Below are positions 1-64,000 of a DNA stretch of 64,000 bases, one piece after another. Position 1 is the stretch's first letter. Every line of letters starts with the position of its first letter. The position numbers were made by a program, and so were the translations under genes. The notes under the pieces were generated by a model. The model had not been told where the DNA came from. It did not search any database and saw only the letters and a program-made list of their open reading frames with translations. The DNA lies in assembly GCA_963785725.1 (NCBI GenBank), contig CAWAWS010000007.1, positions 768,001 through 832,000 of the forward strand. The letters are read 5' to 3'. The stretch is from an uncultured delta proteobacterium. GTDB taxonomy: Bacteria; Myxococcota_A; Polyangia; Palsa-1104.

Positions 1-1
1 C

Positions 2-667
2 GCCGTCGCGGCGTTGGCGTTCGTGGCCGCGCGCGGTCGGGCGGTCGCCGATCCCGACGAGCCGGCGCCGGCCGCCGGCCGCGTGCTCGCGGTCGTCGGC
101 GCGACGCTGGTCGCGCTCGCGGTCGGCATGGCGGTCGCGCCGTCGACCGTCAACGGCGCGGCGCCGTCGTTCTCGGCGGCGCTGTGGCTCGTGCCCTGCG
201 TCTTCATGCTCGGCGGCCTCGCGCTCGTCGCGCAAACGACGCGCGGCTCGGCGGCGTGGGCCATCGCCGCGGTCGCCATCATCTCGGGCGCCTTCGTCAG
301 CGATCGCTACATGCCCGACCTCGGCCCGCACTGGAGCCAAAAGCACGTCATCGCCGCCTATTACGCCAATCGCCGCGGTCCCGAAGAGCCGCTCGTCGTG
401 TGGAACCTGTATTGGCGCGGCGAGAACTTCTACAGCCGCAACGAAGTCTACGACTCGAGCCACGGCGACATTCCCTGGGCCTGGACCGAGCCCATGAAGG
501 TCGACAAGCCCAAGTTCTGGGAGCACCACAAGGGGCACCGCATCTTCTTCCTCGTCGAGCGCAACAAGCTCGAATCGATGCGCATGCAGCTGCCGCCGAC
601 CTCGCGCGTGCTCACCACCGTCGACGAGAGCAACAACAAGCTGATCCTCGTGCAAGCGCAGTTCTGA
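2..667 (+). CDS. C-terminal part of a multi-TM membrane protein, probably ArnT/GT39-like glycosyltransferase (5' end outside window)
   Basis: Frame open from the window edge. Several TM helices, then a soluble domain with WSQK...YY and LYWRGENFYS, which resembles myxobacterial GT39 C-termini. Confidence 0.45.
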   Translation, partial: AVAALAFVAARGRAVADPDEPAPAAGRVLAVVGATLVALAVGMAVAPSTVNGAAPSFSAALWLVPCVFMLGGLALVAQTTRGSAAWAIAAVAIISGAFVSDRYMPDLGPHWSQKHVIAAYYANRRGPEEPLVVWNLYWRGENFYSRNEVYDSSHGDIPWAWTEPMKVDKPKFWEHHKGHRIFFLVERNKLESMRMQLPPTSRVLTTVDESNNKLILVQAQF

Positions 668-767
668 CGCCGCAGCCGCGCCGGTCCCACGAGGCCATTC
701 GCCCGCAGCGGCGATCGTCCGACCGTCAGGATCTAGCGCTCGCCCGCCGACGTACTAAGATGCGTCC

Positions 768-1871
768 ATGCGCCACCTCGCCATCGTCCTCGCCGTCGGA
801 TTCGCGCTGCCGGCGGCGGCGCAGGAGCCGCTCTTCGAAGCGCTCGGCCAAGCCCCCATCGTCGCCGGCGATCGCGTCCGCGCCCGCGAGCGCGCCCTCG
901 ACGAAGCGCTGCGTCAGGCGGTCGAGCAAGCGACCGCCACCGTCCTCGAGCCGTCCGAGCTGGTGGCGCGCGCGTCGGACCTGAAGCTGCGCATCTATCC
1001 CAAGGCCAAGAATTACGTCACCAATTATCGCATCCTCGACGAGGGGGAGCAGCCGCCGGGCACGTTCCAGGTGCACCTCTCGGCCTCGGTCGCGACGGGC
1101 CGGCTGGCGCGCGACCTCTCGGGCGCGACCGCGAGCGCGCCGCCGGCGGCCGCGAAGAAGGCGCGCGCCGTCGTCTGCGCCACCGTCAACGGCGACGGCA
1201 GCGACGCCACGCAGGCCGCCGACAAGGCGCTGCGCGAGCTGGTCGCGTCGCGCCGCGTCGATGGCATGCCCGGCCCGCAGCCGTGCGACGCAGCCGGCGT
1301 CGCTGCCGTCGTGCGCGCGAGCGCGGCGCAAGCGGCGGTGACCGCCGAAGTCCAAGTCACGCCCGCCGGCGACATTCGCGGCACGACGCTGGCCGCCGCC
1401 AACGCGCACGCCGTCGTCAAGCTGGTCGAGCCCGATGGCCGCGTGTCGGCCTCGGGCGACGCCGAGCGCGGCGGCTACGCCAGCGCCGGCGCGCAAGCGG
1501 CGACGGCCGCCACGCGCGCCGCCGTCGTCGAAGCGGCGCGCACGATCGATCCCATCTTGGCGCAGCGCTGGTCGACCGATTCCGGGCCGTCGGGCGGCGT
1601 CGTCGTGCGCGTGACCGGCCTGTCGCGCTGGGCCGAATACGTTGCGTTGACGCGCGCGTTGGGCGCGCTGCCGGGCGTCGCCGCCGTCGAGCCGCGGCGC
1701 TTCTTGCGCGGCGAGGTCGACCTGCTCGTGCGCACGGCGTCGGCCGCGGCGCAGCTGGCCGCGCATTTGACGCGCGTGCCGCCGCCCGGCCTGCGCGTCG
1801 GCGTGCGCGCCAACGGCGACACGCTCGAGCTCGAAGTCACCGGCGGCGACGTCGTCCCCGAGCGCGGATGA
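768..1871 (+). CDS. Secreted protein with FlgT-N/DUF2066-like N-terminal domain
   Basis: Signal peptide ending PAAA-Q. EALGQAPIVAGDRVRARERALDEALRQAVEQA resembles the FlgT N-terminal domain. Confidence 0.55.
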   Translation: MRHLAIVLAVGFALPAAAQEPLFEALGQAPIVAGDRVRARERALDEALRQAVEQATATVLEPSELVARASDLKLRIYPKAKNYVTNYRILDEGEQPPGTFQVHLSASVATGRLARDLSGATASAPPAAAKKARAVVCATVNGDGSDATQAADKALRELVASRRVDGMPGPQPCDAAGVAAVVRASAAQAAVTAEVQVTPAGDIRGTTLAAANAHAVVKLVEPDGRVSASGDAERGGYASAGAQAATAATRAAVVEAARTIDPILAQRWSTDSGPSGGVVVRVTGLSRWAEYVALTRALGALPGVAAVEPRRFLRGEVDLLVRTASAAAQLAAHLTRVPPPGLRVGVRANGDTLELEVTGGDVVPERG

Positions 1872-2200
1872 TGGGCCTTACGCGCCAGCTGCGCGCGGGC
1901 TGCCTCGTCGTCGCGCTCGCCGCGGTCGGCTGCGCCACGACCGGCCGCATGCGCCCCGACGGCCACCTCGCTCTCGCCTGCAACGTCGGCGACGCCCGCG
2001 TCTACCTCGACGAGGTGTTTCTCGGCCGCGCCGCCGACCTGCGCGGCCACGTCGTCGCCGTGCGCTCCGGCAACCGCCGCATCGAGCTGCGCGCCGACGG
2101 CTGGTTCCCCGCTTACCGCGACGTCGCCGTGCCGCACGCCGGCCGCGCCGACCTCACCGTCGAGCTGCGCCCGGTGCCGCCCAACGAAGCGTCCGAATGA
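1868..2200 (+). CDS. PEGA-domain lipoprotein
   Basis: ATGA overlap with the upstream stop; lipobox-like AVGC; CNVGDARVYLDEVFLG...GNRRIELRADGW PEGA pattern. Confidence 0.7.
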   Translation: MMGLTRQLRAGCLVVALAAVGCATTGRMRPDGHLALACNVGDARVYLDEVFLGRAADLRGHVVAVRSGNRRIELRADGWFPAYRDVAVPHAGRADLTVELRPVPPNEASE

Positions 2201-2250
2201 GCGCCGCGTGAGCCGCGGCCAATGACCCGCGCCGCCGTCGCGACCATTTG

Positions 2251-2862
2251 ATGCCCGCGCCCGCCGACAAACCCGGGGCTTGGCACAACATCCCCAACGC
2301 GATGACGATCGCGCGCATCCTCCTGACGCCATTTTTCGGCTACTTCTGGTGGCGCCGTCAGTTCTCCTACGCCTTCGCCATCTTCGTCATCGCCAGCGTC
2401 AGCGACGTGCTCGACGGCCTCATCGCCGGCCTCTTGAACCAGCGCACCAAGCTCGGCGCCGTGTTGGATCCCATCGCCGACAAGGTCATGGTCGTCGTCG
2501 CCATCATCGCCGCCGCCGCCACCGGCACCGTGCCGCGCTGGCTGGCCGCGCTCGTCCTCGGCCGCGACGCCATCCTCGCCATCTCGGGCGCGCTCTTCGG
2601 CTGGGTCTTCCGCGGCATCCACGGCCCCGAAGGCTGGGCGCCGACGCGCGTCGGCAAATACGCCACGTTCTTCACGCTCGGCGCCGTCGGCGTCGGGCTC
2701 GCCTGGGAGCTCACCGGCTATGCGCCGTTGCGCGGCTTCATCGGCGCCTTGTGCATTCTCTCGGCCGTGACGACCATCGTCTCCGGCGTCCAATACGTCC
2801 TCAATGGCGCTCGGGCCGTCTTACGCGGTGCTAAGCTCGCCCGTGGAGGCGGCAGCGCATGA
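2251..2862 (+). CDS. CDP-alcohol phosphatidyltransferase (PgsA-like)
   Basis: NIPNAMTIAR and the signature DVLDGLIA...TKLGAVLDPIADK. Confidence 0.9.
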   Translation: MPAPADKPGAWHNIPNAMTIARILLTPFFGYFWWRRQFSYAFAIFVIASVSDVLDGLIAGLLNQRTKLGAVLDPIADKVMVVVAIIAAAATGTVPRWLAALVLGRDAILAISGALFGWVFRGIHGPEGWAPTRVGKYATFFTLGAVGVGLAWELTGYAPLRGFIGALCILSAVTTIVSGVQYVLNGARAVLRGAKLARGGGSA

Positions 2863-3644
2863 GCGACGTCCACATCACCGACGACGACGGCGTGCGCTTC
2901 ATCGCGCTCGACCGCCCCGAGTCGAAGAACGGCCTCACCGACAGCGTCAACGCGCGCATCATCGAGGCGCTCGAAGCATCGGCCGCGCGCCGCGACATTC
3001 GCTGCGTGGTCATCACCGGCAAAGGCGGCAACTTCTGCTCCGGCCTCGACTTGAAGGCGCTGGCCGCCGGCGGCATGGGCACGCTCGACAGCGCCGAAGA
3101 GCACCTGCAGAAATATTTCCACGGCCTGATTCGCGCCGTCCGCAGCCTGGCCAAGCCGGTCATCGCGCTCGTCGATGGCGCCGCGGTCGGCTACGGCTGC
3201 GACTTGGCGCTCGCCTGCGACATCCGCATCGGCACCGAGCGCACCCGCTTCGGCGAGGTCTTCGTCAAGCGCGGCCTCATGCCCGACGGCGGCGGCACCT
3301 GGTCGCTGCCGCGCCTCGTCGGCGTCGGCAAGGCGCTCGAGCTCATGTTCACCGGCGATCTCGTCAACGCCGCCGACTGCGAGCGGCTCGGCCTCGTCAA
3401 CCGCGTCGTCGCCTCTGCCGAAGCCGAGCAGCAGACCTGGGAATTGGCCAAGCGCATCGCCGCCGGCCCGCCGCTCGTGCACGCCTTCATCAAGCGCGCC
3501 GTCTACGACGCGCAGTCGAGCAGCCTCGACGAAGCCTTGAACGTCGAAGCGCGCGGCCAAGTGCAGCTCCTGCACTCGAAGGACTTCTTGGAAGGCATCT
3601 CCGCCTTCTTCCAGAAGCGCCTACCCAATTTCACCGGCGAATAA
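2859..3644 (+). CDS. Enoyl-CoA hydratase/isomerase family protein
   Basis: FCSGLDL, KPVIALVDGAAVGYG, LACDIR, GLMPDGG; ATGA overlap with the upstream gene. Confidence 0.92.
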   Translation: MSDVHITDDDGVRFIALDRPESKNGLTDSVNARIIEALEASAARRDIRCVVITGKGGNFCSGLDLKALAAGGMGTLDSAEEHLQKYFHGLIRAVRSLAKPVIALVDGAAVGYGCDLALACDIRIGTERTRFGEVFVKRGLMPDGGGTWSLPRLVGVGKALELMFTGDLVNAADCERLGLVNRVVASAEAEQQTWELAKRIAAGPPLVHAFIKRAVYDAQSSSLDEALNVEARGQVQLLHSKDFLEGISAFFQKRLPNFTGE

Positions 3645-3712
3645 GCGCAAAACGCCATTCGAACGGCGCGAAACGAATCGATTACGCTGATTATGCGAAT
3701 CGTGAAACGCGA

Positions 3713-4204
3713 TTAGTTACAGGCGTTCGAGAAATCGTTACTGAACCATAGCCCGGCCTTCGACGTGACGATGAGGCCGACGCCGACGCGCGTGAACTTG
3801 TCGTTCATGATGTTCTGATAGTGGCCGCCGGTCGGTCCCTCGCCGAACATGTCGGCCAGGATGGCGTCGATGGTCGCGTCCTCGTCGCCGTTGTTGATGG
3901 GCCAATTGGGCGCCTGATTCTCGCCCGCGCCGCTGCAGAATCCTTCGCTCCACAGCTTCGAACCTTGCGCGCCGAAGTAGGCGTGGGCCGTGCCGCTCGC
4001 TTCGTACGCGGCGACGGCGTCGGCCGAGAACGTCATGAGCTGATCGTCGAGCGTCAGCGCGGCGATGCCGTTTTGCGCGCGATACATGTTGAGCGTCGCC
4101 AGGTTGTGCTGCGCGTGCGAATCGGTCGTCGACAGCGCCTTGCCGCTGTTTCCGCCGCAGCCGATCACGCTCGTCGCGCATAAGGCAAAGACGAGATAAC
4201 GCAT
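3713..4204 (-). CDS. CAP/SCP-domain lipoprotein
   Basis: Lipobox VIGC; LNMYRAQNG, GENQA, GHYQNIMNDKFTRVGVG. Confidence 0.85.
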   Translation of the reverse strand: MRYLVFALCATSVIGCGGNSGKALSTTDSHAQHNLATLNMYRAQNGIAALTLDDQLMTFSADAVAAYEASGTAHAYFGAQGSKLWSEGFCSGAGENQAPNWPINNGDEDATIDAILADMFGEGPTGGHYQNIMNDKFTRVGVGLIVTSKAGLWFSNDFSNACN

Positions 4205-4221
4205 ATTCGAATGATATCAGA

Positions 4222-5658
4222 TCAGGCGAGCGGCAGTGTTTCGCAGAACTCGATGCGACGTGGGACTTTGTAAGGCGCGAGATTACGCGCGCAGTGATCG
4301 ATGAGCTCCTCGGCGCCGCATTTGCCCATGACGACGACGCTGGCGACGACCATCTGGCCGGCGAGCGGATCCATGATCACCCGCACCTGCGCCTGCTGCA
4401 CCTTGGCGAACGACTCGAGGCAGTCCTGCACCTCGCCGAGCGCGACGCGTTTGCCGTCGAGCTTGACCAGCTGATCTTCGCGGCCGGCCAGATAGATGCG
4501 CCCGGTCTTGTCGAGGTGCCCGATGTCGCCGGTGCGCAGCCAGCCTTTGTCGTCGACGCCGCCGACGGGCACGCCGGCGCGTGCGCGCGCCATCGGCACC
4601 GACTTCTGCGCCACCGACTTCGACTTGATCCAAATGGGGCCGTCGTCGCCGACCGCGATCTTGCCGTCGCCGATGCGCAGGTCGACGCCTTCGATGACCT
4701 TGCCGACGGAGCCGGGCCGCGGCTCCTTCTTGTCGCAGGCGATCGTCGACGTCTCGGTCGTGTGATAGACGGGCACGATGCGGATGCCCCAGCGCGCCTT
4801 GAACGCCTCGGTCACCGCTTCCGACAGCGCTGACCCGGCCGACAAATAGCGCGGCTTCTTGACCTTGAGCGGCTTGGCCGTCGGCAGCTTCGCCAATCCC
4901 GCGTACAAACCGGGCGTCCCCGGCAGCACGTTGATCTCTTGCTCGCGCAAGAGCTTGACGATGCGCTTGGGCGCCACTTCGTCTTCGAGATAGAGCGTCG
5001 CACCGAAGCGCAGCGCCATCGCCAGCCCGCAATCGAAGCCGTAGCTGTGAAACAGCGGCACCGTCGTCAGGATGCGATCGTCCGACGTCACTTCCAGCGC
5101 GCGCGCCGTCTGCACCGCGGCCGCTTCCAAGTTCTCGTCGGTGCGCAGGACGCCTTTGGGCGTGCCCGTCGAGTCGTTGGTGTACAAAACGACCGCCGCG
5201 TCCGCCGCCGTTCCCGCCGACTTCTTGTAGATCGAGCAGGTGAGCAGCGTGCCTTGCAAGCGCCGCCGGCTCTCCAAATTCTCCAGCCGTCCCGTCGACG
5301 ACGGCGGCGCCTGCTGCTGCGTCTCGACGCCACCGCGCGGCCGCGTGATCAGCGCGCGCAAGGGCGCCGTGTCCATGATGATGCCGAGATCGCGCTGTCC
5401 CGTCGTCGGATCGAGCGGCACGACCGTCGCGCCCACTTTGGCGAGCGCCAGCGCCAAAATGGCGAAGTCGGGCACGTTGCCGAGCATGAGGCCGACCCAA
5501 TCGCCCTTGCGAATGCCCATCGCCGCGAACTCTTGGACGCGCCGATCCACGCGGTGAGAAAGCCCGCGCCACGATAGGTACGTGTCGCGATAGACGAGCG
5601 CTTTGGCGCTGCCTTGGGCGCGGGTCGCTTCCGTGAGCCACTTATACAGCAAAGTCAT
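4222..5658 (-). CDS. Class I adenylate-forming (AMP-binding) family protein with degenerate catalytic motifs
   Basis: GIRKGDWVGLML, YTNDSTGTPKG, PLFHSYG, WLRTGDIG, GREDQLVK, LAPYKVPR. Confidence 0.85.
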   Translation of the reverse strand: MTLLYKWLTEATRAQGSAKALVYRDTYLSWRGLSHRVDRRVQEFAAMGIRKGDWVGLMLGNVPDFAILALALAKVGATVVPLDPTTGQRDLGIIMDTAPLRALITRPRGGVETQQQAPPSSTGRLENLESRRRLQGTLLTCSIYKKSAGTAADAAVVLYTNDSTGTPKGVLRTDENLEAAAVQTARALEVTSDDRILTTVPLFHSYGFDCGLAMALRFGATLYLEDEVAPKRIVKLLREQEINVLPGTPGLYAGLAKLPTAKPLKVKKPRYLSAGSALSEAVTEAFKARWGIRIVPVYHTTETSTIACDKKEPRPGSVGKVIEGVDLRIGDGKIAVGDDGPIWIKSKSVAQKSVPMARARAGVPVGGVDDKGWLRTGDIGHLDKTGRIYLAGREDQLVKLDGKRVALGEVQDCLESFAKVQQAQVRVIMDPLAGQMVVASVVVMGKCGAEELIDHCARNLAPYKVPRRIEFCETLPLA

Positions 5659-5698
5659 CCTCTTCCGACGGGCCGTAGCTTACGGTATGAAGCGGTGT

Positions 5699-7510
5699 AT
5701 GCGCAAGGCCCGCGCCGTCGTCGCTCTCTTCGCGATCGCTCACGTTGTCGCGTGCAGCGAGCGCCCAGCGTCTCCAAATGGCGCTGCCAACGCGGCCAAT
5801 GGCAGCGCCAATGTTTCGTCGGGCGCGACCGCGCAGCCGCCGAAGTTGTCGCCCAACGAGCTCGTCGACGAGCTGGTTCGCCAAGATCTCGATGCCGAGC
5901 TGTTCAACGCGCCCATCACGGCGACGTGGCTCGGCGTGCACAACTACGACGATCGCGTCGACGACGTGCGCCCCGAGAGCCAAGCGCACGAGGCGACGCG
6001 CCTGCGCATGCTGCTCGAGCGGCTGCGCGGCATCGATCCGAGCGCGCTCGACGTCGGTCACGCCTTCGATCGCATGCTGCTCATGCATCGCGCCGACACC
6101 GCGCTGTTCACGATGACCGATCTGAAGCCGCTCGAGCGCAATCCGCTCGTCTATGTCGACCTGGCGCAGTCGGCCATCTACGAGCTCATCACCGACGATT
6201 TCCTGCCGCCGCTCGATCGCCTGCGCAACATCAACGCGCGCTTGTGGAAGCTGCGTCCGCTGCTCGACGACGCGCGCCGCAATCTGCGCGCCACCGCCTC
6301 CGACTTGGCCATTCGCCGCGCCGTCGACGAAGCGCAGTCGGCCAAGAGCTTCATCGCCGAGACGCTGCCGCGCGCGCTGCAGAACGTGCCCGATCCGAAG
6401 GCCAAGCTGACCGAGGAGCTGCGCGCGGCCAGCGGCGACGCCTCGCGCGCGCTCGACGACTTTGCCGGCTGGCTGCAGCACGATCTCCTGCCGCGCGCGC
6501 ACGGCGAGCCGGCGCTCGGTCGCGATCGGCTGCTCGAGCTCTTGCGCCGCTCGGAGGCGATCGACGCCACGCCCGAGCAGCTCGTGGCCATCGGCGAGCG
6601 CGAGCTCAAGGACGCGCGCCATCGCTACGATGACGCGGCGCGGGCGCTGGCCGGCAGCCGCGCGGCGCAGCTCGACGTCGGCAAGGCGCTCGAAGACGAT
6701 CACGGCAAGCCCGAAGATCTGTTGGCGTCGGCGCAGCAGCAGCTGGACGCGGCGATCGCCTTCGTGCGAAGTCAACGGCTGTTTACTTTGCCCGATCCCG
6801 ATCGGCCCAAAGTGAGCGAGATGCCGCCGGTGCTGTGGGGCTACATGCAGCTGCAGATGGCCGGCCCGCTCGAGCAGAAATCGCGCGACGCCAGCTTGTT
6901 CGTCGACCCGGTGCCGCCGGACAAGAGCTGGACCGACAAGCGCAAGCCGCAAGATCAGCTGCGCTTCTTCAATCGGCCGGTGATGATTCGCACGATGCTG
7001 CACGACGCGATCGGCCATTACGTCGAGGCCGAGCTCGACCGGCACGCGCCGACGACGATGCAGAAGATCGCGCTGTCGCCGCTGTTCGTCGAAGGGTGGG
7101 CCGGCTACGTCGAGGAGATGATGCTCGCCGAGGGCTTCTTGCCCGGCGACGCCAAGGTGCGCTTGGCGGTGGCACGGGCGACGATGTTGCGCGCGGCGCG
7201 GCTCGTCGCCGCCGTTCGGCTGCACGCGCTCGGCGCCAAGCTCGACGACGTCGCCAAGGTCTTCACCGACGAAGCCGGCCTCGACGATTACCAGGCGCGC
7301 CGCGAGGCCGAGCGCGTCGCCACCGACCCGCTCATGCTCGCCGACGCGCTCGGCCGCGTCGTCATCATCAAGCTGCGCGACGACTGGCGCGCCGCGCATC
7401 CGGGCGCCAGCCTGGGCGCCTTCCACGACGCGTTCTTGCGCCACGGCACGCCGGCGCCGGCGCTCCTGCGCCGCCTACTGCTGCCGACCGATACCGGAAG
7501 CCCGATTTAG
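5699..7510 (+). CDS. DUF885 family lipoprotein
   Basis: Lipobox-like VVAC; PITATWLGVHNYDD, HDAIGH, FVEGWAGYVE, FHDAFLRHG. Confidence 0.8.
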   Translation: MRKARAVVALFAIAHVVACSERPASPNGAANAANGSANVSSGATAQPPKLSPNELVDELVRQDLDAELFNAPITATWLGVHNYDDRVDDVRPESQAHEATRLRMLLERLRGIDPSALDVGHAFDRMLLMHRADTALFTMTDLKPLERNPLVYVDLAQSAIYELITDDFLPPLDRLRNINARLWKLRPLLDDARRNLRATASDLAIRRAVDEAQSAKSFIAETLPRALQNVPDPKAKLTEELRAASGDASRALDDFAGWLQHDLLPRAHGEPALGRDRLLELLRRSEAIDATPEQLVAIGERELKDARHRYDDAARALAGSRAAQLDVGKALEDDHGKPEDLLASAQQQLDAAIAFVRSQRLFTLPDPDRPKVSEMPPVLWGYMQLQMAGPLEQKSRDASLFVDPVPPDKSWTDKRKPQDQLRFFNRPVMIRTMLHDAIGHYVEAELDRHAPTTMQKIALSPLFVEGWAGYVEEMMLAEGFLPGDAKVRLAVARATMLRAARLVAAVRLHALGAKLDDVAKVFTDEAGLDDYQARREAERVATDPLMLADALGRVVIIKLRDDWRAAHPGASLGAFHDAFLRHGTPAPALLRRLLLPTDTGSPI

Positions 7511-8062
7511 CGCGCGCTTCGTCTTCGGCGAATCCTGACGGTTTTCACCGCTCGCCAGATAGTCGCGGAGCGCTTCGAACCACACGAGCTTCTGCTGAAA
7601 GCCGGGAAAGCTGGCGTTGAGCCCGCTCGGGTTGGGCACGACGAACAGGCGCGCGCCGCCGAACGTCTGCGGCTTCGCTCCCGCGCCCGGCGTCGCCGCG
7701 CGCCCGAAGATTTGCTGGTAGATCGTCAAGCCGACGAGCACGACGACGCGCGGCCGCAGCCGGCGCACGCGCCGCTCGAGGTCGCGCGCGCCCGCCGCCA
7801 GCTCGGCGCGCGTCAGCTCGGCCGCGCTGCGCGACGGCCGCGAACAAATGTTCGTAATGCCGAAGCCGAAGTCGATGAGGCGCCGCTCCTCGGCGAACGT
7901 CAGTGGCTCGCCGATCAGCTTCGCCGCATATAACAGGCGCCAGAACGGATTGCCTTTGCCGGCGAAGTTGTGGCCGAGCGCGGCCGAGCGCAGCCCCGGG
8001 TTGATGCCGACAAACAGCGCGTGCAAGTCGGGCGCGACGATGTCGCGAATCTGCGGCGGCAT
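7475..8062 (-). CDS. mug: G/U mismatch-specific uracil/thymine DNA glycosylase
   Basis: LFVGINPG, GNPFW, GITN, VPNPSGLNA. Confidence 0.9.
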   Translation of the reverse strand: MPPQIRDIVAPDLHALFVGINPGLRSAALGHNFAGKGNPFWRLLYAAKLIGEPLTFAEERRLIDFGFGITNICSRPSRSAAELTRAELAAGARDLERRVRRLRPRVVVLVGLTIYQQIFGRAATPGAGAKPQTFGGARLFVVPNPSGLNASFPGFQQKLVWFEALRDYLASGENRQDSPKTKRALNRASGIGRQQ

Positions 8063-8151
8063 GGCGCGGCCGAGCGTAGCAGGACTTTCGTCCGACGCCG
8101 CTCATGCCGTTTCGATTGTGAGGATGAACGAATCGTTACGACCGCCGAGAA

Positions 8152-9450
8152 TTAGCGGCGCGCCAAGTGCGCGTTGCTCTCGCCGTCGAAGTAGCTGGTC
8201 AAGAGCTCGCGCGCCACTTGATGCGCCTTGACGCTCCAATCGGGCCCATTGCCGAGCAGCACCGCGACCGCGACCTCCGGCTTCTCCGCCGGCGCGAAGC
8301 CGACGAACCACGAGTAGGCCAGATACGACGGGCTCTTGCGATCGAGCGACCCCGTCTTGCCCGCGACCGCGACGCCCGGCAGCAGCGGCCGGCCGGTGCG
8401 CTTGTCGTGAAAGCCGAGCCGCGCCGTGCCGAACTCGGTCGTGCCCACCATCATGCGTCCGACGGCGCGCGCGGCCGCCTCCGAGACGACGCGCCGCTCG
8501 GGCGCGCCCGCCGCGCGCTCGACGTTGCCCGCGCGATCGACGTAGCGGTCGACCAAGCGCATCGGCGGCGTCACGCCACCGCGCGCCATCGTCGCCGCCA
8601 GCCACGCGCCGTGCAGCGGCGACAACGTCGTGTTCCAAAAGCCGGCCGCGACGCGCGCAAACGGCAGCCCGCTCGCCGGCACCGACGCCGTCGACGCTTC
8701 CGTCGGCAGCGCGAACGGCAAGGCCGCGCCGAAGCCGAGCGCGCGCGCCGTCCGCTCGAGGATTCCCGCGTTCAAGTGATCGTGCGCCAGCCGCGCGATG
8801 ATCGCGTTCTGCGACTTGGCCAGGCCATACGCCAGCGTCTGGCACTGCCCGTCGAGCCGCGCGTTCGCGCGCAGGTTCGACTCTTCCACCGAGTGCACGC
8901 CGTCGTGGTAGCAGACGCGCGTCGACGGGCTCACGCCGTGCTCGACCAGCGCGGTCGTCGTCACGATCTTGAACACCGACGCCGCCGGTGCCCACGGCGT
9001 CGTCGCCAGCTCGGCTGCGCTCTTGTTCGGCTCGGCCGTCGAGTGGCCGGCCATCGCCAGGACGCGGCCGTCGTCGACCGACATGACGACTGCCGCCGCG
9101 TACGGCGCGTGATGCGACGTGAGCAGCCGCTGCACCCGCTCCTGCAACGCCGGATCGATCGTGAGCTCCGCGCGTCCGCCATCGCTCATGCGCTCGACGT
9201 AGCCGCTCTCTTCTTGCTGCACGCGCGACCACGTGATGTGGCGCAGCTCGTCGTGCTCGTGCGACTTACCGAACAGGCGCTCTGCCTTGCTCAGCCGCGA
9301 CTGCCCGCCGGCTGCGATGCCGGCGATGAGCGCCGGCGGCGCGGCCTCGGCGAGCCGATCGCGCAGCGGCCGCGTGAACATCAACGCCACCAGCGTCAAG
9401 AGGCAGAGGACCGTGGTCAGATGGCGGCGGACCTTCAATTGGCGAATCAT
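8152..9450 (-). CDS. Penicillin-binding protein, transpeptidase domain only
   Basis: N-terminal TM; SxxK (ASVFK), SxN (SQN) and KTG (GKTGS); no transglycosylase domain. Confidence 0.88.
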   Translation of the reverse strand: MIRQLKVRRHLTTVLCLLTLVALMFTRPLRDRLAEAAPPALIAGIAAGGQSRLSKAERLFGKSHEHDELRHITWSRVQQEESGYVERMSDGGRAELTIDPALQERVQRLLTSHHAPYAAAVVMSVDDGRVLAMAGHSTAEPNKSAAELATTPWAPAASVFKIVTTTALVEHGVSPSTRVCYHDGVHSVEESNLRANARLDGQCQTLAYGLAKSQNAIIARLAHDHLNAGILERTARALGFGAALPFALPTEASTASVPASGLPFARVAAGFWNTTLSPLHGAWLAATMARGGVTPPMRLVDRYVDRAGNVERAAGAPERRVVSEAAARAVGRMMVGTTEFGTARLGFHDKRTGRPLLPGVAVAGKTGSLDRKSPSYLAYSWFVGFAPAEKPEVAVAVLLGNGPDWSVKAHQVARELLTSYFDGESNAHLARR

Positions 9451-9571
9451 TACGGCCTCTTAATGCAGTGTGTAGTCCATGGTAGGAGATGTAGGTGAAG
9501 AGCGCAAATTTTTGCGTTGTTCATGACGCGATCGCCCGATCGCAGGAATTGCGCGGTATGATGGTTGACCC

Positions 9572-10453
<882 letters not shown>

Positions 10454-10510
10454 CCGCGCGCAAGCACGGTGAAGATCGATTGACCGCCGGCGGCGATGGC
10501 CGGCGGCTGA

Positions 10511-11044
10511 CTATCGTCTGCCGCCGGGAATGACGGTGAACGCGCGTCGCATCCGTTCACGGCGCAGCGGCTCGAGGCCGGCTTTGAGCAGCGACGACTC
10601 GGGGCAGCGCTTCAGGCCCGCTTCGAACGTGGCCATCGCCTCTTCGGCGCGATCGAGCGCGTCGAGAATCGCGGCTTTCTCGTAATACAGGTCTTCGAGC
10701 AGCCAATCGTCCTCGGCGCCCATGTGGCGGAACGCGCGCTCGACCGCCTTCAGCGCCTCGGCATAACGCTCGAGATCGGCGAGCACGGCGGCGCGAACGT
10801 AATGCGCCTCGGCCGATCGCGGCATGCGCTTGACCGCCATCTCGGCCGCCGCCAGCGCCGCCGGATCATCGTCCAGCGACGACAAGATCTGCGACTTCAG
10901 GATCCACGCCTCGGGCTCGAGCGGCCGGCAACGGAGCGCGCGGTTGACGTGCTCGTTCGCCTCCCAGAGATCGCCCGCGCCCTCGTAACCTCCGAGAAGG
11001 GCGCGCGCCATCTCCATGCAATCGTCGAACTCGTCGTGCCGCAT
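10511..11044 (-). CDS. TPR repeat protein
   Basis: Repeated TPR-like helices (PEAWILKSQIL, AEAHYVRAAVL, LYYEKAAIL). Confidence 0.75.
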   Translation of the reverse strand: MRHDEFDDCMEMARALLGGYEGAGDLWEANEHVNRALRCRPLEPEAWILKSQILSSLDDDPAALAAAEMAVKRMPRSAEAHYVRAAVLADLERYAEALKAVERAFRHMGAEDDWLLEDLYYEKAAILDALDRAEEAMATFEAGLKRCPESSLLKAGLEPLRRERMRRAFTVIPGGRR

Positions 11045-11140
11045 ACCCTCGGAAGCGTACCACTCGTGTTATCACTGCACCAGATGAGTTACGGCGGCGC
11101 GCCGCGCGAATACGCGACGTGACGCATGCACGGAACGCAC

Positions 11141-11929
11141 ATGAAGCTGGCTGCTCTCTTCATTCACCCGGTGAAATCGTGCGCCGGAATCAGCGTGCAA
11201 GCGGCGCGTCTGACCGCGCGCGGCCTCGAGCACGATCGACGCTGGATGGTCGTCGACGAGGCGGGCCGCTTCCTCACGCAGCGCGTGTTGGCGCGCATGG
11301 CGCTCGTGCGACTGTCACTGACCGACGACGGCTTGCAAGCGCATCGCGACGACTTCGAGCCGTTGTCGCTGCCGTTCTTGTTCTCGGCCGGCCGCACGAT
11401 CGACATCGCCGTCTGGAGCCATCGTGGTCCGGCCATTCGCCACGACGCCGGCAGCGCCTGGTTCACGCGCGTGCTCGAACGGCCGGCGCAGCTCGTGTGC
11501 ATGCCCGACGAGATCGTGCGCCCGATCGATTCCAGCGCCGCCCGCGCCGGCGACGAGGTCAGCTTCGCCGACGGCTTCCCGCTGCTCGTCACCAACACGG
11601 CGTCGCTCGACGACCTGAACGCGCGCGCCCACTTCGCCGCCGACATGCGCCGCTTTCGCCCCAACCTCGTCGTCTCGGGCGCGCCCGCGTGGGCCGAAGA
11701 CGACTGGCAAGCGCTGCGCGTCGGCGCCGTGCCGCTGCGCGTGGCCACGGCGTGCGCGCGCTGCAACATCCCCGGCCTCGATCCCGACAGCGGCGCGCCG
11801 ACGAAGGAGCCGCTGCGCACGCTGGCCACGTTCCGCAAGCGCGGCCACGAGGTCTACTTCGGCGTCAACGCCATCCCCGACGGCGCGGGCGAGCTGCGCG
11901 TCGGCGACGACGTCGCCGTCCTCGCGTGA
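11141..11929 (+). CDS. MOSC domain protein (mARC/YcbX-like)
   Basis: IHPVKSC, DRRWM, FADGFP, RFRPNLVV, WAED, CARC, FGVN. Confidence 0.92.
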   Translation: MKLAALFIHPVKSCAGISVQAARLTARGLEHDRRWMVVDEAGRFLTQRVLARMALVRLSLTDDGLQAHRDDFEPLSLPFLFSAGRTIDIAVWSHRGPAIRHDAGSAWFTRVLERPAQLVCMPDEIVRPIDSSAARAGDEVSFADGFPLLVTNTASLDDLNARAHFAADMRRFRPNLVVSGAPAWAEDDWQALRVGAVPLRVATACARCNIPGLDPDSGAPTKEPLRTLATFRKRGHEVYFGVNAIPDGAGELRVGDDVAVLA

Positions 11930-11934
11930 TCGAT

Positions 11935-11968
11935 CGTCGACACTGAAGCGATCGCTTCAGTGTCGACG
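11935..11968. terminator. Perfect 34-bp palindrome between convergent genes (candidate bidirectional terminator or operator)
   Basis: CGTCGACACTGAAGCGA|TCGCTTCAGTGTCGACG is its own reverse complement. Confidence 0.5.
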
Positions 11969-11995
11969 TTGAAGTAACCGCTTCAGTATTAGGAA

Positions 11996-13435
11996 TTAGC
12001 CGAAGAGGATGGACTTACGCGTCTTCAGTAAGCCGTCGATCATGTCTTGGATGCGCACGCGCACTTGCTCGGCCAGCTTGTTGACGAGGATGCGATCGTT
12101 CGCTCCTTCGGCGCCATATTCGGCGTTGAAGTAGAGCGGCTCGCCGAACGCGATGAACCACTTCGTCGGCAGCGGAATGAGCCCGAGCACGCCCAGCGCC
12201 GGGAACGTCGGCGTCACCGGGATATAGGGAATCCCGACCGATTTCGCCAGCCACGTCACCTTCGTCAGCATCGGGTGAATCTCTTCGGCGCCGACGACCG
12301 CGGTCGGAATGATGGGCGCGTCCGACTTCAGCGCCAGCTTGATGAAGCCACCGCGCCCGAAACGCTGCAGCTGATAGCGCTCTTTGTAGAGCTTGCCGAT
12401 GCCTTTGATGCCTTCGGGAAACACGGCCACCAGCTGATCCTGCTGCAGGAGCCGCTCGGCGTTCTCCGGGCACGCGCGCACGCCGCCGATGCGGTTCATG
12501 AGCGTGCCGAGATACGGGAAGTGGAAGACGAAGTCTTCGACGAGCGGGCGCACTTCGCGCTGCGTGCGATGCTCGGTGCGCACGGCGTGCATGATCATGG
12601 CGCCGTCGTACGGCAGCGTGCCCGAGTGGTTGGCGACGATGAGCCCGCGGCCCTCGTCGGGGATGTGGCCGAGCCCGCGCGTCTCGACGCGGAAATAGCT
12701 GCGATAGAGGAAGTCGAGCATCGGCTCGACGCGCGCCGCGACCTGCGGATCGCGGCCGAACTCGTCGACGACCTCCGAGCGATCGCGCATCGCCAGCTTG
12801 CGCCAGCGCTGCCAGACGAACTCGAGCGGCAGCCGCTGCCGTTCGCCGCCATGCTCGCCCGTGCGCGCCGGCAACAGCCGCTCGCGCACGCTCTTTTCGA
12901 TGTGCCGCGCCTCTTCGACGAGCCCGTGCCGCGCTCCGGTCGTCGGCGAGCGATCGATTGACGGGCCGTATTCCGACGGCGGCGCTCGGTCGGTCGTCGT
13001 CGAGTAGGTCTCGACCGGCGCCGGCTCGACTTTGGCGCTGCCGTTGGCCTTCGGGGCGTCGATGGTCGTCGCGATCGCCACGTCGGCGACGTCGGTCGTC
13101 GGCTCCAGCGTCGGGCTCGCCGCAACCTCGCTGGCGACCAGCGTCTCCGCGACCGCGGCCACGATCGCGCTCGCCGCGTCCGCGTCGTCGTCGGCTTTGA
13201 CGACGTCGACGCCCTCGTCGACCGGCGCCGGCGCTTCGGTCGCCGTCGCGCTCGACTTCGCCGCGGCCTTGCCTTTGCCCTTCTTGCCGGCTTTCGGCCC
13301 TTTTTCGACGGGCGCGGCGTCGCTCGCCGTCACCGTCGGCTTCGCTTGCGTCGTCGCCGTGTCCGCTTGCGGCGGCGGCATCGGCTGCTCGTCGCTCGCG
13401 AACGGATCGTCACCGAGAATCTGCTTGCCCGCCAT
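11996..13435 (-). CDS. Lysophospholipid/glycerol acyltransferase (PlsC family, Rv0502-like) with a long disordered N-terminus
   Basis: NHSGTLPYD (HX4D-type motif), FPEG, FGRGGF; TGATG coupling to the upstream epimerase. Confidence 0.88.
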   Translation of the reverse strand: MAGKQILGDDPFASDEQPMPPPQADTATTQAKPTVTASDAAPVEKGPKAGKKGKGKAAAKSSATATEAPAPVDEGVDVVKADDDADAASAIVAAVAETLVASEVAASPTLEPTTDVADVAIATTIDAPKANGSAKVEPAPVETYSTTTDRAPPSEYGPSIDRSPTTGARHGLVEEARHIEKSVRERLLPARTGEHGGERQRLPLEFVWQRWRKLAMRDRSEVVDEFGRDPQVAARVEPMLDFLYRSYFRVETRGLGHIPDEGRGLIVANHSGTLPYDGAMIMHAVRTEHRTQREVRPLVEDFVFHFPYLGTLMNRIGGVRACPENAERLLQQDQLVAVFPEGIKGIGKLYKERYQLQRFGRGGFIKLALKSDAPIIPTAVVGAEEIHPMLTKVTWLAKSVGIPYIPVTPTFPALGVLGLIPLPTKWFIAFGEPLYFNAEYGAEGANDRILVNKLAEQVRVRIQDMIDGLLKTRKSILFG

Positions 13436-14529
13436 CACGCCCCTCCGACGGCCTCGTGCTGCTGCCGCTCGCCGCCATCGCGCGCATTCTCCGGCAGCGC
13501 GATCGCGCCCAGCCCGAGGAAGTCGTCGATGGTCGCCTTGATATCGAATTTCGGCTCGTAATCCAGCTCGCGCCGCGCCTTGTCACCATCGGCGACGCAA
13601 AGGAAGCGCAGGAAATCGAGGAAGTTGGGCGGCGAGTCGAACACCTGCGTCGCCCACAGCGCCTTCGACAGCGGATACGCCAGGAAGTGCGGCATCGGCA
13701 GCGGCACTTTGCCCATCATCGCCAGGATCGTCGAGTAGGGCAGCACGCCGTCGCCGACGATGTTGAAGTCGCCGGGATGGTCGTCGTCGACGGCGAGCGC
13801 GAAGGCGTCGACGACGTCGCGCTCGTGCACGAACTGCATCAGCGGATCGTAGCCCATCAGCATCGGCGCCACCGGCCGCGAGAAGAAGCGCGTGGCGAAG
13901 TTGCGAATGGTCGGGCCCGAGCGTCGCCGCGGTGCGCAGCGTCGTGACGATCGTGTCGGGATTCTCCGGCGCGAAGCGGCGCACCTGCTTCTCGACTTCG
14001 ACCTTGTCCTTGACGAAGCGCGAGCGCGACTGGCCGCCGCGCAGCTCGTGCTCCTCGCTCGAGGAAGTTGGGGTTGAGCGGATGCGCGCCGTAGACCACC
14101 GTCTGCGACCAGCACCACGAGCTTGCGCACGCTGGCACTCGGCGCAGGCGTTGAGCACGTGCATGGTGCCGATGGCTCTCGAGCTCGTGCGCCCAGGAGT
14201 TGGCGTGCGTCGGCGCCGACAAAAACGCCGCGTGCACGACGGTGTCGACGCCTTCGCGCTTCCAGCACCGCGGCCAGGTCGGCGTCGGCCGTCGGCAGCG
14301 TCAGGTCGATCTTGTGGAACTGCGTCTTCGACATCGCGAACGTCGGCTTGCGGATGTCGATCGCCAGCACTTTGTAATAGCGACGATCGCGCTCGAGCCG
14401 CTTGATGAGCTCGGCGCCGATGAAGCTGTAGGCGCCGGTCACCGCCACGACGCGCTGCTCGGGATCGTAGGGCGGCCGCGCGACCAGCGCTTTCTTCTTC
14501 GGAACTTCTTGGTTTCGGGCGGCCGGCAT
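13435..14529 (-). CDS. NAD-dependent epimerase/dehydratase (Rv0501-like), multiply frameshifted as assembled
   Basis: VAVTGAYSFIG, VHAAF, VVYGA, KVEVE, GYDPLMQFVHERD are spread over three frames between about 13920 and 14270. Confidence 0.8.
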   Translation of the reverse strand: MPAARNQEVPKKKALVARPPYDPEQRVVAVTGAYSFIGAELIKRLERDRRYYKVLAIDIRKPTFAMSKTQFHKIDLTLPTADADLAAVLEARRRRHRRARGVFVGADARQLLGARAREPSAPCTCSTPAPSASVRKLVVLVADGGLRRASAQPQLPRARSTSCAAASRARASSRTRSKSRSRCAASRRRIPTRSSRRCAPRRRSGPTIRNFATRFFSRPVAPMLMGYDPLMQFVHERDVVDAFALAVDDDHPGDFNIVGDGVLPYSTILAMMGKVPLPMPHFLAYPLSKALWATQVFDSPPNFLDFLRFLCVADGDKARRELDYEPKFDIKATIDDFLGLGAIALPENARDGGERQQHEAVGGA

Positions 14530-14629
14530 CGTGCGCGTAAGGTAGTGCATCGAGGCCGGCGGTTCAACCGCTACGCGTCTCGTAAATTCGGACACGCGCT
14601 TGAAATGTATGCCGTGGTAGACCTTGCGC

Positions 14630-16655
<2,026 letters not shown>

Positions 16656-16745
16656 CCCGCACGCGACGGCGCGATCGGCGAGGCTTTCGGCGGAGTAAGC
16701 GAAACGAACGGTGGGAAGGCGAAAGAAGCGGACGCGCGCGCGGTG

Positions 16746-17264
16746 CTAGAGCTCGTCCTCTTCCTCTTTTTCCTCTTCGTCGATTTCGTCGTCCTCTTCC
16801 TTTTCCTCGTCGACGAATTGGATCTTGATCGACTGGATCTCGGAGGCGCCGAAGTCGTTCTGCGCCCAGTAGCGCACTTCGTATTCGCCGGCGCCGAGGC
16901 CGAGCTCGGAGGCGCACACTTCGGCCTGCGTCTCGGTCGAGCCGCCATCGGGAACGGCCGCCAATTCATGCTCGTCGCCGCCGAGCTGCTTGCCGTCGGC
17001 GTCGTGCAGCGTCCAATGCAGCTTACAGTTGGCCGCTGACGTCACTTCGTAGTCGAGCTGAACGTCGTCATCGAGGTCGAACGAGTCGCCGCTCGCCGGA
17101 CCACGCAAATTCGCCACCGGCGGCGCCTGCTGCTGCTCGGCGTCCTCGCCTTGCCCCTCACCCCCTTCGGCTTCGGCGCTCACGTCTTGCTGCGCCTCTT
17201 GATCGGCTTCGGCCTTCTCTTGCGCCGGATCGATGTCTTCGCCCTTCTGCGTGGCAATCCCCAT
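16746..17264 (-). CDS. Highly acidic hypothetical protein with a central beta-rich (Ig-like?) domain
   Basis: D/E-rich termini; beta-strand pattern ending GAGEYEVRYWAQN; good GC3 codon bias. Confidence 0.55.
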   Translation of the reverse strand: MGIATQKGEDIDPAQEKAEADQEAQQDVSAEAEGGEGQGEDAEQQQAPPVANLRGPASGDSFDLDDDVQLDYEVTSAANCKLHWTLHDADGKQLGGDEHELAAVPDGGSTETQAEVCASELGLGAGEYEVRYWAQNDFGASEIQSIKIQFVDEEKEEDDEIDEEEKEEEDEL

Positions 17265-17383
17265 GAGAGGATTATCGGCGCAAATCGGCAAAAGTTGCTA
17301 GCTCATACAAAGCTAGGCAGCGATTGAGCTTTTGGCACATCAGCCGGCGCGCGGAGCCCGACCGGCGGCGCGGCGCGGGTGGG

Positions 17384-19576
17384 TTAGATCACCTTGCCGG
17401 CGTCGCGCAGGACGAGCTCGGCGGCGTGACGCAGGAGCTGCGTCGTGATCGGCGAGCCTTGCGCGGCCGCCAAATAGCCGGCGCGCATCACCGCGTTGCG
17501 AATGTAGCCGCCGGACATGGGCAGCCGTCGCGCCAGCTCGGTGAACGCGATCTCGTCGGTCGTCGCCGAATGGCCGCTGAGCATTTGCCGCCACAGCCGA
17601 TCGCGCTCGATCTCCTCCGGCATCGGGAAGTGCACGCGAAACGTCAATCGGCGCTGGAACGCCTGATCCATGACCGACTCGCGATTCGTCGTCAGGATCG
17701 AGACGCCGTTGAAGAGCTCGATCTGCGTCAACAGGAAGTTGGTCTGCATGTTGGCGTAGCGATCGGTCGAGTTCTGCACGTCGGTGCGCTTGCCGAAGAT
17801 AGCGTCCGCCTCGTCGAAGAGCAGCATGGCGTGGCCGGCCTCGGCGGCGCGAAAGACCTCGGCCAAGTTCTTCTCGGTCTCGCCCACCCACTTCGAGACC
17901 AGCGTCGCCGTATCGATTTGGTAGAGCGGCAGGCCGGCGGCGGCGGCGATGACGCCGGCGGCCATCGTCTTGCCGGTTCCGGGATCGCCGTAGAAGAGCG
18001 CGCTCACGCCGCGGCCGCGCACGAGGCGGCGGAAGTTCCACTCGTCGAGCACGGTGTCGCGCAGGCGGATCGTCGACTCCAGCTCACCCAACGTCTCGCG
18101 CGTCTCGTCGGAGATGATGAGATCGGCGTGCGTCGCGCGCGTCGACAAGCGGCGTCCGACCGTCGACAAGATGGGGCGGAATTCGGCGTCGATGGCGGCC
18201 ATGACGTCGGCGATCGTGATGACCGACGCGGACGCGGGCGACGCCGCGAACTGGCCGTCGCGTTCGGCGCGGGCGCGGGCGCGGATGCGCGCTTCGCCGG
18301 CGATGCGCGTGATGACGCCGCCCGTGATCGGGTAGGTGCGGGCGAGCAGCGCGTAGTCGATCGTCGTGTTGGGCGCGTCGGCGCCGGCGTCGAGACGATC
18401 GCGCCATAATTCGGCGCGCCGATCGCGCTCGGGCGCCGGCACGAGCACGGGCGACAGTCGGCGCGTCGTCGCCAGCGCCAGATCGAGGTGGGCCGGCTCG
18501 AGCGCGTCGCGAACGAGGATGACGCGGCCGGGGAAGCGCGACAGCAGCTCGCTGACGCCCGGCTGCCACGTGCGCTGCGCGCGCGGCGCGTCGGCGTCGA
18601 CCGGCGGCAGCGCGATCGCGATCCACGCCGCCGTCAGCCACGCCAGGCGCGCCGCGGCCAAGGCCTCGGTCGCGCCGAAGGCCGCCGGCGACGCGGTCAG
18701 GTCGAGCTCGACGAGCTTGCAGCCGCGCTCGCCGGCCAGCGCGCGCACGAGCAGCCGCTTGCCGGCGCCGGCCGGACCTTCGAGCAGCGGCAGCGCGTGC
18801 GGATCGTCGATCAGCGCGGCGACGTGGGGCCACAGCTCGTCGGGCAAGAACGTCCGCTCGCGCGGCAGCCGCTCGGGCCGCTCGACGAGGAGGCCGCGCA
18901 GCGCCGGCTCCTGCAGCTCCTGGCCGAGCACGTGCGCGACGACGGCGGGCGGCACCGACAGCGTCGTCGCCATCGTGCAGCCTTGCGCGGCGCCGCCTTC
19001 GTTGGTGAGCGCGAGCAGGCCCAAGTCGGCGAGCGTGGAGCCGGGCGCGAGCGCGCGCCGGACGGCATCGGCGCCCGGATCGGTCGGCGACAAGATGCGC
19101 GCGGCCGTGGCCACGTCGAGCGAGCGACCACGCGCCGAGGCGCCGCCGCGCAGAAATTGGAACAGCCGGCCAAAGCCGTCGTCGATCTCGGGCGCGAGCG
19201 CGAGCAGGAACAGGTCGAACGCCAGCGGCGACAGCTCGGCGCGCTCGGCCAATTCATAGAGCGGCAACGGGATGTGCGTGGCTGCGCGGTCGCGCTCGAT
19301 GCTGTGGCGGCGGGTGGCGATGCGGGCCGTCAGCTTGTCCGCTTCGCCGTCGACGAGCGCGGGCGCGCGATCGGCGGGATGCTCGAGGCGCTGCAGCTCG
19401 CGCTCGGCGCCGGCGGCGTCGAAGCGGCCGCTGGCGGTCGCCGCCGGCTGCAGCTCGCGATGACGCAGGCGACGCAGCGCGCGCCGCAAGACGAGCGCCA
19501 TCCGCGCGATCTCGGCGGCGACGGCGGCGGCGGCCGATTGATACGGTCGCGGCAAGGGCTCGGCGTGCGATTCCAC
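17384..19576 (-). CDS. AAA+ ATPase of the eCIS-associated (Afp15/Pvc15-like) type
   Basis: N-terminal LLALAPEID segment; degenerate first AAA module (GPAGAGK); second module GDPGTGKT, VSKWVGETEKNL, FDEADAIFGKRT, DRYAN. Confidence 0.85.
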   Translation of the reverse strand: MESHAEPLPRPYQSAAAAVAAEIARMALVLRRALRRLRHRELQPAATASGRFDAAGAERELQRLEHPADRAPALVDGEADKLTARIATRRHSIERDRAATHIPLPLYELAERAELSPLAFDLFLLALAPEIDDGFGRLFQFLRGGASARGRSLDVATAARILSPTDPGADAVRRALAPGSTLADLGLLALTNEGGAAQGCTMATTLSVPPAVVAHVLGQELQEPALRGLLVERPERLPRERTFLPDELWPHVAALIDDPHALPLLEGPAGAGKRLLVRALAGERGCKLVELDLTASPAAFGATEALAAARLAWLTAAWIAIALPPVDADAPRAQRTWQPGVSELLSRFPGRVILVRDALEPAHLDLALATTRRLSPVLVPAPERDRRAELWRDRLDAGADAPNTTIDYALLARTYPITGGVITRIAGEARIRARARAERDGQFAASPASASVITIADVMAAIDAEFRPILSTVGRRLSTRATHADLIISDETRETLGELESTIRLRDTVLDEWNFRRLVRGRGVSALFYGDPGTGKTMAAGVIAAAAGLPLYQIDTATLVSKWVGETEKNLAEVFRAAEAGHAMLLFDEADAIFGKRTDVQNSTDRYANMQTNFLLTQIELFNGVSILTTNRESVMDQAFQRRLTFRVHFPMPEEIERDRLWRQMLSGHSATTDEIAFTELARRLPMSGGYIRNAVMRAGYLAAAQGSPITTQLLRHAAELVLRDAGKVI

Positions 19577-19601
19577 GCCGGTACGTTATCACGCGCGGCC
19601 G

Positions 19602-19686
19602 CCGCTCGCGCTCGTCGCGGCGCTCGTGACGCGCGCCACGACGACCGCTCGCGCTCGTCGCGGCGCTCGTGACGCGCGCCACGACG
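19602..19686. repeat. Two identical 42-bp tandem repeats (43-bp period), each with internal hairpin potential
   Basis: CCGCTCGCGCTCGTCGCGGCGCTCGTGACGCGCGCCACGACG at 19602-19643 and 19645-19686. Confidence 0.9.
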
Positions 19687-19711
19687 CCGGCGTGCGCTAT
19701 CATGCGCGCCC

Positions 19712-20619
19712 GTGTCACGCGCCGAGCCCAGCGTCATCGCCGACGTCATCGCCATCGTCGGGCCGACCGCGGCCGGCAAGACGAGCGCCGCCATCACCCT
19801 CGCCGAGCGCATCGGCGCCGAGATCGTCTCCTGCGACTCGTTGCAGCTCTATCGCGAGCTCGACATCGGCACCGCCAAGCCGACGGCCGACGAACGCGCG
19901 CGCGTGCCGCATCACCTCGTCGACGTGTTGGCGCCGAACGAGAGCTGCTCGGCCGCGCGCTACGCCGAGCTGGCCGACGCCGCCATCGCCGGCATTCGCG
20001 CGCGCGGCCGGCGCGTCATCGTCGTCGGCGGCAGCGGGCTCTACTTTCGCGCCTTGCGCTTCGGGCTCTTCGCGGCGCCGCCGCGCGACGAGGCCTTGCG
20101 CGCGCGCCTCTACGACGATGAGCGCGCGCAGCCGGGCCAGCTGCACGAGCGGCTGCGCGCCGTCGACGCGACCGCCGCCGCGCGCATCGCGCCCGCCGAC
20201 CTCGTGCGGCTGGTGCGCGCGCTCGAGGTCTACGAGCTGACCGGCGTGCCGCTGACGCAGCATCACGCACAGCATCATCATGAAGAGCGCATGGCCATGA
20301 ACGTGTTGAACCTGGAGCCGCCGTTTACGACGCTCGATCCGCGGATTGCGGCGCGCGTGGAGGCGATGTTGCGCGGCGGGCTCGTCGACGAGACGCGGCG
20401 CGTCTTGGCGCGTCATGGCCAGACGCCGCCGCTGCAATCGGTTGGCTACGCCGAAGTCTGCGAGCTCCTGGCCGGACGGCTGCGCGAGGACGAGCTGGCG
20501 ACGGCGATCGTCCGCGCCACGCGCCATTACGCCCGCCGGCAACGCACCTGGTTCAAGAAGGAGCCGGGCGCGCGCCGCTTCGATTCTGCCGAGGAGCTCA
20601 CTCGTGCTATAGACCCTGC

Positions 20620-20632
<13 letters not shown>
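19712..20632 (+). CDS. miaA: tRNA dimethylallyltransferase
   Basis: GPTAAGKT, SCDSLQLYRELDIGTAKP, PHHL, VGGSGLY, YARRQRTWF. Confidence 0.95.
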
Positions 20633-21597
<965 letters not shown>

Positions 21598-21598
21598 T

Positions 21599-23561
21599 GT
21601 GGGCTGGGATGTCTGGGTAGTCCTCGCGGCGTCGTCGCTGGCGTTGCAGCTGTTCACGATCGGCTTGCGCCGCGAGTGGCGCGATCAGCTGCCGTACGCC
21701 GGCATGCTGCTCTTGGATCTGGCGCTGCTCAGCTTCGCGCACGCCACGCACCGCGACGAAGGCGTCGTCGGCGTCGTGGCGACGTCGTTGGCGCTGGTGC
21801 TGGTCATCGGGCCGCGCCTGGCGGAGAACCTCGAGCGGCGCATGTTGGCGCGCGACGAGCTGGGCTGGGCGCTGCGCGCGGTGCAGCTGCACGAGCTGCT
21901 CGTTCCCGGTCGCGCCTCGACGCGGCGGCGCCGGCAGCTGCACAACCTCGTCGAAGCCCGCGCCGGCGGCGCGACGCCGGTCTTGCGGCGGCTGCGCGCC
22001 GAGCTCGGCGTCGAGCGCGATCCGCGCGCGGCGGCGCTGCTGCACGAAGAGGTGGCGACGGTCTGCTTCCTGGCGCAGCGTTTCGCCGACGGGGTGGCCG
22101 AGTACGAGCGGCATCTGCCGGCCGATTGGGCGGCGGCGCATCCGGGCTTCGCCGCCTATCTCGTGCGCGCCTACGGCGAGCTCGGGCGGCTCGATCGCGC
22201 GCTCGACACGCTCTTGACGCTCGAGCGCGGGCCGGCGCAGCGCGACCCGGCGGCGCTGGCGCTGCTGACGCAAGCGCGGCTGACCTTGTTGGCGTTCGCC
22301 GGGCGCGCGGCCGACGTCGAGCGGCTGCTGCGCGGCGCGCCCGGGCTGCTCGTGTCGCCGCACGCCAAGCGGTTTTTGCACGAAGTCGCCCATGCGCGCG
22401 CGCCGCTGTGGACGTCCAAGAACGAGACAACGAGCGACGCCAAAGCGGCTGACGAATCCGAAAATCGGAATCAATCGACGACGAGCGTGTCCCAAAGTTG
22501 GACCGCCGCAGCCGATACGAGCGCGCCGGCAGTGGCGACGGCCGACGAAGCGGCGACCACGCGTGACGCGGCGACGGGCGCGGCCATGGCGCAGCGGCAT
22601 GCGGCGACGCTGCTCGACGGTGTGGCCGCCCGCGCCGGCGAGTCGGTGCAGCCGCTGGCGCGCCCGCGCAGTCGGCCGCGCGTGACGATGGTGCTGCTCG
22701 CCGTCAACATCGCCGCCGCCATCGTCGTCACCGGCTGGGCCGCCGCGCCGACGCCGAGCGCGCTCATCCGCGCCGGCGCGCTCTTCCGCCCGGCCGTGCA
22801 AGCGGGCGAATGGTGGCGCGCCTTCACCGCCATGTTCCTGCACGGCGATTGGGTGCACCTCGGCCTCAACATGTACGTGCTCTACCTGCTCGGTCGCTTC
22901 GCCGAAGAGGTCCTCGGCCCGCTGCGCTTCTTCGTCATCTACATCGTCGGCGGGCTGGCCGGCTGGGTGGCGTCGACGCTGGCGCTGCAGCAGGCCGGGC
23001 TGTCGATCGGCGCCTCGGGCGCGATCATGGGACTCCTCGGCGCCATCATCGTGCTCTTGATCGTTCGTCGCGGCACGTGGCCCGAAGCGTGGCGGCGCAC
23101 GCTCTTGTGGACGATGCTCGTCGTCGGCGGGCTGCAGATTTACGCCGGCTATCAGCTGCCGGTGATGGACAACGCGGCGCATATGGGCGGGCTCGTCGGC
23201 GGCGCCATCGCCGCGCTGCTCGTCGCGCCGGGCGGGCTCATCGGCCGCTCGTTCGCGGCGCGGCTCTTGGTGTCGGCGTTGGCGCGTGGCGGCGCTCGTC
23301 GGGATCGGCTGGAGCGTCGACGAGATGGCGCGCACGTCGCTCGCCGCGACCTTCGCCAAATTGCCGACGAAAGACGTGACGATTCGCGGTCAAAAGATTC
23401 GCGTGCCGCAATATTGGGACTACGACGCGGCGCACGATGTGGCCAGCGATCCCTTCCTCGGCGTGCAGCTGGGCGGCTCGGCCGAGTCGGCGACACCGCC
23501 CATCGCGCCCGACGTCGTCGACGCGCTCGATCGGATTGCCAAGAGCGGGCGGGCGCCATAA
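21599..23561 (+). CDS. Rhomboid intramembrane serine protease with N-terminal TM/TPR-like extension; one frameshift near 23285
   Basis: EWWRAFTAMFLH, HLGLNM, GASG, NAAHMGG. The C-terminus continues in the 23286-23561 frame. Confidence 0.82.
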
Positions 23562-23570
23562 AAGAGTGTC

Positions 23571-24002
23571 GTGATCGTCAAGGAACAGCACGTGACCGCG
23601 GTCGTCAAAGAGGTCGAGGCCGGCGCCGATGAGCCGCAGCACGTGGCGTCGCTGGTCGGCCTCTTCATGCAGGTGCAGCCGACGATTGGCCATTACGTCT
23701 CGGCGCATTCCAAGGAGCTGGCGCTGGAAGGCGTCGTGCTGACGCTCTTGCATGCGTCGGTGATGGCGCGCGCCGTCGAGCTGGCGATGGGTCGGCGCTT
23801 GCGGCCGCTGAAGTTCGAGGATCTCGACGCCGCGACGCGCGCCAACGAAGGACGCGCGCTCGCCGACGAAGAGCCGGAGCTGGCCAGCTACCTCGAAGGC
23901 AACCTCGACCCCGCCGATCCGACGCTCGGCGGCCCGCGGCGTGACGTGGCGTTGCGTGTGTTGCACACCGTCGCGCAGGCGCTGTTGTGGGTGGCGATGT
24001 AA
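23571..24002 (+). CDS. Hypothetical protein
   Basis: 143-aa ORF with good codon bias, co-directional with the operon. Confidence 0.6.
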   Translation: MIVKEQHVTAVVKEVEAGADEPQHVASLVGLFMQVQPTIGHYVSAHSKELALEGVVLTLLHASVMARAVELAMGRRLRPLKFEDLDAATRANEGRALADEEPELASYLEGNLDPADPTLGGPRRDVALRVLHTVAQALLWVAM

Positions 24003-24084
24003 GCGACCACGGCGCGGTCGCGGCCGCGTGAACGATGCGCCGTCGCACGAAGCGCGACGGTTTACGCGGGCGCCGCGCGATCGA

Positions 24085-24546
24085 TTACGCGAGCCAGCGC
24101 GGCAGCCGGCCACCCAGCGCGGCGTCGAGACCGAGCGTGCGACCGGGCGCCGTCAGCATCATCGTGAGCATCATGACCGCCAGCGGCGCCGTGCCGTTCG
24201 CGGTGAGCCCGTCGCCGCGGCCGAACAGGAAGTTGCCGACGAGCACGAGCCCGACCAACGCCGCCAGCCGCGTGAACAGGCCCGCCAACAGCGCCGCGCC
24301 GACGAGCAGCTCGGCGATCGAGATCGCGCAGGCGAACAGATGCGCACGCGGCAACACGACGTCGCGCAAAAACGGCACGTAGAACGAGTAGGTCTTCCCG
24401 TCTTTGATCCACGTTTGCAGGATCTGGCTCAGCTCGTCGTTGTGCAGCCAGCCGCCGGACAGCTCATGCACGCCCGTATTCAAGAAGATCCAGCCGCAAA
24501 ACAGCCGCAGCGGCAGTAAGAACGCGATGCGCGTCTGCTCTCCCAT
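24085..24546 (-). CDS. DoxX/DoxD family membrane protein
   Basis: LRLFCGWIFL, AELLVGAALLAGLFTR, GRTLGLD. Confidence 0.85.
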   Translation of the reverse strand: MGEQTRIAFLLPLRLFCGWIFLNTGVHELSGGWLHNDELSQILQTWIKDGKTYSFYVPFLRDVVLPRAHLFACAISIAELLVGAALLAGLFTRLAALVGLVLVGNFLFGRGDGLTANGTAPLAVMMLTMMLTAPGRTLGLDAALGGRLPRWLA

Positions 24547-24651
24547 TTATCCGCGCACCATACCGCGCGACCCAAGAAGTTGCACCGTCCGGCGCGCGAC
24601 TCCATAAGGGTTTTGCGCGCGCATTCGAGCGTGCGCCGCGAGGAGGAGACG

Positions 24652-24885
24652 ATGGCCACTCGAGCGACCAAGACGTCGACGGTGAAGGCGAAGTCGACGA
24701 AATCGGAGACGACGAAGACGAGCGCGCCGAAGCTGGCGCGTGCGCGCACGACGACTGCGACGGCGGCGCTGTCCTACGATGCCGTCGCCGAGCGCGCGTT
24801 CGTGCGCTTCTGCGCGCGCGGCGGCGAGCACGGGCACGACGTCGAGGATTGGCTCGCCGCCGAAGCCGAGCTGCGCCGCGGCTGA
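24652..24885 (+). CDS. DUF2934 domain protein
   Basis: AGGAGG RBS; VAERAFVRFCARGGEHGHDVEDWLAAEAEL. Confidence 0.82.
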   Translation: MATRATKTSTVKAKSTKSETTKTSAPKLARARTTTATAALSYDAVAERAFVRFCARGGEHGHDVEDWLAAEAELRRG

Positions 24886-25029
24886 TCGGCGCGCGCGTCG
24901 GGTTCTCGCACGCGGCGCAGGTTCGCTCGGCAGACGCGGCGGGCGTCCGGCCGGTCGAACGTCGGGCGCGCAGTCGGTCGTGCGAGGGCGACTTCACGTG
25001 TACGGCGTTTACGCGGGCCGACGGCTAGC

Positions 25030-25644
25030 GTGGACGCACTCCGGTCGCGCCTTGTGCGTTGCGCCGCATTCGGTGCTGGCACGCTGCGTGCTTTGTTGGC
25101 GCTCGTGATTGACGTCCGCCAACTCGCCGGTGCGCTCGACCTCTGGCTCTGCATGTGGGAGCTCGACGAGCGCGATCGCTTCGAAACCGCAGTCGTCCGC
25201 GCCATGACCGACGAGAATCCGCGCGCGACCCGGCTGCAGGCGCTGGCGTTGTGCCACGTCATCGCGTCGCCGCGCCTGTTGAACGCCGCGCACCGCATCG
25301 CCGGCACGCCGCTGTTCGCGTCGTCGGAGCTGCAGGCGGTGCAGATCGCGGCCCAGCCCTGGCGCGGCCTCCTCGAAGCCGGCAGTCGCTTGCGCGGCAA
25401 CGTGATCGCCGTCGAGCGGATGCTGGCGCGCGCGGTGTCCGACCCGTCCGATCGCGCCGCCGACGTCACGCTCGATTGGGTCGACATTCGCGACCTCGTC
25501 ACCGTCGCCTTCACGACGATCGACGCGCGCCTCTTCGCCGAGATCGAGCGCCGCATCGGCAGCCGCGGCAACTACCAGCGCGGCCGCGCCGCCAACGTCC
25601 TCGGCTTCCGCATCCGCCCGACGACCAGCTACGTCGCCGCATAA
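25030..25644 (+). CDS. Hypothetical protein
   Basis: 204-aa ORF with plausible composition; start uncertain. Confidence 0.45.
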   Translation: MDALRSRLVRCAAFGAGTLRALLALVIDVRQLAGALDLWLCMWELDERDRFETAVVRAMTDENPRATRLQALALCHVIASPRLLNAAHRIAGTPLFASSELQAVQIAAQPWRGLLEAGSRLRGNVIAVERMLARAVSDPSDRAADVTLDWVDIRDLVTVAFTTIDARLFAEIERRIGSRGNYQRGRAANVLGFRIRPTTSYVAA

Positions 25645-25809
25645 TCAGCAGCGTCGCTTACGTCGCAAACGCCGGCGACCCACGCAGTGGCTGGCCGCGT
25701 GTGTGGTCATGGCTTGTCGTGTGGTCAGGTCACGAGGCCGCAGCGAATGGGAACAGTCGTTCCCATTTCGCGCACCGCGATTACCGATCGTGGGCGAGCG
25801 CGATCCCGA

Positions 25810-26697
25810 TCACGGGGTGACGTCGCCGTCGTGCCAATCGCGCGTCAGCTCGAGCCACATGGCCAGGCCGCGAAAACGACCGAAGCTGCGATAGCGGCGC
25901 TGCGCGAAGGCATCGACCTGACGAATGCGCGGGTAGAGCTTCTTGAGCTTGCCGCGACACCACGAGTCGAGCCCGAGGTAGCCGTAGCGGCCGCACAAGC
26001 GCATCAAGTTGTCGGCGGCGTAAGGGCCGATGCCGGGCAGCGCCATCAGCTCGTCGCGCACGGTCTCGTCGTCGCCGGTCGCGACCCGCCAGCGCTCGGG
26101 CGCGATGTCGCCGGCGACGACGGCGCGCGCGATGGCGGCCAGATGCGGCGCGCGATAGCCGGCGCGGACGACGTCGCGATAGAAGGCGCCGTCGCGCGCG
26201 GCCATCGCCTGCGGCGTCGGAAACGCGTGCGCGCCCGTTGGTGACGGCGCGCCCAGCGCGGCCACCAGCCGCGTCACCATCAGCTTCGTCAGCGCCCACG
26301 AGCAGTTCGTCGTCAGCAGCATCTTGATGACGTCTTCGAACGCCGTCGGCGCGCGCAAGAGCCGGCCGGCGGCATGCGGGCGCGCGTAGGCCAGCTGCGG
26401 ATCGGCGTCGGTGAGCGCATACAGCGGCGCCAGATCTTCGTCGAGCCGCAGCATCGACGTCACCATCGCTTTGGCCTCTCGCCGCGCGGCCGTTAGGTCG
26501 CCGCCGTCGAGCCGCGCCGTGATGGTCAGCGCGTCACCTTTGGCGGTGACGGCGAGCTCGCCGACGACGCCGCCGAGCCACGCCACCGTCGTCAAGCGCG
26601 CGCCGTCCCAGGCGAACGGCGGCAGATCGTACCAGCCGTGGCTGCGTACCGCGGTCGTCAGGCGAAACCCGGGCGGCGTCTTCAGGGTTATTTGCAT
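25810..26697 (-). CDS. HhH-GPD DNA glycosylase (AlkA/Ogg-like)
   Basis: SHGWYDLPPF, GRLLRAPTAFEDVIK, TTNCSW, FPTP, GYRA, LMALPGIGPYAA. Confidence 0.85.
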   Translation of the reverse strand: MQITLKTPPGFRLTTAVRSHGWYDLPPFAWDGARLTTVAWLGGVVGELAVTAKGDALTITARLDGGDLTAARREAKAMVTSMLRLDEDLAPLYALTDADPQLAYARPHAAGRLLRAPTAFEDVIKMLLTTNCSWALTKLMVTRLVAALGAPSPTGAHAFPTPQAMAARDGAFYRDVVRAGYRAPHLAAIARAVVAGDIAPERWRVATGDDETVRDELMALPGIGPYAADNLMRLCGRYGYLGLDSWCRGKLKKLYPRIRQVDAFAQRRYRSFGRFRGLAMWLELTRDWHDGDVTP

Positions 26698-27410
26698 ACG
26701 TAACCGATGACTTGCTCGCCGTCGCTGAGCGCGGTGCAGCTGCCGCTCGCGCAGATCGCGCCCGGGCCGTCGCACTGCGGCTTGCAGGTGCCGTCGCACA
26801 GCTGACCGTCGACGCAGTTGTTGGTCGTGCAAGTCGCGCCTGCAGTAGCGGTTCCGGCGGCGAGCCCGCACGCGCTCGTGCCGTCGGACAATGAGTCGCA
26901 GGTCGTCTGCGCGGGGCAGTCGGCGGCGCTCGTGCAGACATAGGCGCAATAGCGATGCGTGCTGTCGGCGTCGATGCAGGTCAAACCCTGCGCGCACAAG
27001 CCGTTCCCGAAGAGCGCGCCTGTCGACGAATCCTGCCCGCAGCGCGTGCCGGCGCCGTTGCCGGGCAGGCAGGCGCCGCCGGCCGCACCGCCGTCGCCCG
27101 TCGTCAACGCGTCGCACACGCGATCGCACGCGCACTCGAAGTTGATCGTGCAGCGCTGCCAGCACCGACAAGCGCCGCCGAGCGCGACCGCGATCGTCCC
27201 AGTCGGACAAGCGACCGTCGTGCTGCACGTCTGCCCGTCGCTGTGGTCGTCGACGGGATTGCACGCCGTCGGAATCGTGAGGTCGGCGGGCGCGGCCAAG
27301 TCGACGATGCCGGCCGCGTCGTTGGGGCTGCCGCCGTCATTCGGGCCGTGCTTGCTCGCGCCGCAGCCGAGCGCGCACCACGCTGCCAGCAGCCACGACG
27401 TCGCGCGCAT
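26688..27410 (-). CDS. Cys-rich lipoprotein
   Basis: Lipobox ALGC; more than 20 Cys in short repeats. Confidence 0.7.
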   Translation of the reverse strand: MRATSWLLAAWCALGCGASKHGPNDGGSPNDAAGIVDLAAPADLTIPTACNPVDDHSDGQTCSTTVACPTGTIAVALGGACRCWQRCTINFECACDRVCDALTTGDGGAAGGACLPGNGAGTRCGQDSSTGALFGNGLCAQGLTCIDADSTHRYCAYVCTSAADCPAQTTCDSLSDGTSACGLAAGTATAGATCTTNNCVDGQLCDGTCKPQCDGPGAICASGSCTALSDGEQVIGYVCK

Positions 27411-27429
27411 GCCGGCAGCTTACTACGAG

Positions 27430-28335
27430 TTACATCGACTTCGTCGCCTCGGCCGTCGCCGGCACGCTCGCCTTCCACTTGCGCTCGGTGAGCCACTGCG
27501 CCGTCCGCTGAAAGTCGGCAAAGCGGGTCATTTTGCCGACGGCGCCGAGGAACACCATCGCCACGTCATGCGACTGCGCCGACGTCATGCGCACCGCGAT
27601 CGCCAAACAATAGAGCGCGAGATCGGTATAGCCGGTCTTGCCGGTCAGCACGCTGAAGCGACCCGAGCGCGCGATCACGTCGGTGTTGTTGTACTCGATC
27701 GTCCAGCCCGGCTTGCCGACGGGATGCGCCACGTACTTCGGCTTGTGCGTGATCTCGGCGATGAGCGGCTGCTTGATCGCCGCCTTCAACATCAGCACCA
27801 AATCCCGCGGCGACGAGCGATTGTTGGCGTTCAGCCCGACCGGATCTTCGTAGGTCGTGTTCTTCATGCCCAGCTCTTTTGCCTTGGCATTCATCGCCGC
27901 CACGAGCTCTTTCGGCGGCAGCCCGACCGCGCGACCGAGCGCCGGCACCGCGCGGTTGTCCGACGCCATCAGCGCCGCGTGCAAGAGGTCGCGATTGGTG
28001 AACGACAAGCCGACCGGCAGCCGCGAGCGCGCGCCGCCGAACGCGATCTGCACGTCCTCTTTGGTGATCGTCGTCGGCGCGTCGAGATCGAGGTGACGCG
28101 AGGGATCGGTCACGACGAGCATCGCCATCAGCTTCGAGATCGACGCGATCGGCCGGATGGCGTCGGCGTTCTTCGTATACAGCTCTTCGCCCGTCGTCAG
28201 ATCGAACGCCACCGCGGCTTGCGCCTGTACGTTGGGCATGCCGCCGTGCGTGTATACGGGAATACCGCGCGCGCCTTTGGCCCAAGCCGTCGTCGAGCCG
28301 AGCGAAAACAACAAGAGAGCAGCCGTCCAGCGCAT
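27430..28335 (-). CDS. Peptidase S11 D-alanyl-D-alanine endo/carboxypeptidase (PBP7/PbpG-like)
   Basis: Signal peptide; PIASISK, SDN, MNAKAKELGM, KTGYT. Confidence 0.88.
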   Translation of the reverse strand: MRWTAALLLFSLGSTTAWAKGARGIPVYTHGGMPNVQAQAAVAFDLTTGEELYTKNADAIRPIASISKLMAMLVVTDPSRHLDLDAPTTITKEDVQIAFGGARSRLPVGLSFTNRDLLHAALMASDNRAVPALGRAVGLPPKELVAAMNAKAKELGMKNTTYEDPVGLNANNRSSPRDLVLMLKAAIKQPLIAEITHKPKYVAHPVGKPGWTIEYNNTDVIARSGRFSVLTGKTGYTDLALYCLAIAVRMTSAQSHDVAMVFLGAVGKMTRFADFQRTAQWLTERKWKASVPATAEATKSM

Positions 28336-28549
28336 CAACCTCAATAGTGGCCGTGCTCACGCCCAAAGGCAATTCCCTCGACGAAGCGTGACGCCGGTCG
28401 CGTCAAGTCACGTCATTGCGAAATTTGTCGACAGAAATCATGTAATTAGTACGCTGTGGCGCAGCTCGGGCGGTGCCGGACAAGCAACTTTCTGGACGGC
28501 TGGCCGATAACTTTCGAGATATGATCGATGAGCCGAAGGAGCGTGTGAG

Positions 28550-29485
28550 ATGACCCAACGGATGAAGCCGTACACCGGCGGGAGCTTCGCGCTGGAGCTC
28601 GATCAGAAGCATTCGTCGGTCGGCTGGCTCACCAGCATCGACGGCGGGCACTTCAAGACGACGTCGGTCGACTCGCAGGTCGGTCGCGACGGCTACGTCA
28701 CGAAGTACGCCGGCAAGCCCAGCTACGACGACGTGACCATCGGCTGTGGTCTGGCCATGAGCGGATCGTTTTGGCATTGGGTGCGCGCCAGCCTCCACCG
28801 GAAGCCCGAGCGGCGCGACGGCGCGCTCGTCGCGTACGACTTCAACCAGCGCGAGCGCGGGCGGCGTACGTTTCGGCGCGCGCTCATCTCGGAGATCGCG
28901 TTTCCGGCGCTCGACGCGTCGTCGAAGGCGGCGGCGGGGCTCAACATCAAGTTCTCGCCCGAGCACATCGGCTACGAGGAGGGCGACGGCTCGACGTTGT
29001 CGGCGCAGAACAACAACAACGAGATGACGAAGTCGAAGCAGTGGCTGGCGTGCAACTTCAACTTCGCGCTCGAGCGCTTCAAAGGCGACGTCGCGCTGCG
29101 CAACTGCAAGGTCGAGGCGTTCACGATCAAGCAGAACATCATCGTCAACAACATCGGCGCCGAGCTCGAGCCGCGCAAAGAGCCGGGTCGGCTGGAGATG
29201 CCGCAGATCGTCGTCTCGTTTCCCGAGAGCATGGCCAAGGGCTGGTTCGAGTGGTTCCACAAGGCGAACCGCCTCGGCGAGCGCAGCGATCAGTACACGA
29301 CGGGGCAGATTCAGTATTTGGCGCCCGACAACCGGCAAGAGCTGATGCGCATCGACCTCGATGGCGTGTCGCTGATCTCGATCGAGATCGACAAGCTGGA
29401 GGCGCACCGCGAGTCGATCGCCAACGTGAAGTGCACGTTGAACGTCGAGAGCATGAAGATGGTCAACGGGCCCGGCATCATTTAG
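28550..29485 (+). CDS. Phage/eCIS tail-tube-like protein (T4 gp19 fold) with two tandem tube domains
   Basis: AAGGAG RBS. Domain 1: KYAGKPSYDDVTI...W...RRDGAL...FPALDASS. Domain 2: KEPGRLEMPQI...W...TGQIQYL...LEA. Confidence 0.72.
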   Translation: MTQRMKPYTGGSFALELDQKHSSVGWLTSIDGGHFKTTSVDSQVGRDGYVTKYAGKPSYDDVTIGCGLAMSGSFWHWVRASLHRKPERRDGALVAYDFNQRERGRRTFRRALISEIAFPALDASSKAAAGLNIKFSPEHIGYEEGDGSTLSAQNNNNEMTKSKQWLACNFNFALERFKGDVALRNCKVEAFTIKQNIIVNNIGAELEPRKEPGRLEMPQIVVSFPESMAKGWFEWFHKANRLGERSDQYTTGQIQYLAPDNRQELMRIDLDGVSLISIEIDKLEAHRESIANVKCTLNVESMKMVNGPGII

Positions 29486-29531
29486 CGACGGCAGCACCAC
29501 ATAGCGACGGCAGCGAACGCGACGCGGCTGG

Positions 29532-29897
29532 TTAGCGGAGCAGAGCGCGGAGGGTGGCGCGGAGCGTGTGGGGGGTGGTCGGGACGTCGACGATGCCGAT
29601 GAGGGCGGCGGTCGGGAATGGCGGATCGGCGCGAACGGCGTCGTCGCCGCGGGTGGTGAGCGTGGTCGAGGTCGCGCCGATGAGGCGGTGGGCGATGAGG
29701 CGCTCGGGCGTGGCGATGACGACGACGTCGCCGAGGCGGGCGTCGGCGGCGACGGCGGGGCGGACGCGCAGGCGATCGCCGGGCGCGAAGAGCGGGCGCA
29801 TGCTGGTGCCGGTCGCGGGCAGGATGACGGGGCGGCCTTCGCGCAGGAGCGCGGCGGCAGCGAGCGAGCGCAGCGGCAGCTCTGACGCGCGCGACAT
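29532..29897 (-). CDS. Soluble S24/S26 family peptidase (Ser-His type), candidate RiPP leader peptidase
   Basis: GTSMRPLFAPGD (catalytic Ser box), LIAHRL, TTRGD; no TM segment; ATG directly follows the upstream TAA. Confidence 0.8.
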   Translation of the reverse strand: MSRASELPLRSLAAAALLREGRPVILPATGTSMRPLFAPGDRLRVRPAVAADARLGDVVVIATPERLIAHRLIGATSTTLTTRGDDAVRADPPFPTAALIGIVDVPTTPHTLRATLRALLR

Positions 29898-30812
29898 TTA
29901 GGGCGGACCGCCCAGGCGATCGAGCAGCAGGCGCGCGGCGGCAACGCCCTTGCGGTTGTGGAAGACGTAGCGCGGCACGTCTTGCACGAGGCGCGCGAGA
30001 TGATCGAGCACGCGCGCCGAGGCTTTGTCGTCCCACACGGGCGGGAAATGGCAGCGGTAGAGCAGCGCCAAGGCGCGCGCCGGCGTGATGGGCACGAGCT
30101 CGTCGCGGTCGGCCTGCTCGAGGAAGACGAGGCCGCGCAGGGGCGCCGACGAGTTGTGGGCAAAGCCGCCCTCGCCGGGCCAGGGCGTGCCGCCGAGCGC
30201 CCACTGACCGGGCGCGCCGCCGTTCTCGCCGTCGCTGCGCGCGCTGCCGTCGTCGTGGACGCGGTTGAGCGGGCGGACGACGGTGCGCTCGTCGGAGAGG
30301 ATGCGGGCGCCGAGCTCGGAGCAGGCGCGCGCCATCGTCGACTTGCCGGCGCCCGACGGGCCGGCGACGAGGAATGCGCCGTCACGGCCGACGATGCTGG
30401 CCGCGTGCGCGAGCGCGCCGCCGCCGATGCCGAGCGCGTGAATCGTCAGCAGCTGATCGGACGGATAGGCGAACGGCCGTGGCGCAGCGTCGTCGCGATA
30501 GTAGGCGTGGCCGTCGAGGCCGTCGCGCGGCAGCTCCACGCGCATGACCTCGAGCGGCGTCGCCGACGAGTCCTTGATGCAGAGCGTGAAGCGAGCGTCA
30601 TCGAGAAACGCGGCCCAGCTGTCGACTTCGATGACCGGCGTTCCGGTTGGCCGCAGCGGCGCTGGTGCGACGTGTGTTTGCAGGCGCAGCTCGATCGTCG
30701 GCGTTCCCTCGCCGCGCGCCGCGTCCTCCGCGGGCATATCGCCGGCGAGCGCAATCGCGACGCCGCCGACGACGTGGGTCAGCTCGCGCTCGGAGTCACG
30801 CACGCGGCGCAC
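29898..30812 (-). CDS. HPr-kinase-related P-loop kinase (ScmC/lasso-kinase-like)
   Basis: HAASI, Walker A GPSGAGKST, LSDER, GTPWPGE. Start may be the GTG at 30803. Confidence 0.8.
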   Translation of the reverse strand: MRRVRDSERELTHVVGGVAIALAGDMPAEDAARGEGTPTIELRLQTHVAPAPLRPTGTPVIEVDSWAAFLDDARFTLCIKDSSATPLEVMRVELPRDGLDGHAYYRDDAAPRPFAYPSDQLLTIHALGIGGGALAHAASIVGRDGAFLVAGPSGAGKSTMARACSELGARILSDERTVVRPLNRVHDDGSARSDGENGGAPGQWALGGTPWPGEGGFAHNSSAPLRGLVFLEQADRDELVPITPARALALLYRCHFPPVWDDKASARVLDHLARLVQDVPRYVFHNRKGVAAARLLLDRLGGPP

Positions 30813-30964
30813 AAATGGAAGCCGGTGCCGCCGCGGCCAGTACCAGCGCCACCGGCCGTCTTGCAGCCGGCGAGCAGGTTTTCATTGGCGCGCAGCGGAA
30901 TGTCTTCCACGGCCGGTGGCTCATAATCCTCGCGAACGATCTGACTATCCTGCTGATTGTCCAT
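30779..30964 (-). CDS. RiPP precursor peptide (61 aa)
   Basis: GAGGAG just upstream of the ATG. Acidic leader with YEPPAV; core CKTAGGAGTGRGGTGFHLCAACVTPSAS (3 Cys, C-terminal Ser). Overlaps both the rSAM and kinase genes. Confidence 0.75.
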   Translation of the reverse strand: MDNQQDSQIVREDYEPPAVEDIPLRANENLLAGCKTAGGAGTGRGGTGFHLCAACVTPSAS

Positions 30965-32096
30965 GTTCTCCTCGCAGTCGCAGCTTCACCAGCCCGTTGG
31001 GCATGGGACGGTTCTCGCCGAACATATCGGCATTGCGCGCATCGGTGACCGCGCACATGTACGGATTGCCGCCGTCGGCAGCCAAGCCTTCGAGCTCGGC
31101 CATTCCCGTGCAGTTGGAGCAGGCGACGCCGGTCGTGCACGTGCCGCAGCCGCTCATATCGTCGCGGCGCGTGTCGAGCACTTTGGCAAAGGGCGCGCCG
31201 AAGCCCGCGGCGAAGCCGTCGCGCAGGACGTCCCAGCCGGGCTTGCGCGACAGCTCGCACACGTGCAGCTTGCCGTAGGGATCGATGAGATAGGTCGCGG
31301 CCCCGGCGCCGCACTGATAGCGCTTGTCGCTCGGCGGCGGCGTGCCCAGTCGCGGCGCGCAGAAGTCGGCCAGCTCGTGCTTTCGCTTGCCGTCACCGCC
31401 TTCGACCGCGGCCACTTCGTCCGGCGACAGGCGCTGCTCGAGCGGCTTTCGTCCGCCGTCGATGCGCGGGCTCAAGACGGCGTCGAAGCGGAAGCGCAGC
31501 CCTTCGTCCTCGGCGAAGCGACGAATGTCGTGCACTTCGTCGCGCGTCGCCTTCATGGCGATCGCCTTGAGCGTGACGGAGACGCCCGCGGCGCGCAGTC
31601 GGCTCAAGCCGGTCTTGAAGCGATCGTATTGGGCGCCCGCGTCGGTGACTTTGTCGTAGGTCTCGGGCTTGAACCCATACTGCGTCACCTCGACCATCCG
31701 CGGCGGGCGCGTGCGCCACATCTCGAGGTGCCGCTCGGTGATGAGCACGGCGTTCGTGTAGACGTTGAGGACGATGCCCTTGTCGTGCGCGTACGAATAG
31801 ATGTCGCAGAAGTCGGGACGCAAGAGCGGCTCGCCGCCGGTCAGCGTCAGCCACAGCGTGCCGGCCTCGGCGATCTGATCGATCACGGCGAACCACTCGG
31901 TCGTCGTGAGCTCGCGTCGCTGCGCCGGGCGATCGTTGGCCGGCAGGTTCACGTAGCAGTGAATGCAGGCGAGATTGCAGCGATGGGTCAGCTCCAATCC
32001 GCCCGAGATCGGAATGCGGGTAGCATAGGCCCGCGCGTGCAGCTCGGCGGAGCCTCGGCCGTGCAGAATCGGCGTCGCGGCGACGAGCTCGCTCAT
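30945..32096 (-). CDS. Radical SAM/SPASM domain peptide maturase
   Basis: CNLACIHC (CX3CX2C), TGGEPL, YTNA; SPASM motifs CGAG...GKLHVC, CGTCTTGVACSNC and the final PYMC. Confidence 0.92.
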   Translation of the reverse strand: MSELVAATPILHGRGSAELHARAYATRIPISGGLELTHRCNLACIHCYVNLPANDRPAQRRELTTTEWFAVIDQIAEAGTLWLTLTGGEPLLRPDFCDIYSYAHDKGIVLNVYTNAVLITERHLEMWRTRPPRMVEVTQYGFKPETYDKVTDAGAQYDRFKTGLSRLRAAGVSVTLKAIAMKATRDEVHDIRRFAEDEGLRFRFDAVLSPRIDGGRKPLEQRLSPDEVAAVEGGDGKRKHELADFCAPRLGTPPPSDKRYQCGAGAATYLIDPYGKLHVCELSRKPGWDVLRDGFAAGFGAPFAKVLDTRRDDMSGCGTCTTGVACSNCTGMAELEGLAADGGNPYMCAVTDARNADMFGENRPMPNGLVKLRLRGEHGQSAG

Positions 32097-32377
32097 GACG
32101 CGAGCAGCCCGCGGCGCGAGAGCTCGCCGAGGAAGTTGTTCACGTCGCTCGTGACGTCGCGCTCGGTCGGCACTTTGTACTTCTCACGAACCAGCGCGCA
32201 CAGCGTGCCCGGATCGTGCTTGCCGTCGAGGTGCTGCCACAGGAAAGCGCCGACGCGCGACAGCAAGTAGACGTTGTCGAATTCGGCGATGCCCTGACGA
32301 GTTGGGACCAGCACGGTCTCGCCTCCGACATGGCGCGCGATGACGCCCGGGGCCGGTGACGGTGCGGATTGACTCAT
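32093..32377 (-). CDS. PqqD family RiPP recognition element (RRE)
   Basis: IARHVGGETVLVP, YLLSRVGAFLWQHLDG, EKYKV...DVNNFLGELSRRGLL; ATGA overlap with the rSAM gene. Confidence 0.88.
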   Translation of the reverse strand: MSQSAPSPAPGVIARHVGGETVLVPTRQGIAEFDNVYLLSRVGAFLWQHLDGKHDPGTLCALVREKYKVPTERDVTSDVNNFLGELSRRGLLAS

Positions 32378-32459
32378 GATGCTTGGTTGTAGCATGCGCC
32401 GACAACATTCATCAAGGCGACGCGATGCGGCGTGCGGCGACGAAGGCTGGCGAGCCTGC

Positions 32460-32966
32460 TCAGGGCTGGCCGGCGTCGAGCCACTTGCTGATGCGCAAGC
32501 GGTCTTCGCACGTCGGGAACGGCATGTTGATCGGCATCTCGTCGTTGGCGCCGACCTCGGTGCGAATCATCGAGCCGTACATCTTCACGGCCGCTTGCTG
32601 ATCCCAGTTGTAGCCGGCGGGCGCGCCGTTGCGCGCCGTGTCGCCCACCAGCGTCGACGAGTGGCAGCGCGTGCACCACTGCGCGAAGAACGGCTTCGCG
32701 TAGGTCGCCCACGTGTCGCCGCCGATGTTGTCGCCCGGCGCCGCGACGGGCGAGGTGAGCGCCGCGCAGCCGTTGGCGAGCACCATCGTCATGTCGCCGC
32801 TCGCGGCCGTGCCGCCACCGCCGGCCGTGCCGCCGCCGCCTGCGGTGCCGCCGCCGCCGCCACCGGCTACGCCGCCGCCGCCCGCTGCGCCGTCTTTTTC
32901 CGACGAGCCGCCGCTGCCGCCACAACCCGCGAGTAACAGAAGAGCGATAGGGATAATCTTATGCAT
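32460..32966 (-). CDS. Lipoprotein with a single c-type heme motif
   Basis: Lipobox LAGC; Gly-rich linker; WCTRCH (CxxCH); distal MP motifs. Confidence 0.7.
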   Translation of the reverse strand: MHKIIPIALLLLAGCGGSGGSSEKDGAAGGGGVAGGGGGGTAGGGGTAGGGGTAASGDMTMVLANGCAALTSPVAAPGDNIGGDTWATYAKPFFAQWCTRCHSSTLVGDTARNGAPAGYNWDQQAAVKMYGSMIRTEVGANDEMPINMPFPTCEDRLRISKWLDAGQP

Positions 32967-33025
32967 GGTGATTTTCATTCTACATGTGATGGGCGAATGC
33001 CGGTAAATGTTACGTAAGGATAAAG

Positions 33026-33655
33026 ATGACTGCGCTCAACGTTCGCGGATGCTTAATCTTATTTGTCATTGGCGCGGGTGGGTGCGGTGACGACACGACT
33101 GCCAAGCCCGATATGGCAGTCCCGAATATCGATATGTCCATTACGGCGTCGGCAGGCTGCGCGCTTTATTGCGACACGATTACCAAGGCCTGCTCCGGCG
33201 GGAATGACGCCGGATCCTTCGCGCAATTTACATATCCGGATGAAACGAGCTGTGTCGCGTATTGCAATGGAAATGGCGATTGGCCGGCGGGAACGACTGG
33301 TGCTTCGACTGGCAATACATTGGCCTGTCGCGGGACGCATGCCGAAGCAGCGTTGACGAATCCGGCAACTGAGTGTGCCAATGCCGGACCATCGGGAAAC
33401 AATACGTGCGGAACTTGGTGCGAGGATTTTTGCTATCTAATGGAGAAGAACTGCACCGGCAGTAATGCCATTTACGACGCGCCGACGTGCCTGCAAAAGT
33501 GCGCGACGATGCCGGCGACGGGAACGGCCGGCGACGTCAGCGGCGACACGGTGCAGTGCCGCATTTACCATATGGGCGTGGCCTTCGACGATCCCGTCAC
33601 GCATTGTCCGCACGGCCGCACGCTCGCCGACAATCCCGACGGGCCGTGCATGTAG
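33026..33655 (+). CDS. Cys-rich lipoprotein with two internal repeats of about 80 aa
   Basis: AAGGA RBS; lipobox-like GGC; repeats CxxYC...GNTLACRGTH and CEDFC...GDTVQCRIYH. Confidence 0.7.
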   Translation: MTALNVRGCLILFVIGAGGCGDDTTAKPDMAVPNIDMSITASAGCALYCDTITKACSGGNDAGSFAQFTYPDETSCVAYCNGNGDWPAGTTGASTGNTLACRGTHAEAALTNPATECANAGPSGNNTCGTWCEDFCYLMEKNCTGSNAIYDAPTCLQKCATMPATGTAGDVSGDTVQCRIYHMGVAFDDPVTHCPHGRTLADNPDGPCM

Positions 33656-33701
33656 CGGTGCCGGAGAGGGTGGCGTCGCGAACGCGCCGGCTACGATTGG
33701 C

Positions 33702-33980
33702 TCAACGAGACGGGAGCGTGTGGCTGACCTCGCCGGCGAGATCGGGCGTCGCCAGCGCGGCCATCGAGCGATCGGGATCCATCAGCGCCTGACCGCTCGA
33801 GCGCACGAGGCCGCGCAGGAGCGTCTTCCACGCCGCCGCCTCGGCGACGCGCGCGCCGCGATCGGCCGAGCGCGTCGTCAGCGGTGATGCCGCGCGGCTC
33901 GCGTCGAGGCCGGCGTTGTCGGCGGCGGCGAAGGCGGGAGCGGCGACGAGCATCGACAACAGCGTGAGCGCTTTGAGCAT
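33702..33980 (-). CDS. Small secreted hypothetical protein
   Basis: Signal peptide ending PAFA-A. Confidence 0.45.
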   Translation of the reverse strand: MLKALTLLSMLVAAPAFAAADNAGLDASRAASPLTTRSADRGARVAEAAAWKTLLRGLVRSSGQALMDPDRSMAALATPDLAGEVSHTLPSR

Positions 33981-34050
33981 GGCGGCAAGGCTAGCAGCCG
34001 CACACGATCGAGCAAACGAAAGCGCCCGCCGAGAACCAAAAAGCGCGAAG

Positions 34051-34548
34051 TCAGCGACGAGGGGCAGGTCCGCTCGGGTTGCCGAGCCGCGTGGTGTCGT
34101 AGAGCAGCGTCACGAGCAGCGTGAAGAAGCGGCGCGCCGTGCCGTGATCGGGCTTGAGCGCGCCCAACAAAGAGACCACGGTCTCACCGGCTTCGTCGTG
34201 CGTGATGCGCTTGGCGATGTCGAGCGCCTCCAGCCGCGGCGAGTTGGCCGAGACGCCGAGCTTGGCCATCTCGCCGATCGTCTCCATATATTCGGCCATG
34301 AGCGGGCGCAAGGCCGACAGCGGCAGCTCTTGCTGGGCCGTCAGGTGGCCGTCCGCGCCGCGCACTTCGACGACTACTCGCGTTGGCGCCAAGGTGACGG
34401 TCGCGCGCGCTTCACCGTCGGGCAGCACGAAGCGACCCTCTTGCAGGATCTCGTTGATCGCCAGCCGCCACTCGTGTCTGCGCACGGTCGTGCCCGCAGA
34501 CCAAGTCGCATCGTCGATTAGAAGCTCCTTCAGGCGCCCCGCCGGCAT
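34051..34548 (-). CDS. UPF0262 family protein
   Basis: HEWRLAINEIL, LEALDIAKRITHDEAG, DHGTARRFFTL. Confidence 0.78.
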   Translation of the reverse strand: MPAGRLKELLIDDATWSAGTTVRRHEWRLAINEILQEGRFVLPDGEARATVTLAPTRVVVEVRGADGHLTAQQELPLSALRPLMAEYMETIGEMAKLGVSANSPRLEALDIAKRITHDEAGETVVSLLGALKPDHGTARRFFTLLVTLLYDTTRLGNPSGPAPRR

Positions 34549-34608
34549 CCAAGCGACGATAGCATGTTAGGCTGGCCCGACTCTTCAGCGATGTGGTAGG
34601 AGCACGAT

Positions 34609-35904
34609 ATGGCCAAGGACACGTTGACTGTTACGGACAATCGCACCGGCAAGAGCTACGAGCTGCCGGTGACCGACGGAACGATTCGCGCGACCGACCT
34701 GCGCCAGATCCGCGTCGACGCCGATGACTTCGGACTCTTGTCCTACGACCCGGCTTATTTGAACACCGCGTCCTGTCGCTCGTCGATCACGTACATCGAC
34801 GGTGACAAGGGTATCCTGCGGTATCGCGGCTATGACGTGGCCGATCTGGCCGAGAAGTCGACCTACCTCGAGGTCGCCTATCTCGTGCTTTATGGAGAGC
34901 TGCCGACCAAGACGCAGCTCGCCGAGTTCACGAACGAGATCACGATCCACACGTTCTTGCACGAGAACATGCGGCGCTTCATCGACGGCTTCCGTTACGA
35001 CGCGCATCCGATGGGCATGCTCATCGCCAGCGTCGCCGGGCTCTCGACGTTCTATCCCGAGGCCAAGGACGTCAAGAACGACGCGAATCGCAAGCAGCAG
35101 ATCATCCGCATGATCGCCAAAATGCCGACGATCGCCGCCTGGTCGTATCGCCACTCGGTCGGCTTCCCGCTCGTCTATCCCGACAATCACCTGTCGTATC
35201 CGGCGAACCTCTTGTCGATGATGAAGCGCATGGCCGAGCCGCGCTACGAGGCCAACCCGGTCATCGAACGCGCGCTCGACGTGCTCTTCATCCTGCACGC
35301 CGATCACGAGCAGAACTGCTCGACGTCGGCGATTCGCACGACCGGCTCGTCGATGGTCGACCCGTATTCGGCGGTCGCTTCGGCGGCGGCGGCGCTCTAC
35401 GGCCCGCTGCACGGCGGCGCCAACGAAGCCGTCCTCGTGATGCTGAAGGAGATCGGCAGCATCAAGAACGTGCCGGCGTTCATCAAGGACGTCAAAGAGG
35501 GCGAAGGCGGCAAGCGCTTGATGGGCTTCGGCCACCGCGTCTACAAGAACTACGATCCGCGCGCTCGCGTCATCAAGAAGCTGGCCGACGAGGTCTTCGA
35601 GGTCACGGGCCGCTCGCCGCTGCTCGAGATCGCGCTCGAGCTCGAGCGTATCGCGCTGCAGGACGACTACTTCGTCAAGCGCAAGCTCTACCCGAACGTC
35701 GACTTCTATTCGGGCCTGATCTATCAGGCGATCGGCTTCCCGCTCGACATGTTCCCGGTGCTGTTCGCGATTCCGCGCACCGCGGGCTGGCTGGCGCAGT
35801 GGGAAGAGATGCTGCGCGATCCCGAGCAGAAGATCGCCCGTCCGCGCCAGATCTACACCGGCGCCGGCGAGCGCAAGTACGCCGCCATCGAGACGCGCCG
35901 ATAA
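34609..35904 (+). CDS. gltA: Citrate synthase
   Basis: SITYIDGDKGILRYRGY, HPM, HADHEQNCST, HGGANE, GFGHRVYK, PNVDFYSG. Confidence 0.96.
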   Translation: MAKDTLTVTDNRTGKSYELPVTDGTIRATDLRQIRVDADDFGLLSYDPAYLNTASCRSSITYIDGDKGILRYRGYDVADLAEKSTYLEVAYLVLYGELPTKTQLAEFTNEITIHTFLHENMRRFIDGFRYDAHPMGMLIASVAGLSTFYPEAKDVKNDANRKQQIIRMIAKMPTIAAWSYRHSVGFPLVYPDNHLSYPANLLSMMKRMAEPRYEANPVIERALDVLFILHADHEQNCSTSAIRTTGSSMVDPYSAVASAAAALYGPLHGGANEAVLVMLKEIGSIKNVPAFIKDVKEGEGGKRLMGFGHRVYKNYDPRARVIKKLADEVFEVTGRSPLLEIALELERIALQDDYFVKRKLYPNVDFYSGLIYQAIGFPLDMFPVLFAIPRTAGWLAQWEEMLRDPEQKIARPRQIYTGAGERKYAAIETRR

Positions 35905-35918
35905 AAGGAAGTGGCAGC

Positions 35919-36974
35919 ATGAGGCTGGGCGCGCGCTGGATGAGCGAAGTCGGCGGCCTCGTCGACGGCGTCATCCTGCGCGCGATGCATCGGCGCGCCG
36001 AGCGCGACGTTCCCGCGTCGCGCTACGATCAGCGGCAGCTGCTCTCGGAGCTGACCTCCTTCTACAAAAAATTGGGCGATGGGCTGTTTCCCGAGCCGGC
36101 GGCGATCGCGCCGTCTGCCGAACGGCGCGGCAGCCTGCCCGACGACGGCGAGATCGTCGACGTGGCCTGGCCGAGCGGTTATCAGCCGTTTTGGGAGCGC
36201 GCGCGGGCCTCGTACAACGCCTGGGAGCCGAATCGGCGGGCGTGCGCGCGGCTCTTTCGTCACGCGCGCGAGCCGGGCCAGCCGAAGCGGCCGCTCATCG
36301 TGCTCGTCCATGGCTACGGCGCGGGGCAGTTCTTCATCGAAGAGCGCGCCTTTCCCGTGCGCTGGCTGTATTCGCTGGGGCTCGACGTCGCGCTCTTCAC
36401 GCTGCCGTTTCACGCGCTGCGCGGCGGCAGCGGCGCGCCCATCTGGCCGTCGGTCAATCCGACGCGCACCAACGAAGGCTTCGGCCAGGCCATCTACGAC
36501 TTGCGCGCGCTCCTGCGTTGGCTCGATCCGCCGAAACGCGCCGTCGCCGGCATGAGCCTCGGCGGCTACACGACGTCGCTGTTGGCGACGATCGAGCCGC
36601 TCGATTTCGCCTGCGCCATCATCCCCGTCGCCAGCTTTCCCGACCTGTTTTGGGAGCACGGCGAAGGTCGGCCGGAGCGGCAGCGCGCCGAGCGCGAAGG
36701 CATCACGCTCGAGCTGTTGCGCGCGGCGATGGCGGTGCACACGCCGCTCCTGCGCGCGCCCAAGGTGCCGCCCGAGCGCATGTTGGTGCTGGCGGCGGCC
36801 GGCGATCGCATCGCGCCGCCCGAGCACGCCGAGCGGCTGGCGAAACACTTTCGCTGCCGGCAAGAGACGTTCGCCGGCGGGCACATCCTGCAAGTCGGGA
36901 GGCGACACGCGTTCGGGACGCTCGCCGAGCAGCTGGCCGCCTGTGGCCTCATCGCGCGGCGGCCGCAGTCGTGA
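35919..36974 (+). CDS. Alpha/beta hydrolase
   Basis: VHGY, nucleophile motif GMSLGG, DRIAP, GGH. Confidence 0.8.
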   Translation: MRLGARWMSEVGGLVDGVILRAMHRRAERDVPASRYDQRQLLSELTSFYKKLGDGLFPEPAAIAPSAERRGSLPDDGEIVDVAWPSGYQPFWERARASYNAWEPNRRACARLFRHAREPGQPKRPLIVLVHGYGAGQFFIEERAFPVRWLYSLGLDVALFTLPFHALRGGSGAPIWPSVNPTRTNEGFGQAIYDLRALLRWLDPPKRAVAGMSLGGYTTSLLATIEPLDFACAIIPVASFPDLFWEHGEGRPERQRAEREGITLELLRAAMAVHTPLLRAPKVPPERMLVLAAAGDRIAPPEHAERLAKHFRCRQETFAGGHILQVGRRHAFGTLAEQLAACGLIARRPQS

Positions 36975-37064
36975 GCGCCGCGCGTGCGGCGCGTCCTTCC
37001 GTTCACGCCGCCTCTTAGTGTACGCTCGCCGGATGGCGGTCTATCGCGCGCCGTCGCGCGACTG

Positions 37065-37625
37065 ATGGCGGAGCTCAAGGGCACCGGGTTCGCTTCGGCG
37101 ACGGCGGCGCTGCGCGAAGTGGCGGGCGAGACGGCGTTTACGCGCATGGTGGCGACGCTGCCGCCGGCGACGCAAGCGCTCGTGCACAAGCCGCCCTTGC
37201 CGATGACGTGGGTGGAGGCGGTGCGCTTCGCCGAGCTCTTGCAGGCGGCGGCGCGCGAGCTGCTCGCCAACGACGAGCGCCGCGCCCAAGCAGCGGCGCG
37301 CGTGGCGATGGGCAACGATCTGCGCGGCGTCTACAAGATCTTCATTCGCCTCTTGTCGCCGACGTACGTCATCTCGCGCGGCGCCAAAATGTGGGACACC
37401 TACGCGCGCAACAACGGGACGATGCGCTCCGAAGCCGTCGGTGAGCGTGCCGCCGAGGTGCATTACGACGGTATCGCGCCCGAGCTGTCGTTCCCGATGT
37501 ATTGGGCCTGGCAGCGCGGCGTCTTGCAGGCGGTCGGCGAAGCCACGGGCATCAAGAACGTGCGCATCGAGACGGTCAGCGGTGGCGGCCATCTCGGGCA
37601 ATGCGTCTTGCGCGCCAGCTGGTAG
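37065..37625 (+). CDS. Myxobacterial DUF2378/V4R-like protein
   Basis: LKGTGF, PMTWV, WDTY...G, GVLQA...G pattern, ending CVLRASW. Confidence 0.5.
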   Translation: MAELKGTGFASATAALREVAGETAFTRMVATLPPATQALVHKPPLPMTWVEAVRFAELLQAAARELLANDERRAQAAARVAMGNDLRGVYKIFIRLLSPTYVISRGAKMWDTYARNNGTMRSEAVGERAAEVHYDGIAPELSFPMYWAWQRGVLQAVGEATGIKNVRIETVSGGGHLGQCVLRASW

Positions 37626-37630
37626 CGACT

Positions 37631-38359
37631 TCAGCCCAAGAAGCGGTGCGCGGCCTCGCGTCCGTCGTCGATGGCGCGCTCGATGCCGTCGCGGTCGAAG
37701 CTCCAGCTCGCCAGCGCCAGCGGTCGCGGCGGATGGATGACGTGCACGCGCGCGCCGGCGACGCGCGGCTGCCAGCGACGGCGCCACGGCGTCTTTACGC
37801 TCAGCCCGGTGGCGCGGCTGACGACGGCCACGATCTCGACGGCGCCGCGCGCGGCCAGCGGCTCGATGGGCAAGTTGTCGCTCAGCCCGCCGTCGACGAG
37901 CCAGCTGCCGCCGTGCCGCACGGGACGACCATAGAGCAGCGGAAAGTAGCAGGATGCCATGAGCGGCGCGGTCATGTCGGGCTCGTGGCGCGTCGAGAAC
38001 ACGATCGTCGCCAGGTCCGACACGCGCGTCGCCGTCACCAGCGCTTCGACCGGCCGCGCGCGTAAGTCGGCGACGGGACCGAGCGCGTCGGCGAGCGCCG
38101 TGCGCACCAAGTGGCTCATGTCGAAGACGGAGCGGTTCCACAACGCGCGGCGGAACGAGACGATCGAGCGGCCGGCGAGCGCGCGCCACACGGCCGGCAA
38201 GTCGGCGGCGCGGCCGGCGGCGAAGGCGGTGGCGATGAGCGAGCCCGACGACGCGCCGGCGGCGAGCGCGATGGGCAGGCCGCGCTCGGCCAGCGTCGCG
38301 GCCACTCCGGCGTGAAAGGCGGCGCGGCAGGCGCAGCCTTCGAAGGCGACGGCGAGCAT
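37631..38359 (-). CDS. Patatin-like phospholipase
   Basis: Variant Gly loop EGCACRA, GASSG, ASC, VDGG. Confidence 0.85.
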   Translation of the reverse strand: MLAVAFEGCACRAAFHAGVAATLAERGLPIALAAGASSGSLIATAFAAGRAADLPAVWRALAGRSIVSFRRALWNRSVFDMSHLVRTALADALGPVADLRARPVEALVTATRVSDLATIVFSTRHEPDMTAPLMASCYFPLLYGRPVRHGGSWLVDGGLSDNLPIEPLAARGAVEIVAVVSRATGLSVKTPWRRRWQPRVAGARVHVIHPPRPLALASWSFDRDGIERAIDDGREAAHRFLG

Positions 38360-38457
38360 GGCGCAGCATAGCCGGAAGTCGGCGCGTGCGGGGATTGCGC
38401 GCCCGCTGTCACCTCGGCGAAAGATGGGGCACTAACCGAGTCGGAGCCAGGGGAGCC

Positions 38458-39069
38458 ATGACGAAAATCTTGTGCGTAGCGGCAATCGTGATCGCCGGGT
38501 GTGGCGGCGGCAGCAGCAGTCACGGCAACGCGGGCGGCGGCGGCGCGGCGGGCGGCAGCGCCGGCGGCGGCAACGCAGGCGGCGGCGGCGGTGGCAACGC
38601 CGGTGGCGGCGGCGGCGGCGGCTCGACGTCGACCGACATGGCCACGCTCGGCACCGGCAGCTTCATGTGCGGCGCCATGTCCTGCGGCGCCGGCACGCAG
38701 TGCTGCATCGTCGGCACGACGCCGAGCTGCGAGACCGCCTGTCCCGACGGCGGCATTCCGGCCGCGTGCGCCGCCCCGTCCGACTGCAAAGCCGGCAGCG
38801 CCTGTTGCGTCTCGGCGACGACGAGCTTCACGGTCGAGGGCATCGCATGCGAGGCCTACGCCAGCTGCGTCCCGCACGCCGACCCCTCGGGCATCCAGAC
38901 GCGCGCCTGCTCGCAAAACAGCGACTGCACCACCACCGACGGCACGTCGACGAGCAACAACGGCACCGCCTTCCCGACCTGCTGCACCAACGTGCAAACG
39001 CAGCAGCACGTCTGCTTGAGCCAGGAGGCCTTGCTGTTGCTGCCGGCGAACTCCTTTACCTGCCCGTAA
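38458..39069 (+). CDS. Gly/Cys-rich lipoprotein
   Basis: GGAG RBS; lipobox IAGC; poly-Gly linker; Cys-rich domain with CC motifs. Confidence 0.7.
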   Translation: MTKILCVAAIVIAGCGGGSSSHGNAGGGGAAGGSAGGGNAGGGGGGNAGGGGGGGSTSTDMATLGTGSFMCGAMSCGAGTQCCIVGTTPSCETACPDGGIPAACAAPSDCKAGSACCVSATTSFTVEGIACEAYASCVPHADPSGIQTRACSQNSDCTTTDGTSTSNNGTAFPTCCTNVQTQQHVCLSQEALLLLPANSFTCP

Positions 39070-39087
39070 GTAAACGGTCGTTTACTT
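39068..39087. terminator. Short inverted repeat between convergent genes
   Basis: AAGTAAACG-GT-CGTTTACTT. Confidence 0.35.
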
Positions 39088-39095
39088 GGCTTGGC

Positions 39096-41906
39096 TTATT
39101 TAGCTTCGCTTGCCAAGAGCGCGACCGGGAAGTCGCCGAACAGCGCGCGTAAATCCAGGGTGGCGCCGGCGTTGACGCGGCGGCCGGTGACGGCGTCGAC
39201 GTAGCGGCCGCGCAGCCGCTCGGGCAGCTGCACGCGGCCGCGCCAGTCGATCGCCTTGCCGCCGGCGCGATCGGAGAGCTGCAGCGTCAGCCGCGGCACG
39301 ACGCACAGCGCGTGCTCGTCGGCGTGCACGCGCGCGAAGGCGACGACGTGGCCGGCGTCCTCGCCTTCGGCGCTCAGCGCCACGTATTCGCCGTCGGAAA
39401 ACAGCGGACCGCGCGCGCGCCGCAGCCGCAGCGCCTCGCGCACCAAGAGGAGCTTGGCGCGACCGTCGACGAGCGCGCTCGGCTGCGCCAGCTCGCGCGC
39501 CAGCTGCAGCCGCGAGGCGTCGCCTTCGGCAAGCCGCCGCGTCAGGCCGTCGAGCAGCCTGCGCCGCAAGGCGTAGTCGACCGGGCGGCGATTGTCGGGA
39601 TCGACGAGCGACAGGTCCCACAGCTCGCAGCCTTGATAGACGTCGGGCACGCCCGGCGACGCCACCTTCAGCGCCACCTGCGCCAGCGACGACAAGCGCG
39701 CCGCCGCCGCGATGCGCCGCGCAAACGGCGTGAAGTCGGCGAGGAACGCGCGCGACGACAAGAGCTGCTGCGCGAACGCGCGCGTCGCCTGCTCGTAGGC
39801 TTCGTCGACGTTGGTCCAGCTCGAGTGCACCTTGGCCTCGCGCAGCGCCTTCTCGAGATAGAGCCCGATGCGCTCGCGATATTCGTCGCTCGGCCCATGG
39901 TCGGGTGGGTCGGGAAAGGTGCCGATCAGTGTCTGATAGACGAGCAGCTCGTCGTTGGCGTCGGGCTGAATGTCGCCTTCGTGCTCGCTCTTGAAGGGCG
40001 CTGCTAGCTTGGCCCAGGTGCGCAGCCGCTCGGCCCATTCGCCCGGCGCCTCCGACAAGGCGTCGATGCGCAGCCGCGTGTCTTCGCCGCGTTTCGTGTC
40101 GTGCGTCGCGGTCGTGTTCAGCGAGCCCGGCCAGTCGCGCAGTCGCGCGCTGTTCTGCGCGTGGAACTCGGCCACGCTGTACCCGAACTTCTGCGGGTCG
40201 CCGCCCACTTCGTTGAGCGACACCAGCCGCTGGTAGATGTAGAACGAGGTGTCCTCGATCGCCTTGGCCGTCACCGGGCCCGACACTTGCTGCAGCTTGC
40301 GCACGAACTCGAGCGACTCGGGCGTCGGATCTTCGAGCAGCAAGATCGAGCGCAGATAGTCGTAGATCGAGCGGTTGAGATCGCGCGAGCCGCGCTTGGC
40401 CGCGCGAATCGTCGCTTCGATGTATTGCCGATCGCGCTGCTCGATGGACGCGCCGTCGTTGCCTTCGACGTAGGTGCGATAGATCGGCAGCCGCGCCACG
40501 TATTCGCTCAGCGCCTTGGTGAGCGCGTTGAGCGTGAAGTCGCGCGTGCGGCGGTTGCCCTCGCTCAGCCGGTTGAGCCGATTGCCGAGCACGTTCACTT
40601 CCGACGCCATCGACGAGCGCATCAACACTTTCTTCTTCTCGTAGACGAGCTGCGCGAAGTTGTGGGCGCTGCCGGTGAAGCGCGCGTACAGCTCGTCGAA
40701 GGCGCCGGCGTTGCGGCTGTCGACGAAGAGGCCGTTGACGGCGTTCAAGAATTCGTAGCCGGTCGTGCCCGCGACCTGCCACGACGAGGGCATCTTCTCC
40801 GTGCCTTCCAAGATCTTCTCGACGATGACGTAGAGCCCGTCGAACTCCTGCTGCAGCCGCCGGAAATAGGCCGACGGCGCGTACAGACCGTCGGGATGGT
40901 CGATGCGCAGGCCGGTCACTTTGCCGTCGCGGATGAGCTGGAACACCAGGCGATGGGCGTCGTCGAAGACCTGCGGATCTTCGACGCGAATGGCCGCCAG
41001 CGTGTTGATGTCGAAGAAGCGGCGATAGTTGATCTCCTCGCCGGCGACGCGCCAATGGGCCAAGCGATAGGCCTGCGCGTCGAGCAGCTTTTCCAAAAGG
41101 TCGAAGCTGCGCGGGTCGCCCGGCCGGCCGTTGAAGATCGTGATCATCTCGTCGGCGTAGCGGGCGATCGGCGGGCACGCCTCGAACAGCGCCGCCAGCC
41201 GTCGCTTGGCCACCTCTTTTTCGCGCGCGCGCTCCTGAACCTTGTCGGGCTCGGGCTCTTCGCGCGGCGCCAGCTTGCCGAGCGACGTGAGGATGCTCTC
41301 GAGCTCCTGCATGTTGACGTCGTTGACGCCGAGCTCGGCGCGCAGGCGGTCCAGCTCGTGGCCGAGCAGAAACGGCACCCAGCGCGGCGTAATCGGAAAG
41401 TGGTTGTCGTAATAGTCGACGAAGAACGCGCCGCCCGAGCGCGACAGCTGCAGCTCGCCGCGCTCGAGCACGTCGCCGAACTGATCGCCCAAGATCGGCA
41501 CCAGCACCTTGGCCGTCAGCTCGCGCTTGATCGGACCCCAATCGACGTCGAAGTAGGGCGCCGAGACGCTCGACGGGCCGTTCTCGAGCACGTCGAGCCA
41601 GCGCGCGTTTTGCGGGCCGATGCCCATGTGGTTGGGCACGAAGTCGCACAATTGGCCGAGGCCGGCGGCTTTGACGGCGGCGCACAGGTCGTCGTAGCCG
41701 TCGGCGCCGCCGAGCTCGTCACGCAGCGCGTTGTGATCGGTGACGTCGTAGCCGTGCGTCGAGCCTTGCGCCGCGGAAAACGGAGGCGAAACATAGACAT
41801 CGGTGACGCCCAGCTCGGCGAGATAAGGCACGAGCTTCGCGGCTTCCCGAAAGCCGAACCGGGGTGTGATCTGCAATCGATAGGTCGACAGTGGCCGGCG
41901 GCGCAT
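39096..41906 (-). CDS. treY: Malto-oligosyltrehalose synthase
   Basis: STYRLQ, GSTHGYDV, DFVPNHM, INYRRFFDIN, GLRIDHPDGL, VEKIL, ATHDTKRGED, LVDPDNRRPVD. Confidence 0.96.
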   Translation of the reverse strand: MRRRPLSTYRLQITPRFGFREAAKLVPYLAELGVTDVYVSPPFSAAQGSTHGYDVTDHNALRDELGGADGYDDLCAAVKAAGLGQLCDFVPNHMGIGPQNARWLDVLENGPSSVSAPYFDVDWGPIKRELTAKVLVPILGDQFGDVLERGELQLSRSGGAFFVDYYDNHFPITPRWVPFLLGHELDRLRAELGVNDVNMQELESILTSLGKLAPREEPEPDKVQERAREKEVAKRRLAALFEACPPIARYADEMITIFNGRPGDPRSFDLLEKLLDAQAYRLAHWRVAGEEINYRRFFDINTLAAIRVEDPQVFDDAHRLVFQLIRDGKVTGLRIDHPDGLYAPSAYFRRLQQEFDGLYVIVEKILEGTEKMPSSWQVAGTTGYEFLNAVNGLFVDSRNAGAFDELYARFTGSAHNFAQLVYEKKKVLMRSSMASEVNVLGNRLNRLSEGNRRTRDFTLNALTKALSEYVARLPIYRTYVEGNDGASIEQRDRQYIEATIRAAKRGSRDLNRSIYDYLRSILLLEDPTPESLEFVRKLQQVSGPVTAKAIEDTSFYIYQRLVSLNEVGGDPQKFGYSVAEFHAQNSARLRDWPGSLNTTATHDTKRGEDTRLRIDALSEAPGEWAERLRTWAKLAAPFKSEHEGDIQPDANDELLVYQTLIGTFPDPPDHGPSDEYRERIGLYLEKALREAKVHSSWTNVDEAYEQATRAFAQQLLSSRAFLADFTPFARRIAAAARLSSLAQVALKVASPGVPDVYQGCELWDLSLVDPDNRRPVDYALRRRLLDGLTRRLAEGDASRLQLARELAQPSALVDGRAKLLLVREALRLRRARGPLFSDGEYVALSAEGEDAGHVVAFARVHADEHALCVVPRLTLQLSDRAGGKAIDWRGRVQLPERLRGRYVDAVTGRRVNAGATLDLRALFGDFPVALLASEAK

Positions 41907-42013
41907 CTTCTAGGTCGTAAGCGCGCGCACCCAGCCGACCATCCGGTTGCAGCCGGAACATTGGCGCTTATTTGCACAACAACGGCCTTCCAAAGGACAT
42001 TCAGCTTCCCCTT

Positions 42014-43957
42014 ATGACCCGGCGAGGTGCCGTCATCATGCTTGCGGCGACCCTGGCCTCGGGCTGCGTCCATCGCCAACCGAGCGGGCCGTGGGTGCGG
42101 CGGCTCGTGCTGCACGGCGTTCGCCACGTCGACGAGGCCGATCTGCGCCGCCACCTCGTCACCGAGCAGACGCCCAATTTTCCCGGGTCGCGCCATCGAC
42201 CGTTCGACGCGTTCTCGCTCACCGTCGACGAAGCGCGCATCGAGTCCTATTACCGCGCGCACGGCTTCTTCGACGCCAAGGTCGTCTCCACCGACGTCAA
42301 CCCGTCCGAGAAGAAGGGCGGGCTCAACGTCGAGGTCAACGTCGACGAAGGCGCGGCCACCAAGATCGGCAAGCTCGACACCAAAGGGCTCGATCCCATC
42401 GGCGACGACGCCATCCCCGTCTTCAGCAACCTCGATCTGCGCAAGGGGCAGATCTTCGATCATTCGCGTTATCTGTCGGAAAAGCTGGAGATGCGCGATC
42501 GGCTGAAGTCGCTCGGCTATGCTTGGGCCGACGTCGACGGCGCGGTCGTCGTCGATCGCGATCGTCACATCGCCGACGTGACGCTGACGGCGCGGCCCGG
42601 GCCCAAGGCGATCATTCGCTCGCTCGAGGTCACCGGCGCCTACAACGTCGAGCCGCGGCTCCTGTTGCGTCATTCGCTGCTCAAGCGCGGCGAGCTGTTG
42701 ACCAGCGACGTCATCGAGAACGCGCGCACCAAGCTCTACAACCTCGGCTTCTTGTCGACGGTGCGCATCGACTACAAGCCCGATCCCAACCATCCCGGCG
42801 AGGCCGACGTCGTCGTCGGCGTGACCGAGTCGTCGTTCAACGAATGGCGCTTCGGCGCCGGCATCAGCCTCGAGCTGCAGCGCAGCGAGATCCGCGGTCG
42901 CGCCGAATATCTGCGCCACTATTGGCTCGGTGGCTTGCGCCGTTTACGCGTGCGCGCCGAGCCGGCTTACGTCTTCGTGCCGGCGTTCTGGTCGCCCTTG
43001 CGGCAAGGTCCGGCGGGCACGCTGGAGATGGAGATCACGCAGTTCGACGTCGGCTGGCGCCCCGACGAGTTACGCCTCGCCATCGGTTACGACTTGGGCG
43101 TCGAGTATGCGTTTCAATATCACGGTCCGCGCGCGTCGCTGGGATACGTGCGCAACTTCTTACACGACCGTTTACAAATCGGAATATCGTATAATTTCCA
43201 ATTCTCGTTATTCTTCAATACCGATCCGGCGTTATTGGTCGACCCCGCTTTGTCGGCCAAGGACTATGGCTTCGTCGAGCCTTATCGCGTCGCCTGGCTC
43301 GACGAGTCGGTGACGCTCGATCTGCGCGACAAACCGCTCGACGCCCGCAAAGGCGGCTGGTTTTCGCTGCGCGCCGAGGAGGGCGGCATTTATACCGGCG
43401 GCGATTTCACGTACGAGAAAGTGGTCGCCGAGGTACGTGGTTATTATCCGTTTCTAAAGCGCTTCGTGATCGCGGCGCGTACCGAATACGGACATATTTT
43501 CACGCAAGGTAAGAATGGCTCGCCGATTACGCGGCGCTTTTATTTGGGTGGGCCGGAGTCGCATCGCGGCTTCAACTTCAATCGCCTGTCGGAGCAGATT
43601 CCGTCGGGCATCAAAGGCAATCCGGCGCTGCCGATCGGCGGTGACGAGGAGTTCCTGACGCAGGTGGAGCTGCGCGCGCGGGCCGTGCGGCTGTTCGGCA
43701 GCTGGCTGGAGTTCGCGGCCTTCGTCGACGCCGGCGACGTGGCGGCGCCCAACGGTCTGCCGCACGATCATGTCGACTTGGGCGAGCTTCACGTGGCGAC
43801 CGGCGGCGGCGCGCGCTACAAAACAGCCATTGGTACGATTCGCGTGGATATCGGCGTGCGCCTCAATCGTCTCGGTTACGCCGAGCCGGATGGGCGCATG
43901 AATCCCGACGCGCATCAGCCGGTCACGTTCCATCTGTCGATCGGCGAGCCGTTCTAA
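42014..43957 (+). CDS. tamA: Omp85/TamA-type outer-membrane protein (POTRA domains plus barrel)
   Basis: Lipobox-like ASGC; POTRA-type YYRAHGFF; RFYLGG...RGF, FVDAG, GTIRVDIG; C-terminal IGEPF; TAATG coupling to tamB. Confidence 0.85.
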   Translation: MTRRGAVIMLAATLASGCVHRQPSGPWVRRLVLHGVRHVDEADLRRHLVTEQTPNFPGSRHRPFDAFSLTVDEARIESYYRAHGFFDAKVVSTDVNPSEKKGGLNVEVNVDEGAATKIGKLDTKGLDPIGDDAIPVFSNLDLRKGQIFDHSRYLSEKLEMRDRLKSLGYAWADVDGAVVVDRDRHIADVTLTARPGPKAIIRSLEVTGAYNVEPRLLLRHSLLKRGELLTSDVIENARTKLYNLGFLSTVRIDYKPDPNHPGEADVVVGVTESSFNEWRFGAGISLELQRSEIRGRAEYLRHYWLGGLRRLRVRAEPAYVFVPAFWSPLRQGPAGTLEMEITQFDVGWRPDELRLAIGYDLGVEYAFQYHGPRASLGYVRNFLHDRLQIGISYNFQFSLFFNTDPALLVDPALSAKDYGFVEPYRVAWLDESVTLDLRDKPLDARKGGWFSLRAEEGGIYTGGDFTYEKVVAEVRGYYPFLKRFVIAARTEYGHIFTQGKNGSPITRRFYLGGPESHRGFNFNRLSEQIPSGIKGNPALPIGGDEEFLTQVELRARAVRLFGSWLEFAAFVDAGDVAAPNGLPHDHVDLGELHVATGGGARYKTAIGTIRVDIGVRLNRLGYAEPDGRMNPDAHQPVTFHLSIGEPF

Positions 43958-46900
43958 TGAAGAAGCTGGCGCACATCGGCCTCGGTCTCGCGCGCATCGC
44001 CGCCTGGATTGTCGCGGTGACGACGGCGCTGGCGGTGACGCTCGTGCTCGTCATGTTGACGGCGCCGGGCCGGCGCGCGCTCTTGCGCGTCGGATTGTGG
44101 GCGGCGAACGGCGCGCTGGCCGGCCACGTCAGCGTGCGCGAGCTGCAAGGCAACGTGCTCGATCGGCTCGTGCTCGTCGACGCGCGGCTCGAGGATGCCG
44201 AAGGCCTCGAGATCGTCGACGCGCGGCGCATCGAGGTCGATCTCGACTGGCGAGCGCTCTTTCACCATCGCATCCACGTGCGCGACGTGCGGCTCGACTC
44301 GACGCGCGTGACGCTGCGGCACCTGAATGACAATCGGCTCAACCTGGCGGCGCTGTTGAAGGGCGCGCCCAAGCCGGCGCGGCCGAACAAAGCGGACGAT
44401 CGCAAGCCGTCACGACCGCTGCGGGTGGAAGTCGATCACTTACAAGTTGCAGCTCGATGGCGCCTATCATCCGCCGCGCGGGCACGAGCAGAATCCGCTC
44501 GATTGGCCGCGCGGCACGTTCGACATCGAAGGCGCGCTGACGCTGATCGACGGCGAGACCAAGCTCGACGTGTGGCGGCTCGTGTCCGACGCGCGCGATC
44601 CGCTGCAGGCGCACGTCGAGCTGCGCGGGCAGCTGAAGATTACGCCGCACGCGCTGCCCAACGGCGGCGCGCTCATGACGTTCGGCGACGTCGCGGTGAC
44701 GGTCGAGAGCGACGGACGCGAGATCGCGCGGCTCATGCCGGGCCTGGCGACGCTCGGCCGTTGGCAGGTGCGCGTCGACGGCAGCGGGCCGCTGACGGAT
44801 CTGCACGCGCACGTCGTCATCAGCGCGCCCAAAGGCAATATTACGGCCGAAGGCGGGCTCGGCCTGCTCTATCCCGGCCTGCGTTGGAACGCGATCGTCA
44901 GCGCCGATGGGCTCGATCCGGCGGCGGCGTGGCGCGGCGCGCCGGCCGGGCAGCTGCAGCTGTCACTGCGCGGCAAAGGCGGCCCGAACGAAGCGGGCGG
45001 CGGCGAGCTCATCGTCGAGCGGCTGCGCGCGCGGGCGGCGGGCATCAAGCTCGAGGCGCACGGCCGGAGCGACTTTTTGGGGCACGGCGCGGGCGCATTG
45101 ACGGCGTCGGTCGAATCGCTGGCGCGGCTCCAGTCGCTCGGCGTGCCGGTGACGATCAAGCAGCTCGACGGCGCGCTGGCGCTGCAGGCGACGCTCGGCC
45201 GCGACGCGACGGGCCCGCGCGTCGACGCGACGGCGCGCCTGTCGCGCCTGCAGCTGACGCAGGCGACGGCGCACGTGAAGCTGCAGTCGCTGCTGGCCAA
45301 GGTGTCGTGGGCGGCGAAGAAGCCGGCGACGGTGACGCTCGACGGCCGCGGGCTCGCGGTCGGCAACGTCAAAGACGGCCAGCGCACGCACTTCGACGTG
45401 GCGACGATGGCGCTGGCGCTGCACGGCTTGCCGGCGCAGTTCAGCGGCGAGCTGGCGGCGGCGCTGGCCGACGGTCGGCAGCTGCACACGACGCTCGCCG
45501 GCGGCGTCGCCGGCCGCGCGGCCGATCTGCGCGTCGCCACCGCCACGTTCGATGACCCGCGGCACGGGCGCCATCTCGCGCTGCCGTCGCCGCTGGTCTT
45601 GCACGCGACGGGCGCCATCAACGACTCGAAGCTGACCGCGCGGGCGCTCGGCGCGGCACTGACGGCGCATTCGACGCTCGACAAGGCGGGGCACTTCGCC
45701 AGCCAGTTCACGCTCGAGGTGCCGGACGCCGCGCCCTTCGGCCGCTTGGCCGGCGTCGACGTGGGCGGCCAAGTGCGCGCCGACGGCGTCGTTCGCGTCG
45801 GCGACGCGCTGCAGCTCGACGTCGACGTCGCCGGCGACGCGCTGCACGCGCCCGGCGCCGCCGTCGCCAAGCTGCGGGCGCACTTGTCGTCGGTGGATCT
45901 GCGCGGCCAGGCGCGCGTCGAGCTGTCGGGCGTGGCGGCGGGCGCGCGCCAGCTGGCGACGCTGACGCTGCACGCCGACGGCACGGTCGACCACATGCAG
46001 GTCGACGTCGACGGCGTGGCGCCCGACGGCGCGATCCGGCTGCGCGCGCAAGTCGACGGCCGCTGGAAGACGCACGGCCTGCACGTCGATCACGCCGACT
46101 TGGCCGTGCGCACGCTCGACCTCGATCTGCCGCGGCAGGCGTGGAAGCTGGTGCGCCAGGCGCGCCTCGTCGTCGACGCCAATGGCAACGACGACGACGC
46201 GGTCTTGACCGGGCTGCAGCTGCGTTCGGGCGTGGGCGAGGTCGATCTCGACGGCAGCTGGCGCCACCACGCGCTCGACGCCACGATCTCGCTGCACGAC
46301 GGTGACCTCGTGGAGCTGGCGCGCGTCGCCGGCCAGCCGGGGCTGCTGCCGCCGGCGCGCTGGAGCGGCAAGCTGCACGTGGCCGGCACCGTCGCCGCGC
46401 CGCTCATCGACGCGCAGCTGGAGGCGCGCGCCGCCGACACCGTGGTCTGGTACGGCGTCGCCTTCAACGTCTTGTCGCTCACGGCTTATGCCGATTCGAC
46501 GCACGTGCAGCTGCACGCCGACGCGCACGGCCGCAACGGCAGCCGCATCACCATCGACGCCCGCGGCACGCCGCGCAAAGACGGCGATCGCTTCGTCGCG
46601 CTCGCCGCCAGCATCGAGAAGCTGCGCATCTCCGCGCACGGTCGCACCTGGGACGTCGTCGAGCCGTGCGCTCTCGACATCGGCTCCGCCAGCCGCATCG
46701 CCATCGATCACTGCCGCATCGGCTCCGGCCGCGCCGAGATCGGCATCAAAGGCTCGGCGCCGCTGTCGCCCGCGGCGGCGCCGGGCATCGACATGACGCT
46801 CTTTACGCGCCACTTGAACCTGCGCGACTTGGGCGACTTGGCGGCGCCCGGCCACAAGCAGCTGCCGCGCACCGACTTCGACATGCAGGCGCAAGTGACG

Positions 46901-49468
46901 GGCACGATGAAGGCGCCGATCATCGACTTCGCCGGCAGCGGCAAAGGCGCGCAGGTCGACGAAGGCATCCCCGAGAACGTCAACTACAACGTGCGCGCGC
47001 GCTACGAAGCCAAGCGCGTGCACGGCTCGGCGTCGGCGCGCCAGGTCGGCCTCACCCTCGGCGTCGGCGCGCGCTTCGACCTGCCCATCACGCTCGACGG
47101 CCCCGACCAGCCGATCTCGCTCGAGCTGGAGGCGCGACCGGTGCCGTTCTTCAAGATTCGCGACTCGCTGCCGCCGGCCATCGCCAACGTCAAAGGCTTC
47201 TTCACGCTGCGGCTGTCGGCCAAAGGGACGACGCATCATCCGCAGCTGCGCGGCGAAATTCACGTACCGTCGTGGCAGCTCGACAACTTGAAGGACAACG
47301 ACACCGTCGTCGATTTCGTCTACGACGGCGGCTGGCTCAAGGTCAACTCCGAGACGTCGTTCAACGCCACCAGCCTCGTCGGCGCCATCTTGCGCATTCA
47401 GCCGCAGCGCAACTCGGGCACGGTGAGCCTGGAGTTGCGCGCGCCGCTCGACCTGTACGCGCTCGTGACGTCGCCGCATCAGGCCATTCACGCGCTCGTG
47501 CACGACGCGCCGCTGACGGCTTCGGCCCAGCTGCGCCGGCTCGATCTGACGAAGGTGCCGCTGCAGACGATCGGCATCGCGGCGCCGCTCAACGGCACCT
47601 TCGACGGCTCGATCCGCCTCGAAGGCACGCTCCATCGCCCGCGCTTCAACGCCGAGATGAAGGCCAAAGGGTTGACGCGCGTCGGCTCTTTCGATCACGC
47701 CGACCTCGAGGCGTCGCTGCAGCTCGCGGAGGGTCGGCTGCACATGGGCGGCGGCGCGATCTTGCGCGGCGGCCAGCTGGCGACGTTCCAAGGCGAGGCC
47801 GAGCTCGACGGCCAGCGCTTCGTCGACGGCGAGGATTGGCAGCGCGGCAAGCTCGCCATCGACTTCGGCGTGCCCGGCTACGGGCTCAGCCGGCTGCAAG
47901 ATCTGCAGCCGCGGCTGCATGCGATCGAAGGCTGGCTGCACGGCGCCGGCACCGTGCGCGGCACGTGGGGCGCGCCCGACGTGAAGCTCGCCGGCCAAAT
48001 CGACAAGCTGATGTTAGCCGGCACGCGCTTCGTCAGCGTCGACGGCACTGCGCGCTATCAGGCGCGCCGCTGGCGCTTCTCCGTCGGCGCCGATGCCGCG
48101 TCCGGCCAAGGTCAGCTGCGCGCGAGCGGCACGGTCGCGGCCGACGACACCGCGCCGCTCGACGTGCACGTCGACGCCAACGATCTCGACGTGCGCTTCT
48201 TGGCCGCGACCTGGGAGCAGATCGGCGAGATCGGCGGCAAGCTGCAGGCGCACGTCGCCATCGCCGGCACGCGCGCCGATCCGATTCCGTCGGGCACGCT
48301 CAAGCTGACCGACGGTCGCTTCGCGTTCCGCCGCGATCCGCGGCATTACCAAGGCGCGCTGGCGCTGCGCATCGACGGCGACGCCGCGACGTTGACCGAG
48401 CTGACCCTCCGCGGCAGCGACGGCGGCTCGCTCGACGCGTTGGGCCGCGCGCAGCTCGCCGGCCTCAAGCCCACCGAGCTGACGTTGAACGCGCACGCGC
48501 ACAAGTTCACCGTCGGCATGGGCTCGGCTTCGACGCAGCTCGACGCCGACTTCACGCTCGCCGGCGACCGCTCCGACAACCGCTTCCACGGCCGCCTCGA
48601 CATCCATCGCGGCACCATCGTGTTGCCCGAGCTGCCCGGCGGCGACAGCGCGTTGCCGATGGGCGAGCTGGCCGACGTCAGCTACCACGACGCGCGCGCC
48701 CAAAAATCCGCCATGCAGCGGCAGACCGGACAAGGCGCGTTCATCGTCACCAAGATCGAAGGCCCGCTGCAGTTGCGCGGTCGCGAGACCGACTTCGATC
48801 TCGTCGGCGAGCTCGGCGTCACCGTCGCCGGCGGCGCGCTCGGCCTCGAGGGCGTCGTCGAGTCGACGCGCGGCTCGGTCGAGCTGCTCGGCCACCGCTA
48901 CGTCGTCGAGCGCGGCCAGCTGGCGTTCGCGGGCGCCGCCAACGATCCCGAGCTGCACCTGCGCGCCACGCGTCGCATCGGCGCGGTCACGATCGTCGTC
49001 ATCATCGAGGGCACGGCGCAGCATCCCGACGTGCGTCTCTCGTCGGATCCGCCGGTCTACGATCAGACGCAGCTCGTGAGCCTCGTGCTCGCCGGTCGTC
49101 CCGGTCAAGATCGCGTGGCCATCGGCGAGCTCAATCGGCAGATCACCGGGCTCTTGTCGGCGGTCGTCATCCAAAAGATCGAGCAGCAAGTGGCGCCGAC
49201 CTTGCCAATCGACGTCGTGCGGCCGCTCGATCAGCAGAGCTACGCCGAGCTGTCGCAGTCGCCGCTGGAAGTCGGCCGCTACGTGACCGATCGCATCTAC
49301 GTCAGCTACGAGCACCGCTTCGGCTCGCGCATGGGCCGCTCGGAGGCCAACGCCAACGAGGCGCGCGCCGAATACAAGCTCGGCTCCAAAGGCCACTGGC
49401 AGCTCGACACCACGTTCGGCGACGGCGGCGTCGGCGGCATCTACGTCTTCTGGAGCACCAAACGCTGA
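43957..49468 (+). CDS. tamB: TamB/DUF490 translocation-and-assembly protein; one frameshift near 44447
   Basis: N-terminal TM, a long beta-taco-like region, and a C-terminal DUF490 (LSSDPP, VGRYVTDRIYVSY, AEYKL). Confidence 0.85.
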
Positions 49469-49469
49469 C

Positions 49470-49916
49470 TCAGAGAGGCCGCTTGGAGTAGCCGAGCCGC
49501 GTCCACGTCGTGAAGCCGGCGCGTTCGTAGACGGCGCGTGCGACCTCGTTCTCGCGGCGCACCTGCAGATGCATCGCGTGCGCGCCCGCGGCTTTGGCGA
49601 TGGCGACCGCCGCGTCGAGCAGCCGGTGCCCATTGCCGCTCGCGCGCGCCGACGCCACGAGGTACAGCTCGGTCAGCCAGGCGTCGCGCCCGCCATATTC
49701 GAGGTCGTAGCCGAACGTCACGAGCGCATAGCCAATCGTCGCGCCCGCCGCTTCGCCGATGACGAGGCGCCCCAAGTGATTGTCGGCCGCCAGCACCGGC
49801 ATCATCGCCGCCTTCATCGTGTCGCGCGCGAACGGGATCGCCTCGATGCGATTGAAGTCTTCCATCAGGTCGAGCAGCTGCTCGGCGTCTTCCGCGACCG
49901 CGATGCGCGCGTTCAT
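49470..49916 (-). CDS. GNAT family N-acetyltransferase
   Basis: LTELYLVASARASGNG, NEVARAVYERAGF. Confidence 0.85.
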   Translation of the reverse strand: MNARIAVAEDAEQLLDLMEDFNRIEAIPFARDTMKAAMMPVLAADNHLGRLVIGEAAGATIGYALVTFGYDLEYGGRDAWLTELYLVASARASGNGHRLLDAAVAIAKAAGAHAMHLQVRRENEVARAVYERAGFTTWTRLGYSKRPL

Positions 49917-50110
49917 GGCCACGATTATACGGCGGTCTAGCGGTTCGCCGGGTCGATTGGCGCGGCCGCTTTGCAGGCGAAGCCCATCACCACCGGCCCG
50001 TCGCGCGTGTCGGTCGGCGTCGGTCGCCAGCCGCGCGCCAGCCGCTCGGCGAGCAGCGAATCGGCCGTCGGCCGCGAGCCCTGCACGGCGACCGCCGTGA
50101 TCGCGCCCAG

Positions 50111-50284
50111 TCAGGTCGTGTCGTAGACGAGAAAATGCGCGCCCGCCGCGATGACGACGTCGTGCGTGTACTCGTCCTGCGTGATCACTTCGAGCAGCGC
50201 AAACCCCAGCGCGCCGCAAGCTTGGATGGCGTCGCCGAGCGTCTCGTGGTGGCGGGCGATCGCGAGCAGCGCGTCGGGCGTCAT
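50111..50284 (-). CDS. Small hypothetical protein (57 aa)
   Basis: EVITQDEYTHDVV...LVYDTT looks like a conserved small family; good codon bias. Confidence 0.55.
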   Translation of the reverse strand: MTPDALLAIARHHETLGDAIQACGALGFALLEVITQDEYTHDVVIAAGAHFLVYDTT

Positions 50285-50331
50285 GCTCGATGAAACGCGC
50301 GCACGCGCACGAACCTTCCGCGTGTGCGCTA

Positions 50332-50493
50332 AGTACCTCGCCACAGTGATTTTGATGGGTGCCCGGCGAGGATTCGGCGTTCAGGGCGAGGCGCGACGAC
50401 GAAGGAATACTGTCTGTATTTCGAGAAGGAGCAACGAAGTCATGGACGTCGAAGACCGGCGCGGACCGGTCGAAATCACTGTGGCGAGGTACT
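50332..50493. mobile_element. MITE-like element, 162 bp
   Basis: Perfect 21-bp terminal inverted repeat AGTACCTCGCCACAGTGATTT (23 of 24 matches if extended); internal hairpin; no transposase. Confidence 0.75.
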
Positions 50494-50508
50494 AGGCCAC
50501 GCGTCCCG

Positions 50509-51369
50509 CTACCAGGCGCCGCTGAACGCGCGCGTGCTGCCGACCGGTGACAAGCTGACGCGCTGCTGCCGGCCGGCGCGCGCCGCCTTCCACGCGAAGA
50601 TGCCCGCCGCCACGCCGAAGACCGGCAAGCCGATGGCGCCGAGGATGATGCCGGTGGTGCCGCTGATCTTCCTGTTGCAGATGTCGCCGGCGGGCAGGTC
50701 GCTGCAGTCATGCTTGCCGTCGAAGCCCGCCGACACGCCGAGCGTGATCGCCGATGCCACCGCGATGCCCGCCGAGGCGCCCGCGAGGCCGATCCACAGC
50801 GCGCGATTGCGCGGCGATTCCGTGACGATCGGCGGCGCCGGCGTCGGCGTCGCGACCGGCGTGGGCGTCGCCGCCGCGGTCGGCTCGAGCTGCATGCGCA
50901 GGGCGGCGGCGGCGTTGGAGAGCCCGTCGTTCACCTCTTTCATCGTGCACACGTCGCAGTTGTCCTTGGCGCTGGCGGCGACTTTGCCGTCGGACAGATC
51001 GATCAGCGACAGATCGGAGACGACGTGCGTGTTGCCGAGCACTTCGACCGAGACTTTGAGGACGCGACGGGCCAAGACCAGCTCGCCGATGCGGCGCATG
51101 CACGACAGCGTGTCGCAGCCGGCCAGGCCGCCGGCGGCCACGGCCTTCTCGACCTCGGCGTCGGGCACGACCTCGAAGCCGGCGGCGCCGAGGCCGCCGC
51201 GCAGGCTGGCGCGCAGCTTCTGCTGCGCCTCCTCGCCGAGCGGCTGACCGGAGACGGTGAAGACGGCGACGGCGACGCGCTCGGCGGTTGCGGCAGCGGG
51301 CGCGGCTGCGACGGCGCGGCTGCTGATGAAAAGGAGCGCAGCGGCGACGAGGCAGGCGAGGGCTCTCAC
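50509..51369 (-). CDS. Secreted/membrane hypothetical protein
   Basis: Signal peptide; alpha/beta domain (GCDTLSCMRRIG); Pro/Thr linker; two C-terminal TM helices. Confidence 0.6.
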   Translation of the reverse strand: MRALACLVAAALLFISSRAVAAAPAAATAERVAVAVFTVSGQPLGEEAQQKLRASLRGGLGAAGFEVVPDAEVEKAVAAGGLAGCDTLSCMRRIGELVLARRVLKVSVEVLGNTHVVSDLSLIDLSDGKVAASAKDNCDVCTMKEVNDGLSNAAAALRMQLEPTAAATPTPVATPTPAPPIVTESPRNRALWIGLAGASAGIAVASAITLGVSAGFDGKHDCSDLPAGDICNRKISGTTGIILGAIGLPVFGVAAGIFAWKAARAGRQQRVSLSPVGSTRAFSGAW

Positions 51370-51760
51370 GGGAGCACGATATCGTCGGTGTCGGGCAGTG
51401 TCAAAAGTCGCTCCGATAAAACGGGCGCGCGCTCGGACAGTCCTCGCCTTACAGGCTGCGGGAGACAACTCGCGCGCGCCCATTTTATCTCCGCTCTGGC
51501 TGCGGCATCGGAAAGTCGCGACGGCTCAAGGCAGACAGCGCGCGCGCCGTTGGCCGGGCGGATCGACTTGGGCGCCGGCTGTTTTTAGCTGGGATCGTTG
51601 CCGAAGCATTGGGTATTGTTTGGAAAAATGCCGAGGATCGTCATGCCTTCGCGCGTGGGGATCTTCCCAGGTGAAGGCGATGTTGCGTGCTCGACCGGCA
51701 CGCCTGAGCGCCGCGGGATCTTGGGATTTGAAGAAGACGCGCGGACGATAGCAGATCAGG

Positions 51761-52153
51761 TCACTTGATGGCGAACGTGAGGCTGACGCCGAGGCCGTGA
51801 CACAGAAGTGGGGTTGCGCGCATCGAACGAATAGGAGAGGCCGCTTCCTGAAAGTCTTTGCCGGGCTGCATGAAGCGCAGCACCGACGAGGAGAGGCGTT
51901 CGTAGGTGACGTCGGCGGCGCGATCGGCCGCCGGCGAGCCGACGAGCGATGCGTGCGTCAACGACTGCGGCTCGACGGTGCCATGCGTCGCACTTTTGAC
52001 CGTAGAAACGGAACTCGCCTTCCACTCGATGGAGCGGGAAAAGCCAACCGTCGGGAAGAGGGAACGGGCGGCACCGTGCGCTTGTGCCTGCGCCGAGCCA
52101 GCCGCCAGCAGCAGGGTGGTCAGGAGAGCCAAGCTGCTAATGAGCGCGCACAT
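51761..52153 (-). CDS. Secreted hypothetical protein
   Basis: GAGG RBS; signal peptide; C-terminal alternating strand GVSLTF. Confidence 0.45.
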   Translation of the reverse strand: MCALISSLALLTTLLLAAGSAQAQAHGAARSLFPTVGFSRSIEWKASSVSTVKSATHGTVEPQSLTHASLVGSPAADRAADVTYERLSSSVLRFMQPGKDFQEAASPIRSMRATPLLCHGLGVSLTFAIK

Positions 52154-52242
52154 GCTTGCCTCTTGATGATTGCACCGGGTGTGCCGCATGCATAGATGCG
52201 ATGTGAGGAGACTCCCTCACGACAGGCGGGTGTGACACCTAC

Positions 52243-52521
52243 ATGTTCGGATTGATTCGCAGAAGAGCCAAGGCGGCGCTCGAACGGACGGATGAGCCGA
52301 ACCCGGCGGTCGCGCTGGCGGTTGGGCTCGTCTGGGTATTTCGGACCGCAGCTGGGTCCAAGATGATGCAGGAGCTGGAGACTGCAGTCCGCAAATACTC
52401 GGCGGACCCCCAGGCGCTATGGAAGCTCGTGTCGGAGGGTGAAGCAGCCGAAACCGACCGCGGCGACGTCATCGACACGACGCTGGTCGAGAACAAAGAG
52501 CTGCCGCCGCAGCGGAAGTAG
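52243..52521 (+). CDS. Small hypothetical protein
   Basis: 92-aa ORF with one hydrophobic segment. Confidence 0.45.
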   Translation: MFGLIRRRAKAALERTDEPNPAVALAVGLVWVFRTAAGSKMMQELETAVRKYSADPQALWKLVSEGEAAETDRGDVIDTTLVENKELPPQRK

Positions 52522-52523
52522 CC

Positions 52524-52556
52524 ACCGATTTTCGGAGCGTAGACCGATTTTCGGAG
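52524..52556. promoter_or_regulatory. Two 14-bp direct repeats, each a CCGA-N3-TCGG palindrome (candidate operator)
   Basis: ACCGATTTTCGGAG at 52524-52537 and 52543-52556, directly upstream of the DUF4846 gene. Confidence 0.4.
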
Positions 52557-52569
52557 AGCGCGCGTAACA

Positions 52570-53313
52570 ATGGGAATGCGCGCGTTTGTCCTGCTGCTCG
52601 TCGCTTACGCCTTTCCGCACGCGCGCGACGCCGAGTCGTTGGCCGCGCGCTTCCCAGCGCCGGCGGGCGCGCATCGCGTCACCGTCGCCGCCGGCGGCTT
52701 CGGCGACTTCTTGCGCCGGCTGCCGCTGTTGCCGCGCGGCGCGCCGGTGAAGCTGTGGAACGGCGCGCTCAAGTCGCGTCAGGACGTGCACGCGGCGGTG
52801 ATCGATCTCGACGTGCCGCCGCGCGATCTGCAGCAATGCGCCGATACGATCATGCGGCTGTGGGCGGAATATCGCTTCGGCAAAGGGCAGTCGATCGCGT
52901 TCCATCCCGATCCCGGTAAGCCGCAGGCGCTGACGTTTCGCGGGCACGATCGCGTGGCGTTCATGCGCTGGATGATCCGCGTCTTCGCCGAGGCGGGCTC
53001 GATGTCGCTGATGTCCGAGCTGCAGGCGATCGCGGGCGGCGTGCAGCCGGGCGACGTGCTCATTCAGGGCGGCTATCCCGGCCACGCCGTCATCGTGCTC
53101 GACGTCGCCGTCAGCGACGACGGCAAGCGGCGCTGGCTCATGCTCGGCCAGAGCTACATGCCGGCGCAGCAGCTGCACGTGCTCGTCGACGAGCAGTCGC
53201 CGGCGACGAGCCCGTGGTACGACGCCGCGGCGCTGACGTCGGTGGCCGGGCTGAAGACGCCCGAGTGGCGCCCGTTCTTCGCCCGCGACGTCCGCCGCTT
53301 TGTGGATGATTGA
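52570..53313 (+). CDS. DUF4846 domain protein
   Basis: LQQCADTIMRLWAEY, PGDVLIQGGYPGHAVIVLD, QSYMPAQ. Confidence 0.82.
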   Translation: MGMRAFVLLLVAYAFPHARDAESLAARFPAPAGAHRVTVAAGGFGDFLRRLPLLPRGAPVKLWNGALKSRQDVHAAVIDLDVPPRDLQQCADTIMRLWAEYRFGKGQSIAFHPDPGKPQALTFRGHDRVAFMRWMIRVFAEAGSMSLMSELQAIAGGVQPGDVLIQGGYPGHAVIVLDVAVSDDGKRRWLMLGQSYMPAQQLHVLVDEQSPATSPWYDAAALTSVAGLKTPEWRPFFARDVRRFVDD

Positions 53314-53345
53314 ATCGGCTGCAGCGGCGCGACGGCCGCGGTCGG

Positions 53346-54662
53346 TCAGTAGCTGTCGTAGGCGACGACTTCGACTTCGACGTCTTGGGTCAGCCCGGCC
53401 GCTTCCAGCTTCGGCACGAGCTCGTCCGCCGTCGACACGATCGTGACTTCGAGATCGTGCGTCGTCAGATGCTGCGCGAGCGCCTGCACCGATGCTTCGC
53501 GCGTCACTTTGCCGACGCGCGTCGTGTAGGTCTGCGCCGAATCGGCGCGCATGCCGGCCAAGTCGAGCGCCGTGCGCAGCTCCAGCCGATCTTCCGGCGT
53601 CGCGACGGTAAAGGCGAAGCTCTTCTGCAAGTAGCCCTTGGCGAAATCGACCTCGGCTTCGGTCACGCCCGCGCTCACCCAATCGCGCCACAGCGCCAGC
53701 ACCAGCTCGAGCGTCTCCGGCGTCTGCTCCAGCGACGGAAACACATGCGCGACTAAGGCTTTGGCGCCGCGACCTTGGCCGACGCGCGCCGACGCGCCGT
53801 AGGACAAGCCGCGCTTGGAGCGCACTTCGTCCATGAGGCGCGCGGTGAACGTGCCGCCGAACGCGACCGTCGCCACTTGCAGCGCCACGAAGTCGGCGTC
53901 GTGCCAGCGCGGCGCCGGCTGACCGATCAAGATCTGCGACTGCGTGCGCTCGGGTTTGTCGACGATCGTCAGCTTCATGCCCGCGCGACGCGGCTGCGGC
54001 GGCCGCGGACCGACGCCCGCTTCGCCCGCCGCCAGCGCGCCAAAATGCCGCGCCACGAGCGCTTCCATGCCGCTCGCCTGGATGTCGCCGGCGGCGCCGA
54101 AGATGAGGTTGCCGCCGACGAGCGCGCGCTGATGCCACGCCTTGGCCTCGGCGACGCCGATGCCCTTCAACGTCTCGGCGGTGCCCAAGACCGTGCGGCC
54201 GTAAGGATGATGGCCGTACAAAGCGCGCGTGAAGAAGCGGCGCGCCAGCTGGCCGTCGTCGTCGCGCATTTCGTCGAGCTGTGCGGCGATTTCCCGCTTG
54301 AGCTTCTGCGCCTCGGCCTTCGGAAAATCGGGCCGCAAGATGACGTCGGCCATCAGCTTCAGCGTCGCTTCCAGCTTCTCCGGCAGCACGTTGACGTCGA
54401 AGGTGACGCCGTCGTAGTCGGTGAGCACGTCGAGGCTGGTGCCGAGCGCGTCGAAGGCTTCGTCGAGCTGCGCGCGCGTCTGCCCGCCGGCGCCGCGACC
54501 CATGAGCTCGGTCGCGAAGTTCGCCAGACCATCCTTTTCGGGCGCGTCATCACCGGCGCCGACGCGCAACGCCAGCTGGAAACGCACCAGCGGCAGATCG
54601 TGGTTCTCTTCGACGAGCAGCTTGGAGCCGGACGGGCCGCTCAGGTCGTGTGCCGTCGCCAT
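53346..54662 (-). CDS. M16B peptidase, non-catalytic subunit
   Basis: ENHDLPLV; GLANFATELM with no HxxEH; RLMDEVRSKRGLSYG. Confidence 0.88.
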   Translation of the reverse strand: MATAHDLSGPSGSKLLVEENHDLPLVRFQLALRVGAGDDAPEKDGLANFATELMGRGAGGQTRAQLDEAFDALGTSLDVLTDYDGVTFDVNVLPEKLEATLKLMADVILRPDFPKAEAQKLKREIAAQLDEMRDDDGQLARRFFTRALYGHHPYGRTVLGTAETLKGIGVAEAKAWHQRALVGGNLIFGAAGDIQASGMEALVARHFGALAAGEAGVGPRPPQPRRAGMKLTIVDKPERTQSQILIGQPAPRWHDADFVALQVATVAFGGTFTARLMDEVRSKRGLSYGASARVGQGRGAKALVAHVFPSLEQTPETLELVLALWRDWVSAGVTEAEVDFAKGYLQKSFAFTVATPEDRLELRTALDLAGMRADSAQTYTTRVGKVTREASVQALAQHLTTHDLEVTIVSTADELVPKLEAAGLTQDVEVEVVAYDSY

Positions 54663-55956
54663 TACGATTTTCCCTTGTTGGGCGTGCCGATAATTACCGT
54701 GCGCCGCGTGGCTTGCAGATAGGTGCGCGCGACCCGCTCGACGTCGGCGGCGGTCACGTTGCGATAGCCGTCGGCGACGGCGAACAGCTTGCGATAGTCG
54801 CCGGCGGTCGTCTGATAGTGACCGAGCGCCTCGGCTTTGCCCGCTTGCGGCCGCAATTCGCGCATGAAATGGGTCAACAGACGGGTCTTCGCCGTCTCCA
54901 ATTCGGCGGCCGGCAGCGGCTCTTTGCCTAGTCGCTCCAGCTCTTCGTAGACGATCGCTTCCGCCTCCGCCGCCGTGTGACCGCGCTGCAGCGACACCGA
55001 AATCTCGTAGAGCCCGACGTCACGGAACGGCGACGACGACGCATGCACCGACGCCGCGATCTCGCCGTCGACGACGAGCCGGCGATGCAGCCGCGACGAG
55101 TTGCCGCCGAACAAGATCTCGTTGAGCACCTCCAAGGTCGCGTAGTCGGGATGCACGAGCGGCGGCGACTTGTAGCCGATGCGCAGCTTGTCCGCCGTCA
55201 CGGCTTTCGGGTAGATCGCGCGTCGCTCCTCGGTCTGCTCGGGCTCGGCCGGCGCGGCGTCGGCCGGAATCGCCGACGAGGGAATCTTGCCGTATTGCTG
55301 CTCGATGAGCTCGAGCGCCTCCTGCTCGTCGAAGTCGCCGACCAACACCACCGTCGCGTTGTTGGGCGCGTAATAGGTGCGATAGAAGGTGCGGCAGTCG
55401 TCGATGGTGATGGCCTCGGATGTCGTCGCATCCAGCCGATCGTCGGCCAGTGATAGGGATGCACGGTGAAGGCGATGCTTGTAGAGCTCCTCGCTCGAGA
55501 AGCCGTCGACGTCGTCCTCGACGCGGAAGCGGCGCTCGTTGGCGACGACCTCGCGCTCGGACTCGACCTGCGTGTCGCCGAGCACGAGATGCGGCCATGC
55601 GATCGGCCTCGAGCTCGACCGCCAGGCGCAGCTCGACCTTCGGCAAGTTGTCGCGATAGTAGGTCCAGTCGACCCAGGTCGCGGCGTTGGTGTCGCCGCC
55701 GGCGGTCTCGAGCAGCTGGTCGAACTCGCCCGGCGGATGCGACTCGGTCTGGTTGAACATGAGGTGCTCGAACAGGTGCGCGATGCCGGTGATGCCCTCG
55801 CGCTCGTGCCGCGAGCCGACGCGCGAACCAGGTCTGATAGGCGAAGACGGGCGCCGATGGGTCGCGCACCAAGATGACCTTGAGCCCATTGGCGAGGCGG
55901 AACTGCTTGGCGTCCAAGCCGCCGGCGCCGAACGGATGCTGCGACACGAGCTCCAT
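54662..55956 (-). CDS. M16B zinc peptidase, catalytic subunit; multiply frameshifted as assembled
   Basis: AAGGAG RBS; LANGLKV, VGSRHE, GIAHLFEHLMF (HxxEH), NAATW, HPYHWPTIG, YYAPNNA. Indels between about 55410 and 55830. Confidence 0.88.
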
Positions 55957-55986
55957 CGAGGACTCCTTCTCTTTCTGCACAGATAC

Positions 55987-57378
55987 TTAATAGCTGAAAC
56001 CGACGGAAGCGCCGAGATTTACCACTACTAATGTGTAGTTGCCGGCGGCCGAGGGCAACGCCGACCCGGTGTCGAGCTGCCCGCACGCGTAGAGGCTGTA
56101 TTGGGCGTCGACGCAGCTGGTCTCGGCCTGCGAGTTGAACCGCGAGCTGACGTGGCCCACGAAATAGCCGGTGACGCCGGCGTGGCCGCCGACCTCGACC
56201 GAGTGCAATCCCGAGCGCCAGACGTGCCATTCGAAGGTCAAGGCGGCGTCGAGCTTGGGCGCGTCGAGCGCGGCGGCGCTGACGGCGTCGGGCGCGATGG
56301 CCGACGTCTGCACCGCCAGCGACGGCGAAAGTCGGAGGTTCTTGCCGAGCTGATGCCGCGTCGAGACTTCGACCATGTAGCTGTTCTGCAGGCCGCGATC
56401 GAGCGAGAACTCGGGCGCGATGCCGGTCGCCGCGATGCCGCCGCCTTGCAGCGACACGTCGAGCTCGTGGCGCGCGCCGTAGTGGACGAAGCGCCATTGC
56501 GCCTCGATCTCCAGCGCCGGCGTCGCTTGGATGCGCACGCCGGCTTGGATAATTTCGGGCAGCAGCATGACGACGCGGTCGTCGCCGCCGGCCGTGAAGC
56601 CGCCTTGGCCGGGCGCCGCTTTGACGCGCGCCCCGGTGGCCGAGGTCATGAAGAGGTCGCCGCCGGTCTGATGGCTCGTGTACGACAGGCCGATCCACAA
56701 GCGATCGACGGGCCGACCGACGGCGCCGACGGTGAAGCCGATGCCGGTGGCGTAGCCGCGCAGCTTGACGTTCTGCTGCGCCAGCGGGTTCTCGTAGCCG
56801 CAGGCGACCCCGCCGCACAAGCTGTTGGGCTGCGACACCAAAGCCGAGCCGCCCGCCGGCGCCAGATCGTGGGCGTAGCCGTAGTCGATCCAGTTTTCGT
56901 CGATGATGAGGCCGGCGCCGACGGCGATGTGGTTCTCGATCTTCCAGGCCGCGGCGAAGGTCTCTTCGAGCGAGGCGAAGCGCTGATATTGCTCCTGATA
57001 ACGCACCGGCGAGCTCGTCGGATAGGACGACAGCTCGGCGAACGGCGTGTAGACCGCGAGGCCCAAGTCGAAGGTGTCGGTGCCGAGATCCCACGTCAGG
57101 GCGGCGAACGTCTGCGGGTTGGCCGACGCGATGCTCGTCGACGCGGAGCTGCCGTCGCGGCGAATGCTGCCGAAGTTGGCGTCGGCGGCGCCGTCCAAGA
57201 AGAGGTGCACGCCGTGCAAGTAGCCGAGCGCCGCCGGGTTGTAGAACGCCGCCGCCGGATGCGGGTCGGTCGGCCCGGCGATGGCGTCGGGCACCGGACG
57301 CGGCTGCAGGAACGGATAGGCCCACGCGTGCCCACTGATGAACAGAACAGCAGCAGCGACGAAGGCGGGCGCGCGCAC
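55987..57378 (-). CDS. OmpP1/FadL family outer-membrane transporter
   Basis: Signal peptide; AAFYNPAAL; GLAVYTPF; C-terminal aromatic (GFSY). Confidence 0.82.
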   Translation of the reverse strand: MRAPAFVAAAVLFISGHAWAYPFLQPRPVPDAIAGPTDPHPAAAFYNPAALGYLHGVHLFLDGAADANFGSIRRDGSSASTSIASANPQTFAALTWDLGTDTFDLGLAVYTPFAELSSYPTSSPVRYQEQYQRFASLEETFAAAWKIENHIAVGAGLIIDENWIDYGYAHDLAPAGGSALVSQPNSLCGGVACGYENPLAQQNVKLRGYATGIGFTVGAVGRPVDRLWIGLSYTSHQTGGDLFMTSATGARVKAAPGQGGFTAGGDDRVVMLLPEIIQAGVRIQATPALEIEAQWRFVHYGARHELDVSLQGGGIAATGIAPEFSLDRGLQNSYMVEVSTRHQLGKNLRLSPSLAVQTSAIAPDAVSAAALDAPKLDAALTFEWHVWRSGLHSVEVGGHAGVTGYFVGHVSSRFNSQAETSCVDAQYSLYACGQLDTGSALPSAAGNYTLVVVNLGASVGFSY

Positions 57379-57442
57379 GGGCGTCGAGCCTACATCGGAT
57401 GGTGTTGACGTGGCAAAGGTCGCCCGGCTACGTTGCGACATC

Positions 57443-58613
57443 TTGACTCGGCTGATGACGTTCGCGCTCCTTGCAGGGCTGGCTCTCGGCTGCGACCCGA
57501 CGCCCGAGAAGATCGCGCGCTGGAAAGAGACCGAGCGCGGGCCGGGCAAGCTCCGCGAGACCGTGGTCAAAGCGGGCTTGGCGCCGTCGCTGCGCGGGCA
57601 GGCGCTGGCGGCGCTGGTCGAGCTCGGCATGACCTCGGACGCGCTGACCGACTTGGGCACGCTGCCGCCGGCCGATCGGCAAGCGATCATTCATGACGCC
57701 GTGCCGCGCCTGGCCGAAGTCGCCAAAGGCTCGGGCATCGCCGGCGGAGCCACGACGCGGGCGCAGCGCGAGGCCAAGGACGCGCTCTTTGGTCTGCGCG
57801 CCGACGCAGCCGCAGCCGATCGCGACGCGGCCGACGCGGCGTTGATCGAGTGGACGACGGCGGATTCTGGCCGGGCGTATGTCGGCAGGCGGCAAGTCGA
57901 GCGAGCAGATCTTGATTGCGATCGGGCCCAAAGCGGCGCCGCGGCTCGTCGAGCTGATGCAGCCGGGCTCGTCGCAGCTGGTGCCGGCGGCCTCGATCTT
58001 CGGCAAAGTGGCCGACACCGACGCGCGGGCGCGGGCGGCGGACGCGCTCATCGGCCGCCTGCGTCAACAAGGACCGCGGCTCGATGACCAGAGCCTGCAG
58101 GCGCTCGGGCTCGTCGGCGGACCGCGGGCGACGGCGTTCCTCGTCGAGACGGCCGAGCACGCCAACGAGGCCACGCGCGAAAAGGCGCTCTTGGCGCTGG
58201 CGCAGGGCAACGTCAACGGCGGCGACGCGACGACCCAAGCGGCGGCGCTGCGCATTGCGGCCGATAAGTCGGCGCCGGGAAAAGTTCGCGAAGCGGCCTT
58301 CCAGATGTTGGAGAAGATGCCGGGGTCGGTGCCGGGCTTGGTGGCGCTGATGAAGTCGCCCGAGGAGCTGGTGCGCTGGCGCTCGGTCGAGGCGGCGCTG
58401 GCGGCGGGCAAGGAAAAAGCGGTCACGCCCGTGCTCGAAGGGCTGAATCCGACGGGCAAATACAAAGCGGAAGATCTAGATTCGTACGTGGTTCACGACG
58501 TGGTGCTCGTCGGTCCGCCGGCCATCGCGCCCTTGCAGACGGAGCTGGCGTCGAAGAACGGGGTAGCCGCCGGCGTCGCCAAGAAGGCGCTGGCGCAGTT
58601 GCAAAAGCACTGA
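57443..58613 (+). CDS. HEAT/alpha-solenoid lipoprotein; one frameshift near 57870
   Basis: Lipobox ALGC; HEAT-like helices (VREAAFQML, VRWRSVEAAL). Confidence 0.65.
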
Positions 58614-58705
58614 ACGCCACGACGAATTAGTGGTCAAACACATCGTTTTCCGTCAGGATAGGCGGCTGGGAACGTAGAGGGTCTCGACTGGAGACAGAGC
58701 GGGAG

Positions 58706-59407
<702 letters not shown>

Positions 59408-59416
59408 AAGAACCCC

Positions 59417-61941
<2,525 letters not shown>

Positions 61942-61942
<1 letters not shown>

Positions 61943-62364
61943 TGGAAGGCGTGTTGATCTACGCTCCGCACGATTACGACGCGACGTTCGAGCAGCGGCT
62001 GGCGGCGCGCTTCGGGCCGGTGCGGCAGTCGATGCAGTGGGTGATTCAGCGCGAGAACAGCCGCGTTTACATCTATTCCGATCCCGATATTCGCGACTAT
62101 CTCGAGACCGAGGCCGAGCGGCGTGTGCTGGCCGAGATGCCGCAGCTGGTGGCGTACGCGGTCAATTTCAACGACCTCGGCCTGTTGCGCGAGGTGCTGC
62201 TCGCGATCGCCGACGATGACGCGCTCGTCGTCGACAACGATCAGGACGTCATCTTGCGCGGGCCGGCGTTCTTGCAGCTCCTGCGCGCGCGGCCCGATTG
62301 GGATTGGCTCGCCGAGGCCTACGAGCGCTGGAAAGCGCAGCAGCCGAAGGAATCGGACGATTGA
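61942..62364 (+). CDS. Hypothetical protein
   Basis: TGATG coupling to recG; acidic/aromatic 140-aa ORF. Confidence 0.6.
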
Positions 62365-62402
62365 GCCTCGCCGCCGCGGCGCTGACAAGGTAATGAACAG
62401 CG

Positions 62403-63272
62403 ATGTCGAAGCTGGAATTGGCGATGAAGGTGGTGGCGTGGCTCGAACAAGCGCCGCAGCCGGAGGATCCGAGCGGCTGGTTCACGCGCGAATTCACGTT
62501 CGACGCCCGCGGTGAGGTCGTCGGCTTCGACGTGCTGGCGGCGCGCGTGCGCAAGGGCGCGCTGGTGGCGAAGATGCCGCTCGTGAGCCGCGTCGAAGGG
62601 GCCGATTCGGTGGCGCTCTTGTTCGAGTCGATCGATGAAGCGGCCCGGCTGTCGTCGCGGCGCGCGCTGTTCTTCGCGTTCGAAGGTGACGTCGTGCGCA
62701 GCGTGGTCGAGGTCGCGCAGAAGTCGGCGCTGCCGGCGCAGCGGCCGGATCCGGTGCGCGCCGACGAGCTGACGGCGGCGCAGATTCGCGCGCAAGAAGC
62801 GACGCGCGGGCGGCGCGCGGGCGAGCTGACGTTCGACGAGGCGCTGGCGCGCGCGCGGGCCGTGCAGGCCGACGTGCTCGACGAGCGCATCAGCGTCGCC
62901 GCGACCTATTGGGTGTTTCGCGTGCGCGGGCTCGACAGCTACGGCATCGTCGTCGACAAGCAGAGCGGCGTGGCCACCAAGCTGGGCGCGACCTGGGATC
63001 TGGAGACGTGGCTGTGGGGCTATGAACAGGGCCTCGTCACCGGCGGCAGCGTCGACTTGATGGTGCTCAAGGTCGTCGATTACGAGCGGGCCGTGGCGCT
63101 GTTGAAGAAGCTGCGCGTCAGCCCGCCCGAGGGGCGCCGCGCGGCGCTGCAGCGGCTGCCGCGCACGTTCGCGGGCGCGGTGGACGCGAGCGCGATTCAG
63201 CGGCTGAAGAACGAGACGCGCGGCGTGTTCGAGTGGAAGATCGCGCGCGCCGAGGCGCCGGCCACGAAGTAG
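62403..63272 (+). CDS. Hypothetical protein, possibly with a YrhB/Imm35-like segment
   Basis: YWVF...IVVDKQSGVATKLG. Confidence 0.55.
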   Translation: MSKLELAMKVVAWLEQAPQPEDPSGWFTREFTFDARGEVVGFDVLAARVRKGALVAKMPLVSRVEGADSVALLFESIDEAARLSSRRALFFAFEGDVVRSVVEVAQKSALPAQRPDPVRADELTAAQIRAQEATRGRRAGELTFDEALARARAVQADVLDERISVAATYWVFRVRGLDSYGIVVDKQSGVATKLGATWDLETWLWGYEQGLVTGGSVDLMVLKVVDYERAVALLKKLRVSPPEGRRAALQRLPRTFAGAVDASAIQRLKNETRGVFEWKIARAEAPATK

Positions 63273-63390
63273 CCGGGCTCAGCCGGTGGTGCCGAGCGGC
63301 CCCGATGCCGCCAGCTCGCCCTCGTTCGCCTCGACGATCGGCGGGACCTTGAAGTGCACGGAGCCGGACGAATACGGGTGGTCGTCCATC

Positions 63391-63999
63391 TCAGTCGCCC
63401 GGCGATTCCTCTTCGCCGATGTCTTCGTCGATGCCGCTCTCGGCCTGCTCGCACGCCAGCGTCGGCACGCCGAACAGGCCGGCGCCGTGCTTCGTCGGCA
63501 AGGCCGCGTCGGCGTGCGTCGTGAACGTGTACAGGTGGATCTGTCCGTCCTTGCCGACGCCGCCTTCGTAGACCAAGCGGTCGTCGTCGAGCCACAGCGT
63601 CTCGAACGGCGACACGGCCGCGGCCACGCGCTGGGCCGACTTGCGCGTCTTGTCGTAGACGTAGAGCTCGTTCTTGTCCTTGCCGTCGCCTTTCAAGATC
63701 TTGCAGGCGTCGAGCTTGCCCGCGTACGTCAGGCGCGACTTCGACGGCGACCACGCCAGCGACGACTGCGCGATCGGCCGCGCCGCCATCACCGGCTGAT
63801 CGACGCCGTCGATGGTGAACTGCGTCGCGCCGTCCTCGATCTTCACGCCCGGCACCGCTTTGTCCTCGAAGTGCGCGACTTGGTTCGGCCACGCGCGCGT
63901 CTCGCCGCCGTCGGGGATGACCGCCGCGCCCTCGAGCTTGGCCAGCCCCGTGCGCGCCGTGTCGATCGTGTACGCCGCCGAGGCGCCCGACGTGACGAT
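63391..63999 (-). CDS. C-terminal part of a beta-propeller-like (TolB/WD40-like) protein; 5' end outside window
   Basis: Frame open to the window edge; LAWSPSKSRLTY, LYVYD, LWLDDDRLVY. Confidence 0.6.
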   Translation of the reverse strand: MVTSGASAAYTIDTARTGLAKLEGAAVIPDGGETRAWPNQVAHFEDKAVPGVKIEDGATQFTIDGVDQPVMAARPIAQSSLAWSPSKSRLTYAGKLDACKILKGDGKDKNELYVYDKTRKSAQRVAAAVSPFETLWLDDDRLVYEGGVGKDGQIHLYTFTTHADAALPTKHGAGLFGVPTLACEQAESGIDEDIGEEESPGD

Positions 64000-64000
64000 G

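Follow-up and report, generated by a model that had tools for sequence, protein, structure and literature searches.

The window (the whole 64,000-nucleotide stretch of DNA that was analysed) contains five genes that lie head to tail on the minus strand within 2.9 kb. They encode, in this order, a discrete RiPP recognition element (RRE), a radical SAM (rSAM) enzyme with SPASM-type cysteines, a short peptide, an HprK-like kinase and an S26 peptidase (Table 1). The genes are tightly packed: the RRE stop and the rSAM start overlap in the sequence ATGA, the peptide ORF shares 20 nt with the end of the rSAM gene and 34 nt with the kinase gene read from its longest start, and the kinase stop directly adjoins the ATG of the peptidase gene. 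A promoter and terminator scan gave no signal above shuffles, and none of the operon genes scored above the cut-off of a named NCBIfam model among the best matches listed. A UPF0262 gene lies just upstream (34051-34548), as it does in four related loci, which suggests that the operon was inherited at a fixed site; the other neighbours vary from relative to relative.

Table 1. Features of the operon, in window coordinates
Feature	Position	Strand	Remarks
RRE, PqqD-type discrete RiPP recognition element	32093..32395	-	100 aa; 94 aa from second ATG at 32377
Radical SAM enzyme, SPASM-type auxiliary cluster cysteines	30945..32096	-	383 aa; PF04055
Precursor peptide	30779..30964	-	61 aa; leader 1-33, YxxP at 14-17, predicted core Cys34-Ser61
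GAGGAG, Shine-Dalgarno-like site of precursor	30968..30973	-	inside rSAM 3' end
HprK/PEPCK-fold kinase	29898..30812	-	304 aa; start may be later GTG
Sec11/SipW-type S26 peptidase, without N-terminal membrane anchor	29532..29897	-	121 aa; predicted leader peptidase

Translation bore out the initial annotation's description of the peptide ORF, including its sequence, ATG start and overlap with both neighbours. Cysteines are at positions 34, 52 and 55; from Cys34 on there are six Ser or Thr residues (36, 42, 47, 57, 59 and 61) and no Asp or Glu. The YxxPxV leader motif comprises Tyr14, Pro17 and Val19, and 3 nt separate the GAGGAG from the ATG. Taken by itself, a relaxed form of the motif is weak evidence, since 14 of the 107,847 stop-bounded segments of the genome match it. 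In a profile search, 11 of 14 relatives' loci had a homologous peptide behind the rSAM gene; of the remaining three, two reach a contig edge inside the rSAM gene, and in the third, L015, the YxxP/Cys peptide is divergent and was detected by motif pattern and not by the family profile. The block from Tyr14 to Lys35 overlaps neither neighbour; here, comparison of seven loci gave mismatch rates of 0.25, 0.11 and 0.43 for codon positions 1, 2 and 3. By eye, a purine-rich site like GAGGAG precedes the start in all seven loci of the rSAM branch described below. Thus, although the motif would not suffice, conservation and codon-position constraint outside the overlaps confirm the 61-aa ORF as a real, conserved gene. 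That it is a chance product of two overlapping genes, as its overlaps and its GC3 of 0.71 (flanking genes, 0.80-0.93) might suggest, has next to no prospect of being right and is already refuted by conservation, given 1894 homologous clusters, free-standing copies in many loci and codon constraint in the non-overlapping part. The exact protein is present in a predicted-protein collection (P0007) and several homologues are NCBI hypothetical proteins, so gene callers do not miss the ORF as a rule, and the warning that they may drop it did not hold. No second copy of the peptide was found in the host genome (G000). The LLAGC sequence resembles a lipobox; we rejected a lipoprotein reading because the residues before it are charged and lack a hydrophobic stretch.

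The 1894 clusters (at 90% identity) were found among 2077 candidates with a profile built from 12 peptide sequences. The window peptide has no NCBIfam or Pfam match, no Pfam domain occurs in the 120 listed of the 1894 clusters, and Pfam searches with 12 homologues gave no meaningful match (0/12; one hit at E 0.1 is a chance match). The nearest ESM Atlas clusters are unnamed, and the closest named homologues among the matches listed are labelled Myxococcales or Polyangia. Orthologues of the rSAM enzyme occur in 14 of 60 relatives and, in a sample of 400 genomes of the phylum, in 4. The 79 named loci that were selected through the rSAM alone come from Acidobacteriota, Nitrospirota, Chloroflexota, Omnitrophota, Myxococcota and other phyla, and 62 of these have the peptide. 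The family is large and, as the initial annotation suggested, uncharacterised, but it is not confined to deltaproteobacteria. Among the 62 peptide-bearing loci, many of which are cut by contig ends, the RRE is present in 61, the kinase likewise in 61 and the S26 peptidase in 51; a large C25 protease is found in 28, a PF14907 nucleotidyltransferase in 17 and an ABC-type match in 14. A quick tree of 73 rSAMs, drawn from loci in which rSAM and peptide were both matched, placed the window enzyme in a long, fully supported branch of seven rows, all from the host's family, with CxxC in five of the seven peptides. Two more genomes have truncated loci with an rSAM 55-59% identical to that of the window, giving nine branch genomes in all.

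Every one of the 120 listed homologues (of 1894) has exactly three core cysteines and a Cys-Lys pair at a fixed 20 residues after the leader Tyr; the second and third cysteines vary in spacing and number. CxxC spacing occurs in 27 of the 120, the window peptide included, and an acidic core residue in only 20. The peptide ends in Ser in 119 of the 120, a count that is partly circular. A second set comprised 96 rSAM-chosen loci searched with a leader-only profile, which was used to limit circularity, yet was partly seeded from first-pass matches; 76 loci gave a peptide and 20 gave none. Exactly three core cysteines were present in 60 of the 76 and fewer than three in 7, and the last residue was Ser in 68, Thr in 4 and another residue in 4, compared with 11% Ser elsewhere in the cores. 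Loci chosen by the kinase, some of which duplicate earlier loci, gave a peptide in 26 of 30 cases, with a final Ser in 25 and Thr in 1. In 30 of 60 loci, over 60 nt lie between the peptide stop and the start of the kinase match, so the terminal Ser is not forced by gene overlap. Neither this residue nor the HprK-like kinase or the S26 enzyme predicted to remove the leader was picked up in the initial annotation.

Judged by sequence, the five coupled genes travel together and their catalytic residues are intact. We propose, with slightly less than even confidence, that the ORF encodes the precursor of an uncharacterised RRE-dependent RiPP made in a four-step pathway; all of the enzymatic steps are ones that we infer, from sequence and by analogy. 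The first would be recognition of the leader, followed in turn by the kinase step, the rSAM step and, last, leader removal. The RRE scores above the cut-off of PF05402 (E 1.4e-13), and its best solved match is LppB (9x8z, E 0.0073). Asp78 (numbered in the 94-aa form) aligns with the Tyr-binding D70 of LppB, at least 90% of 38 homologues retain it, and Tyr67 aligns with the LppB pocket residue Tyr60. The YxxP motif and the LppB match, with these two residues aligned, suggest that the RRE very probably binds the Tyr14-x-x-Pro17 leader. This agrees with the initial proposal of a conserved RiPP precursor with a lasso-type YxxP leader for a discrete RRE.

Removal of the leader is best considered alongside LppS, which Popov et al. 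(Nat Commun 2026; PMC13381572) describe as a SipW homologue with a Ser/His/Asp triad that, assisted by the RRE, cleaves off a YxxP leader and depends on a hydrophobic -3 residue. The S26 enzyme of the window has the catalytic residues Ser32, His70 and Asp85/Asp91, with Ser32, His70 and Asp85 invariant in 38 homologues. It matches TIGR02228 below the cut-off (E 2e-8), and its best solved match is SEC11C (E 7e-12). By analogy with LppS, it would be expected, with good probability, to remove the leader with the help of the RRE. Since LppS needs a hydrophobic -3 residue and a cut before Cys34 places the invariant Leu31 there, we lean towards this register. Leu stands three residues before Cys34 in all 120 listed homologues (of 1894) and in 53 of the 76 diverse loci. 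Cleavage near LLAG/C, as first annotated, thus stands as the likelier of two registers, with a cut before Gly33 as the alternative. Against the cut before Cys34, the preceding residue is often Asn, His or Phe in the 76 rSAM-chosen loci, and these are unusual at the P1 position of signal peptidases. The residue before a Gly33-type cut is Gly or Ala in 120 of 120 listed homologues and, counting Ser, in 45 of the 76 diverse loci; judged by the small-residue rule, the earlier cut is the better fit for the close homologues, but it loses this advantage across the diverse loci. A nickel-hook reading, in which the cut falls one residue earlier in the manner of SodX/SodN, was prompted by a weak TIGR02754 match; it is kept as a minority register.

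The rSAM step is the weakest part of the proposed mechanism. The enzyme falls below the cut-off of 25 NCBIfam models (best matches listed), the best being the mycofactocin maturase (92 of 265 bits). C40, C44 and C47 and seven C-terminal cysteines are invariant in 14 homologues, and an extra Cys246 is present in six of the seven branch members. The closest solved structures, the sactisynthase SkfB (E 1e-28) and PqqE (E 8e-27), which forms C-C bonds, tie. We give about an even chance to formation of a Cys-to-carbon thioether, which would most likely involve Cys34, the sole cysteine in fixed register with the leader; Cys52 and Cys55 may be paired or also bridged. No conserved acceptor residue was found beside the second or third cysteine in the 120 listed homologues (of 1894). 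With SkfB and PqqE tied, sequence here does not tell thioether formers from C-C formers; as, in addition, only Cys34 is in register, the suggestion that all three cysteines serve as thioether donors was not established.

The same pathway could instead run without thioethers, which we regard as unlikely but worth serious consideration. The rSAM enzyme would then perform anSME-, MftC- or PqqE-like chemistry, such as oxidation of Cys34 or decarboxylation or cross-linking at the C-terminal end, with the cysteines forming a disulfide or binding metal. Consistent with this idea, its best NCBIfam scores are to mycofactocin, heme d1/heme b and PqqE maturases, and PqqE is level with SkfB among the solved structures. 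Thioether formers are thought to need an open cluster site, which the eighth cysteine of this branch could fill, and the CxxC spacing of the window peptide and other listed homologues also fits. However, a Cys-rich core beside a SPASM enzyme is the usual sign of sacti- or ranthipeptides, and three cysteines are kept in 60 of the 76 diverse cores found beside the SPASM enzyme; moreover, a cofactor-dependent oxidoreductase family was not found among the recurrent neighbours.

For the kinase, the motif residues His136, Walker A Lys157, Asp174 and Glu175 are conserved, and the matches to ScmC and HprK-related models are weak and below cut-off. The acidic pair of the motif reads Asp-Asp in 52 of 90 kinase matches and Asp-Glu in 19, and 14 were not parsed. 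A His-Lys-Asp-Asp motif is reported, in a review (PMC9266682), for lasso kinases that phosphorylate a C-terminal Ser. Because the terminal Ser is near-invariant and the motif is of this type, Ser61 is the likeliest target, and we consider it fairly probable that the kinase would phosphorylate this residue, perhaps repeatedly, as PadeK does in paeninodin. Several observations stand against this assignment. The kinase is related only distantly to those of lasso-type loci (profile match probability 98.8, 18% identity, for an alignment of seven kinases, only three of which were verified to have a lasso cyclase or B2 gene alongside); with scores of 26-56 bits on the family profile, lasso-locus kinases are too distant for the target to be assigned by kinship, an approach that we tried and rejected. 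Four kinase-bearing loci lack a terminal hydroxyl, their peptides ending in Gly, Pro, His or Val, and a Butyrivibrio kinase-RRE-S26 cluster without an rSAM in 16 kb has a peptide that ends in Trp. Finally, LppK phosphorylates Ser3 of its core (PMC13381572).

This last precedent raises the possibility, in our view a slim one, that the phosphate is placed on Thr36 or another internal Ser or Thr, and that Ser61 is conserved for some other reason, e.g. rSAM chemistry or conjugation. With a cut before Cys34, Thr36 becomes core position 3, where 91 of the 120 listed homologues (of 1894) have Thr or Ser, and the RRE and peptidase both resemble their LPP counterparts. On the other hand, position 3 is Gln, Asn, Gly, Ile or another residue in 29 of the 120, against terminal Ser in 119, and the S3T variant of LppA was not phosphorylated (PMC13381572). 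If Ser61 is the target and the remaining steps proceed as proposed, the pathway would yield a cross-linked phosphopeptide of roughly 28 residues, made in this branch without an adjacent C25 protease, nucleotidyltransferase or exporter.

The C25 protease bears on a further reading, which we judge more doubtful still: that the peptide serves a giant secreted protease as its dedicated partner, be it as substrate, subunit or inhibitor, and that this branch is a leftover in which the protease has been lost. C25 lies inside the examined stretch in 28 of the 62 peptide-bearing loci and in 21 of the 35 full-length ones, and its His/Cys dyad looks intact. Furthermore, in nine loci (L028, L030, L035, L046, L047, L051, L058, L063 and L067) one reading frame joins the S26 peptidase to a signal-peptide-like stretch and a DUF11/C25 protein of 2100-2900 aa, which makes the leader peptidase the N-terminus of a secreted protease. 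In contrast, a C25 query matched none of the nine branch genomes (53-99% complete, related genomes), whereas the same query matched the three controls G005, G019 and G050 (the one family member with the other rSAM type and two further genomes). A local C25 profile found nothing in G000, and no nucleotidyltransferase, ABC or C25 gene lies within ~9 kb in the three branch genomes that were read more widely. Despite this, the branch keeps its catalytic residues and codon-level constraint. With no C25 match in the nine genomes of this branch, the giant protease looks dispensable, at least in some lineages.

The closest described system is LPP (LppA/K/B/S/D/N, from Bacillota; Popov 2026, PMC13381572), which, as described there, shares with the window system a YxxP leader, a stand-alone RRE, a kinase resembling HprK, a SipW-type peptidase with a Ser-His-Asp triad (in the window enzyme a predicted activity) and the lack of a macrolactam cyclase. 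The window operon adds an rSAM/SPASM enzyme, which is not part of the LPP core gene set given in that paper; the word "radical" occurs 0 times in its main text, and Radical_SAM and Peptidase_C25 appear only as columns of a supplementary domain matrix. The LPP leader consensus is given as YxxPxVLxHQxIxFETxxS, with Ser at core position 3 (PMC13381572), whereas the leader of the window family is longer and differs after YxxP, position 3 here is Thr, and the core is distinguished by three cysteines and a terminal Ser. The LPP core cluster also includes a nucleotidyltransferase and an MsbA-like exporter, both of which are absent from the window operon and its neighbours; PF14907 nucleotidyltransferases do occur in other loci of the family, as noted above, and the two PF14907 matches in G000 are both on other contigs.

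The [Y/W]xxPx-hydrophobic leader motif and the discrete RRE are shared with lasso peptides. Those of the paeninodin type (PadeK, ThcoK, SyanK) are described as having, in addition to a YxxP/WxxP leader and a discrete RRE, a conserved C-terminal Ser and a kinase with the motif His-Lys-Asp-Asp. The window operon differs in having an rSAM and an S26 peptidase, and in lacking a lasso cyclase, a B2 peptidase, a core Asp or Glu and the Thr at -2. Thus, as first annotated, the product would not be a lasso peptide. Four NF033535-like genes, all below cut-off, lie elsewhere in G000, the nearest ~120 kb away on the same contig; the B2 model NF033537 had no match in G000 (88% complete), and as a control matched 1 of 14 genomes. 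HprK-related, PqqD-like and rSAM/SPASM parts are also found in the SynChlorMet cassette (ScmC, TIGR04249; ScmD, TIGR04248; ScmE, TIGR04250; ScmF, TIGR04251). ScmC and ScmD are the best NCBIfam matches of the kinase and RRE, but Scm model scores are far below cut-off (32/125, 30/100 and 62/400 bits), and the window operon has one rSAM where SynChlorMet has two. A literature search on the SynChlorMet name gave no match. Sactipeptides and ranthipeptides (SkfB, CteB) likewise combine a Cys-containing precursor with an RRE and a SPASM/twitch-type rSAM, and SkfB is the top solved match; here, however, the RRE is a separate gene and a kinase and S26 peptidase are added. A SPASM/twitch rSAM and a Cys-rich precursor are present, and a thioether would be plausible only.

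By analogy, then, the window system resembles an LPP or paeninodin tailoring module to which an rSAM has been added. RRE-Finder places about 300 lasso-type RREs with rSAMs but gives them no assignment. The parts have had precedent since 2026, and we found the combination undescribed in the literature searched: a peptide system with rSAM, kinase and S26 peptidase was not described in our searches, whose scope stopped short of subscription journals and bioRxiv supplements, nor in the portions consulted of PMC10288494, PMC7470986 and PMC13692751.

Sequence comparison thus points to a widespread, uncharacterised peptide pathway, present here in a five-gene form. The family is large and spans many mostly uncultured phyla, and it joins the leader-peptidase and kinase logic of the LPP type, described in 2026, to an rSAM. 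Its characterisation should bring to light an rSAM reaction, or else a cross-linked phosphopeptide, that is new. To this the window contributes a distinct rSAM branch and a minimal operon, the smallest unit for such tests, in which C25 looks unnecessary. We consider it improbable that the family constitutes a novel class of RiPPs in which either end of the product is modified, by the rSAM at the N-terminal Cys-Lys that cleavage exposes and by (poly)phosphate on the C-terminal Ser. If so, the phospho-Ser would be a handle for nucleotidyl activation or attachment in most lineages, where the peptide would act together with a C25 surface protease of PorU/gingipain-like type, to whose gene that of the leader peptidase is even fused; the five-gene branch would show that the peptide also has its own role inside the cell, e.g. 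as a metal-binding or signalling peptide.

Several variants of the locus were seen. Five loci (L044, L059, L077, L083 and L087) have rSAM-kinase fusions together with several rSAMs and WxxP-type leaders, and two of these, L083 and L087, have two precursors each. Another four (L015, L095, L097 and L172) have the gene order kinase, RRE, rSAM and a shorter leader ending in Cys-Gly-Lys or similar, with a Ser-terminated peptide. Kinase, PqqD and S24/S26 genes occur without a nearby rSAM match in a Prevotella record (L102:5614-7258) and on the Butyrivibrio plasmid NZ_CP146964.1 (L100:7608-9631; no rSAM match in 16 kb). The 57-aa Butyrivibrio peptide has a YxxP leader, is Cys-rich, has the C-terminal Trp mentioned above and lies beside polysaccharide genes.

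Other genes near the operon and in its genome were also recorded. Just upstream of the RRE gene is a lipoprotein-like gene (32460-32978, minus strand) that combines a Gly-rich linker with a c-type cytochrome motif (CxxCH), divergent from a Cys-rich, lipoprotein-like gene without a family match (33026-33655, plus strand); the place of these two genes is not conserved in relatives. Convergent with the operon, 28550-29485 (plus strand) encodes a 311-aa protein with two T4 gp19-like tail-tube stretches (PF06841) and a weak match to contractile injection system tube models; no other tail genes were found among the neighbours scanned. About 9 kb from this tube gene, 17384-19576 (minus strand) encodes a 730-aa AAA ATPase that carries a PF22977 winged-helix domain at its N-terminus and which we presume to be akin to the ATPases of contractile injection systems. 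Elsewhere in G000, a second cluster (L177; C3:477000-495000) encodes several PqqD-domain proteins, two GlcNAc-type glycosyltransferases, a 2OG-Fe(II) oxygenase and a protein with a weak O-fucosyltransferase match, and is possibly a glycosylated-peptide pathway.
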